From NCBI RefSeq assembly GCF_041146345.1, contig NW_027191408.1, positions 310,001-374,000 on the forward strand: 64,000 nucleotides of DNA, read 5' to 3'. A model generated the notes under the pieces. That model ran no database searches, was not told where the DNA came from, and saw only the letters and a program-made list of their open reading frames with translations. Each line of letters opens with the position of its first letter. Positions within the stretch are counted from its first letter, which is position 1. Positions 1-64,000 of this stretch are shown here, one piece after another. Made by a program: the position numbers and the translations under genes. This DNA comes from Neodothiora populina (Eukaryota).

Positions 1-788
1 TGTTTCAGATCTAATGCTGTCTGAATGGCTTTGTTGATGGAATCTTTGCCTCCGGTGAACAGGCCGCTTTCGAGGCCTTCGTATCTGGTCAAGTCAGGAT
101 ACACCCCACGTCGCAAGAAAGAGAGAAGTGGATCGGTGTGAGGTGCCATGGGAAGGACAAGCCAATTGACAAGGATTCCATTTCCCATGTTTCCCCATGC
201 GAGCCAGCGCATGAGATCATTCTCGAGTTCGGCCTCGAGCTCGAGATTCTGGAGTTTGCGATAGAGGGGGTTATTGATGGCTTCGGCCCTTCCTAAGACA
301 ATAGGCCTGAAACCCTGTGCCCACCAGGCTCGTCTCCAAATAAGCAGGAGGCGATGTGTGGCATCCTTTGAATCTTCATCCTTGTCCCACTCCGTATCAT
401 AAAAGGTATAGATTGGCGGTCTCTTGTTGAGTGGTGGTAGGACTGCTCGGTTCTCGTCCAATGTGATGGAAGAGGAGAAGGGGTTCATCCACTTGAAATC
501 GCTGAACCATCTCGCCTCTCCGCTGGTACTGTTCGCTTGTTCCGGCGGAGGCGCATGGGCAGGAGCTCTGAAGGGGTTGAGAGATCCTGCCGATGGCAGC
601 TTTGGTAGTTGTTTGGGGAGATATTTGGCGGCTCCTTGTGCAGTTTCCTGGATATTTTCTGCGTATGGTACTTCGTAGGAGGTGTTGCCAAAGAAGACGA
701 TGCAGAGGACAACAAAGAGGGCTAAGCTGGTGACAATCTGGAGTCGTCGTGGGAGGTATGAACACGGATTGAGCCTTCGTGGTGCCAT
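1..788 (-). CDS. Conserved fungal type II membrane protein of unknown function; 3' end runs off the window
   Basis: Not in the ORF track because the frame is open to the window edge. Manual translation from the ATG at 788 gives MAPRRLNPCSYLPRRLQIVTSLALFVVLCIVFFG (TM segment)...WFSDFKWMNPFSSSITLDENRAVLPPLNKRPPIYTFYD...LLLIWRRAWWAQGFRPIVLG...DLMRWLAWGNMGNGILVNWL, with no stop before base 1. Confidence 0.8.
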   Translation of the reverse strand, partial: MAPRRLNPCSYLPRRLQIVTSLALFVVLCIVFFGNTSYEVPYAENIQETAQGAAKYLPKQLPKLPSAGSLNPFRAPAHAPPPEQANSTSGEARWFSDFKWMNPFSSSITLDENRAVLPPLNKRPPIYTFYDTEWDKDEDSKDATHRLLLIWRRAWWAQGFRPIVLGRAEAINNPLYRKLQNLELEAELENDLMRWLAWGNMGNGILVNWLVLPMAPHTDPLLSFLRRGVYPDLTRYEGLESGLFTGGKDSINKAIQTALDLK

Positions 789-867
789 GATGGACGACGT
801 TGGCCAAACCTGGCCGTGGCCTTGCAGTCTATCAATGCAGCATGCGCTGGTCAAGACGGTCTTGGGA

Positions 868-892
868 AGATCTCAGATCTCAGATCTCAGAC
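868..892. repeat. 7-bp tandem repeat (AGATCTC) x3.5
   Basis: agatctc agatctc agatctc agac, read directly, about 80 bp upstream of the ATG at 788. Confidence 0.85.
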
Positions 893-2669
893 CAGCTCCG
901 GGCACTGCGTGGCTGAGTTCTGCCGGTGCAAGTGTCAGTATATCAATTTGTATACTCTACAGGTCCAGGCGCGATATGCGATATGCAACCCCGTAGATGT
1001 GGCGGGCCGTCGAGCTTCGGTGTTGAGATACCAAGAGCTATAGAGAGAACTTGCTGACTGACTCAACAAGAATCCTCAAATGTGCAAAGTACACAAGGTA
1101 AGACACGATTAATTATCCAGGAGAGCTTGTATTCGCGACAATTAACGAGAGCCGCGCAAGCTAGACATGGTTCTGATGGCGTATATCTTGTACAGTACTG
1201 TATGCACATCCCATACCTTGTCGTCCGTGCGTCTCCCCACACGCGCACAGGAGTCGACTCGCGCGTTTTGCAGTATAAAATCTCAACTCATTGTTCTTGA
1301 TGCCGCTTCTCTAACAACCGTCCTTTTCAAGATAGTCAAGCCAAAGGACATCTTGAATTCTGAGAGAGTGGTCGTTTTCGACTTCGCATCTTCGTGGTAT
1401 TCTGGTCGCAATAATCTACTGACAGGTATGTTTATCCCCCTTGTTCAACACCCATCTCCGCATTGATGATAAAACTTCATGCACCACGCAGAGGCCTCCG
1501 GGCTTTGCTGAGAAACACCATATCAAAATATCTGAGCATTCTTATCCTCCTTGCATATTCACCATTGATCTTTGCTGGAGCGACGCTGACAGTGTCGCAA
1601 CAGTGAGAAGTGAGAACAACGCCATAGCTGATAGCGACAGAAGCTTCATACTCAATCGTTCGGCGCGTTCGCTATACTTGTCTTAGTCAATCTTTCTCAA
1701 TGCCAATAACTTTCTCCATGCTCATTCCAACCTTCGGGCTCTCGAACCGGCGAACTAGTCTCTTAGAGTTTTTCTGCTGCCGTCAAGTCCTGTGATCCTC
1801 TTTGCCCTCAATGCTTTGCGCTCTCGCTTCGAAGTCCTCGCCGTACCATGATTGCTCGAAATCGACGAGTGATCGACTGCTGATGTTATCGAGGCGGTAC
1901 TTCAATTGTGCATTTCTGATTAATTCTCAAACTCCTCCTCCAATTCGAACATGTGCTTAAGCGACGTTATATCCCCTCTCGTCTGAACATCAAACAACGG
2001 TTCCATCTTCAACCAGCAAGTCGCTCTCGCTGCAATCAGGTGATAGTCGTTCGGAGGGGATCCTACATTGACAATCGTGCAGTTTACTCGTTTCCGTTAT
2101 AAGTCGAACGTCAGACCCACTGGTGCAAACAAAAGTAGCTATTAATGGAACGACTGACATGAACCGTTTACATCTCAAAAATAGACAAAATGTAGGGATG
2201 GCGATCCTTCATGCAAACGACTGTGCCAACCATAACACTGCCACAACTGCTTTCATTTCCACCCTGACTAGTACTCGTGCCAACCCACACGGAATGATCA
2301 TGTCCGGTGCTACTGTGCAGACATGGCGAGCTACTGTATCTGTCTCGCACGCTCGCCTAGAAGTATCTATGAACGCTTAGAAATGTGCCCATCAGCCGCG
2401 CAGGAACCCCTGATATTGCGACCGCGGCTGTTTATGTGCAGCTCTGAGCACCGAGCGCACATCGCGGTCCCGATTTGGCAGGAATGCTTGTCTAAATGCC
2501 ATCGAAGCGAGGAGCGAGACAAGATATAAGAAGCGCCCGATGGAGATATCGTTCTTCTACACGAGTAACTGTGAAAACCTCACTTGACCATTTTTTCCCC
2601 AAAACAAAACAAGCGCTTTTCCTGATACTCACTCACCGACGAAAGCACACTACCGATCCTCCCACAACA

Positions 2670-2984
2670 ATGGCATCCGCAAAAGTCCTCATCACCATCC
2701 TATACCCCGTCAAGGAAGGCTCTACATTCAACCTCGAATACTACACGACAAAGCACATGCCCTTGGCCAAGGAGATCTGGGGCAGCGGATCCGACGGCCT
2801 GCTCTCGAGCGCCGTATACAGCCTGGACCCGAGCTCTGGCTTCGTCGTTCAGACCGTCACTGGCTGGAAGGACATGGCGGCTTTCCAGGCGGCCATGACC
2901 CACGAGAGAAGCAAGGAGTTGATCGAGGATGTCAAGAACTTTTGCGAGGTCGAGCCGAAGCTGTTGGTTGGCAATCTTGCTTAG
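2670..2984 (+). CDS. EthD-family (dimeric alpha/beta barrel) protein, 104 aa
   Basis: MASAKVLITILYPVKEGSTFNLEYYTTKHMPLAKEIWG matches the EthD-type 'LYP...F..EYY...HMPL' pattern. The ATG is in good context (acaATGG) and a TATA-like TATAAG lies near 2525. Confidence 0.8.
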   Translation: MASAKVLITILYPVKEGSTFNLEYYTTKHMPLAKEIWGSGSDGLLSSAVYSLDPSSGFVVQTVTGWKDMAAFQAAMTHERSKELIEDVKNFCEVEPKLLVGNLA

Positions 2985-3856
2985 AGGGCTGGGGAACAGG
3001 ATACATGGTGCTGTTTCCGTTGTCGCTGATTGATCATTACGAGGGACGACCTTTGGGAAGAGAAGCTTGATAATGGAGCCTTCGTTTTCGCACACTAGGC
3101 ACATGTGATTGCCTTGTGGGCCACGTTGTTGTCTCCTGAGCGCATATTATCCAAGTCTTAGAGAAGCCTGCGCTTGTTCATACGGGAAGGACGAGAAAGC
3201 TCCACTTAGGTGCATGCGTCGAAGCCACTGTGATAGCCACATACAGCTCTGCAAGTGCTAAAACCAAAGTACCAAAGGATAGCCTTTCTGTGCGGCCGTA
3301 GCCATATCGCCTTATCAGGTCTCCTAATAGCCAAATCAAGACTCACAGCCTGCCGAACATATCTCACGATAGTCAAAAGTCCAGTCTGCGTGTCGAAGTT
3401 CAGACCTGACCATGACATCATAGATTAGGAGACCGGGAGTGTAACTTCCGTCACACCTCAACACCTCAATCATGCCGCAACTAAGAGATCCTGCACCCCC
3501 GCCAACGCAAAATGCTGTGGACTGGGAATACACGAACTTCCGACCAACCATACATATAAGATCAGTAATGCGCACGGCATTTTATAATCCATTGAGCGCA
3601 GCAGGTCGGTACCGCACATTGGTGTAGTGCCCAGCCGGAGGCAGCACATGTCGGTAGTGAACATACAGAATCAGGGTTCTGTGTAAGGTAAGGTACAGCA
3701 AGTACCTCTAAATTGCGGGGAGGAGGAGGGGCGGGGCCCGACAGCATCTTGCCCACAAGCCATATCAAACCAAAAAGTCGACCTGTCAATTCGAGTTGCC
3801 GCTCATCTTTCCTTATTTCCAGCACTCACTTCGCTGTTGCCGGTGATTTGGACGGC

Positions 3857-3874
3857 GTGTGTGTGTGTGTGTGT
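3857..3874. repeat. (GT)9 microsatellite
   Basis: Direct read. Confidence 0.9.
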
Positions 3875-4163
3875 GCGTGTGCTGTGATTACTCACTTTCC
3901 CTCCAAATCGGAGTACCGGTGTACAACAGTTCCCCGACACCATGCATGTAAACTGGTCATGAGGCAGAACGCAGAAAAATGTGCGCTTAGAACCGGATCA
4001 AATCCGTGACTAGCAAGAGGGAAAAGGGACTAAAAAAAAGCCTCGAGCCTGCTACGAGCTGGCATATATCTACCACGAGGCGCGAGAACGATTCTTTTAC
4101 CTGTTTCTGCGTTTCTGCGTGTTAGGGTACAGGGCGAGCGGGGACCTGTTTCCATCGTCAATA

Positions 4164-4757
4164 ATGTCAGCAAATCCGATCCGGCCAATAGCGCATCCGA
4201 CCCCTCGATTGAAGAGCAACGGTACCCTGAGGCAACAGTATCAGCATCAACCAGGCGGCGGCGGCGGTGGTAGCGGACCGCCTGCGCAGGGATACAGGGC
4301 TGCGTCAGAAGAGGAGACGGTCCAAGATCGTCATCAACGCAATCAAGCCGCGAGCATTCTAGCAAACTACGAGCAGCTAGTATGGCTTGCGATGGCTAGG
4401 AACGAGGTAAGATCTACCCAATTCCTGGCTTGAGCCGTCGATTTGTCTCGTTTCTCGTGGACTGCTCGTATCAGAGACAATAAACTGAACATATTCCAGT
4501 CAATTGTGCAGACTCGACTATACTACGAAGCCATCCTCGCGGGCCTGCCCACTACTGATCCCGATGTCGAGTGGCCAACAGAATATCAGAGCGCTAGCAA
4601 AGACGCACAAGGTAGGAGCCCAGCGGGAAAGGGAAAAGCAAGGGCTGTAGGCGAGGGGTCCTCAAAGCACAAAAACGCGGGTGAGGGTGGTTCTTCTTCA
4701 TCGGCGAAGAAAAGAGATAGAGATCGGGGAAGTGGTCGAAGAAGCCTCGGGGCTTGA
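4164..4757 (+). CDS. Small hypothetical protein with a basic C-terminus; 2 exons (4164-4406, 4500-4757)
   Basis: A GTAAGA...CCAG intron (4407-4499) joins two ORFs in frame: ...QAASILANYEQLVWLAMARNE/SIVQTRLYYEAILAG... The tail contains an NLS-like KKRDRDR. Confidence 0.65.
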
Positions 4758-5099
4758 GTCCCTACATGAAGCATGGATGCGAAAGGATAGAAGGATGTAT
4801 CGCTGTCTAACCCATTTTACGGATGATGTCGGCCACAATTGTTGATACCCTTGAGCAGTGGCCTCTATCGATGTCTGTTTTTGCTTGAATATACATTGCC
4901 ATCTAGATCTAAGAATTAAAGCATTCCTTTAAGGACCTGGCAATATAGTTATTGTCTCGATATTACACCGATTTTCTACACCTGACGGAGGATGAATCGA
5001 ATCAGCATCAGAAGCACCTCATCAATTCTTTCAGGAGTCGATTGAACGCATTGCAAAGGCGTCTGCTGCTTTACATGAAGCATATATCCGATGGATCGA

Positions 5100-6137
5100 T
5101 CACACGATACCGGGAAGCATGGCAAACCTCTTGCGCTGATACTTGTCGCCAAACTCCTTGCGATATCTCTTCTCTTTCTTCCATGCCCAAGCAGCCATTT
5201 GTGCAACAGCGATGACAATGAAGAGTCCAGTGCTCAAGCTCCAAGTTGCAAGCCACATTCCCACCCAAGCGATGGTCTCGAACAGGTAGTTGGGGCAAGT
5301 GACGAGACCAAAGCCAAGACCTTTGGGAATGCCACGCTCCGTACCACCAGCAGATCTCAAACCACGCAGTGTCAAATGCGCATTCAGATTACCGAGCTCA
5401 CCTACCAAGAACAATGCAATGGCAGCATACTTGATCAGAGGACTCGATGGAGCCGCAGTTGGCGCGTCGGGTCGGTTGATCCAGTAGGCGATGTTCAGGC
5501 CGCCGAAGATCCAGTAGTGACCGGAGTTCTTGAAGATGTTGAATGCCGGCATGGTGGCACTTGAGAAGCGATGGACGAAGATAGTCTCCAACTCGCGCTT
5601 GACAAAGTGCAAGGTGAGTAGAATAGTGGAAAGGGTCTGCATATCAGACGGCGCGCCGGCATTAGAGTAGATGTATGGCCTGAGGTAATAGAACAGGGGA
5701 TAGAAGAGCACCGGTCCAAGATACTCGATGATGAAAACGGTCTGCCATGCTATCTGTGGGCCTGTGATGCAGTGTGTGAGCTTGCATCGTCGTCAATATA
5801 TACATGTATGGAGTAGCTACCTAGGTCTTTGACCAGTACCACGCTGTCATTCTTCAGACCGGTTCGCTCGACAGTAAAGTCTTTGGCGTTGGGTATGAGT
5901 GCTCCGCCATCTTCGACTGTCAATCGAAGCCTGTGGATCGAAACACCTGCCTCGGCCGCCAGCCGGTGGTACAGGTCAGAGGTGTTGCCTTGCAGATATG
6001 CGCTGACAGTCTTGGGGAGCTTTCGGCTGATGGGTTTGCCTGAAGATTGTGGGTGCTTAGTTCAGACGTCATATGAATATGTGACAACTTTACGAACCCC
6101 TGGGTTTTACTGTCAACGTGATTGGTTTCGAAGCCAT
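5100..6137 (-). CDS. TSC13: Very-long-chain enoyl-CoA reductase (steroid 5-alpha-reductase family); 3 exons
   Basis: Ubiquitin-like N-terminus followed by VKDLG/PQIAWQTVFIIEYLGP, HFVKRELETIFVHRFSSATMP, FKNSGHYW and VTCPNYLFE. Introns at 6040-6097 and 5762-5820. Confidence 0.93.
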
Positions 6138-7292
6138 CTTGTCCGGCGTGGCTAGTGACTAGAAATGTGGTGTTTTGCCCGGTAAGATGCTATACTGGAA
6201 GGTACAAGTAACTCTGCTTTGATCGCCAACACCGCGCCAAGATCTGACATACTACAAGTATGATTATCGTGAGTGAAGCTCTTCGAGAATGGACAGTCGA
6301 ACCGAGGCTTTCTTTCGAGTCTGACTTTGTTCAGCTTCGTGAGCTTAAACCGAAGCTTCACGCTTACATTTACCTCGAGGTACTGGACTCCTCATCCAGG
6401 CCACCCGTCGACAAGGTAAGGTAGCGAACGATGCGAGCCGTCTTTAGACACTGCCTCAAGTACCTCACTGTGGGGAACATTGGCAGTATAGTACAACAGA
6501 GCGGTGACCTCTGCAGCCTGAACGCCTTGATATTCAATTGCTCCAGCTACATTCCTCCTCATACTAAGCATGGTCTTCTACTGTTGACTACCGGGTTGTT
6601 ACCTTCCACCACTTGCAGTAGCTATTCAGCCAAGTCACGACACAGTGGAGCCGGAAAAGCCGAGGCGTGCGCCTGCAAAGCCGAATGGCAGATCAGGCCC
6701 CCATTCAGGATGCAGCTCAGTCACCTTAGGTTCCCATCTGTGTTCACTAAACAGACACCATGGGTTGTGGGCCCACAAAGATTATGCGCGACCAGAAACA
6801 GGCGTTGTCGCGGTCTCTTTAAAGGGTAATCGGGTGGTGCGTTACTGGCTCCTAACTCTGGTGGCTTAGCGGCTGTACCTATTCTCAGCCGCAGCTACCA
6901 TTTAGTATTTTGCTCTAAGGCACGACAGGCGAGAAAATTGATGCAGACGTGCTAATTACCAACAGATGTTATGCCTTAAAATGCCGTAAGCACCTCTCAT
7001 GCTTGTGTCTTAGCGATTGAAACATATATATCCCGATGCGTGAACCCTGCTCTACATCGTGTCCAGCCTCAGCCGTTAATTGATCTGAAAGAGTATATGA
7101 TACTCATTCTCGCTGAGTTCCATCCTACATTTCTATACCTTATCTCACACTTCGTTCGAGTCGGCGTGTTCTGCCCTGTCGATACCCTTACATATACCTA
7201 TCACAACCATTGATTGAGTACCCACTATCCACATTGTATAAAAGGCAAGACAAGTCTCTGGCATCAGGTCTTCTGGATCTTTGTCTTGCAAC

Positions 7293-10200
7293 ATGATTTC
7301 CTTCATCCTTACACTGTTCGTGAGAACTTTTGTGTTCTTCTTCATCCGTCCAGCACAGAGTCTATTGGTCATAGTTGGGATCCAACCTCATACCCCGAGT
7401 CCCCCTAAGAGCACTAGCAATGGCGTGGTAGCTGTGAATGGACTGAACAAGCCAACTCCTGCTGATCCACCCGAGCCTCGAAAACTCTCTGGCTTCGAGG
7501 AGACACAGTCAAGGATTGACAGCGCGATTGCGCAGATGAGCAAACTCCTGAAAGCAATGAAAGCCCCTGTTTCTACTGGCACGGGAAACGGGGCCCCTTT
7601 GGAGGAAGCACCAAAAACTGGCATCACGAACGCAATCAAGGCAGTCCTCAATGACCTGTCTAGGCTGGGGTTCAATAACATGGAGAAGGTCGCAAAAATG
7701 GGACTCACACTCAAAGCTGGTGAAGACGTCGATGACCGAGAGTACCTGATGGAGTATCTCATCCAGGTTGGTGTGTGATTTCAACCCAGCTGCCTGGTTG
7801 CTGACTTTCTATCACAGGCCGCTGCAAAACTGCCGTCGGATCTGGTAGGAGAGAAGATCACGAATGACTTTGTTACGCAGCTTTGGGATGATTTGCAGCA
7901 TCCACCGCAAGTGTAAGTATACTGTGACATTTGTGAGGTCTTATATGCTGATTCCTGAGCAGCTTCATGTCCGACAAGTATCAATACCGCTCAGCGGATG
8001 GCTCTAACAACGTAAATTCTCATCCTTCGAATATAATTTAGAGAATTGGCTAAAATTTCATAGAGTTATTTGCATCCCCAACTTGGCGCAGCGCATCAGT
8101 CCTATGCGCGCACTGTAAAGCCCACAAAGGTTCAGTCTGGAGAGCTCCCAGATCCTGGTATGCTGTTTGACCTGCTCATGGCAAGGGACCACCCTGTGGA
8201 GCATCCGAACAGGATCTCGAGTATGCTGTTCTACTTGGCATCGATTATCATTCATGATCTTTTCAGGACGAGCCACGAAGACTTTCGGATCTCTGATACC
8301 TCGTCATATCTCGATCTATCCCCGTTGTACGGAAGTGACGAAGGAGAGCAGCATCGTATGAGAACATTCAAAGACGGAAAGATCAAGCCTGATTGTTTCT
8401 CGGAGACACGTCTGCTTGCTTTTCCTCCAGGTGTTGGCACGCTACTCATCATGTTCAATCGTTTCCACAATTACACTGTTGAACAGATTGCACTAATCAA
8501 CGAGGGCGGCCGCTTCACGCCTCCAGCAAAGAACCTTCCCGAAGAGAAATATCACAGAGCCTTAAAGAGGTACGACAACGACCTCTTCCAGACTGGTCGT
8601 TTGGTAACGTGTGGTCTTTACGTCAACATCATTCTTATTGACTATGTGCGAACCATTCTCAACCTCAACCGCACAGACGAGAACTGGCAGCTCAACCCCA
8701 GAGTCGAGGTCAAGGGTACTGCGCTCGGAACCGGTAACCAAGTCAGCGCCGAGTTCAATCTCGTCTATCGCTGGCATGCAGCTGTGTCCGACAAAGATGA
8801 CAAATGGACACAGGCATTGTTTGCCGAGCTTTTTGATGGACAATCGCCAGAAAGTATTCCTCAAGGTGAGTTTCTGAAGAAACTTGGACACATGCAACGC
8901 GACACAGAGAAGCTTGAGCCCGAGGAGCGAGACTTCAATCACCTCAAACGCAAAGCAGATGGTACCTTCAGTGACGACGACTTGGTCAAGATCCTCGTCG
9001 AGAGCATTGAGGACTGTGCAAACACTTATGGTCCTCGAATGGTACCCACAGTCTTTAGACAGGTCGAGGTTTTGGGCATTAGACAGGCTCGTGCCTGGAA
9101 CCTGGCTACTCTGAACGAATTCAGGAAGCATTTCCAGTTGAAGCCATATGCAAAGTTCTCCGAGATCACTTCGGACAAGGACGTCGCGCAGGTACTGGAG
9201 AAGCTGTATGATACCCCTGACGATGTCGAGATCTATCCTGGACTTGTTGTTGAAGATGCAAAGGAACCAATGGTACCTGGCTCCGGTCTCTGTCCGTCTT
9301 ACACCACCTCGCGCGCCGTCCTCTCTGATGCGGTCGCGCTTGTGAGGGGTGACAGATTCTACACTGATTCCTATCATCCCAAAGCCCTCACTAATTGGGG
9401 CTTCAATGAGCAAACCTTTGATGTCAACGTTGACAACGGATGTGTCTTCTACAAGCTGATCTTGCGCGCCTTTCCCAATCACTTTGAGCCTGATTCGGTC
9501 TATGCGCATTATCCTCTGACGGTTCCGGATGAGATGAAGAAAGTTCTCACTGATCTCAAGAAAGCAAAGAAGTACTCGTTCTCAAGACCAGGCGCACTGC
9601 CCATACCGCAGGTGGTCTTTTCATATGACGCCGCTACAAGAATTGCTGGTGATCAAGAAACATTCAAGGTCACATGGGGTAAGGCTATGGAGTTCTTGAT
9701 GGGCCCCACAGCGAAAAACTACATGCTGGCAGGGGACGGTGAGCCCAACAAGGAGTCTCGGACGCTGATGGAAAATGCCATGTACATGGGTCCGTACTCC
9801 AGGAGCATCCCCAAAGGCAACGAGAAATGGCTGCAAGAAGTGCGAAAGTTCTACGAAGACATCACGCACAAGCTGCTGAAGAAGAAGTCGTACAAGGTCG
9901 GCAAGGTCAATCAAGTCGATATTATCCGGGACGTCGGCAACATGGCTCACGTTTACTTCGCTGCCGAGATGTTCTCGCTTCCACTAAAGACAGACGAGAA
10001 TCCTCACGGTGTCTTCTCGGAGTATGAGATGTACCTCGTCATGGCGGCGGTGTTCATCTGCGTGTTCTTCGACGTGGACCCTCCTTCTAGTTTCCCGCTG
10101 AGACAGGCAGCTCACGAAGCCACACAGCAATTAGGGAATCTCGTCTACCTCGAAGCGGCCTCGATCAAGACCACTGGGGACTTTACGAAGCTCATGCAGA

Positions 10201-11009
10201 ATGTCCTGCACCCCTCCGATTCGAAGCTCAAGGACTACGGCGTCCACATGATCCAGCGTCTGCTCGCTTCAGGACTTCCAGTCAAGAACATTGTATGGGG
10301 CAACATCATAGCCACAGCTGGCGGCATGGTGGCCAATCAAGGCCAACTCCTCGGCCAAGTCCTCGACTTCCTATTCAGCAAAGACGGCCACAAATACCGC
10401 AGTGTTCTCCACGAGCTAGCTCTACAAGACACCCCTGAAGCCGACGATCGCATCATGCGCTACTTTCTCGAATTCTCCCGACTGCATGGCGAAACAGCGG
10501 TGGTGCGCGATGTCGCCAAAGCCGTGACGGTGCAAGACGGCGACCGCACGCTGCATCTCAGAGCAGGCGACCGCGTCTTGGTCAATTTCAAAGCCGCCTC
10601 CCGCGACCCCGTCGCCTTCCCGGATCCAGACGATATCCGACTCGATCGTCCAATCGATGGCTACATCCACTTGGGCTACGGACCTCACCAGTGTCTCGGA
10701 TTGCCCATCGTCCGCGTGTCGTTGACAGCCATGCTGAAAGAGATCTTCAAGCTTGAAGGACTGACCCCGGCGCCAGTGTGGCCTGGTCCCGTCAGCAAGG
10801 TCAAGAAAGTGCTCAAGAAGTTCCCTGGCGGCGAGGGGCTGCCTGATGATTGGCAGTACCATGGGTACTTAACCGAGGATTGGGATCAGTACTTTCCGTT
10901 TCCTACCAGTAAGTTTCCCTGTCTCCTTTTCTTTGATTTTCAGCTGGAGAACGACGGAGCTAATGAGCTTGTGATAGGTCTCAAAGTACACTACAAAGAC
11001 ACAAAGTAG
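7293..11009 (+). CDS. Fatty-acid dioxygenase-cytochrome P450 fusion (linoleate diol synthase / PpoA-like); 5 exons
   Basis: Peroxidase domain: YRSADGSNN, IIHDLFRT (distal His), DLSPLYG, EFNLVYRWH (catalytic Tyr and proximal His), DAVALVRGDRF. P450 domain: ANQGQ, EFSR (ExxR), HLGYGPHQCLG (heme Cys). Introns at 7767-7817, 7913-7962, 8012-8063 and 10909-10977. Confidence 0.93.
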
Positions 11010-11636
11010 TGATGTTTTGGGCTCTCTGGGTCTTTGCATGACTTGGGTGCAGTAAATTTATCAAGACTGAGTTGACGACATGGCTGATGAGGATATACAT
11101 CACGTAAAAGAACCACAATTCTTTGCTTTCATTATACACCATGACTTTATTCTTCAACTTTTCATTCGTTGAATCCTCGAGTCGAGGGTGGGATACATGA
11201 CAGATGTCGATGGAGAGGGAGGGGAGAGGAGTGGAGTGTAGTGATTAGATGCGGCATCAATAAAGTATACCTAGCTGGTTTCAGGACGCAGAACTTTGCT
11301 CTCCTAATTTCTTTATTTTCACATCGTTCTATCCTGTTCGATTCCTCTTGCAGGGAAAGGGAGGGCAGTCTTCTTTGCCATACTGTTCGTTTCCTTCTCG
11401 CAATCACTTCTCAAGGAGGAACAGTGAATGCCTAGCTGGCTAGTACATACGTTTCCGGAGAGCCAGTATATTTCTTTTATATTTTTGTGGGCTAAGCCAA
11501 GAGGCGAGGAAAGAGAGCAGGAAATCAAGAGGATGATGGTTTCTTTTCTTCTAGGGTGTCTCTATCATTCAAGTGCTTTTTCTTTCCTTTTGAAAAGTAC
11601 ATGACCGAGCCGCTGAAATCACCCTCTTCCTACCCC

Positions 11637-11662
11637 TTTTTTTTTGGGTGGGGGGGGGGGGG
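11637..11662. repeat. T9 and G13 homopolymer runs in the RPB3 3' region
   Basis: ttttttttt gggt ggggggggggggg, read directly. Confidence 0.85.
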
Positions 11663-11758
11663 CGCGACTTTTTACTCCTGTATATCATTTCCGTTTTCTT
11701 CTCTTTTGGTATATCGTTTATTCTCGTATTTTTGGATATCGGATGAGCTCAAGTCGTC

Positions 11759-12975
11759 TCACCAGTTCCCGCTTCTGCCATATGGTGTCGCACCGTAAGG
11801 CGTGGCGCCGCCTGCACCACCAGCGCCTGCACCGGCGCCTCCTCCCCAAGCGCTCGTCGCGCCTCCGGCATAAGGAGTCGTGAAGCCGCCTGCGCCATTA
11901 ATGTCGCCATAGGTGGTGTTGCCTCCGTAGGCGGTGCCTGCTCCTCCGGCGCCGGCCATGTCCATCATATCTGGGCTTTGGCCGCCGTTGCCGAGATAGT
12001 TGTTGGAGAGGTTGTTGGTGCTGTTCTGGTCGACGCCCGAGAGCTCCTGGATCAGAGTGGCGAGTTTTTGTTGCAGGACTCGGATGCCCGAGTGCATGAT
12101 TTGGTCGGGCGGCATGACGCCTGTGCCTTCTAGGTTTATGTAGTATTGGTTCTGTGGTGGAAGAGACGGTCAGTATGTCTGGGAGGACAAGGAAAAGAAA
12201 CAGGTGACAAACTCACGGGCTCTGCGTCGTAGTCGAAGACTTCGCCCTCCTGCGGAGGCTCCTCCCACTGCGCGTTCTTGCTCTCGGGCCACTCTTCCAC
12301 CTTGTCGGACTCGTACCACAGATCCGCGTGTCGGAGCTTGTTGTGCGGGTCGTACTCGAAGCCCATGGCGGCCGTGGGCATCCACTTGGCGTGCTCTTTT
12401 GCGATTCCCTTCTTTGCGATGCAGCGCAGCTTCAGCTCTTGTCCTCTGCGCAACTTGCACAGCAGAGCGCCCTGGCCTTCGGGATCCATGACGACAGGCT
12501 CGCCGCGCGGAGGTAGATTGTCGTCGATGGCGGCAGATGCGGCGGCGCCGTACGGGGTGCGCGAAGTGGAGAAAGCAGAGTCGATGTAGAGGTCTTTGGC
12601 GAAGACCTTGACGATCTCGTCGGAGCTGCGATTCGAAGCGTTGAGCCTCAGAATGACGGCGCAGTTCTCGCAGTATTGATCGCAGTCGCAGTCGCGGGTG
12701 TAGAGCAGGTCGTCGATGTTCTTTGCCGACAGAGGGATCAGACCGAGACGGTGGGCGAGGAACTCGTCGGCGAGCACAGAGGTGTTTGATTCGATTTCGA
12801 CAAGGTCAATGGCCAGGGTCGGGACTTCTGCCATGATGGTACGACGCACCGAGTTTGCGAGGGCGAGAGAGGTGTTGGAAAGGACAAAATTGGCCGTCGT
12901 TCGGTTCGTGTCGCGGATGACTATGCGCGGGCCAGAGTCCTCGGTGTCGAGGGTGTTGTATTGATCGTACTCCAT
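11759..12975 (-). CDS. RPB3: RNA polymerase II subunit Rpb3; 2 exons
   Basis: LANSVRRTIMAEVPTLAIDLVEIESNTSVLADEFLAHRLGLIPL, Zn site CDCDQYCENC, CKLRRGQEL...KKGIAKEHAKW. Intron 12152-12216 (GTGAGT...CTGAC...CAG). Confidence 0.96.
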
Positions 12976-13594
12976 CGCTTCTGCTGCTGCGCCCACTGAT
13001 GTGTTGTTCTCCGCTGCTCTTTCTTGTTGCTTCTGCTGCTCTTGTTGCTTCTGCTGCTATCGGGGAGCAGGTGGTGATGGAGTGGTAGAGTGAATGCGAT
13101 CGATTGCCCGCGCTGGTGTTGTGGTACTGCCGCGGGTGTTGTTGGTTGGAGGTCGCAAAGGGATTAGGTAAGCAACAACTCGGGTGAGTGATGAGTGCTG
13201 AGTGATGTGCCTCCAAGGTGATGTTGACTTGGGTGTGATGGAGTAAATGAAGTGAATTAATGGACTGATTGTTTAATGGGTAAATGAGAATCCCCGAAGC
13301 CCTTCTTCCCCACGTCCACCTTTAATCTTCGATTCGGAAGTCACTGCGACTCTTACTCGCAAAAGCGGCAGGAGCAGGAGCCGGAGCAGGAGCAGCAAAA
13401 CTCCAACCAAATCCAAAGCAAACCCGAGCAAACAGTCCAAACTCTGGCGTCACTTTCACTGTCACGGAAACTACAGGTACGACTTGCACCTTCCTTGCCA
13501 TATTCTTGTCTCTCTTTCTGCTGATAACCCATCTGTTCCCCCAAGAATACACCGGCTATCCGTAGTCACATCCATCAACTCACATACACACCAT

Positions 13595-13734
13595 ATGCGC
13601 ACTCACATATGGCGCAAGTCGTTCGTGCGGCTCTCACAAAGACACCAACCTCTGCCTGTGCAACGCCGTCATTTTCACCTGGCACAGCGCTCCCTCGCCG
13701 CAAACACTCCCACTGATCCCGCCAACCCCTCGTC

Positions 13735-13772
<38 letters not shown>

Positions 13773-16700
13773 CACCATCGGCCGGCAGAGATGGCGCTGC
13801 TGCAGGAAGAGAAAGAGAAAGACTAGGGGCAGAGAAGGAGTCGAGGACGAGTCAGCAAGCAGAAGAAGTCGGAGACGACTCGAGGCCCAAGAGACTGTCC
13901 GCCCGCCGCACCAGGCTCTACTCCAAACCCACCAGAGAGGTGCCTTCCTTCGCCGTCCCTCACTGGTTCCTCAAGCACAACGTCCGTCTGCAGGAGGATC
14001 CTCCTTCTGCTGCCAAAGCCCCTGCCGCTGCACGATCATCCTCGACTCCAGACCTTACTCCCGTTCGCCGAACCTTCAGTCTTGTTGACCGAGACACCGG
14101 CCATGTCGTCTTGACTCTGCCCTTTACCGACCTCGAACCCACTCCTGCCAAGCTCCCTCAGCCCAGCAACAGACTCGGCGACTTTTTCTCTTCCTCCTCG
14201 ACAGATTCGACGACTCCCATAGCGGCAGACAAGACGGAGAGAGATCAGCCCGCCGAGAAGAGCACCCAAGAACAGGCCCAGCCCACATCGAAACCTGTCA
14301 GGCGCGCCGCCAGACAACTCTCACCATCCCCTCCGCACACTCCGCAAGAGCCTGCGCTGCTGCTCTTCCTGCACTTGCAGCTCTTGTTGAACGCCACATT
14401 CAACATCACCGGTCCTGCTGCCGCTAACCTGGAGAAGCCTGACATTGCTCTGCACACCTCGGATCACTTTGCACACGACCCCCTGGACCGCTTTGTCGAG
14501 CAGCTCTCCCGCCTTGTCCATGCCGACTTGATACGGCTGGATGCGAACGATGTGGCAGAACTGGCCGCCGACTACATCGACACCACCGACCCCGCCTCCC
14601 CCTCCATATCATCTTTGCCATACGATGTCTACAAGGGCGTGGGTGCCGTCAAGGCCTTTGACATAGATCTGCCCGATGATTTTCTCTCCGACGATGCACA
14701 AGATCCCCAGGACATGGACCCCGATGCCATGGAGGACGCCTTCGCCGCAGCAGGCGGTGGTGCTTCCCCTTTCGGAAATATCGATGTGTCTCAACTGGGC
14801 AAGTACTTGCAACAAAACGCTGACAAGCTGAGCAAAGCTTTGGGTGATGGCCGTCGTCCCATAGCCATCAACCTGTCCAACCTTCGCGACATGCGTGCCA
14901 ACTCTCCTTCCTCTGAGCACAAGTCGGCTTCGTCGCCCTTCACAATCACCTCCTGGGAAGAGTTGAAGTTGCAGACTTTGCTGGACACTCTGCTAGATAG
15001 CGCTGCTGCTAGGAGAGACTCCGCCGCTCAGAACACAACCCAGAACGCCACCTTCCTGCGCAACTCTTTCCGCGCTGCCAAGCTTCCTGCAGAGTTCACT
15101 GCCGAAGCATCTGCTGCGCAGCCGAGCGAAGATCAGCTCGCAAGATTGTTGAAGACTTATCTGGCTACGCGCGTCGAATTTGCAACCAAAGACAGCACCA
15201 TCGAGAGTCGTACTGCCGACGTCGAGTCCACTAACAAAACAACATCTACACCCATCCCAGAGCCCGGCACGCGAACGATCCTGCATATTCGAGACCTCGA
15301 GGCCATTCGACGCACCCCTCAGGGTGAGGCCATCATCCGTATCCTCTCCAAAGTCGTTCAGAGACGTCGCAAGGACGGCCAGCAGATCGTCATGGTGGGC
15401 ACCACCGCCGGCTATCAGTCCAGCTTCATGGATGACATCGAAGCTGAGGAGGAGAACGAATCCACCTTCAGATCCATGCAGTACATAAGCCCGTCCACTG
15501 TCACATCTACCTACACATCTCCCGGCTTGCCCTTGACCAAGCTGGACCGATCCTTGTCGAAACCAGGCTATCATCGTCTGCTCGACATCAATTTGCGAAA
15601 CGTGCAGGCCATGATTCGCCGATTGGGTCTTGCTACCTCGGAGTCACTCTTCGACTCGACCACCCGCAGTCACTTGAACTTCCCCGGTACCTGGAAGTTT
15701 GGCGACGTTGCCTTGTCTCAGGATGAAGTCCAGCAGATAGTCATCTTCGCCGAAAGTCTACGGACAACCTACACTGACAGCCCGAGCCTGGAGACATTCC
15801 ACATAGCTTTCGCCGCAGCTCTTCAGAACACCATCGACTCGACTCTTGCCCCCTTGACGGGCTTCCAGGTCGAGCCCGCGATTCCCGCAGCGAGACCACG
15901 TGGCTCGTCCAAGGGGTCCAGCGACTCCAAGCGTGGCTCCAGCAAGCTGAATCTGGATCAGTTGAAGAAGACGTGCGACAAGCACGAGAAGAAGTTGCTG
16001 AGCGGCGTCGTCGACCCTCAGAGCCTCAGGACAACCTTTTCAGACGTGCACGCTGCATCCGAGACTAAAGAAGCACTCAAGACACTGACCAGCCTGTCCT
16101 TGCTACGTCCAGAGGCTTTCTCGTACGGTGTCTTGGCAAACGACCGTTTGCCTGGCCTTTTACTCTACGGTCCACCCGGCACCGGAAAGACGATGCTCGC
16201 AAAAGCCGTTGCCAAAGATTCGCAGGCTACCGTGCTCGAGGTGAGCGGTGCTCAGGTCTACGAAAAGTACGTCGGAGAGGGCGAAAAGATGGTCAAGGCC
16301 GTCTTCAGTCTCGCCAAGAAGCTTTCGCCCTGCGTGGTATTCATCGACGAAGCAGACGCTCTCTTTGGATCACGAGGCGGTGCAAACAATCGGACAACAC
16401 ATCGGGAGATTATCAATCAGTTCTTGCGAGAGTGGGACGGCATGGACGACCATTCAGTCTTCATGATGGTGGCGACCAATCGACCATTTGACCTCGACGA
16501 TGCCGTACTGCGCCGTCTACCCAGACGTCTACTTGTCGACCTACCTGTCGCCAAGGATCGCGAATCTATCCTCGGCATACATCTCAAGGGCGAGATGCTA
16601 GATTCTTCCGTCTCGCTGAACAAGCTCGCAGAAGACACCGCTCTTTACTCGGGATCTGATCTCAAAAACGTCTGTGTGGCCGCTGCGCTCAGCGCCGTCA

Positions 16701-16975
16701 GAGAAGAGAACGATTTACTGGCACAACACAAGGATGACGCAGACTTTAAGCTACCCGAACGTCGAACTTTAACCAACAAGCACTTCGAGAAGGCATTGGC
16801 GGAGATCAGCGCCAGTATCAGTGAGGACATGAGCACGCTGAGCGCCATCAGGAAGTTCGACGAGCAGTATGGAGATCGCCGAGCAAAGAAGAAGAAGACT
16901 ACTTATGGCTTCGGTGGCATCGTTGAGACTAACGAGAACGCCGCTCGAGTCCGACAGGACGACCCCAAGCCTTGA
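13595..16975 (+). CDS. Large intronless AAA+ ATPase (Msp1/spastin-like C-terminal domain) with a probable mitochondrial presequence
   Basis: Walker A GPPGTGKT, Walker B VVFIDEAD, SRH ATNRPFDLDDAVLRRLPRR. The N-terminus MRTHIWRKSFVRLSQR...RRHFHL is Arg-rich and free of acidic residues. Confidence 0.9.
13730..13771 (+). repeat. (TCG)n coding microsatellite encoding Ser14
   Basis: Direct read; poly-Ser tract in the AAA ATPase N-terminus. Confidence 0.9.
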
Positions 16976-18036
16976 TCAAGCCAGGATCTCGTTGTAGTGA
17001 CGAGTGTGTACGGTTGAGTGTTCTGTACAATATTTTAGATTTTCATACTACTAGAAAGCATCATGACCAACATCAGATTAATTCCTACTATACATCCGGG
17101 GTTCCGGCGGACACGGACGTCCGAGATAGGGAGAAACAACCCAAGTCTTGACAATATCATCCTCTGATACAGATATTGCAGATTAATCAGCGCGTGGGAT
17201 TGGGGCTGTACGACTATAGTTCGTGGTAGGAGCCAAGTGGATTACGCAAGTCATCGACGTCTTGCTGCAAGGCTACTTGTACCAAGACATTTGGCGCCGT
17301 CTGTCAGTCGCAGACGAACCCAAAATAGTTTTGTTTTACTGCTGCGCACGCGGAGATCAGCCACGGAGATGGGCCGCGCAAGGTCTGTTGAAAACATGGC
17401 TGGCTGTTCTGATGTTGCATCTTACCGCCTCACTTGCATTTCTAGAGATAGACTGATGGAAGAGTGAGCGGTTGGTCGTGAGAGAAGCTTCACGAGTATA
17501 ACGACTTCTGATCATCCAGTGAACATTAACCTAAAAAAGAAGTGTTCGAGAAGTGGCGGTCGAACAGGTCGTGCACAAAGTGCAAGTATAGTGAGCGCAT
17601 CCGGGTGCCATGGCAGCCAAGCTGCGTTGCCGTGAAGCAGAAGGCTCGGCCTCGCCTTGGCGCTTCCTTTTGGTCCGCGTCGGCGGCGTTTAGAGAGTTG
17701 TTGCTGCTCTCTCTCTCTTTCGCCCATCCACTAGTTGGCCGAAGTTGTCATATGGCCATTCGTTAGATCCATAAGACACACTCTGATCCCTCGTTTCGTT
17801 TACTTGTATAGTGTTTCCTTGTTTTTCTTTTGGATAAAGTGACTCTTTTCCTGTTTTTTTCCTAGATACTAACAATCAAATAAATACTGGTCGCGCCACC
17901 CTCAAGGTTTTATAACGACAGAAGAGATACGGTTATCATACAGTATACCGAGTCGGCGAGCCAGGACCCCTTTCACGTTCGTTGCCGCGTAGCGGAGAAT
18001 TAAAAAAGAAACATCAACGCAATCGCCCGCGCGGCA

Positions 18037-20590
18037 ATGCGCATCTCATCATCCGTTCGTGCCAACACGCTGAACCTCAGTGTATGGACAACGTTATTAC
18101 TTGCCACCTCTCTGGTGTCTGCCAGCTCTGTTATCCGAAATCCCATCCGAGCCTTATCTACAGTCCGAAATAGCACGATACATACTTTCAACAACCACGT
18201 GACTGCTCTATCAAGTTTTGACCTGACTTTCCTGCTTCATGATGATATCGAGATCAAGTTGGCCCTCGAGCCGAATCATGATATTCTTCCCGACTCGGGG
18301 ATTACCGTCACTCACTTGGGTCCGGACGGCGAGATAGTCAGGACTGAGGAAATCGATCGTTTATCGCACAAGGTCTACAGGGGAACTGCATGGGTGAGAC
18401 GAGAGTCATCAGGGAAGGGAGAGAGCGAGTGGATGAATGCTGGATGGGCACGCGCATCGGTCCTCAGGGATGGTGTTGACCCGTTGTTCGAGGGCGCATT
18501 CGCCCTTTACCACAACAACCATCACATCATGACCTCACATAATTATGAGCGCACGAGGCATCCTTTGGACCCGGAGATCGAATCGAGGGACGATGACTTT
18601 ATGCTGGTCTGGAGGGATTCCGACATCATAAGGGATGAGGACATGACTGTCGGTCATACTGAATTGAGGAGAGACCTGCTGGACCAGGGAAGCCTCGCTT
18701 GCAGTTCCGATGTCCTGGACTTCAACACTAACCCAGATCATCCTGTATTTGCTGGAGTCCTGAAGCGCACAGACTTACACTGGGGCAGCATGAGCTTTTC
18801 TTCACTTTTCGCCAAACGACAACTTGACTCTAGCACTGGTGGCAATGGTGCCGGTGTTAGTCTTGTGTCCACCATCGGCCAGACAAACGGATGTCCTAGC
18901 ACTCGCAAAGTCGCTCTGGTCGGTGTCGCCACAGACTGCACCTACACGGCATCCTTCAACTCTACCGAAAGTGTCCGACAGAACGTGATCAACCAAATGA
19001 ACACGGCATCTAATCTATACGAGCGCACCTTTAACATCTCCCTTGGTCTTCAAAACCTCACTGTTTCAGATGCAAGTTGTCCCGGTACACCACCCAGCAC
19101 TACGCCGTGGAACCAGCCATGTAGCGACAGCGTAGACATTCAGGACAGACTAAACATGTTCAGTGCCTGGAGAGGAACTCTGCAGGACAACAACTCGCAC
19201 TGGACTCTTCTTAGTACCTGCAATACTGGCAGCGCCGTCGGTCTCGCATGGCTCGGCCAAGCCTGTGTGACGGGCTCCATCAGCACGAACAGCAGCACCA
19301 CTGGAAATGGGCAATCAGGGTCCGGTCGGGAGACGGTGACGGGAGCCAACGTCGTCATTCGCACTCAAGGCGCCTCGGAATGGCAGGTCATCGCTCACGA
19401 AACCGGTCATACCTTTGGAGCAGTGCATGACTGTACATCAGATGTTTGTACGACACAGTCGACGACGGTCAGCAGCTCTCAGTGCTGTCCATACAGCGCC
19501 AATACCTGCGATGCCGGCGAGAGATATATCATGAATCCCTCGACATCCTCGGGTATCACTGATTTCAGCCCTTGCAGCATCGGCAACATCTGCAGTGCCC
19601 TTGGACGCAACAGCGTGCACTCGAACTGTCTGTCTGACAACAAGGGCGTGACGACAATCAGTGGTCAACAATGCGGCAATGGGATTGTGGAAGAAGGCGA
19701 AGATTGTGACTGTGGTGGAGCAGAAGGCTGTGGAGACAACCAGTGCTGCGAACCGACGACATGCAAGTTCAAGGAGACAGCAGTCTGCGATGACAGCAAC
19801 GAAGGCTGCTGCAACAGTTGCCAATTTGCCAACAACGGAACCATCTGTCGCGCTTCCACCGGTGACTGCGATCCCGCCGAGACATGCACAGGATCGTCTG
19901 CATTCTGTCCTGCAGATGTCAACGCTCCTGATGGTAACAGTTGCGGTTCGGGGGGTGGGCTCACTTGCGCGAGTGGACAATGCACAAGCAGAGACTTGCA
20001 ATGCAAGACGATCATGGGCAGTTACACCACAGGCAACGACACGTACGCCTGCGACCATTCCAGCTGCTCGCTCAGCTGTGCGAGTCCAGAATTTGGTTAC
20101 GGGGTGTGTTACGGTCTGCAGCAGAACTTCCTAGATGGAACCTCATGCAGCGGCGGAGGCAAATGTCAAAACGTAAGTTTTCTTCCTTGCTACTTCACTC
20201 ACGATCCACTGACACAACGAACAGGGCCAATGCAAAGGCACATCAGTAGGCGGCGAAGTGCGCTCGTGGATCGACGACCACAAAGCTCTAGTCATCGGCC
20301 TCGCAGCTGGCATCGGAGGCTTCATTGTCCTCGCTCTCCTCAGCTGTCTGATCTCATGCTGCAGACGCAGACGTAGAATCGCCGCTCCTCCTCGCGCCAT
20401 GATGGCCGCTCCCCCGCCAGGCGGATGGGGCGGCTGGGGCCCAGGTGGTCCACCTGGTGGTGGAGCCAGAGGCGTGCCCCCGCCTCCTCCTCCGCCGTAT
20501 ATGCAGCAGCAGCAACAGCAGAGTGGTGGCGTGTGGTATCCGCCGCCTCAGGCTCCTCCGCCGTCGTATGGGGGTGTGAGATATGGATGA
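18037..20590 (+). CDS. ADAM-family metalloprotease (reprolysin, disintegrin, Cys-rich, TM); 2 exons
   Basis: Signal peptide, KR processing site (FAKR/QLD), zinc motif HETGHTFGAVHD, Met-turn YIMNP, disintegrin CGNGIVEEGEDCDCG. Intron 20173-20224, then the TM helix ALVIGLAAGIGGFIVLALLSCLI. Confidence 0.93.
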
Positions 20591-20639
20591 GGAACACACC
20601 GTGAATAAGTGGGTTTTCGCTGGCTCTCGCATATCGCAA

Positions 20640-20676
20640 GCATTAGCATTCGCATTCGCATTCGCATTCGCATTCG
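20640..20676. repeat. (GCATTC)6 hexanucleotide repeat
   Basis: gcatta gcattc gcattc gcattc gcattc gcattc g. Confidence 0.9.
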
Positions 20677-20765
20677 TGTTATAAGCACACATTACCGATC
20701 CCAGAGACTTTATATATATCCAATTAATTTCATTCGTTCTATTTTTCCTTTTCACTATTTGTGGA

Positions 20766-20930
20766 TCCCTACTGTTGAACACCTCCTACTCGTCAAACTC
20801 TACTCGTGAATTTCAACTCGTAATCTCTACTCGTAAACTCCTACTCATTAATCTCCATTCGTGAATCCCTGCTCACGAATCTCTACTCATGAACCTCCAC
20901 TCATGAACCTCTACTTTAACAGTCCACTCC
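20766..20930. repeat. Degenerate ~14-bp minisatellite, about 11 copies (consensus TCTACTCRTGAATC)
   Basis: Units include tcctactcgtcaaac / tctactcgtgaatt / tcaactcgtaatc / tctactcgtaaac / tcctactcattaatc / tccattcgtgaatc / cctgctcacgaatc / tctactcatgaacc / tccactcatgaacc. Confidence 0.85.
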
Positions 20931-21003
20931 TATCCCTAGCAGATCAAAGATCAGAGATCAGAGCATTGGCTTTCCCTTTTCCAATCGAGTCTTCGCGACT
21001 TTG

Positions 21004-21054
21004 CTTGGCCTGTGAATGTGCTTTGCCTGTGAATATACTTTGCCTGTGGATGTG
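21004..21054. repeat. 17-bp tandem repeat x3 (CTTTGCCTGTGAATGTG)
   Basis: cttggcctgtgaatgtg / ctttgcctgtgaatata / ctttgcctgtggatgtg. Confidence 0.85.
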
Positions 21055-22207
21055 CTTGCTTTCGGATCTCAGAGTTAGACTTGTAAAATAGACAAGTGGT
21101 TGGTGCAGAGGACTGTCCACGGATAGAACTATATATAATTAGATGATTAGTGGATGGATGGATGGACGGACGGGGTGGAGCGGGATATATATATGTGTAT
21201 GCATGTGTATGCTTTAATCCCGGCACGAGGATGAGAGAGAGTTACCAAATCCATGAGAAACGGAAGGAAGTAGTAGGCTCGGTTCGGGGAATCATCATGT
21301 ATGCATAGACAATCGGGGAGAAATACACTGTACAGTGTCTAGTCTTAGGCTCAAGAGAGCAGAAGTCATCAAAGTGACTACTGGACCTCTTGACTGCGGG
21401 TAGCGACTGAGGGGGAGACGGAACAGAGAAGAGAAAAAATGATGATGGAAAGAGTGGGCGGTGGACTGAGGCTTTGTGGACAGGGTCGCTCTCTTTCTTC
21501 TTTCTGGCGAAGGACATGCTGCTTCTGATAAGATATCTTCCCGGAGGTCTGAATGTTTGGATGTAGAGTATACGTCTTTCCCCCTTCGTTCTGATAATGG
21601 AATGTGATCACGTTGGTCTTGCATATTGGTCTTGCCTGTCACAGCACATTGTCTTGGCTGAATGACTTCCGCTGGAGACTTCGGCGGTCCATCGTAGGCG
21701 CGACAGACAAGGCGAGCGCACGGAGTGGAAAGGAAACCGGAAAGGAGCGCATTGAGTTCAAGGTGTGGTTTGTTGTGCCACCTGTCTGTGATTGCGCACT
21801 TAAAATAACTCTAGATCGAGCGTATAACAGAACTGAAGCACAAAAGAAGAAAAAACGCCTTTGGTGCGCCTGCCCTTGTATGTCGCGTGCCTTGGATTTT
21901 CCCTTCCAAGGACATACACATGCACATCCGCTTTCCCCCCTTAGCTGTCGGTCGTCATTTGAGTCCTCTTGTTTCCTTGGATAGAAGTGATGGATGGTCG
22001 ACCATCGTTTTTCACTTTTGTTTTTTGGGTTGCTCTATTTCCCCCCTTTTAGCCCTTTGCTTTGCCGCCTTGGTGTTTCTTTGTGTATACCGTCATGTGA
22101 GTGATGGATGCATGTATTTTGTAGCGAATTTCATCATCATTGTTATTTGTTGAGTCGTTTCAGCGATATGCTTCCGCCTCAATCTTGCTTTGGCACTCCC
22201 TGTGTGA

Positions 22208-23561
22208 CTAATCCAGAGGAGCGTGCTTGAAGAGGAACGACACGCTCTCGCCGTTGTGAGTACGTCTGCATGCTTCGGCCAACTGTTGTGCGCACGATGA
22301 ATCAGTATAGAAAGCAAACGCAGAAAAGAAAGGAGAAAGACTCACGGTGGGACTGATGTCGATAGTCTCGATCCTGGGGCACAGCGCCTTCTTCCACTCG
22401 TGAGGCACCGTGTTCGTGACAACCAGCTTCTCCAATTTCGAATTATTCAGCGCCTCGATGGCGTTGCCGCTGAGAATGCCATGGGTGACGATCGCAATGG
22501 CTGATTTGGCGCCGTGGGTCATGACGACGTCTGCGGCTTTGCAGAGGGTGCCGCATGTATCCGCCATGTCGTCGACGATGATGGCAATCTTGTCCTTTAC
22601 GTCTCCGACCAGAACCATGCGTGATACCTCGTTGGGGCGAGCGCGCTCTTTGTGGATCAGAGCAAAGCCGAGATCGAGTCCGTCGGCTATCGAAGTTGCT
22701 CTGCAGGAAACAAAAAGGTCAGTGACTGTGCTTGGCTCGCGTTTGGCCTGTGACAACACCAGCGCCTCTATTTCTCCCTGAATCTCACCTCTTAGCACCT
22801 CCAGCATCGGGCGACACAATCACACAGTCCTTGACCGGGAGAGCGTCGCGAATCCAGCGCAAAGTGCTCGGCTCAGCATAGAGGTTGTCGACCGGAACAT
22901 TGAAGAAGCCTTGGATCTGCGAAGCGTGCAGATCCATTGTGATGACGTGGTTGCATCCAGCAGTCTGGAGCATGTTCGCCATGAGACGGGCGGTAATGGG
23001 AGCTCTAGACTTGTCCTTTTTGTCCTGACGAGCGTAGGGGAAGTTGGGAAGGACTGCAGTGATGCGGCGGGCGGAGGCGGTCTTGCAGGCGTTGATCATA
23101 ATAAGCAGCTCCATGACGCCGTCGTTGATGTCGCCAGGAGCGGTCGATTGTAGGATGAAAACTGTTCAGGCGCGAAGCGCGCATGTTAGAAGAAAAAAAA
23201 TCCAAACCCGGTCAATAGGATTATCTTTTTTACCATCTTCGTCGCGCACTGATTCACCTATAGAGATTGACGATTCCTGGTTCGAATATTGGAGGACCAT
23301 AACCTTTGCAAGCTCGATGCCCAGTCTTTTTTGTCCCAGAGAGGGATCAAGTCAGCATATGAATAAACACGCATTTCTTCTCTTCTCGCCCATCTCTCTC
23401 TCTTCTCAGCCTTCACAGACTGGATGGAATTCAAGACGGTGAAGAGAAAAGAAAAAAGAAATGTTGCGGGCGGTGCCCATTTGTCCATACCTTTTCGCGA
23501 CCAGCTCAGCCAGCTGCGGGTGACTGTTTCCAGTCAGTAGCTTGATGGAATTCGACGCCAT
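22208..23561 (-). CDS. PRS3: Ribose-phosphate pyrophosphokinase (Prs3-like); 5 exons
   Basis: [94 protein letters not shown]. Four GT-AG introns. The paralog label comes from N-terminal resemblance only. Confidence 0.92.
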
Positions 23562-23856
23562 CTTTGTTTCTGTTCTTCTAATGTCAGGCACGAAAGCAAT
23601 GCAGTAGCAACACAGTTGGGCCTCTTGTGCAGCTGCTACATGCTAAGAGGAATAAATTCTAAAAGCCGACGTCAAACCCGCAGATAAAGACGGCGGGGGA
23701 GTCACTCGGAAGTAGCCGAAGTGAGAACTGGGGTTCACCCAAGACTTCTACAATCCACAATGCGCAGAGGAGCGCTCATTCAAATGCTCAGCACTTGATT
23801 GGATAAAACGTGTTATTGATGATCTAAATTCATCGTTGGCATAATCTGCTCCTATC

Positions 23857-26800
23857 TTACTCATCTGGTGCTCCTGTGATCGCTTCTGGCTCACTGCTCT
23901 GGTGAGTGCATGTGCTCACGAATGATGACCCTCCTTGAGACGATGCAACTCTGCTGTCATCTTCTTCCTCCTTGTCCGACTTCTCCTCCTGCCTACCCGA
24001 CACCTCCATACTAGGTGTATCCTTGCCCAGTGTCAAGTTCATAAACTTCAGTGTTGTTTCAAGCTCGTTCTGTAATTCCACAAGATTGTCCGTTGGCACG
24101 CTCCCAGGCGATTTCTCAATGCGCTGTCGGAATGCGCGAAGAGTGCGACATAGCTGCTCGGTCGACGCTGACACGCTGCCAAATCCTCTCGACTCAGGTC
24201 TGGTAGGGCTGCTGATACCCTTGTCCGATTCAACCGTCGACATACTTTTCCCCCGAGTCGGTCTTACATTGACATGTCCTGTGTGACCCGGATGTCTGGT
24301 CCGCGTGGGACTCGATGGCAACGACCCTGCTGGTGAAGGGGATCTGTGCCTAGACTTTACACTCTGATTGACTCTGGAGCTGTTCAGAGGGCTAGGGTCC
24401 AGTCGCGGGGTAGTCTTCACTCCCAAACGCGAGCTCTTGTGCTTTAGCGTTGTGGGCAGCCTCATGGCAGCTGCGGCCGTGGGCGACTGCGGCTCGTTCT
24501 CGGATGCCTCCATAGATTGCGTGCGATGAAATCTCGCGAGCTCGGAATGTGATATAACCTTCCTGAGAGGCTGAGCGACTGATGGCATTGTCGTCCCGCC
24601 AGCTGCAGGAACCTGCAGGCTGTGGTCAGAACCGCTGGAGTCTGGCCTCCTCGACTCAGTGTCCCAGACAAATATGGTCCCATCAGCTGCCACAGTGACA
24701 ACTTTGGAGTACTCATCTCCATCACCAGGCTGTATCACTGCTATGTCTGTTACGCCTTCGGTGTGTCCCCAGTCGCGAGCCAGAAGTGATCCGTCTTCGG
24801 TGTATAATCGCACAGACTTGTCGCTCGACGACACACCCGCGACAATAGGAGGCCCCGTGGATGAAGGAAGGTGTGCCAGGCTGGACATGGTCACTGCATC
24901 TCCGCCATCGCCGTCTGCCGCCTTGAAAGAGGAGACGATCCGTCCGCTGTGAGTATTCACAAGGTTTATGCATCGATCTGTACTGGACAGCAGGACGATG
25001 TCTTGGTAGACAGACGGTCGCATCGACGTCGGAGAGTTCTTTAGCGTGATTGTCCTTGTGATCACGAAGACAACAGGGCTGCCGTCGTCACGGTTGACAG
25101 CTTCGCGAACAACAATTGTTCTGTCAGCTGAGCATGAAATGAGCTGTCTCCCTGCCTTTGCAAACATCATACATGTCACCGAGCCAGCGTGTTCGTCGAG
25201 TGTTTGCGAGAGCACCAACCCATCCGGTGTTAGTATAAAAAGCTGTATCGTGCGATCACGACTGCCTGACGCAACCAATGTTCGTTCTGGAGTCTCAAGG
25301 ATGGCAATGTCTGTGACTTCTCCCGAATGTGCTCTGATGCATGATGTAACATCCCCAGAGTTTGTGTCGCTCAGTCTACGATGAATTAGCAAAATGTTCA
25401 GTACTTACATTGAGAAACAAAAACGAGAGAACTCACCTGAGCATGCCATACCGATCACCGCTGATCGTCAGAGATGATGACGCTGATGTGACACTCTTGA
25501 GCTCATTTGTAACGTTGTAGACGTCAACCGACTGACTCATCGGTATCTTGAGCGAAGCTGCCATCTCACAGTCAGAGGTCCAGTATATGACAGTCCCGCC
25601 AGCAGACCAGGTAAGAAATGCTGCGTCCGACTTGTTGGGCATTGGTAGAGCCCGCACTCCGAGGACTGCGTCCGCGTGAGCTGGCACCGCGTAAAATGCA
25701 GGACTGATCTCCTCATCGTTGACGCCAGGAGACCGCCTCAGCTGGACTCCGTGATGGTTATCAACCGTGATAGCGATGTCAGCCACTGCACCGATGGCCA
25801 CGAAATGAGTGGAGTTAATGGATGTGCTTTTCGTAGGCGTGGATGATCCAGAAGGTGTGCCAGCCGGCACGGCCGCGTTCTGCAGCCCTGTCATGTCCAG
25901 TGCCTTCATAGTCCCGTCTGAGCCAGTGACCAGCAACCGGGTCGGCCCATCCAGACACGCTGCTGTTACACTAAAACCCATAATTGCTACCCTGGTCAAT
26001 CGCTGACTTCTTTCAGAATCATCTAATATGCAAACGTCACCGCCATCTGAACAGACGATGGCCTTGTCCTCGGCAAAGGGTACTACGCAGGTGAAAGTGG
26101 CCTCCTGAAGATCACCGAGGACTGCATTCCGACCGACAAGAGGTTTGGGACCTCTGAATTTCTGATCCGGCGTTGCTTCGCTTCCAGGCGACGTTTCTTG
26201 GGGTCGCCAGACCTTGACGAATCTGAGACCGACAGTGACCAGATTGCTGCCGATCCAAGCCATCTGCTTGATGACATTGGTACACCTGTTGCTAGCAACG
26301 AGCGAGGCAGCTCCAGATCGCTCGTCGATACTCCAGATATACAGGAACCCATCGTTGACAGCACCCAGGCTCGCAAGATACTTGGAGTCTGGGCTGAAGG
26401 AGACTGCTTGTACGCCGAAAGTATGCTCTGTTATTGTTGCTGCTGGCACGTCGTGAGGGGCCCTCTCATCCAGTGAGAAGATGAGTACACGAGGTTTATA
26501 ACCAGTTTCCCCCACCGCTATATATTTGCCATTGAAGCTGAAGGACAGCGTGGTGGCCGCTTTGACTCTCTCTTTTACATTGCCTTGCTTGGAGCTCGGC
26601 GACTCTGCCCAGTCCGAGCGCGGTGAGTGGGAGGCGCCGTAATCTCGAGTCTGCAGAGGACTTTTGTAGCGAGCGTCAGGACTGTCTCTTCCCACGCTGT
26701 TGGTGTAGAGCAGTGTCCGTGACGTCGAAGACTGAACCGGATTCGCCCTGTAGAATCGTTGTGTGATTGCACCATGGTCGTCAATGGTTGCAACAACAGC

Positions 26801-27037
26801 AGCAGCCCCTGCGGTATAGGCAAAAGCCCGCAGAGGTGACGAAGGCACACAGTCAAAGCAAGTGACGCTTTGGCAAGTTGTACCGATTACGCGTTTCAGA
26901 GCCAGGCCGAGGTCTTGACTGCCCTTTCCGTTGTGGGTTGTTGTAATGGGAGACCGAGGTGCGGATGCATGATATGCCCTGATCAGAGGACTGTTGGAAG
27001 TGTTCGAAGGCGTGCCTGCTCGCTGCCCACGATTCAT
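23857..27037 (-). CDS. WD40-repeat protein (WDR62/MAPKBP1-like); 2 exons
   Basis: LKRVIGTT, AYTAGAAAVV, YIAVGETGYKPRVLIF, EHTFGVQAVSFSPDSKYLASLG, ARDWGHTEGVTD and a C-terminal coiled coil. Intron 25376-25436. First in-frame ATG at 27037. Confidence 0.82.
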
Positions 27038-27795
27038 ACTGCCTGTCGCTGCAGAAGTTGTCGTCTCCTTTTCGAATGCCACGGAACTCGAGGATGATGC
27101 CAGCCGTGCATTGGTACCATGTCTAAGCAACCATCTCAGCGACGCTGTTTTTGTTTACTGGGCGGGCTTGGGCTGGAGCTTCTTGTTTACAGGAATGTCG
27201 TGTCTAAAGACTCTCGACCACCTACTTATTCCGTCAATGCTCTCCCCTCACGACAACGCAACATCACTGGCGATCACAAAACCCCTGACGCGATCTAAAC
27301 AATTCAGACCTGTCATCCAAATCCGACTTGGGCGGTGGGAGGTGCTAGTGCTAATGATGACACTCCTACTTCAGAATACACGGGACGCGATGTGGGGTGA
27401 GCAGGGCTCGTCCATACCATCATCGTACCAAAGCCAATATACAGCCACGGAGAACTTCTTCCTTCTCGTCCGCTCGCATCGCGAGGTGTCGTGTTGGCCA
27501 AAGTATACATGCATGTTACAATCACACGAAAGGTGCTCACCTTTGGGGCATTTCGTGAATTTAAAGTTACGTGTGAGGACATACAAAAGAGCTGCAAGCT
27601 GCCACTTACGGCAACATTGCAGCCTCCAAGGCTAAATGGCGTTGGCTTATATGTCAACAGTGTGGTATATTGGAAAAGACATGGCAATAGCCTGCTCAGC
27701 CATGTGTCTGTCCACATACGCTGAGCAGATGTGTGTGAACCCTCATGAACAAAAGACAAACACTCTGTCATTATTATGCATCGCTACACTCACCC

Positions 27796-30044
27796 TTACT
27801 TCCTGCTGGCGTGCACAATCTCGATAATCTTATCAACAACCGAGGGGTCGGAGAGCTGCAGTCACAGGGATTAGTTTCGTGGTGTCGTCATACCTGCAGG
27901 AACAGAAACTTACAGTAGAGGTATCACCAAGCTGATCTTCTTCGCCAGCGAGAATTTTACGCAAGACTCGGCGCATAATCTTTCCTGAGCGCGTCTTCGG
28001 CAAATCAGGCACGACGTGTACTGCCTTGGGTGCTGCGAATGGTCCAATGCTCTTTCTTACTTGAAGGATAAGATCCTTGCGCAGGGCGTCATTTGTCTCG
28101 TTACCGTCCTTGATAGCAACAAAGGCATTGACGGCTTGTCCAGTCAGCTCATCCGAGACACCGACCACAGCGGCTTCTGCGACAGCGTGGTGCTCGATCA
28201 GAGCAGCCTCGATCTCGGCCGTCGACAAACGATGTCCGGAAACATTGACCACGTCGTCAACACGGCCACGAATCCAGTAATAGCCCTCGTGGTCTCTTGC
28301 TGCTCCATCTCCGGTGAACTAGGAGGGGTTTGTTAGCCTCATGCCATACTCCAAAACACCATCAGCATCGCCATGACTCACGTAGTAGCCCTTGTATACG
28401 TTAAGGTATGTGTCCATATATCTCTTGTGTGCACCCCAGACGGTTCTAGCCATTGAAGGCCATGCCTGCTTGAAGGCGAGAACGCCTTCAACGTCGTTAC
28501 CGTGGATCTCCTCGCCAGAAACGGGGTCGATGATTGCGGGTTCGACTCCAAAGAAGGGGAGTGATGCACTTCCCGGCTTGGTCGGCGTGACACCTCCCAG
28601 AGGTGTGATCACATGGGAGCCGGTTTCGGTCTGCCAATATGTCTGTGAAAATTGTTAGTCACTCCGAAGGGAGACGCAAAACACAAAGAAAGAAAACTGA
28701 CGTCGACGATGTGAGCCTCCTCCTTTCCAACAATCTCAAAGTACCACTTCCAGACTTCCGCAGCAATAGGTTCTCCGACGCTACCAAGCACTCGCAAGTG
28801 CTTCATGTCGTGCTTCACATGGTGGTCACCCGCACGTTTGAGTAGTCGCAGAGCAGTCGGAGCAACATAGAATTGCGTGACCTCGTGCTTGGCAACGACT
28901 TCCCAGTATCTGCTGAAATCAGGGTACGCTGGAGTGCCTTCGAAAACGACGGTGGCAACACCAAGCAGCAGCGGTGCGTAGACGACGTATGTGTGACCGG
29001 TAATCCAACCGACGTCGCCTCCACAGAAGAACTTGTCATCATCGTGAAGGTCGAAGACGTATTTGCCAGTCATGGCTGCGCCCAGAAGGTATCCACCGGT
29101 CGTGTGCATGACTCCCTTGGGTTTGCCAGTGGAGCCAGATGTGTAGAGAAGGAAGAGGGGGTCCTCGGAGTTCATGCTCTCGGGAGCAATGTAGTTGGGG
29201 TACTTCTCCACCTCCTCGTGCCACCACCAATCTCTGCCCGAAGTCATTGGCACTTCAGCACCAGTGCGTTTGTATACAAGACAGTGAGTGATGTCAGGGC
29301 ATTGCTTCAGAGCATCGTCGACAATCTTCTTGGTGCTGATGAGCTTGCCTCCACGCTTGCCCTCATCGGTGGTGATGACAACCTTGGACTGGGCATCGAT
29401 GATGCGATCACGCAGGGAATCTGAAGAAAAGCCGGCGAAGACGACTGAGTGGACAGCACCAATACGGGTACACGCAAGGAAAGCAATCAAAGCTTCAGGA
29501 ATCATGGGAAGATAGATGGCAACGGTATCGCCCTTCTTGACACCCATCTGCTTGAGTACGTAGGCGAGTCTGCTCACTTCGCGTAAGAGCTCGCCATATG
29601 TGATTATGCGGCCCTCATTGACCTCATCGGCCTCATAGATGATGGCGGGCTTGTTAGGGTTCTTGAAGGCGTGACGGTCCACGCAGTTGTATGATGCATT
29701 CAGACGACCCTCGAGGAACCAGGCAATGTCACCCTCGGCCAATGAGCCAGATCGCACGGTCTGGAAGTCACGCTCCCAGGTAAGCAGCTCACGAGCCCTC
29801 TCTCCCCAGAACTTGTCAGGCTTCTCAATGGACTCCTTGTATAACTTCTGATAGTGCTCAAGCCCGTCGAGATGTGGTCTAGTTGGGTGCTTGCTGTGCG
29901 CGCAGGATTAGTGATGTGCTATGATGCACAGGACATGCTTCGGGGATCGCCTTACTCAAAGAACGCCTTGGGAACGTGGTAAGTATCGACCTCGTGTGCC
30001 TCAGGCACAACAGGTGCCGAGGGCTTGACCTTTCCTTCAGACAT
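27796..30044 (-). CDS. ACS1: Acetyl-CoA synthetase (AMP-forming); 5 exons
   Basis: [61 protein letters not shown]. Starts [20 protein letters not shown] and ends [19 protein letters not shown]. Equivalent to Aspergillus facA. Confidence 0.96.
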
Positions 30045-30421
30045 GATCGCGAAGGTCTCGAGGTGGAGGAGAAGACTGAGATGTATGAGTAACGTAGAGA
30101 GGAGGAAGGAGAGCAGGATACTCGGCGGACGGACTTACTTGTATACAACAAAAATATGCTAGCCGGACCCGAGGAAGACCGGATAGATGGACTTTTGGGG
30201 GCGCCTGCCTAACTTCTCCAACTCGAGGTAATCACTTTCCCGAAATTTGTCAATCGGCTCAGGAGTGCCTGTATTGACTTGGACTGCAAGTACGAGTGAG
30301 AGATCAATCGTATATCAGGAAGGTACACGTCTTCGAGCTGGCACACTGCGACAGAGGATCACATCAAGGAAGAAACAAATGGGTTTTTAGCTTTCGAGCT
30401 GCCATAAATCAATTTGTGCTG

Positions 30422-30721
30422 CCCCGCCGCGAACCACGACTATGCGGGGATGAGGAAGTTTGAAAGCACAGACCTCGGTACTCATAATGTACTCCCTTTG
30501 TGCCGACTGAATCAATGGCTCTGCATTACCTAAAGCTGCCTTGGGTAAGGTACAGTGCAGGACGGCAGCACCGCTTCTGTGCCCTACCTCTTTACAGCAT
30601 GCCACCACCCACCGTGATCCCAATTCATTACACCCTGAATCCACCCGGCGGCCCCTAAGCTTAGCCTGTATTTACCTTACCCCAGAAGCTGCGAGGACTT
30701 GACTTTGCCAACGCTCTGGGG
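30422..30721. promoter_or_regulatory. Paired CreA/Cre1-type SYGGRG sites upstream of acetyl-CoA synthetase
   Basis: Inverted pairs CCCCGC 30422 / GCGGGG 30444 and CCCCAG 30680 / CTGGGG 30716. facA orthologs are known to be carbon-catabolite repressed. The motif is short, so chance matches are possible. Confidence 0.4.
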
Positions 30722-32230
30722 TTCTCGAACATCAGAAGCCCCTTGGCAGCCTTATTTGAGTAAATGCTGCTCATGTGATGCGAGTTTCTTCAAACAGTAA
30801 GAGACACAACCGAGTCCTTGGAGGTCGAGGCAGTCTCATCTCTCGGCCGTGTTTCGCTAACAAGGACCGGGAGAGCGGGACGAGCGTCTCTCTGACCAGT
30901 CCGGCATGATACTCGTCGAATCGCTATGTGGCACAAGCGTTGCATGAGCCGATCGCGGAAGACGATATCGCAAGGGACAGAACAGGCGCGCTGCGTCGAA
31001 GGGCTGCATGCTGTTCGCATACCGGAGGTGCATTCTAATAATGTGCGGTGCAATATGCAATAAACACTCGGTGGGAACCACGTGAAGATGTGCATGCCTG
31101 TTGGCTACCACGTCCCGTACACGCTACCGTCACGACGGATCACGTTTGTGCTTCGCTCTAGGTGAGCGGACGGACGTGTCGTCCGACAAAGTAAAATTGC
31201 ATTGAGTTGCCCTTTCATCTACGAGAGTATGACTTCGAGTAAACACGGTGTAGATTACATGACCATGCATGCCAAGAGCAAATACATGACTCTTCTATAT
31301 TGTAAGGTTGAGCCTTGGGATTAGTGGCCCCATTGGTGTTTTCTACCTGATATCTCTAGACACAGAGTGGTATAGATCGACTGCTGGGCTGGGTTAAAGA
31401 GGTGTGTCAGCTTGTAGCTCTATTCTACTGTATCGCTGAATGATGAGCGCCAAACTTAGATAAGCGATGAGACGCTGGTCGCAGGTAGGCACTTTGCATT
31501 TTCGTTGCTCCTGCTCTTTACAGAGTGCTATACAATATATATGTACAGTATTTTGGCGTCCCCACTCTTTCCCCACAGGCCTCTCTATAACATTCAATAT
31601 CTTCGACTGTGGATCTTACAGTACTGTAAAGTCGGAATGTTACATCGTGATCAGAAGATCGCTCCTTGACGTGGATTGACTTTATACTGATAGTCGGTTC
31701 ATCAAGCACGAAGCAAAAAGATATCCTCTTCGAGTTGTTGAGTGATTGAGGATGGGTACTTCAAGCTCTTTATGGCGGCGTCTGAAAGTTATCGCGCGGT
31801 TGCTTGCCCATTGCCCAGTTAGAGACGACGTCTGCTATCCACCTGCCCACAGCAGATCAGATGTTGGGAGTCCTCGAGCATGATCAGCGACAATCGTAAC
31901 TCTCGCAACGGATCTCCTGCTGATCGATGCCGCATTGGTTCTACTTGCGACTGCAGGGACAGACGTTGGTAAGGCGTATAGTTTTGTTGAGCTGCAGAGA
32001 AGGATGGCATGACTCGCACATCAACACATACAGTGTGCAGTAGATTCCATAGTCTGGTGTCCACGCTGTCTGATGTCTAATCGCTGCAGATTCTTATCAC
32101 GATATGTCGTACCCCTGTTTAGGCGCAGGAAATGATGGACCGTCTCACGACCTCTGGCATGGTCTCGGAAATAATCTTTACTGCCTTAGCTCGGCAATCT
32201 GTTGAGTGAGCTGATTGCGCTTGCCGGCTT

Positions 32231-33283
32231 TCATGTAACCCTCGAATCGATGCCGTAAACATTGCTATAGCACTCATCGACCGGTGGACAGCTGAATTGA
32301 TTAGATCGGCGAGAAACTCTTCAACATGAGCAGTAGCCCTGGAACTTACTGTACTGCGTCCCGACCGAAGATGACATGCCAAAGGTATTCAAAGACGCGG
32401 CCACTGATTTCGTCTTCGAGATCAGTGTCCATCAGCCACTTATGGTACCAGATATACTCCTCTCTCGAACGTTTCAAGATTTGTTCACGAGACACAGCAA
32501 ATTGTGCGCAACAAGCAACCGCGATCACCTCTGGCACATGTGAACTGTTGAACATGGTCTGCCACGCATCGGCAAAGGCCAATTCAGTACGATGGTCCTT
32601 GTCCTTCCTCCAAGGATGGATCTCACTTGGGCATCCAGGACGAGCAAGACACCTAAGGTTAGCATAACCATTCTTTCGCACGTAGTCGAGCTTCAGCGTT
32701 TGAAGCGATCGACCATTGTCTAATTTTGCAGCGTCGGTGTGCCAGGAACGATGATGGCCATGGATGAATGCTATGATAGATGGCAGGCGATCATAGTGTT
32801 CTATGATATACGTAAGATATGCATTTGCCTCATTGCCCTTGTTTATCGCAGTATGCAGAGGTGCATCCGGATCGTCCACTGTATATATAGCATGGTGCCA
32901 ACTTGTGAAGGTAAGGTCAGCCACAACCGGTTGCGTTCACGGATCTTTACTTCCACTTACTCGGGAAGCTCGGCCTCAACCCACTCTATACTCTGGTTCT
33001 GCAGCCTTCCCAGAACAACAACCTTGTCTTCCTTTTCTCCAGAGAAAGGCACACGTTCAATCGTCGACATGTTCCCCGATTCCAATGACTTTACGATGGT
33101 CTTGAAGATGCTGTCGAAGCCTTCCTGCTTACTAGCACTCCCTTGGAAGGCAAAACCGACGCCTCGGCTCATCTCGCCTGACGATCCATCTCGCTGGAAT
33201 AGAAGACTGGCAAGGCAACCTCTAACATAAATCAAACTGCAAAGGATGATGACAGCACAGCTGATGCGGACCAAGCTCTTCAT
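32231..33283 (-). CDS. DUF3431-family protein with an N-terminal membrane anchor; 3 exons
   Basis: NKGNEANAYLTYIIEHYDRLP..IAFIHGH, GYANLRC, ACCAQFAVSREQILKRS, SGRVFEYLWHVIFG. The last exon, HCPPVDECYSNVYG..., follows a GTAAGT intron. Confidence 0.85.
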
Positions 33284-34106
33284 AGCAATATAACGACACT
33301 CGAAATCAGCGAGAGCGTTCAGACATGAGCACAATAACAACAACCAACAAAACAGCAACAGTAACAGACGGATCCGGCCGGTAGAGGGCCATACTCTTCC
33401 TTTTGATCATTTACATGTACCTAACTTTGACAAGTACCCAAGGTCCTCATATGCCGCGGGACCCGCTGCCAAATGTGCCTAGATGACTGGCGGCCACTGC
33501 GAAATTCATGGCATTGTGGCGCTGCACAAATAAACACACCTACATCGGGCAAAGCTCTTGTTCATTGCGTAGCGCCACGGCAGTTCGGACATTTTGTTTT
33601 TAGGGTTCAACTGGAATTAAGGAGTCATGAAGATGAATAGGAGCTGAAGTCTATCCGCCATAGCGGAGAAACGTAGGCCCGGAGTAACACCTTGTTTTGC
33701 CCAACCATAGAAGAGGTCGTCAGCGATCTCTGAAGACGATGTCGTGTGACAGGTGCCTCGTAGCTCTAAAGGTATAACAATTACAGTCGCATCACTCGGG
33801 CACGATCTAGGACAATACTCAGAAGATTACAATGTAGAATGGCAGGCTTCGAGAAGAACAAATGTTATCTGCATGACAGCGAAGGTGAATCACCGGGGGG
33901 GAGCATTAGAAATTTGCATTTGACGTGAAATTCTTTTCGAGTCAGGTATAAGGAACCCAGAAACTCATGTAACCCTAGACAATCGAGGACTCCTGTGAAG
34001 TCATATTGCGCTGCAATGACTTTTTTGATAACCCTGCAACTGCCAAACCCCAAGTGCACGCGCCGCCCCGACCCAAGCAATCTCAGAACCAGTGGATGGT
34101 AGAAAT

Positions 34107-34973
34107 CTACTTGCGCATGGAGGAAGCTCTGCGCTTCTTCATCTCAGTTTGCTTGGCCTTCTCCTCACCAACACGCTTGTGGAGGATCTGAGCGTACTCG
34201 GCCTGAAGGAGATTGTTAGCATGTTTGTCTTTCGTCTAACGGAAGCAAGTGGTACGTACGGCAGCGTCCTTGGAGGCCTCAGCTTGGCGGCGCTTGAGTG
34301 CGATTCTGTGGCGCTTGTGCTGGAGGCGCTGGGGAGTGACGAGGCGCTGGATGCGAGGGGCCTTGGTGTAAGGCTTCTTGCCCTCGCCCTTGGGCTGGAC
34401 CTCACGGCGGATAACGAACTTGCGGACCTAATTGCGAAAAACCAGGTCAGAAAAATTGGTTCAATCAGACTCGACCCATGTGAACTGGGCCGGCGAAGAT
34501 GATAAGGGAAGACCTACATCATCCTCCTTGCTGAGACCGAAGAAACGACGGATCTTGGTGGCTCTCTTGGGGCCGAGGCGCTTGGGGTGAACGGTGTCGG
34601 TGAGACCGGGGATGTCGTTCTCGCCCTGCTTGACGATGGAGAGGGCAAGGACAGAAAGGTCCATGGCGACGATGCAGCCACGGACGGACTTTCTCTTGCG
34701 CTCACCAGTGCGGCGGGCACGGTAGCAAGAGTGGCCGTCAGCGAGGAGAAGTCTGACACGAGTAGGGTGCATGACACCCTGCTTCATGGGGAAACCCTGC
34801 TTGTCGTTGCCTCCGGTGATCTTGAAAACGTATCCTTTCCACTCGTCACCGACGCTGTCGGCGGAGACTTCCTGGCCCATACGGCGGTCCATGAAGACGC
34901 GCAGGCGGCGCTCATCTTCGATCTCGACGAGCTTCTGAGAGCCGTTCGCTGGGTAGGAGATGTTGAGCTTCAT
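34107..34973 (-). CDS. RPS6: 40S ribosomal protein S6 (eS6); 3 exons
   Basis: [55 protein letters not shown]-terminal KRRASSMRK. Introns at 34428-34517 and 34203-34259. Confidence 0.98.
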
Positions 34974-35578
34974 GGTGATTGTCGGGGCGAAGCTGTCGTC
35001 GTGTCGCTGGCTGATCAGATGGAAAACGCTGCACGAAAAGTGGATGTAAATTCAGCTTCGCTTAGGCCTCGTGATTCTGAATTTCTGAAGGTGCGCCAAG
35101 CCTCCGTGGGCCGACTTCTTGGCATTCAACACCGACAACTGCAGCCCTCAGCTTTCTTTCTCCGCTTCTCACCATATTCAGCTAGTGCGTGTTAACTGCG
35201 ACCCTACTTGTACTGCACTGCATCCTTATACTTGATGGCTATGGGTTCGCCGGCTATAGGCCAAGTCTCGATGATAGCTGTACACCTCAAGATGTCTCTA
35301 CCAAGTCCTCTAGTTGCCGGACTGCATCCTTACATTCTTTTGTGCCTTCGAGACTCGGCTATTCCGACAACGAAAACGAAGATTGATTAGGCTGAAGGCA
35401 TTACATTCCCCAAGACCCCGTGCTCATCACATTGGATTGCACTTCACGTAGGTGACAGTAAGGTGGCAGACCGCATCATCCTTTTGATACATTATATTGA
35501 CCTGTAATGGCTACTATATCTTCCAAGTATATATCGAGCAGACTTCTCTTCTGCTTTCATATAATCGATATTGAAAGA

Positions 35579-37455
35579 TCAGAGCTCGCCGGCAGCATTC
35601 TTCTCCCCGTCGAGAGTCTCGTGGTGGGTGGCCACATCTTGCTTCCTCTCGATCTGCTCGATACGCTGTTCGAGATCATGTGTTTCGAGGTCATGACGCT
35701 TCATGCCTGGCACAAACAGTGGTGCGTTGGTGAACAAGTAGTTCATCTCCTCAAGAGGACGGCCGGCAGTCTCAGGCATGAATGCCCAGAAGAAAATGGC
35801 GTTGGTGAAGTTGCAAATGATGAAGCTGGAAACAAAAATCAGCGATGAAGTAACAACTCGCCTCTGAATTATTGACTTACAGGTAGTACCAGCGATATCC
35901 AATTGTTTCCATTGCGACGGATGTAGTTTGTCCAACCATGGTGTTGAATGCAAAAGATACCATCACTGAGATGGAGACACCCTTCGATCTGGTGTGAGTG
36001 TCGAAGATCTCGGACTAACTTCTGGTCAGCGGCGCTGTTTTAGTACAGTGTCATTCCAAGTAACCTACGGGGATGATCCAGGACAAGGGACCGCTCGTGG
36101 CAGAGAATGTGTAGTTGTATAGCCAACAGCCTACAACGATGAATCCCCAACCTGCTGCCTTGTTCGAAGTTTCACCTGTAGGAGGGAAGAGGGCCAGGAG
36201 AATGGTCGAAATGATGAAACAGATTCCGTTGGCGACCATTCCAAGGATTAGCGGCCAGCGACGACCGAGTCTGTCAATCAACATCATACACGAGAACTCT
36301 CCGAGTAATGCAATGATTGACGAGATAGCCTGGTACTTGAGGGTGTCGTTACCATTGATACCGATCTGTTCGAAGATGGTGACGGAATAGTACTGGATAG
36401 CAGAAACGCCGGTCATCTGGACGGATGCCTGCAGAGCGCAGGCGAGGAAGAGGCGACGGAAACTGGATCTGCTCTTGAACAACTCTGAGTATGACTTGGC
36501 CGAATGCTCTCTATCGAAAGCTGCAGCTTCCTGGATCGATTCGAACTCTGCGAGAACCCACGCGTCATTCTCGTTGCCATGAGCGTGCAGACTGGCAAGA
36601 GTCTTGAGTCCCAACTCGGGCTTTCCGTGATCGATGAGCCACTATATTCAGGTCAGTCAGAACTCGTCATGTCTGGATTTGACAAAGACCGACCCTAGGA
36701 CTTTCCGGGAACAGCATGATGAGCATGGCCAACAGACCAGCTGGGATGATCTGCACACCCAGACTGACTCTCCATTGTCGCGAGTCGGTAGGACCAAAGC
36801 CAGTGTAACATCCGAAAGCCGCCCAACTGGCAACAAGCGCACCAATGCCCAACATGAACTGCTGCAGCGAAGTGATTCGCCCACGGATGCTTGGATGTGC
36901 CAATTCTGCTTGGTACAATGGAATGATCATAACCAAGAATCCGACACTGTGGATTTGTCAATAACGGGGCATGAATATCGACCATAGTATATCACATACC
37001 CAAGACCTGCAATGGCTCGACCAGCATAGAGATATGCGAGATCCTGTGCACCGGTCTGGAGACCTCCACCAAGAATGAAGATCACGGCACCAATGAGGAT
37101 AGTCCATTTGCGACCCAGATAGTCACCCACTGGTCCTGCAAAACCCGCTCCGAAGAACGCACCGCCAGTGAACACAGAGACCACAGCACCTCTGCAAGGG
37201 GTTAGCAGTGAAGATAGGGTTGACTTTACTTGACGGACCTTTCATTGTCAGTTGGTTTGAACTCGCTGATGAATGACTGCGATCCAATAGCTCCGGCGAT
37301 GACACCAAGATCGTATCCGTAAAGGACTGAACCTAGAGAGGCAAATACAGCCACGAGGAACTGAGTTCGAGGTAAGCAGCTGCTATACGAGAGTATATCT
37401 ATAGGAGAGTATAGGCTTTCTAGCTTACCTGGTACCATTTAGGTGGAAGACGCAT
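35579..37455 (-). CDS. MFS sugar porter (candidate L-arabinose/pentose or arabino-oligosaccharide transporter); 7 exons
   Basis: MRLPPKWYQ/FLVAVFASLGSVLYGYDLGVI, DYLGRK, YQAELAHPSIRG, PESPR/WL, QMTGVSAIQYY, DRLGRR, PETAGRPLEEM. The substrate is inferred from the neighbouring gene. Confidence 0.9.
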
Positions 37456-37532
37456 GACTGCTAAAGGTCTATATGCAAAGTGTATGAGATGAGTCCTTGA
37501 TGCGCAGAACACTTGACAATTTGCCGTCTTGC

Positions 37533-38096
37533 CTGGGGGTGAACTAAGATCTTATACTGATCATCAAACAACGATCGGGGATGGCAGCAACCAATACACG
37601 CCGTAACATGATCGGGAACGGCACCGCAAACTATACTAACGAGCTTGCGGGGTCGCGTAAGGTTGACCATTCTGTTGTCTCGCCGCCGGTGGTGGCGTTA
37701 CTTGAGCGAAATCGCTTTCAGTAATATGCAAGTTCGGTTGATTACCAGGATAGTCTCCATAAATGAAATATTGCGGGTTGCGGGGTATGGGGCATCTGGA
37801 GTTGTGGAGATGCTGGAGCAAGCGTGGTCTCGGCAAGCCGATATACTTCTGCAGTCCACGATTTCCTTGTTAGACGGAGAAACATCTACGGATAATTCCT
37901 CCAGGCCTCTATTCTCCCTTCACGTATGTTTTCGGCACCCGAGCGACTCGCAAACGATGGTTCTAGTCAGGCAAAAATTAGCCCGCCGGGTGGCTGACCT
38001 GGGCATGAATGCGCGCTGCTGCAAGCCAATGATGTCCATACATGGTTGTCGGATCACTTTGCCGTCCGTTTTGGTTATTAACCGAGTTATGGCTAA
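37533..38096. promoter_or_regulatory. Bidirectional promoter with XlnR/AraR-type and CreA-type motifs
   Basis: CGGATAAT at 37889 and ATTAACCG (=CGGTTAAT) at 38077 fit CGGDTAAW. Also TTAGCC 37978, GGCTGA 37992 and GGCTAA 38091. SYGGRG at 37533, 37647, 37780, 37796, 37804 and 37813. Confidence 0.6.
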
Positions 38097-38376
38097 TATA
38101 GCTTTACTTGCCGTTGCCCAATATCACATGTCGGCAAAGGTTAAACATATAGCATGCGGGAAGGGTCAAGTGAAAGCTAGAAGTCAATGAATCGGGTATA
38201 GGCCGACATTGACCTCGTGGTTCATAAGAAATCTATAGCTCGCCAAAGGCAATTGTACTCGGTACACACTGTTTGCTTGCTTTCATTCGTGATCACATGC
38301 CTCAGTAGCTATTACTTTTTCCAGTAAAACTTGACCTTGAAAAATAGCAACCTGGAAAGATTACACACAAACAATC

Positions 38377-40138
<1,762 letters not shown>

Positions 40139-40324
40139 ATGGCAGGCTTGCAAAGCACGGCAGGTCATGTCAAGGAATAGAATCTGGGGTCTTCCATAGA
40201 AAGATAAGTATAGACGATAGAATATAGATTCATCTCAACAGTCACAAGTCACACTGCTAGGCTCCGATGATTGATGTGTGTTGTTTCTCTCTCAAGATCT
40301 TATTCAGAGCGTGTTCGCTATATA

Positions 40325-41578
40325 TTAGAGGTTAAGAGACGTCCACAGATCTTGCCACCTGCCTTTGCGAAGCGGATCAAGCTTCTCCAATTGCTCCAAC
40401 CACGAGGTCATCTCGATGGTAGTGACCTTTTTGGTGCCGGCGTCGAGTTCTAGATATTGTGCAGTATACGTCAGGAGAGCTTGATAGATGTATTTACAGT
40501 CATCAGATCCCTCGAGAATATCCTTCAAGGTGTCAAGCTGGACGTCCAGGTATTCCAGTTTCTCCTGATTCGTCAGATCCAAGACGATAGCTGAAGATTC
40601 CTTCTTTCCAGGGACCAGGGTGGTCATGAGATAATTATGGTAGAACCATAGGCTCTGATCATAGGGATCAGTGTAGAGAGCTTGCAGAATGAAGTCAAAC
40701 TCGGTATCGAGCATCTTTCGTCTTGCTTTGCCGTCTGCGTTACGTCCGCGTAAGAGTTTTGGAATGAGCTGTGATCTGTTGTGCCAGGCGGAGAAGTTGG
40801 ATAGATTGGTCTTGATCATCTTGGTGGTATAGGCAAACTCCTGCTCAGTCAAGGAGTCAGACTTGCTTTCCTTGCCGGTAGCATCATCGTAACTAGATTT
40901 GTCCTGTACATCGAGGTGCTCCAGTGCATGTATGACGGTCCGCCTGTAGCTCCAGCCGTGGAAGTTCCTCGAGTCCATGCCCAACATCTTGCCAACTAAG
41001 CCCAGCTCTTGCTGCCATAGTTGCTTCGCCGAGGAGACAGGCAGACACTCCGACGCCTGCTGTAGAAGCCATGCGCGGTGGTTCCAGATCCAGTAACACT
41101 TGGGGAAGTTTTTGAGTAAGGGAAGGAGGAAGGCCAGGTCCTCTTTTATGAGTAGGAGTATCTCTTGCTGAGCGGTATTCAATCCAGTCTCTGCCGAGGG
41201 CTCATCCGAGTGAGCACCCAGCTCCTTCCCGAAGACATCTTGCAATATGAGACGTCGGTTGTTCCAGACTGTGTAGTACTCGGGATTCCGCGTGAGGAGG
41301 TTGGAGGTCAATGTTAATGTGTCGGCCGAGTAATCTTTTGCGTGGATCTGGGGATATATCAGCTTGATTCATCTTAGACTACTTGACTGTGCGAGAATCA
41401 TCAACGACCTTTTGTTGTAACTCCTCAACTAATGCTTTATATGTCTCGATCTGCTTCAGTTCTTTCTTGCGTGATGCTTCAGATCGCTCCGTCAAGCCGC
41501 TGGCGCGGGGCACACCATGCTGGACCTCGCGTCAACGCCTGTAGTTCTATCCTCAATCTCGGCATAACTCACACTCAT
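40325..41578 (-). CDS. BET4: Geranylgeranyl transferase type II alpha subunit; 3 exons
   Basis: MS/HGVPR start and PPTA repeats NPEYYTVWNNRR, PKCYWIWNHR, DSRNFHGWSYRR, NLSNFSAWHNRS, TDPYDQSLWFY, LDPLRKGRW. Introns at 41520-41572 and 41348-41408. Confidence 0.92.
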
Positions 41579-42113
41579 CCTGTGTAAACTATCTTGTAAT
41601 CAAGTGGTATTGTAGTGATATGTTGTATTGTGACAGACGTGTATCAGATACGGCAGGCACGACAGAGCTTCAAGAGTTGCGGTCTCGAACTACCCACAAA
41701 GCGGACAACACCACCGCCGCATCACATCGCATCTCCAGTAAACAATGTGCACAACCATCTTCCTTGATACAACCAACACACCTCTTCATCGCACCTTCTA
41801 GGTAGGTCCTAATGGTGCTTGATGTTGATTACAGATGGGGAAGGTAGGTCTTGACTTCACTCTTTACACCAAGTCATCTGTTATCACGATTCATCTCTGG
41901 TCACTACTTTGCGTTAGATCACATGGTCTTTTGCCTTAGGTAGACCCGAGTATAAGTATTTCTATTCTAAGCAGCCCAATCAGCTTTGAAGGTCAAGCGA
42001 TTTTGGCTAGGTTCAAATTAAAATAGATGTATTGATTACATACCTTGGAGCCATCGAAGGGAACACACCCGTCAAGGCACCAAGGCAGTTGGACAGTAAA
42101 CTTACCCTTGGAT

Positions 42114-45039
42114 ATGTCCTATACACGTTCGACAGCCAGGAGCTCTGAGAATTTGCGAACTACTTCTCACTCTACTCCTCAGGTCGTCCCATCGGCAGTA
42201 AAGTCTTTTCGGGTACTACCCGATCCGGCATGTCCATCAGCTCCTCCATCGCCTTTCCCTCTTTGGAAGAGCTGTATCGAGGCAGATGACAACCATGACG
42301 CAGACTCGTGGAAGAACTACAAGGCGGACGTTGTTTCGTCGCATTGTGACGCTGAACCGAGGACATGGATAGAATGTCCGTCATCTCGTGCAGCTCTGGC
42401 ACTACCTACACCGCCACCATCTCCGCCTGGTATAGATGTACATGGCATACCACCTATGGAACAGGGTCTTTTTACCGGGATCGTGTCACAGTCTGCTTCA
42501 TCACCAAGGCCAACATGGCTGACAGCGTCTTCCTGTGCTCTCGAGCAAGACAGGGAAAGGACGAAACGATCGCGACCTTCTCAGCTTCCGCGTCTGGTTA
42601 TGACCACGGCAAATATCGATGGTAGTCAGGATGTCAACGCGGATCGAGAGAGTCAATCTCCATACTCTTCCGATAACGACGATGACGAAGTAGGCCCACT
42701 CGACCTTTCAGTGCGAGACATCGTCCCATCACGAGCTGCCCAGACACAGGATCCATTTGTAGGACCAATCGCCCCACTTTACCACCAGGAAGCAACCCCT
42801 GTACTGCCTAGACAACACGAAGCGCAGCACTACATGTCCCCAATGTCTCAACGCTGCCCAAGCACACTGTTACAGTATCCGGGCGCGGGTACTCCCCGAC
42901 GCCACACTGGACTCGCACGTCTTGCTGCAGACCGCTACATACCTGCCCGAGACTTGCGTAAGCAAGCTCGAGAGAATCTTTTGCTTGCTACGCCCCCAGG
43001 CAGGCTATGTGACGCCGAAAAGAAGCACCGGAGACGAGTTGCAATTCTCGATCCGTTCAACGAAGTTCCGAATGCGAATAGAACGCGACATCATGAACCT
43101 CACGTCATGCCTAGTGACAATCTCAATCTCGCTAGTACTCCTCGACCGAGTCGAATATTGATCGATATTCACAGCGAGGGTCTTTCTCGTATAGCCAGCC
43201 ATGGAGCTGTGTGGGGAATCGGTGGCTTCGGTGTGGCAATCGATGGTGTCATGAGCACGAGCGATGGTCATGGTGGCAGGGTTGCGAGCGGCACCAACGC
43301 ACCAATGTACCGATCCGCCTTTCTTGACCGAGGACGCGTGTCTGAGAGCCGAGCTATGCATAAGAGGCGTCTTGCAGCGGCCCTTGATATCGACCAAGCC
43401 AAGAGAGTGCTTGTAGACGCGACAGATGTCCAAGAGCAGGCCTCATCGCCAACTTCGCCATCCGATCCAAGCAGTCCCGAGTCAGGAAGCAGCAGTCCCA
43501 CAGTGTGGAAGGACAATCAATGGAGACCATCTGATCCGACATCCCGTATGAGTCCATCGTATCCCTAATTTGACGATAGTTGCTAAGTACCGCCGATAGC
43601 GCGCAAGAAAGTGGTCAAGGCACGAAGTGCACTACCAATCGTGCCCTTCAGATAAGCTGCCCTTACCCATCAGACATGCAGTGTTGTTGACGGCGTGCAC
43701 AGTTCTAGACGCACCATCCCTGAGGGACGACTACTACTGCTCCCTGCTCGCTTACTCCTCAACAGTATCATGTCTGGCTGTAGGGCTCGGTGCACACGTC
43801 TATCTTTGGTCAGAGAAACAAGGCGTCAAAACCCCAGAAAGCCTGACTTCGCCATTCGCTGGTCACATCACTTCCTTGTCATTCTCATCGGTCGAAGGAG
43901 GGCATGCCGTACTTGCAATCGGGCGAGCTGATGGTCGAATCACTCTATGGTCGCCTTTTGACAAAGACCCTCGCTTTGACTCCGAGCAGCCCTCGCCCGT
44001 TTCTGCTGTGTGCTTTTCGCCCCGGCCTTTCAAACGCACCTCGATTCGAGATTCAAACATGAAGACGTGGACGGAGTATCTCCTGATAGGTGATGAAGTG
44101 GGTCATGTCTATTTCTACTCGATAGAGTGGCCAAACAGCTCTGATAGAGATCTATATAATTGGCATGGCAGTATGACACTTCTTGCCCGTCTTACGGTTC
44201 ACACGCAACAGATCTGCGGGCTTGCCTGGTCACCAGATGGAGAATTCTTTGCGACTAGTGGTAATGACAATTCGCTCTTCTTGTTTGAGACTCGCAAAGT
44301 CCTACATCGGGCGCGAGACAACAATCTACCTGCGGTCCAAGTTCGCAGTGGTGGGTCGACCGGGACTGATCCCCCTCCTGGCCAAGGCAATGTCATATCG
44401 ATAGTTGCAGGTCAGGAATCACATCATTGGCGACTCAACGCAGCGGTGAAGGCAGTGGCATTCTGTCCCTGGCAGCCGTCACTACTCGCCGCCGGAGGAG
44501 GCAGTAACGACCGCTGTATCCACTTCTTCCACGCGCTGTCCGGCGCCAGCCTGGCCATCATCGACTGCGCGGCTCAAGTGACCAGCCTCGTGTGGAGCAG
44601 GACTCGGAGAGAGATAGCCGCCACGTTCGGTTTCGCACAGCCAGATCACGCCTTCAGGGTCGCGGTCTTCAGCTGGCCCGGCTGCGAGACGCTCGTCAAG
44701 ATCCCATGGTGGGGAGAAGAGAGGGCTCTGTGGGCCGTCGCTTATCCCGGCGGACCCAATACTGGATTCGCCGAAGCCGAGTCAGGACGGACGGATGGTA
44801 GGAGCGCAAGCAGACGCGCCAGGGAGGGAACTGCTTGGTCGATGCGCAGGACTCGAGACGAAGGCTGTCTGGTCATCGCCACCAGCGACGCGAGCATCAA
44901 GTTTCATGAGGTGTGGAGTGAAAGTGCTAGGTCTGGACGAGGTGAATTGGGAATCGGTCTCGGAGGCAGTCTCGGGGGAAGTGACATCCTGGAAGCATTG
45001 CACGGAGTAGACAAGGAGGGGAGGGAAGTGATTCGCTGA
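42114..45039 (+). CDS. AMA1: Cdc20/Fizzy-family APC/C activator, meiosis-type Ama1-like; probably 3 exons (42114-43545, 43600-43651, 43701-45039)
   Basis: C-box DRYIP, VLDAPSLRDDYYCSLLAY, HTQQICGLAWSPDG, AAVKAVAFCPW...GGGSNDRCIHF, AQVTSLVWS and a C-terminal IR tail. The second junction is non-canonical (see findings). Confidence 0.85.
43652..43700 (+). other. Candidate AT-AC spliceosomal intron, 49 nt
   Basis: TTC AG|ataagc...ttgac ggcgtgcac|A GTT CTA GAC restores PFRVLDAP in frame. Confidence 0.6.
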
Positions 45040-45714
45040 GACAAGCGAGACGAACATTGGTGATCAGCGCCGAGAGTCTCGCTGCTCGACCACCAGGAAA
45101 TCCTATGAGACCTAAGACCAGTGCAGGCAGACATTAATAGCCAGAAGGACCTCACTCAGTCCATCCTTGTGCGGACCCTGAGGGACTTTTTTGTTCAATG
45201 TTGATGAATTCTTTTGCTTTTATCTATTCATCTGTACATACACATGTGATATCGTCGCCCGGTCGCCACTCGCGCAGGCAGCCTGTGGGAAAATAAAATG
45301 AAAACAAAAGAAACAGCAACGAAGCCGTGCGTTGCCTCATGGATCCCCCAAGAGTCGGGAAAAGTGCTCGTAATTGGCAAATAAAACAATTAAAAACGCC
45401 TGATAGTGTTGACAAACGTATGAGTGACTTTTTTGTGGTGCTGGTGATCCTTTATGAAGTCCCAAAGTCCAAAGACGAGCGGTGGAAGTACTGGCCTATG
45501 CGTGTTCCCGCAGTGTAATGTAGGCACCACCGGTATGCCCAATCGTTTTGGTTGGCTCTCCTATTTTGAGATGCGCTTTGACCTCTTGTCACACCGTCCT
45601 CGGATCGTGCTGATACACGAATCTCTGCAGCTTTTGCTGCGGTAATAGTCTTACAGACATGGACAGGGTTGCGACTCTATGAAATCGCAATCCTGCTTAT
45701 TCAGACGGCACCAT

Positions 45715-47406
<1,692 letters not shown>

Positions 47407-47594
47407 GATGTGTATATGGGTATGTGTATGTGTGTATCAAATGTCTTTGGAATGCAAGCAGGCAGTGGCACTCTTTCAGCAGAGGAAGAGATGTGATATG
47501 GAGAGGAAGAAGAAAATCAATTGGCAAAGCTAAGTCCTGGGACAGAGGGAATTTATGCAATGGGGTGGGAAGATGCAGAGATATCTTTGCGGGA

Positions 47595-47905
47595 TGACTC
47601 TTTCTTCGCCTTCTTGTCTTTTGCAGCGCTTGGTTTACGGCAGGTGCAGGCTTGCTCTTTCTCGGCTTTTTCCAGGGCGCCGCGACAAAATTTGTGCGTC
47701 AGAGGGGAATAGCAAAAGAGTCTATCCCCACGTCAATGCACCGATATCGCTTACGCCAATGGTCAGCAAAAGCGCGGAGATGTCTGGATCGTACACATAT
47801 TTTACCATCATTGTGCGACACTAGTCAGGGTAATTTTCTTGACGATCGATGCAAAAAGCAACCACGAACGTTGGTCGAGACGACTTGGCTGCTGTCCCAT
47901 GACTC
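47595..47905. promoter_or_regulatory. Two TGACTC Gcn4/CpcA-type elements upstream of homocitrate synthase
   Basis: ATGACTC cores at 47595 and 47900. Lysine biosynthesis genes are established cross-pathway-control targets. Confidence 0.45.
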
Positions 47906-48461
47906 CCTGGTCAAAAAGAAAGGGTAGCAGAACACCATACAGTACGAGTGCACATCGCTTTGCGTCTACTGTCGTCTTAATCCTTGGTTCAGAAACCTTT
48001 ACATGTCAGATCACTTGGTGGTACCTAGGAAACAGCACGATTATGACTTTTACAATATGGTGCGGCTTCTACCGCACGGCAACCCATTCCGGGTAGCGCA
48101 GGCGTTGACTTTGCGCGCGTCGAAGCCCTCTTTACAGTAAAGTAGTACTACAGTAGTAAACGCGCACTGACGCACAGCGTGTATAGTATTTTCATCGACA
48201 TAGTCCATCCATGTATAACGCCTTCACAACGTGGACCTAGTGCTTGCAGAAGTCCATCTCTGCCAGGTGTGCATGCCACTTTTGAATTCGGACTCATCGG
48301 GTATATATGTCTTCTCTACGGTATAAGGTAGGTATGCGAAATACCGAACATCATGTCGAGGTTGATTAAAGCCACACTGTTCGAGACCGCGTTTGGAAGC
48401 CAAGAATCGTCCACACATGGAAATGGGTGTGCGCTTTGTTATACCCGAGGCAGTAGAATGA

Positions 48462-50276
<1,815 letters not shown>

Positions 50277-51327
50277 ACTGAGAAAGTCGGAAACAGGTCT
50301 ATGAAGTATGATCGTATTGGTGTATGTGTGTACAGTACCTTACGCACGGAGATCGTGTGCTCAAAAGCTTAACCCCGGAAAAGAATGAAAGTGAGCTGCG
50401 AGATGACATGCGATAATTAATCTAAAGAGGAGATATTTCCAGCGCGAGACATGGACAACCAACCAACCCTTTGCCATAAGGGTCAGTAAAGGAGCATCGC
50501 TATGTTCAGCACTGAGTATGTAGAATTGTTCGTGCTTTTTCTTAAACAGCACAGCAGTGTGTCGCATCATATCGTATCGTAGCTCGAGTAGTCAATACTC
50601 TAATCGTGTCGTCTGTCCGTGGGATTGGAAAGCTTCGGTCTATATAAAGATTCAACCGCACCTGTCACTCACATATGAAGAAAAGGAGCGTTTGTACCTG
50701 CATGTATTGTATGGTTGGTACTCATACAGAAGCACATTCAGGAGAGAAGGTACAAGTCCACCACCGCAGAACCCCTGAACACGACTCTTCTGTGATTGTT
50801 GTACATGATGAGGGCCGGCCAGGGACCTGTAGATAATTAGTGTAAGAGCCAACACGAGCACGTGGTGGGACCCCGGACAATGCTCGCGCAACATTTCTGA
50901 GTGCTGCACCGACGTCGACGGAGTATTCACTAAGGTAAAGTACGCTTTGCTCCGCTACTCCTAACCCACAATGTCGTCTGCCTCTCTTCTTCATCTGAAC
51001 AGGTCTTCTGTCCTTCTTCAGCCCCGTCGCAAGCGGGACTGAAGTACTTTCCAAACACATCAAATCCCCAGTCACTTTGCTCTGCTTTGTCGGCTTGTCC
51101 ATTTTCCACCTTCGTCTCTTCGCCCGCTGCGCACACTGAAGCTGCTCCTACCATCACCTCTGTACAACGTCGCTCCTTTGACCAGAGAGAGCCCGCGTGA
51201 GCTACTCCAAGCCAATTCACTTCACCCAATTCTACTTGAATCCAAAGCGCTTTTATAACTCCATTCCATTCTTGCCGGTCATCCCAATCAAATTCTTTGG
51301 TTCAGAAAAGACAGCTCAGCCGCAATA

Positions 51328-51931
51328 ATGGCACACGATCATGAGCGATCAATGGAAGCCCGCGTTGGAAGAGATAACCAACGTAAGTAGAGTCTTGCTT
51401 CCGCTCCTTTACGCTGTCCATCTACGAGAACGACGAATGAAAGAGAAGAAGAAAGCCGGGACCCTTCAAAGGCCAACTGGCTGACTTGCGAAATCAGGCT
51501 ACGGTCCCCAAGGCGAGCGCCTCGTTGCTGGGGTTGTCCCACTTTCCGCCGACCGTAAAACTGTTCTCCTCATCCAGTCCGTGCGCAGAAATGCTTGGGT
51601 CCTTCCTAAGGGTGGATGGGAGACAGATGAACCCACAGCTCAAGATGCCGCCTGTCGCGAGGCCTGGGAGGAAGCCGGCGCCATATGCAAAGTGCATGCT
51701 GACCTCGGCAAAATCCCCGAGAGGCGGAAACCGGAGCAGCTGACTGCGACTGCACCGAAGGCTGCCTATCACTTCTTCGAGGCTACAGTCGAGAAGGAAG
51801 AAGAAGTGTGGCCAGAGCAGCACAAGCGCAAGAGGAGATGGATGGGCTACAAGGAGGCTATCATACTCCTCAAGGACAGGCCTGAGCTGAGCGAGGCTCT
51901 GAACAGGAGCAGTATCGACAAGTCGTCTTGA
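51328..51931 (+). CDS. DDP1: Nudix hydrolase, diphosphoinositol-polyphosphate/Ap6A phosphohydrolase (Ddp1/Aps1); 2 exons
   Basis: SMEARVGRDNQR/YGPQGERLVAGVVPL, Nudix box WVLPKGGWETDEPTAQDAACREAWEEAG, WPEQHKRKRRW. Intron 51383-51497. Confidence 0.92.
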
Positions 51932-52518
51932 TGCTCTCGTTTGGCCCCTTTCCGTCTTTCTTTTTCGTACAACATGCATCACATGGTCGGGGGTTCATCC
52001 AGAGGGAGACAAGAAAAAAGTAATCAGCGGAAAATTCACGGTGTTCAGGAATTGGGCGTTGTAGCTTTACTCCATCCCTGCTGATTTTTGGTTGATCATC
52101 GCGCCTTCCTCCCTTTCTCGGAGAGATAGAGGTGGATTGCCCTTTTGGTTGTGGGCTGTAGACGACCTGGCGAGATCGGTCGGTCTTTCATTCGTCGTCA
52201 ACGGTGGATACTTGGTTGAAATATCAGAGGGAAAATGTTCCCACCGTCTTCGCGCGACCTCTTCTGTTGTCGCAAGCATGGCTCTTTCTTTACAATTTCT
52301 CCTGTGATTCCATGGCGCAGATAACATATGCCTCTTTCCGCATAGGGAGGCATGTTGCAGGTCTTGTGCATATTATCGTTCATGTTCGATAGACACATTG
52401 ACTGGATTCACCGCACTTGAAGCATGGGTACAAACTTTTTCTTTGGCATTCTCTCACGACCCAGTCTTCTATCTTACATAGTGTACAACATACTCGCCAT
52501 CGCTCTGCCCAGCTCTCC

Positions 52519-54266
52519 TTACCGCAACTGCACGCCAAACTTTTCAACAAGCTCAGCGCGGATCTTCTCGTGTAGATCGTTGGTCTCTTCCCTGGACAAC
52601 GTGCGCTCGAGACTCCTGTAGTTGATTCGATAACACAAGCTCTTGCGTCCCGTCTTAGGATGAACGAATTCATCGACCAATGTCACATCCTCGACCAGAT
52701 CGCCCGCAGTGTTGCGCACAATCTCCATAATGTCATTTTCGTGGAAAGCAAGCGTCGCGAATTCTGCATTTGCGCCTTCGGCACTAGGGTGACCGCCGGC
52801 TGGAGATGGCGTGGATGAAGTGCCCGCCGCAGTACCAGTCACGGTCTTGCTGTCTTCAGCAGCGGCTTTGGGTAGCCAGAAGGCGACGTCGCGGGGCGCA
52901 GCGGGATACTTTGAAAACGGCACGTATCGACGAATGAGCTTCTGATCGAATTGGCTCAAGAATCTAGGGTCTTGACTCCAGAAGAGACGGATATCAGGGA
53001 TTTCGTAGAGAAGCATAGCAATTCTCTCGAGACCAATTCCAAAAGCCCAGCCGACTCGAGAAGGCACATCTGCGTTATTGAGGATGGACTGCTGCACGAT
53101 TCCGCATCCGAGTACTTCTAGCCAGTCACCTTGCCAGAAGATTTCGAGCTCCCACGAGGGAGAAGTGAAGGGAAAGTAGGCTTCAATCCATCGGACTTGG
53201 AGAGGTGCTTGTTCTTCTAGTGGTGCGCCCTCTGGTTCTGCAGCGGCGGCGGCTGCAGCAGCCTCCTTTGCCTTGGAAAAGATCTCAACCACGACGTTCT
53301 CAAGGGAACGCTTCAGATGCACAGCCATAGCTTCGGCTTCCTCTTGAGAGTGATCTTTCTGCAGAGGATTGCGCTCAGCATGAGTAGGGGGATTAGGATC
53401 CTCAACGACCAGATTGTGCTTGGGTAAATTCTCGACATCCTCCCAGATCTGTTGGGCGAGAGTCTTGCCTTCTGGCACTGCGTTGCGATCCCAGGTCATG
53501 GCACCTTCCATCTGGTGAAAGATTGGATAGTGTGATCGATCAATTGCATCACGCCGGTAAACATCAGCCGAGATGGTGAATCCGGGACTTGTGTTTGCTC
53601 TGAACACATCTGCTTGATGTGCTGAAGTATGCGTTTGAAGCACATGATCCTTGTTCACATAGTAAGTGTCTGTCCTACTTCGCCCCGGATGGTCCATTGG
53701 AAAGCCTAGGGAATCGAAATTCTGCCCGACGGTCACCACGGGGAAGAAGTCATTGTGATGCTGATAGCTCGGGAATCGCGACTCGATTAGTTTTCGAGTT
53801 ATTGCGATTGGGTGACTGTCCTGCTGATGCAAGCGTCGCGGTACAGCAGATAATATGGTGCTTGGTACATTGGTCCATGAATCTGTCTTATACGACTTTC
53901 CTTCCACTAGTAGGTCGTTCGATTCAGATGCTAGAAAGCCCTGTCAGACTGATCGTTCTTTGCATTTGTGTATATGAGGATATGAAAGTAGGTGTGAAAA
54001 TCATGAGATGGCAATGTCGAAAACATATGCTTGTATGAAGTCATTATTCATGAAGACATTGCGCCACCCATCATGATCGCCATTACATGATAGTCAATCC
54101 ACAGTGACAGAGTGTGCACACTCATCTACTGGTCGCTCCCCAAGAATCACTGACCTGAGCTGTTGTATCGTTTTGAGCAAGTCCAGAGGCTAGTCCTTGA
54201 TCTTGAGCTTATATTCAGACATCTTGCGCCCAGCGCATAAGCCTTGTTAGATCTCAAGGCATTCAT
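52519..54266 (-). CDS. MSF1: Mitochondrial phenylalanyl-tRNA synthetase; 2 exons
   Basis: Exon 1 is a presequence (MNALRSNKAYALGARCLNISSRSRTSLWTCSKRYNSS). Intron 53931-54154. Motifs HPGRSRTDTYY, DVYRRDAIDRSHYPIFHQMEG, AYFPFTSPSWELE, GWAFGIGLERIAM and a C-terminal FDX-ACB domain. Confidence 0.95.
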
Positions 54267-54887
54267 CTCTATCAAGTCGGAAGTTCTGATCTTTTATGAA
54301 CATATGACCACACTCTTTACTCCCAAAAGTTCTCAGACATCAGACTGGAGACTGCGGAAGCTCGCTCGGCTCGCTACGAAAAAAGCTGGGGGCGGAAACA
54401 ACTACGACAGCCAAGTTTATGTTTCACTGACTATTGAAGTATTACCTTTTCGGTGATCGCTCGTGAACAAGATTTATAGTCATCGTCAGTAGTCCTTACA
54501 TTGACCGGTCGTAGAATATCAAACGTGTCTGCAATCAATTGCAGTTACTGATCGTTAAAGAATGGCCGGGCATAACGAATCGTAGACTGCGGCCCATGTA
54601 TCCTCGGCCGCGCAACCGGGCCGTATGACGTTCCCCGGGCCCCCGGTGGTCAGCGTTTCCCTATTCGTGCAGGTATCATGTGTTTGTGGTGCAAGAACGA
54701 CCGAAAGATACTCAATCTAAAAAAGGTGTTCCTGCATTAATAAACTACAGAACATAATATTTTGGATGGACGAAACTCTCCGTCCTCAGTCTTAGAACAT
54801 ATACAATCCTATATTCTTGGTCTATCCTCTTCCAACCCTTTTCTCTGGCGGCTTGTACGCTTCGACTGCGTCTTATCTTTAATCATC

Positions 54888-55928
54888 ATGACTTCTGCGG
54901 CTGCGAAGGTGCAAGAAAAGAGCAAGGATGTTCATAAAGTGCCAATCAAGTATCCGCTATGGTTCGGTGGTTCTTCCAGTGCCTTGGCTGCATTGGTCTC
55001 ACATCCATTGGACTTGGGTAGGTGGATTGATCGATTGTGCGTCTGGTGAATACAACTAATGAGTCGACAGTGAAGGTGCGGTTACAAACCCAGCACATGA
55101 CTGGAAGCTCGCATAACATGTTCGGGATGTTTGTGCACATCTACAAGGACCATGGCATAGGAGGGCTTTACAAAGGAGTCAGTGAACCCTTCGAAATAGG
55201 AAAATGCATGCAGTTGGGAGACTGACTCATACCTTTCTACGCAGATCTCAGCTTCACTCTTGCGACAAATCACCTACTCCACCACGCGATTCGCGGTATA
55301 CGAGAAGCTCAAGCAGATGGACCAAGCAAAGAATGAGAAGACGTCGTTTGGCAAACTCGTCTTTATCTCATCGATATCTGGATTCGCGGGTAGTATCGTA
55401 GGAAACCCAGCAGACATTATGAACGTTCGCATGCAGCACGATGCTGCGCTGCCGCCGGCAGAGCGTCGCAACTATCCGAATGCGCTAGCCGGCATAGTCA
55501 GAATGATCCGTGAAGAGGGCTGGTCCAAGAGTCTTTTCCGAGGAGTGTGGCCCAACTCTGGCAGGGCTGTCCTCATGACTGCATCACAATTGGCAGGCTA
55601 CGACATATTCAAGCAGGAGCTGCTCGCGCGGACCAGCATGACAGACAACACGGCAACTCATCTGGCAGCGTCTCTGCTTGCGGGTTTCGTAGCGACAACT
55701 CTTTGCTCCCCGCTCGATGTCATCAAGACGCGAATCATGAGTGCAAAGGAACACACAAGCATAGTACACTTGCTCTCGACCATCACGAAGAACGAAGGAC
55801 CCGGTTGGATGTTCAAGGGCTGGCTGCCCAGCTTTATAAGACTTGGACCACACACGATAGCCACGTTTGTGTTCCTCGAGCAACACAAGAAGCTGTACAG
55901 AAAGTTCAAGGACTTGGACGACAAGTGA
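54888..55928 (+). CDS. DIC1: Mitochondrial dicarboxylate carrier; 3 exons
   Basis: YPLWFGGSSS, HPLDL/VKVRLQ, SASLLRQITYSTTRF, GNPADIMNVRMQHDAALP, SPLDVIKTRIM, PSFIRLGPHT. Confidence 0.92.
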
Positions 55929-56424
55929 TGGTCGTCTTTAGGGCAGAATGTACAGGGAAGACTATCCATGCCGCTCGGCAACAGACCTATAGATGAATAG
56001 ACGAGGCTTCACAGCCGGTCACCCTAGACGAAGACTTGATAGCGTACCGACCAAAAGGTTATTCATAGAGTATGAATTCTCGAATGATTGTAGACCCAAT
56101 CACCGTGCATTGAAGATGTGATGTCTGTAGTATTCAATGCAATGTCTGGAATTGATCAACATGATCAAAATCGAGGGTCTGTACTGCAGGGAGAGGCAGG
56201 TAAAGAGGGACAGGCACCCAAGGTAAGGAAGGTACAATAGCGATGGCGAGCGCATGGACCACGTACCTTCCCCACAAGCACAGAGGGCTCAAAGACAGCC
56301 AGCTGTCCCAACTCACACACATCTTGTCACGACTTTAACTTAGGGGGAGCCTTTTAATTCTGGCTTTGCTGGTCATCATACAACTTCATCGTCACTCCTT
56401 CAATCCGTTGAAAAGACAGCAATC

Positions 56425-58279
56425 ATGAGCGGCTGTGAGTTTACTTCTTCTGCACTTTCGCCTGGGCGATCGCGTGCTTCGGCACAAGCACCTCCAGCAC
56501 GATTCTCCTGCCACTGCACAGCGAGTCAATCTGCACTGCGATCTGTCATTGAGATCCATTGACGACTGGCAGCGTGTCACAACGGCGTGAGAGAAAGCCT
56601 GGCTAATACCTGTTCCCATCCAGTACGCTTCCTCGACTTGGTGAAGCCATTCACACCCCTGATTCCCGAAATCGCTGTCCCAGAGACCAAGACTCCTTTC
56701 CAGCAGCGCCTGATATGGACTGGTGTCACTCTTCTTATCTTCCTGGTCATGAGCCAGATGCCTCTGTACGGCATTGTGTCATCTGGTACTACGGAAGCCC
56801 ACTCAAGAGGAGCGTCAACAAGAGCTGACAAAGTCTAGACACCTCTGACCCGCTCTACTGGCTCAGAATGATGATGGCCAGTAACAGAGGTACATTGATG
56901 GAGTTGGGTATCACCCCCATCATCTCCTCCGGCATGGTTTTCCAGGTGCGCAAGAACGAGCCCGGCATAGAAAAGCAACGTGGAAGACACATCTGACAAG
57001 CAGCACAGCTTCTTGCCGGAACCCACCTTATTGACGTCAACCTTGACCTCAAGACCGACCGTGAGCTCTACCAGACTGCTCAGAAGCTTCTCGCCATCAT
57101 TCTCTCTTTCGGTCAAGCCTGTGTCTACGTCCTCACCGGTCTCTACGGCCAGCCTTCTGATCTCGGCGCTGGTATCTGTGTGCTCTTGGTTGTTCAGCTT
57201 CTCACCGCTGCTCTGATCGTCATTCTCCTCGATGAGCTCCTCCAGAAGGGCTACGGTCTTGGAAGCGGCATCTCCCTTTTCATTGCCACCAACATCTGCG
57301 AGTCTATCGTCTGGAAGGCTTTCTCTCCCACCACCATCAACACTGGCAGAGGACCCGAGTTCGAGGGCGCCATCATCGCTCTTGTCCACCTCCTCATCAC
57401 CTGGCCCAACAAGCAGCTCGCTCTTCGCGAAGCCTTCTACCGCCAGAACCTGCCCAACGTCATGAATCTCTTGGCCACTCTTGCCGTCTTCTCCGCTGTC
57501 ATCTACCTCCAGGGTTTCCGTGTCGAGATTCCCGTCAAGTCTTCCCGCCAACGTGGCATGCGCGGCTCTTACCCCGTCCGTCTTTTCTACACCTCCAACA
57601 TGCCCATCATGTTGCAGTCGGCCCTTTCCTCCAACGTCTTCCTTGTCAGCCAGATGCTCTACTCGCGCTTCAGCGACAACCTCCTCGTCAAGCTCATCGG
57701 TGTCTGGGAGGCTCGTGAGGGTTCCGCTCAGATGCAGCCCATCTCTGGTCTTGTCTACTACATGTAAGGGCTTTGCCGATATCTCGGTGCATGCGACCAG
57801 TATCGAATATGCCGCTAATATGACATGCAGGTCTCCTCCACTTAACCTCAAGGACGCACTTCTCGACCCTGTTCACACCGCCCTCTTTATTGTCTACATG
57901 CTCACCGCCTGCGCCGCCTTCTCCAAGACCTGGATCGAAGTCTCTGGCTCCAGCCCCCGTGATGTCGCCAAGCAGCTCAAGGATCAGGGACTCGTCATGG
58001 CCGGTCACCGTGATGAGAGCATGTACCGCGAGCTCAAGCGTGTGATCCCCACCGCCGCCGCCTTCGGTGGTGCCTGTATCGGTGCTCTCTCCATCGTCAG
58101 CGATCTCGTTGGCGCGCTCGGTAGCGGAACCGGTATTCTCATGGCTGTCACGTAAGTTGAATGCACATGATGTCGATCAAGAGCAAATACTAATGCGGCG
58201 CAGCATCATCTACTCGTACTTTGAGATCGCGGCCAAGGAGGGTGACATGTCCGGCCTCAGAGGTATGGTTATGAGCTAG
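56425..58279 (+). CDS. SEC61: Protein translocon subunit Sec61 alpha; 6 exons
   Basis: [101 protein letters not shown]. Confidence 0.97.
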
Positions 58280-58482
58280 AGGGGTATATGATTCGGAAGA
58301 ATGTGAAGTAGTGTATGCTATATAAAAAGGGATTGAGTAGGAGTTTTGGTACAAAATGTCATGGCAGGCGAGGATATCGGGGCCAAGGCCAACCATGAAA
58401 CTCGGGGACGAGCCCCTGACGAATGGTCGAAGAGCCATGGAGCCCGCCCCACAAACACAGCTCATTGAGCTCGTGCATACAG

Positions 58483-59284
58483 GAGGCTGATGTATCCTCT
58501 GTAACTTGACCTATCTCACTCAATCACAAAGTCATGTGGAAATGCAAGATATGGGGGACAAGTGCCTTGGCCTCTGTCCCAGCCCACAACTAAGCCCTGG
58601 CGCAAGTGCAAGCAGAGGCAAAAGCAACTAAAGGTATAATACTCGTATAGCGTCGCCATGCCATGACATCCCGTACAGTGGCTCAGCTGTGCGGGGTTCA
58701 GATGGCCAAAGATTCGCGAGTGACGAACTTGTACTGTACTGTATTGTAGTATCGCAAGTGTCTCGGGATGCGGCGGTCCGACAAAGGGGAGCAGGCGCAC
58801 ACATGGAGAGCGTGGAAAAGAGGACTTGCATACAACGCAACCGGTATATCTGTGCTCTGGAACATGTACAAGTACCTACTTACAAATATTTCGCCAGCGG
58901 CAACGGGGGCCAATCGGTCGGTGTTGTCTCAAGTGAATCGGAGAATCGGAGCAACAGCACCCTTTAGTGAGTAAGGTAGTGTCAAGAGTGAGATTCATAG
59001 GTACAGAGCGGCGGAGATGGACGGGGAGACGGACAGGGCACGTGCGGGACGAGATATAGGGATAGAGGAGGCTGAGTCCCGCAATAAACGCAGTGGAAGA
59101 TGGTGCAACAGTGCCGAGGGCACAGAGGGGACACAGCAAAGGCACACGGACAGGGGGAGGGTGAAGTTGCTGCGTCTTTTGGCTGGGTCTGTCAAGAAGA
59201 TTGTTGCTGTACGCAAGAGATGGGGTGGTCTGCGAAGGTGGACTCTCGACACCACCGGCGCGATCGCAGCGCAGCAGAGGCTCA
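58483..59284 (+). promoter_or_regulatory. Crz1/CrzA-type calcineurin-dependent response elements upstream of calcipressin
   Basis: GTGGCTCA 58678 and GAGGCTCA 59277 match GNGGCKCA. GAGGCTG occurs at 58483 and 59068. All four are on the same strand. Confidence 0.5.
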
Positions 59285-59900
59285 GCACCAGAAAGTTCCG
59301 GACCCAAGAGTTGTGACACGGGCGACTGCCCAGACCGGAGGCTTGGCAATAGACTTGGGACGAACAGAAGCCGACTCCGCCGCAATAGGGCTCGGATGTT
59401 GGCGTTGGCATTGGCATTGTTTGGCGCGGCGAGCGGCGATTAGACAGTGTCAGCCGCAGCAGCATGGCAAAAGCAGAGAAGAGAGAGGGAGAAAGCAGAG
59501 GTGAGCTGCTTTTTGACGAGATACGTCAGCCAACGCGGACAGCCTGTGAGAGCGCAGGGCCCCGTCCGTCTCCCGCCTTCCGGATGTAGCGATAGCAGGG
59601 CAGTGCAAAGGTGGAGGAAGGACCACAGGCACCTTCTGTTTTAACACCACGATTGCATATATTATCTTTTCCTTGCTCCCTCATTCGTCTGTTTCTATAT
59701 CATCCTCAACTACACACACAATACCCATATTCAACACAGAGATTCAGCCCGTCGTCGCTCCGGAGTCGACATATCATCTTTCATCACCATCATCGTCAGC
59801 ATCGTCACTACATAACCACACTACCTTACTTTACTCCACATTCCTGAAGTTTAGTCCAGCAAGCCACTCCGGTAGTGTCAGCAGCCTTCCAACAACAACC

Positions 59901-60784
59901 ATGGCCGTCGAATTGTCTACTCCTCCTAGATCCCGCTCTTCTTCGGGCGCTTCATTGTCATCTCGCCGCATGCATTCTCCCAACCTGTCGCTGGATCTCA
60001 AGGATCTGCCGGCCTTGTCGACACCTTCTGCGCCGTCAAACACGCTTATCATTACGGTACGTCTACACGGTGCATTTCTCGGTGCATAAGTCAACATGAT
60101 ACTTATTGTTACATTTAGAATCTTGACGATCCCGCCATCTTCACCGCTGCAAACCTCGCCTCGATCCGACAAGCACTGGACGACCAGAACACGCTCTACT
60201 CCTTCTCGCCACTCAAATCCTTCCGCAGAATCATCTGTTCGTTCTACACCATCGAAGCCGCGACCGAGGTACGCCAGAAGCTTGACGGCGAAACCGTCCT
60301 CGGCCACCGTATCAGAGTCTACTTCGGCCAAGAGACAAAGCTGGTCGAGTCCGAAGATCAACATCTCAAGGCTCCTCACGCAGGCAAATTGTTCTTCATC
60401 TCCCCACCCCCTTCACCTCCCCACGGATGGGAAAGCAGAGAAGAAGAGCCTCCGAACAAGGACGTCCACGCCGACGACCTAGCAGCCGCTCTACACAGAC
60501 TCAACGCGCACTCATCGTCCAACGACGACCAACAGCAATATGACGCACAATCGCTGAAGCAAGCGGTGGAAGCAAACAGGAGACAGCGCAGCGATAGCAG
60601 AACTATCGTCTACCACCCGGGCGACCACGGCGACAGCCCTCATCTCCCTGCCATTGCAGTCGAAGATATGAGCGAGTCGTCCAGTCCAGTCAGTCCCACT
60701 TTTGGCTCAGCACCCAGCGTTCCACTGGACGCAGCGAGACCCATCACGCACACCGCTCGGCCTCCTGTCGAACTCATGGAGTAG
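59901..60784 (+). CDS. RCN1: Calcipressin / regulator of calcineurin (RCAN); 2 exons
   Basis: SNTLIIT/NL, PLKSFRRIIC, HLKAP (LxxP), FFISPPPSPP, PAIAVE (PxIxIT-like), THTARPP. Intron 60057-60118. Confidence 0.93.
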
Positions 60785-61290
60785 AGATTCAAAGATGCCT
60801 GGTCTTTTGTCATGTTTATTGTTTTCTTCCTCGGCTTTATGAGCATCAAGGCAATGGTTGGGTTAAGGGGATTCATGGCACAGGGGCATTATTATGGCGT
60901 TTCTGTTTGGTTCTTGGTCTTGTTATCTATATATACCTGTGGACGGAGAAAGCGATGAGTATGATTACATTGTTCTAAACCACTCCTTTTCCGATTGATT
61001 GGTCTCTCAGTGATAAGACGGTGGTCTGTCAGGCATCTCCATGCATGATACACGCTCTGACAATGGACCTGGTAGGTTGAACACACAACCATCGTTTTCA
61101 CACAAGTTCGCCTGATACTACACACGTCTTTTCTGATGCAAGTTGACATGATGGTCTGTTTCGTCAGTCTCCGAAGAGATGTTAAGCATTCATACATATT
61201 TACCTGTGTATATAAGGTAATCCAAGAAAGAAACAGAGTGTACGCATCTGATTGGCGCTGTTCATCCAATCAATGACAAAGAGAGACATT

Positions 61291-62583
61291 TTACTCGACG
61301 TAAGCGGTGAACATCTCCAGTCCATCTTTGGCGACGAGCTCGACCTCGGTGCCTTGCGAAATGAAGAAAATGTTTCCCTCCTTGATGGTCCACTGCTTGC
61401 CCTTGGCTTTGATGATGGCCTCGCCTTTTGTGGCAATGGCCGTCGAGGGACCCGAAACAGCCGCCAGAGTCTCCGAGTCGGTCTTGTCGAGCTGCGTGCG
61501 CGTCATGTTGAACTCGCTCATCGGCGGCTTGTACACGAGCGTCTTGCCGGATTTGCTGCCTTTGTAGGGCTTGGCGGGGAGCATGCAGTCTTCTGCCGTG
61601 TGAGGGGTGAAAGTCAGACAGGAGCAGAAGAGGTCGGCGGAGTTGCGCTCGGCAGAGGGGCAGAAGCCTGTGTTGAGCACGTTGTTGCTGCGCGCCATGC
61701 ATTCGATGATGTCGCCCGAGAGGTAGGCGTGGATGCCGTCCGCGGGGATGTAAATGCTCTCGCCGGGTTGAAGGACGAGGTAGTTCATTGTGATGAGGGC
61801 GACGACGAGGCCTGGATCGGTCTTGTCGTACTGGTCGGCAAGGCGTGGGATCATGTCTGGGATATAGGTATCTGATCCGAACGAAGACTTGTCGGTCTTG
61901 TGGAGAGCATCGACGGTCTTGCCGATCGTTGCATCTTCCGCGGTGAGCATCTGCTTGACGACATGCTTCAGAGTCTGGTCGTCGAATTTAGTGGATGAGG
62001 CGTCAGGGAGGTACTGCTTGAGAGGCTCGAGTTGCATCAGCTTGCTGATGGTGTCGACGGGCTTGAAGCCGCAGAAAGCCTCAAACTTGGTCAGGGCAAT
62101 GGCGATTTCAGGCTTGTGGTTCGGGTCCGTGAAGTTCTCCGGGTCCTTTTCGTGTAGCTTGCTGGCTAGATCTTTGTTTGGGTGAAGTTGTAGAGGAAGC
62201 GCCTTCGCAATGGAAAGGACCTTGGGTAGATAAGGAAGCTTCGCGTGGCCGAACTTGTCGATGACGTTCTTTCCGACCATCTCTTCTGCGTTCTTGTCGA
62301 TGACATCCTGTAGGTCCTGGCCATCCATAGTGTAGGAAGGTAACACGGGATAGGTTCCGAACCACCTTTTTCAGGTTAGTAAGGGATAACAGTAGGTGAT
62401 TTTGTGAGCTGCTCACATCTCGGCATAAGGCTTGCTCTCATCGAGCTTAAAGTCCTCATTGGGGCCCTTGCCACCCCAGCCAGGAGTCTTCTCGCATAAT
62501 GCAGCGGCGAGAGAATCTCTGCCTGTCTTGCCCCAAGGGTATTGGTTGCACGAGGCCTTTATTTGAAGAACGGGATCGACCAT
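61291..62583 (-). CDS. Mannose-6-phosphate isomerase, type I; 2 exons
   Basis: YPWGK, KPYAEM/WFGTYP, KVLSIAKALPLQLHP, DPNHKPEIAIAL, GIHAYLSGDIIECMARSNN. The Zn ligands Q, H, E and H are present. Confidence 0.92.
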
Positions 62584-64000
62584 TTTTTCTGATGTGTGTT
62601 GGTTGGGGTAAATGCAGTGGAGTCGAAAGACAGTATTTCAACTCAATTGGAGATGGTAACAGGATATAGAAAGTTTAGAACTGAACTTGATGCAACTGAA
62701 AATGGGAGCATAGGGTGTTTATAACGAGGCGACGGCCCCATCAATTGACAATAGAATGGAGACATTGTATGTGTGATCACAGTGATGATTTGTGATGTCA
62801 TATCAGAATGCGGGTCTACACCGCGGAGCTGCTGTCCTAGGGCGTTCCTTCGACCTACCTTACCTTGACACGAATGCTTGGTACCTGCATTATCATCATT
62901 CGCAAGCCCAGACTGTGCTTGGTGTGTTTGTGGCATTGTGAATCACGTCGGTGGATGCTGGGATTCATGATGGGAGATGCTCAGAGTGAGGCTCTGTGGT
63001 AGTGAGGGGAAAAGATAATCCAAATACTGTACGTGTTTGGGACGATTGCAAAGCAACATGAGTCGTGAGTTTCTAGAAGAGCACTAGAAGTTGAAACAAT
63101 CACCGAAAAGGGATATTCGAGTCGAGGTCGGAGCATGCAACACATGAGGTCCAATATGCTGCACCTTCGGCCGTTTGCAATGAAAGTGGCTCGGGTGCAT
63201 AAGAGCAACCTTGAAGGTAAGGTACCTTACCTTATGCTGAATGGTGAGGCTCGGGAAGACGTTGGGTCTTGGCAAATTCCCTGCAGGCACTAACGGGACA
63301 GCAATAAGCGACCGTGACTTGTGGTAGGCGATGCTCTAGTGGTGAATGGTACAACGAAGTAGGAATGGAAGCAGCAGACAAATCAGAGGGGCATATGCCA
63401 GCATAACGAAGAAGGCTACACGTACCAGATCTGTGAAATCACCAGCTGAGGCAAAGTCTTGTTCTCGGTCACAGCAAGTCAAAGAAATAGATAGATAAGG
63501 CTCGAAAAGCGGAAGCCGAGCTGATAATACAGTAATCCAACACGAGATACTAAAAGACACGGTACGGTGGCCAAGGGCAGCTGGCACTACTGTCCAGTAG
63601 TATAATTACGGTCTCCATAGAGGGTAAGCGTATCGCAGTAACGACAATAAGAGCCGTAGCAGCAGCCAGTGAGAGCGCCAAGTCAAGTGTACCCTGTTCG
63701 ACGCCTTTTACAAGTACTTTTGGTGTAATTGCACAATCTATACTGTACTTATTGCCTCTGTTCAGGAGCACTGAGCTTCCACTTTCCCTGCGCAGTAGCC
63801 AGTACTGTACCTTTAGCCAGCCAGGTGCAACGTTCCACACCCAACAACGTTCTCCCCTTGTAGCAGCGGATTGGAGTGAAGCAAGCTCTACTGTCTGTCC
63901 CCCCATCGGCCCAAGAGAACCAGAACTGTTGCTTTGCGCGCCGACTGCGCACAATCAACTGATCCCCGTCGTCCCTTTTCCCTCCCCCTGGGACTTGACC

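Follow-up and report, generated by a model that had tools for sequence, protein, structure and literature searches.

The window (the whole 64-kb stretch of DNA that was analysed) contains on its forward strand an AMA1-like gene that is split into three exons. Exon 1 (42114..43545) encodes the N-terminal region, lies in an open frame extending from 42036 to 43568 and ends in phase 1. Its start is uncertain; position 42114 is the earliest in-frame ATG of this open frame. The motifs DRYIP, GAVW, TNAP and LDIDQ of this exon are all kept in the orthologue consensus. Exon 1 is followed by a canonical GT-AG intron of 54 nt (43546..43599; GTATGA...TGCTAAG...TAG) and by a mini-exon of 52 nt (43600..43651), which encodes (P)RKKVVKARSALPIVPF and closes with AG, the first two bases of an arginine codon (translation PRKKVVKARSALPIVPF plus AG). 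In L001, the nearest relative among the orthologous loci, the mini-exon is likewise 52 nt long and must also be entered in phase 1, as worked out by hand from its sequence. After an interruption of 49 nt (43652..43700), exon 3 (43701..45039) begins with the third base of the arginine codon, continues with VLDAPSLRDDYY... and encodes a probable CDC20/Fizzy WD40 propeller and the ...EVIR C-terminus, with the stop codon at 45037-45039. An N-terminal C-box (DR[FY]IP) and a C-terminal IR tail define the AMA1 and Cdc20/Fizzy family of APC/C activators. Both motifs are present in the product of the gene, the former as a C-box-like DRYIP at 42930 and the latter as the ...EVIR end of the protein. Exon 3 matches the PF24807 profile with an E-value of 6.8e-56 and 190.2 bits, slightly short of the curated cut-off of 200, over residues 2-343 and profile positions 1-269 of 292. 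The best named relatives, which share 57-60% identity, are labelled by their sources as meiosis-specific APC/C activator AMA1. Both long exons are open, and C-box, WD40 domain and IR tail are all retained.

Re-reading of the sequence confirmed the coordinates that the original prediction had assigned to intron 1 and to the mini-exon, as well as the in-frame TAA (43653-43655) that is encountered directly past the mini-exon if no further excision takes place. Removal of the 49 nt from 43652 to 43700 (ATAAGC...TTGAC, then 9 nt ending in CAC) yields ...DPTSPRKKVVKARSALPIVPFRVLDAPSLRDDYY... with the motif PFRVLDAP, just as had been proposed, and the model has 0 internal stops throughout. This segment reads as an AT-AC intron in phase 2 of the arginine codon, which it splits into AG and A, and orthologous introns occupy the same position. 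Its 5′ splice site, ATAAGC (43652..43657), corresponds in comparison with the orthologous 5′ sites to a U2-type GTAAGY donor with the first G changed to A. In the branch-site-like sequence TTGAC (43687..43691), the putative branch A is position 43690, at a distance of 10 nt from the final base of the intron. The intron ends with AC (43699..43700); a canonical AG is located 2 nt downstream (43701-43702), and its use would break the frame. A43652 and A43701 are the same base, and the cut can equally be written as 43653-43701 (TA...CA); AT-AC is the natural reading of the ends of 43652-43700. Three other splices named at the outset are also in frame, and each of them loses PFRV: the single 157-nt GT-AG intron (43546-43702) gives ...DPTSLLDAP, the GTGCAC donor at 43627 gives ...KARILDAP, and the GA-AG intron 43651-43702 gives ...PFILDAP. 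Among the excisions compared, only that of the AT-AC intron restores PFRVLDAP with an open frame. A simple correction to GT is indeed insufficient, as a G at 43652 combined with the AG at 43701-43702 leaves the frame unrestored.

The accuracy of the bases was assessed with Logan contigs, which are assembled from SRA runs. A contig from run X1 spans 42500-45100 without a single differing letter, at a word depth of 29.5. This rules out an assembly slip, while the identity at A43652 and C43700 is not an independent confirmation of these two bases, since X1 is possibly this DNA's own source. The contigs from runs X1-X4 are of DNA type only and contain no splice joints, and those from X2-X4 do not cover 43196-43978. 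A look for RNA runs of the same organism gave none.

Eighty orthologous metagenome loci were fetched, 78 of which extend to the intron site (the assignment of L059 was corrected by eye). An AT-AC intron is found at the identical phase-2 codon position in 29 of the 78, and this recurrence of a same-position AT...AC is far beyond chance. Another 29 loci have no intron and encode PF[RK]VLDAP without interruption. A GT-AG intron occupies the same position in 15 loci and is shifted by 2 nt in L013, so that 16 loci have a GT-AG intron at or adjoining the site. The remaining loci comprise three with AT-AG or AT-AA ends (L038 and L040 end in AG, L039 in AA) and one that is truncated at the site. The K/R-rich segment ...PxxP[FY][RK] is located directly upstream of VLDAP in all 76 classifiable loci (L013 and L059 by eye), which bears out the assumption that the mini-exon is coding in orthologues. 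The segment is plain coding sequence in the 29 intron-less loci, and in the 47 intron-bearing loci and the window, 48 cases in all, it retains both its frame and its motif. Because L001 contains a frame break shortly before exon 1 ends, the AMA1-like gene could be decaying in this lineage; in the window, by contrast, the two long exons remain open and still encode the C-box and the IR tail.

Thirty-eight distinct intron sequences at the site were compared, and 22 of these, including that of the window, are AT-AC introns. The first and last bases covary, with 22 A...C pairs, 13 G...G, 0 G...C and 3 A...G or A...A (2 A...G, 1 A...A); the Fisher test gives p = 1e-7, computed without correction for shared ancestry. 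The claim that both intron ends had changed together does not stand for the lineage of the window itself, as the AT-AC form is common to Pleosporales-like, Lecanoromycete and Leotiomycete loci. Since three A-initial introns (L038, L039 and L040) do not end in C, either the A1-C rule is not absolute or these genes splice otherwise. The 5′ sites of the 22 distinct AT-AC introns are ATAAGT or ATAAGC (6), ATATGT (7), ATACGT (3), ATAGGT (3) and ATGAGT (3); ATAAGT itself occurs in 5 of the 22, and the window has ATAAGC. The U12-type site ATATCC occurs in none of the 22, window included, which agrees with the initial view of the 5′ end as a U2 donor altered at its first G. Plain GTRAGT donors are found in the orthologous GT-AG introns. 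In 33 of the 38 distinct introns, the A of a yTrAy motif lies 10-11 nt before the 3′ end. The constant branch-to-3′-end spacing of 10-11 nt is unusual. The fungal AT-AC introns at this site are 46-53 nt long, and no conservation beyond the splice signals was apparent inside the intron when the distinct sequences were read by eye.

In a FastTree phylogeny of 122 rows, the clades of which were anchored by named Pleosporales, Lecanoromycetes and Leotiomycetes, the AT-AC loci fall into the starred clades that contain these named taxa. The partner of the window in the tree is L001, which has the AT-AC form, with a support of 99. The AT-AC form is found in the Dothideomycete, Lecanoromycete and Leotiomycete clades and the GT-AG form in Sordariomycete-like relatives, and the AT-AG and AT-AA loci adjoin GT-AG loci in one Leotiomycete clade. 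Only 2 changes between A1 and G1 are required on the tree, hence few independent events lie behind the covariation, and intron presence or absence changes 9 times. The suggestion of an independent origin was not borne out, as these 2 changes point to AT-AC as an old inherited state. As judged from the loci compared, the AMA1 AT-AC intron is an old and conserved U2-type intron that was inherited and has been lost many times. Its AT-AC form is evidently dispensable for the gene, because 29 of the 78 loci have no intron and 16 have GT-AG at or next to the site.

Removal of the intron in vivo is indicated by indirect evidence from relatives only, and the 43651^43701 junction of the window is predicted. 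In one Lecanoromycete (lichen fungus) cluster, an uninterrupted frame of 901 residues reading ...PFRVLDAPN... is carried by 9+1 Logan contigs that are 3.2-3.3 kb long. These alleles also exist in a split form, with a 444-residue frame that ends in ...PFR and a stop and a 457-residue frame that starts from the valine (444+457=901). The split 444-aa form lies on a contig of 3368 nt, near the size of the spliced 3330-nt contigs. The intron of the lichen fungus is deduced from reading frames, not from its DNA, and is taken to be AT-AC because nine distinct Lecanoromycete introns are all of this type. In Botrytis cinerea, conflicting AMA1 models of two kinds exist: that of B05.10, which also occurs in Logan, has 792 aa and reads ...APFKVLDAP, whereas a further two have 776 aa. 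The models can be reconciled under one frame shift only, and the interruption this implies is 47 nt long, starts with AT and ends with AC, so that a 47-nt AT-AC intron is implied from the protein models alone. Ten of the second-batch proteins (P0142-P0213) continue across the 3′ end of the interruption in the WD40 frame, and in every one of them V/I-LDAP is immediately preceded by Thr (ACN). The Logan, ENA and JGI gene calls are plain ORFs, which match intron-less loci uninterrupted. Those proteins with at least 99% identity to a locus that were tested all match intron-less loci and none an AT-AC locus, and a homologue search with L041 gave no joined form above 70% identity.

We propose that the segment 43652-43700 is very probably a genuine AT-AC spliceosomal intron of a Dothideomycete gene for an AMA1-like APC/C activator of the Cdc20/Fizzy family, and that it is removed by the major (U2-type) spliceosome. 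The type of spliceosome is deduced from the motifs and from PMC2846911, which reports Ascomycota and Pezizomycotina to lack U12 splicing. The 5′ site is that of a normal fungal intron except that A replaces G at +1, and a yTrAy branch motif lies 10 nt from a 3′ end whose last base is C. The initial A and the terminal C may together substitute for the usual G-G contact that is required in the second splicing step, as yeast genetics suggests (Parker and Siliciano 1993, cited in PMC5029451). The terminal AG of the mini-exon would then be joined to the A of the next exon to give ...PIVPFR-VLDAP..., the conserved stretch that leads into the WD40 propeller.

Fungi rarely have U2-type AT-AC introns, and PMC4084796 puts AT-AC introns at ~0.03% of those in SnowyOwl gene models. 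For the U2-type AT-AC introns of animals and plants (Sheth et al. 2006, PMC1557818), a very strong /ATAAGT consensus is described in PMC5029451. The AMA1 introns resemble those of animals and plants in their AT-AC ends, in the GTAAGT-like donor with A at +1, in having no U12 motifs and in the occurrence of orthologous GT-AG introns at the same position. They differ in being fungal and 46-53 nt long, in also using the donors ATATGT, ATACGT, ATAGGT and ATGAGT (across the whole fungal range), in their fixed branch-to-3′-end distance of 10-11 nt, and in belonging to one sexual-stage gene in at least three classes of Pezizomycotina. In Saccharomyces cerevisiae, an engineered /AT-AC/ intron is spliced (Parker and Siliciano 1993, cited in PMC5029451), and an endogenous nested AT-AC intron of RPL30 is described in the latter source as used in 1-2% of transcripts, non-coding and with an atypical donor. 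As in yeast, AT-AC splicing of AMA1 would take place in a fungus without the minor spliceosome, and the A1/terminal-C rule matches the covariation observed here. Unlike that of RPL30, the AMA1 AT-AC intron is the sole route to a conserved protein, and its donor is near consensus.

The AMA1 intron of S. cerevisiae requires the Mer1 enhancer. It belongs to the same gene family, and there too the removal of the intron is needed for the WD40 protein, the regulation being known for the yeast side only; the intron is meiosis-specific (Cooper et al. 2000, cited in PMC10776026). In Fusarium graminearum, FgAMA1 is described as a premature-stop pseudogene that is restored by A-to-I editing (PMC10776026 and PMC9499528). 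Both the editing (PSC33) and the removal of the AT-AC intron are RNA-level steps toward full-length Ama1. The Fusarium case differs in that it involves editing instead of splicing, and the Fusarium clade has GT-AG at this intron. The background that accompanied the original prediction, on the loss of U12 splicing, AT-AC splicing in yeast, the meiotic yeast AMA1 intron and Fusarium editing, is backed by PMC2846911, PMC5029451, PMC10776026 and PMC9499528. No description of an AT-AC intron in a filamentous-fungal AMA1 was found in the literature search, which covered few subscription journals.

The canonical ends of the 157-nt GT-AG intron (43546-43702) raise the question of whether the mini-exon is skipped in the main or sole splice, giving ...DPTS-L-LDAP... 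in frame. The same splice is predicted in many automatic models of relatives, and 48 of 120 orthologous proteins have no PF[RK]V and show xLDAP (x = L, V, I, F), as is expected from an AG/TT acceptor. However, these 48 proteins are predictions and not transcripts. The segment is plain coding in the 29 intron-less loci, is preserved in frame and motif in each of the 48 cases with an intron, and is included in the joined frame of the lichen fungus and in the B05.10 model of B. cinerea, so skipping is considered very unlikely. A broken gene or a base-call error at 43652 or 43700 is still less probable: although L001 has its exon 1 frame break and the sole DNA run covering the site is possibly the one from which the assembly was made, 29 independent contigs drawn from many metagenomes share the AT...AC arrangement, the two long exons have open frames with their C-box, WD40 domain and IR tail, and replacing A43652 by G leaves the frame unrestored at the nearby AG. 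U12-type introns have the 5′ consensus (A/G)TATCCTT and a TCCTTAAC-like branch site 10-15 nt from the 3′ end. The AT-AC ends and the short branch-to-3′-end distance of 10 nt are also typical of such introns, and a CCCTTACC stretch is present near the 5′ end of the window intron. This stretch lies ~30 nt from the 3′ end and is too distant, whereas a yTrAy motif (TTGAC in the window), and not TCCTTAAC, occupies the place 10-11 nt before the 3′ end. The 5′ site ATAAGC, the absence of ATATCC from the 22 AT-AC introns and the plain GTRAGT donors of the orthologous GT-AG introns likewise argue against the minor spliceosome, whose snRNAs and introns are reported missing in Ascomycota and Pezizomycotina (PMC2846911); we regard a U12-type intron as extremely improbable. 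An Rfam gathering scan of the window gave 0 matches, although 64 kb is too small to show the absence of an snRNA. Edited adenosines preferably follow a U. A-to-I editing of the A at +1 to a GU-like donor is ruled out for the AT-AC group, as the 3′ partner covaries to C and not to G, and the context is also unlikely, since the A is preceded by G or A.

A further reading is compatible with a U2-type AT-AC intron and adds a regulatory role. The intron would be spliced efficiently only in sexual tissue, vegetative transcripts would stop after PFR, and Ama1 would be confined to the sexual cycle, in functional analogy to the Mer1-dependent AMA1 intron of yeast and the stop editing of Fusarium AMA1. 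AMA1 repeatedly acquires RNA-level gates, among them the yeast intron, FgAMA1 editing and the premature stops in FgAMA1 orthologues, for which six independent origins are given in PMC10776026. In keeping with this, 3 of 12 Sordariomycete-like loci examined, in a clade with GT-AG and not AT-AC, have an in-frame TAG where orthologues have Trp. The PFR-stop form of 444 aa on the 3368-nt contig could be a retained-intron transcript, and use of the AG 2 nt beyond the AC would cause a frameshift. On the other hand, the intron is missing in 29 of 78 loci, with its 9 presence or absence changes, and is plain GT-AG in 15; its interior shows no apparent conservation by eye beyond the splice signals; and a two-step mutation barrier can by itself hold the AT-AC pair frozen. 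Nor are the U2-type AT-AC introns of animals known to be regulated. From the analogy, such a gate may exist, but we consider it unlikely. It is conceivable, although rather doubtful, that the AT-AC intron was an ancestral splicing gate of filamentous ascomycetes, spliced poorly by the major spliceosome outside sexual tissue, and that Sordariomycetes, in which the intron is GT-AG and TAG codons arise repeatedly in place of Trp in this gene, could dispense with it after the A-to-I editing of premature stops had assumed its role. On this view, the AT-AG and AT-AA loci would represent surviving intermediates of the switch.

The U2-type AT-AC intron of AMA1 belongs to a conserved sexual-cycle gene and is kept across at least three classes. 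Most gene finders disallow AT-AC introns, and its retention in a conserved gene therefore leads to systematic annotation breakage, as in the 48 of 120 orthologous proteins without PF[RK]V. Many published AMA1 models are wrong at this site because of this shared odd intron. The site also offers natural material on the first-base/last-base rule that applies to the second splicing step, since A...C, G...G and three apparent intermediates all occur at one homologous position. Should the regulatory reading be correct, three fungal lineages would each control AMA1 through a different RNA-level gate.

The AMA1-like gene, on the + strand of the window, spans about 42114-45039 and comprises three exons. 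The open frame of exon 1 extends from 42036; its first ATG is at 42114, and it encodes a C-box-like DRYIP at 42930. It is followed by an ordinary GT-AG intron (43546-43599) and by a 52-nt mini-exon (43600-43651) with the 3′ end ...CCC TTC AG. The last exon, whose frame gives VLDAPSLRDDYY at 43702 and reaches its stop at 45037-45039 (protein end ...EVIR), matches the CDC20/Fizzy WD40 profile PF24807 (E 6.8e-56, 190.2 bits, slightly below the curated 200), and its best named relatives carry the annotation meiosis-specific APC/C activator AMA1. Without splicing after 43651, PFR is followed in frame by TAA. As the original prediction claimed, excision of 43652-43700 (49 nt; ATAAGC ... TTGAC, then 9 nt ending CAC) restores the frame, giving ...PIVPFRVLDAPSLRDDYY... 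and a whole model free of stops. The three alternative splices it had listed, a 157-nt intron 43546-43702, a GTGCAC donor at 43627 and a GA-AG intron 43651-43702, were also found to stay in frame, yielding DPTSLLDAP, KARILDAP or PFILDAP instead. As A stands at both 43652 and 43701, the excision could also be placed one base to the right; AT-AC is the natural way to draw it despite this ambiguity. For N. populina the AT-AC junction is a predicted one. The letters 42500-45100 are identical in a contig of Logan, the public assemblies of SRA sequencing runs (run X1, depth 29.5), and this run may be the assembly's own source.

A scan of metagenome contigs gave 80 orthologous loci (numbered with the prefix L); 78 of them, all except L009 and L075, extend beyond VLDAP on its upstream side. 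Each locus was classed by what lies between its PF[RK] and valine codons; L059, mis-parsed by the pattern, was assigned by eye as a near-twin of L060. The AT-AC position proved to be shared by orthologues: 29/78 loci have an AT...AC intron that is 46-53 nt long and, like that of the window, interrupts the Arg/Lys codon in phase 2. Another 29 read an uninterrupted PF[RK]VLDAP with no intron, and 15 have a GT...AG intron at the identical position. The ends are AT...AG in L038 and L040 and AT...AA in L039, and the sequence of L043 ends inside the intron, at ...TAC. A GT-AG intron shifted 2 nt downstream occurs in one locus, L013 (about 3935-4001, CGAG|GTATGT...GCAG|TA, phase 1 of the valine codon), which belongs to a Teratosphaeriaceae-like clade whose other members are intron-free here; it reflects either intron sliding or a new gain. 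Among the 38 distinct introns, window included, the terminal bases are A...C in 22, G...G in 13, A...G in two, A...A in one and G...C in none (Fisher p = 1e-7 for the first/last-base association, in a test that ignores shared ancestry). A FastTree phylogeny built from 122 WD40 sequences shows two changes between A1 and G1 and nine between intron presence and absence. The covariation is real, though it rests on few events because only two A1/G1 changes are seen on the tree.

The 22 distinct AT-AC introns begin with ATAAGT/ATAAGC (6), ATATGT (7), ATACGT (3), ATAGGT (3) or ATGAGT (3), which are normal fungal donors with the G at +1 replaced by A. None of the 22 starts with ATATCC, so that the original description of a U2 donor with G1 changed to A, and not the U12 ATATCC, holds across all of them. 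Irrespective of whether their ends are AT-AC or GT-AG, 33 of the 38 distinct introns contain a yTrAy motif with its A 10-11 nt from the 3′ end; the window has TTGAC, its putative branch A being 43690. The branch-to-3′-end distance reported in a Trichoderma RNA-seq study has a median of 15 nt and a peak at 11-14 nt (PMC4324775). Ascomycota and Pezizomycotina are reported to lack both U12 introns and U12 snRNAs (PMC2846911). Yeast is reported to splice an engineered AT-AC intron and to have no minor spliceosome, and a strong ATAAGT consensus is described for metazoan AT-AC introns of the U2 type (PMC5029451). The window intron agrees with a U2-type AT-AC intron in all features examined, whereas it departs from a U12-type intron in both sequence criteria. 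By these signals it belongs to the U2-type AT-AC introns, which are known but rare, and the acting spliceosome is presumed from this type. AT-AC introns make up about 0.03% of introns in SnowyOwl models of some fungi (PMC4084796) and are even rarer than CT-AC in fungal annotations (PMC7072748).

On the tree, which is unrooted (local SH-like support, 95 or more starred), the window pairs with the AT-AC locus L001 (99*), and the two are nested in a clade (100*) with intron-free Mycosphaerellales- and Teratosphaeriaceae-like sequences. AT-AC introns occur in eight loci among named Pleosporales (L005, L006, L007, L012, L015, L016, L019, L023) and in 16/16 Lecanoromycete loci. Leotiomycete-like loci are mixed: AT-AC in L052-L054, no intron in L037 and L050, GT-AG in L049 and L051, and AT-AG or AT-AA in L038-L040. 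The intron is absent from Eurotiomycete-like loci. The GT-AG clade is nearest to Lasiosphaeris, Podospora, Neurospora and Xylaria and is thus Sordariomycete-like. These patterns are most simply read as an AT-AC intron of old origin that has switched to GT-AG twice and been lost many times, a direction that we infer on an unrooted tree. The A-initial introns just upstream of the VLDAP match in L038 (1182-1229), L040 (255-302) and L039 (3954-4000) share the donor ATAAGT and may be intermediates of the switch from AT-AC to GT-AG. These closely related Leotiomycete-like loci end the intron in AG (L038, L040) or AA (L039), not AC, and their sisters L049 and L051 have GT-AG at the same site. When read by eye, L038-L040 also contain an AC within CTGAC, 10 nt upstream, which would give an in-frame alternative 12 nt longer. 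In L001, the closest relative of the window gene (84% identical over the WD40 part), a TAG and a frame change stand near the end of exon 1 (about 3830-3870), opposite ...WKDNQWRPSDPTS of the window; either the gene is decaying or the contig contains an error. The branch of the AT-AC locus L061 is very long (1.08), and codon 284 of its WD40 exon is an in-frame TAG, which may point to an additional intron, a pseudogene or a stop of the editing type.

RNA-level support for removal of the intron is indirect and comes from relatives only. Logan, ENA and JGI proteins are plain open reading frames with an uninterrupted full-length match to DNA where the DNA is at hand, e.g. P0133 (922 aa) on L026 and P0188 (740 aa) on L037. 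In the Lecanoromycete P0084 cluster, a 901-residue frame ...VVPSTPFRVLDAPN... lies on nine contigs (longest 3330 nt), with a variant on one 3229-nt contig. The same alleles also appear as a 444-residue frame ending ...PFR before a stop (longest contig 3368 nt) and a 457-residue frame starting at valine (longest contig 6436 nt). As 444 + 457 = 901, a stop-bearing interruption after PFR has been removed exactly between Arg and Val in contigs of transcript size. This organism is known here from protein frames alone; all nine distinct Lecanoromycete introns among the loci are AT-AC. In Botrytis cinerea the same gene is modelled both as 792 aa and as 776 aa. The B05.10 model P0120 (792 aa), also in Logan, reads ...SLPVAPFKVLDAP, and P0200 and P0201 (776 aa) read ...CRTFQISFTFTVVEFFLIFSTVLDAP. 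Only one reconciliation of these models emerged from a codon-consistency search: P0200 reads through the interruption after translating the mini-exon in a frame shifted by two bases, and the interruption, 47 nt long, must start with AT (Ile codon after ...TTC AA) and end with AC (Thr codon before Val). At least one curated model, that of B. cinerea B05.10, implicitly contains the AMA1 AT-AC intron. Thr (ACN) directly precedes V/I-LDAP in 10/10 second-batch proteins (P0142-P0213) that read through the 3′ end of the interruption; one of these, P0162, reads PFR-Y-V..., i.e. AG|A TAC GT.

The closest named relatives are Dothideomycetes (Hortaea, Salinomyces, Lecanosticta, Meristemomyces and others; 60-65% identity). 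Among the 120 listed orthologous proteins (P0001-P0120), 51 contain ...P[FY][RK]V-LDAP, five have Thr before V and 16 fell outside the sorting pattern. The PF[RK]V junction is missing in 48, which read xLDAP instead (x = L in 21, V in 14, I in nine, F in four), the output expected of a gene finder that skips the mini-exon and takes an acceptor at AG|TT. The region is therefore a systematic trouble spot for annotation. The 48 are mostly published automatic models from Pleosporales, Leotiomycetes and Lecanoromycetes. The published model of an Alternaria panax protein with 91.6% identity to L015 and L019 skips the mini-exon.

The intron might also act as a gate, being spliced efficiently only in sexual tissue. 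The background invoked for this matches PMC10776026 and PMC9499528: yeast AMA1 has an intron spliced only in meiotic cells (PMC10776026), and FgAMA1 (PSC33) carries a premature stop that needs A-to-I editing (both sources). Premature stops in FgAMA1 orthologues are given six independent origins (PMC10776026), and the editing system is traced to the base of the Sordariomycetes (both). In 3/12 Sordariomycete-like sequences examined, TAG stands where others have Trp, at codon 149 of the WD40 exon (VEWPERW) in L067 and L072 and at codon 117 (ACLSWKP) in L079, a pattern matching the restorative editing sites reported for FgAMA1/PSC33 orthologues (PMC10776026). Taken together, the yeast intron, the FgAMA1 editing and these TAG codons mark AMA1 as a gene in which RNA-level gates have arisen repeatedly, and the GT-AG ends of the intron in the editing clade are suggestive. 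However, the AT-AC intron was lost outright many times, has strong splice signals and, read by eye, lacks evident conservation inside beyond those signals. It may simply be frozen, because a change at either end alone would be harmful. We consider a sexual-stage gate improbable.

A literature search, with most subscription journals outside its scope, returned no description of an AT-AC intron in filamentous-fungal AMA1. What is new is the deep conservation of an AT-AC intron in one sexual-cycle gene, the natural covariation between A...C and G...G ends with apparent intermediates, the short and fixed branch-to-3′-end spacing at this site, and the scale of the annotation errors that the AMA1 AT-AC intron has caused.
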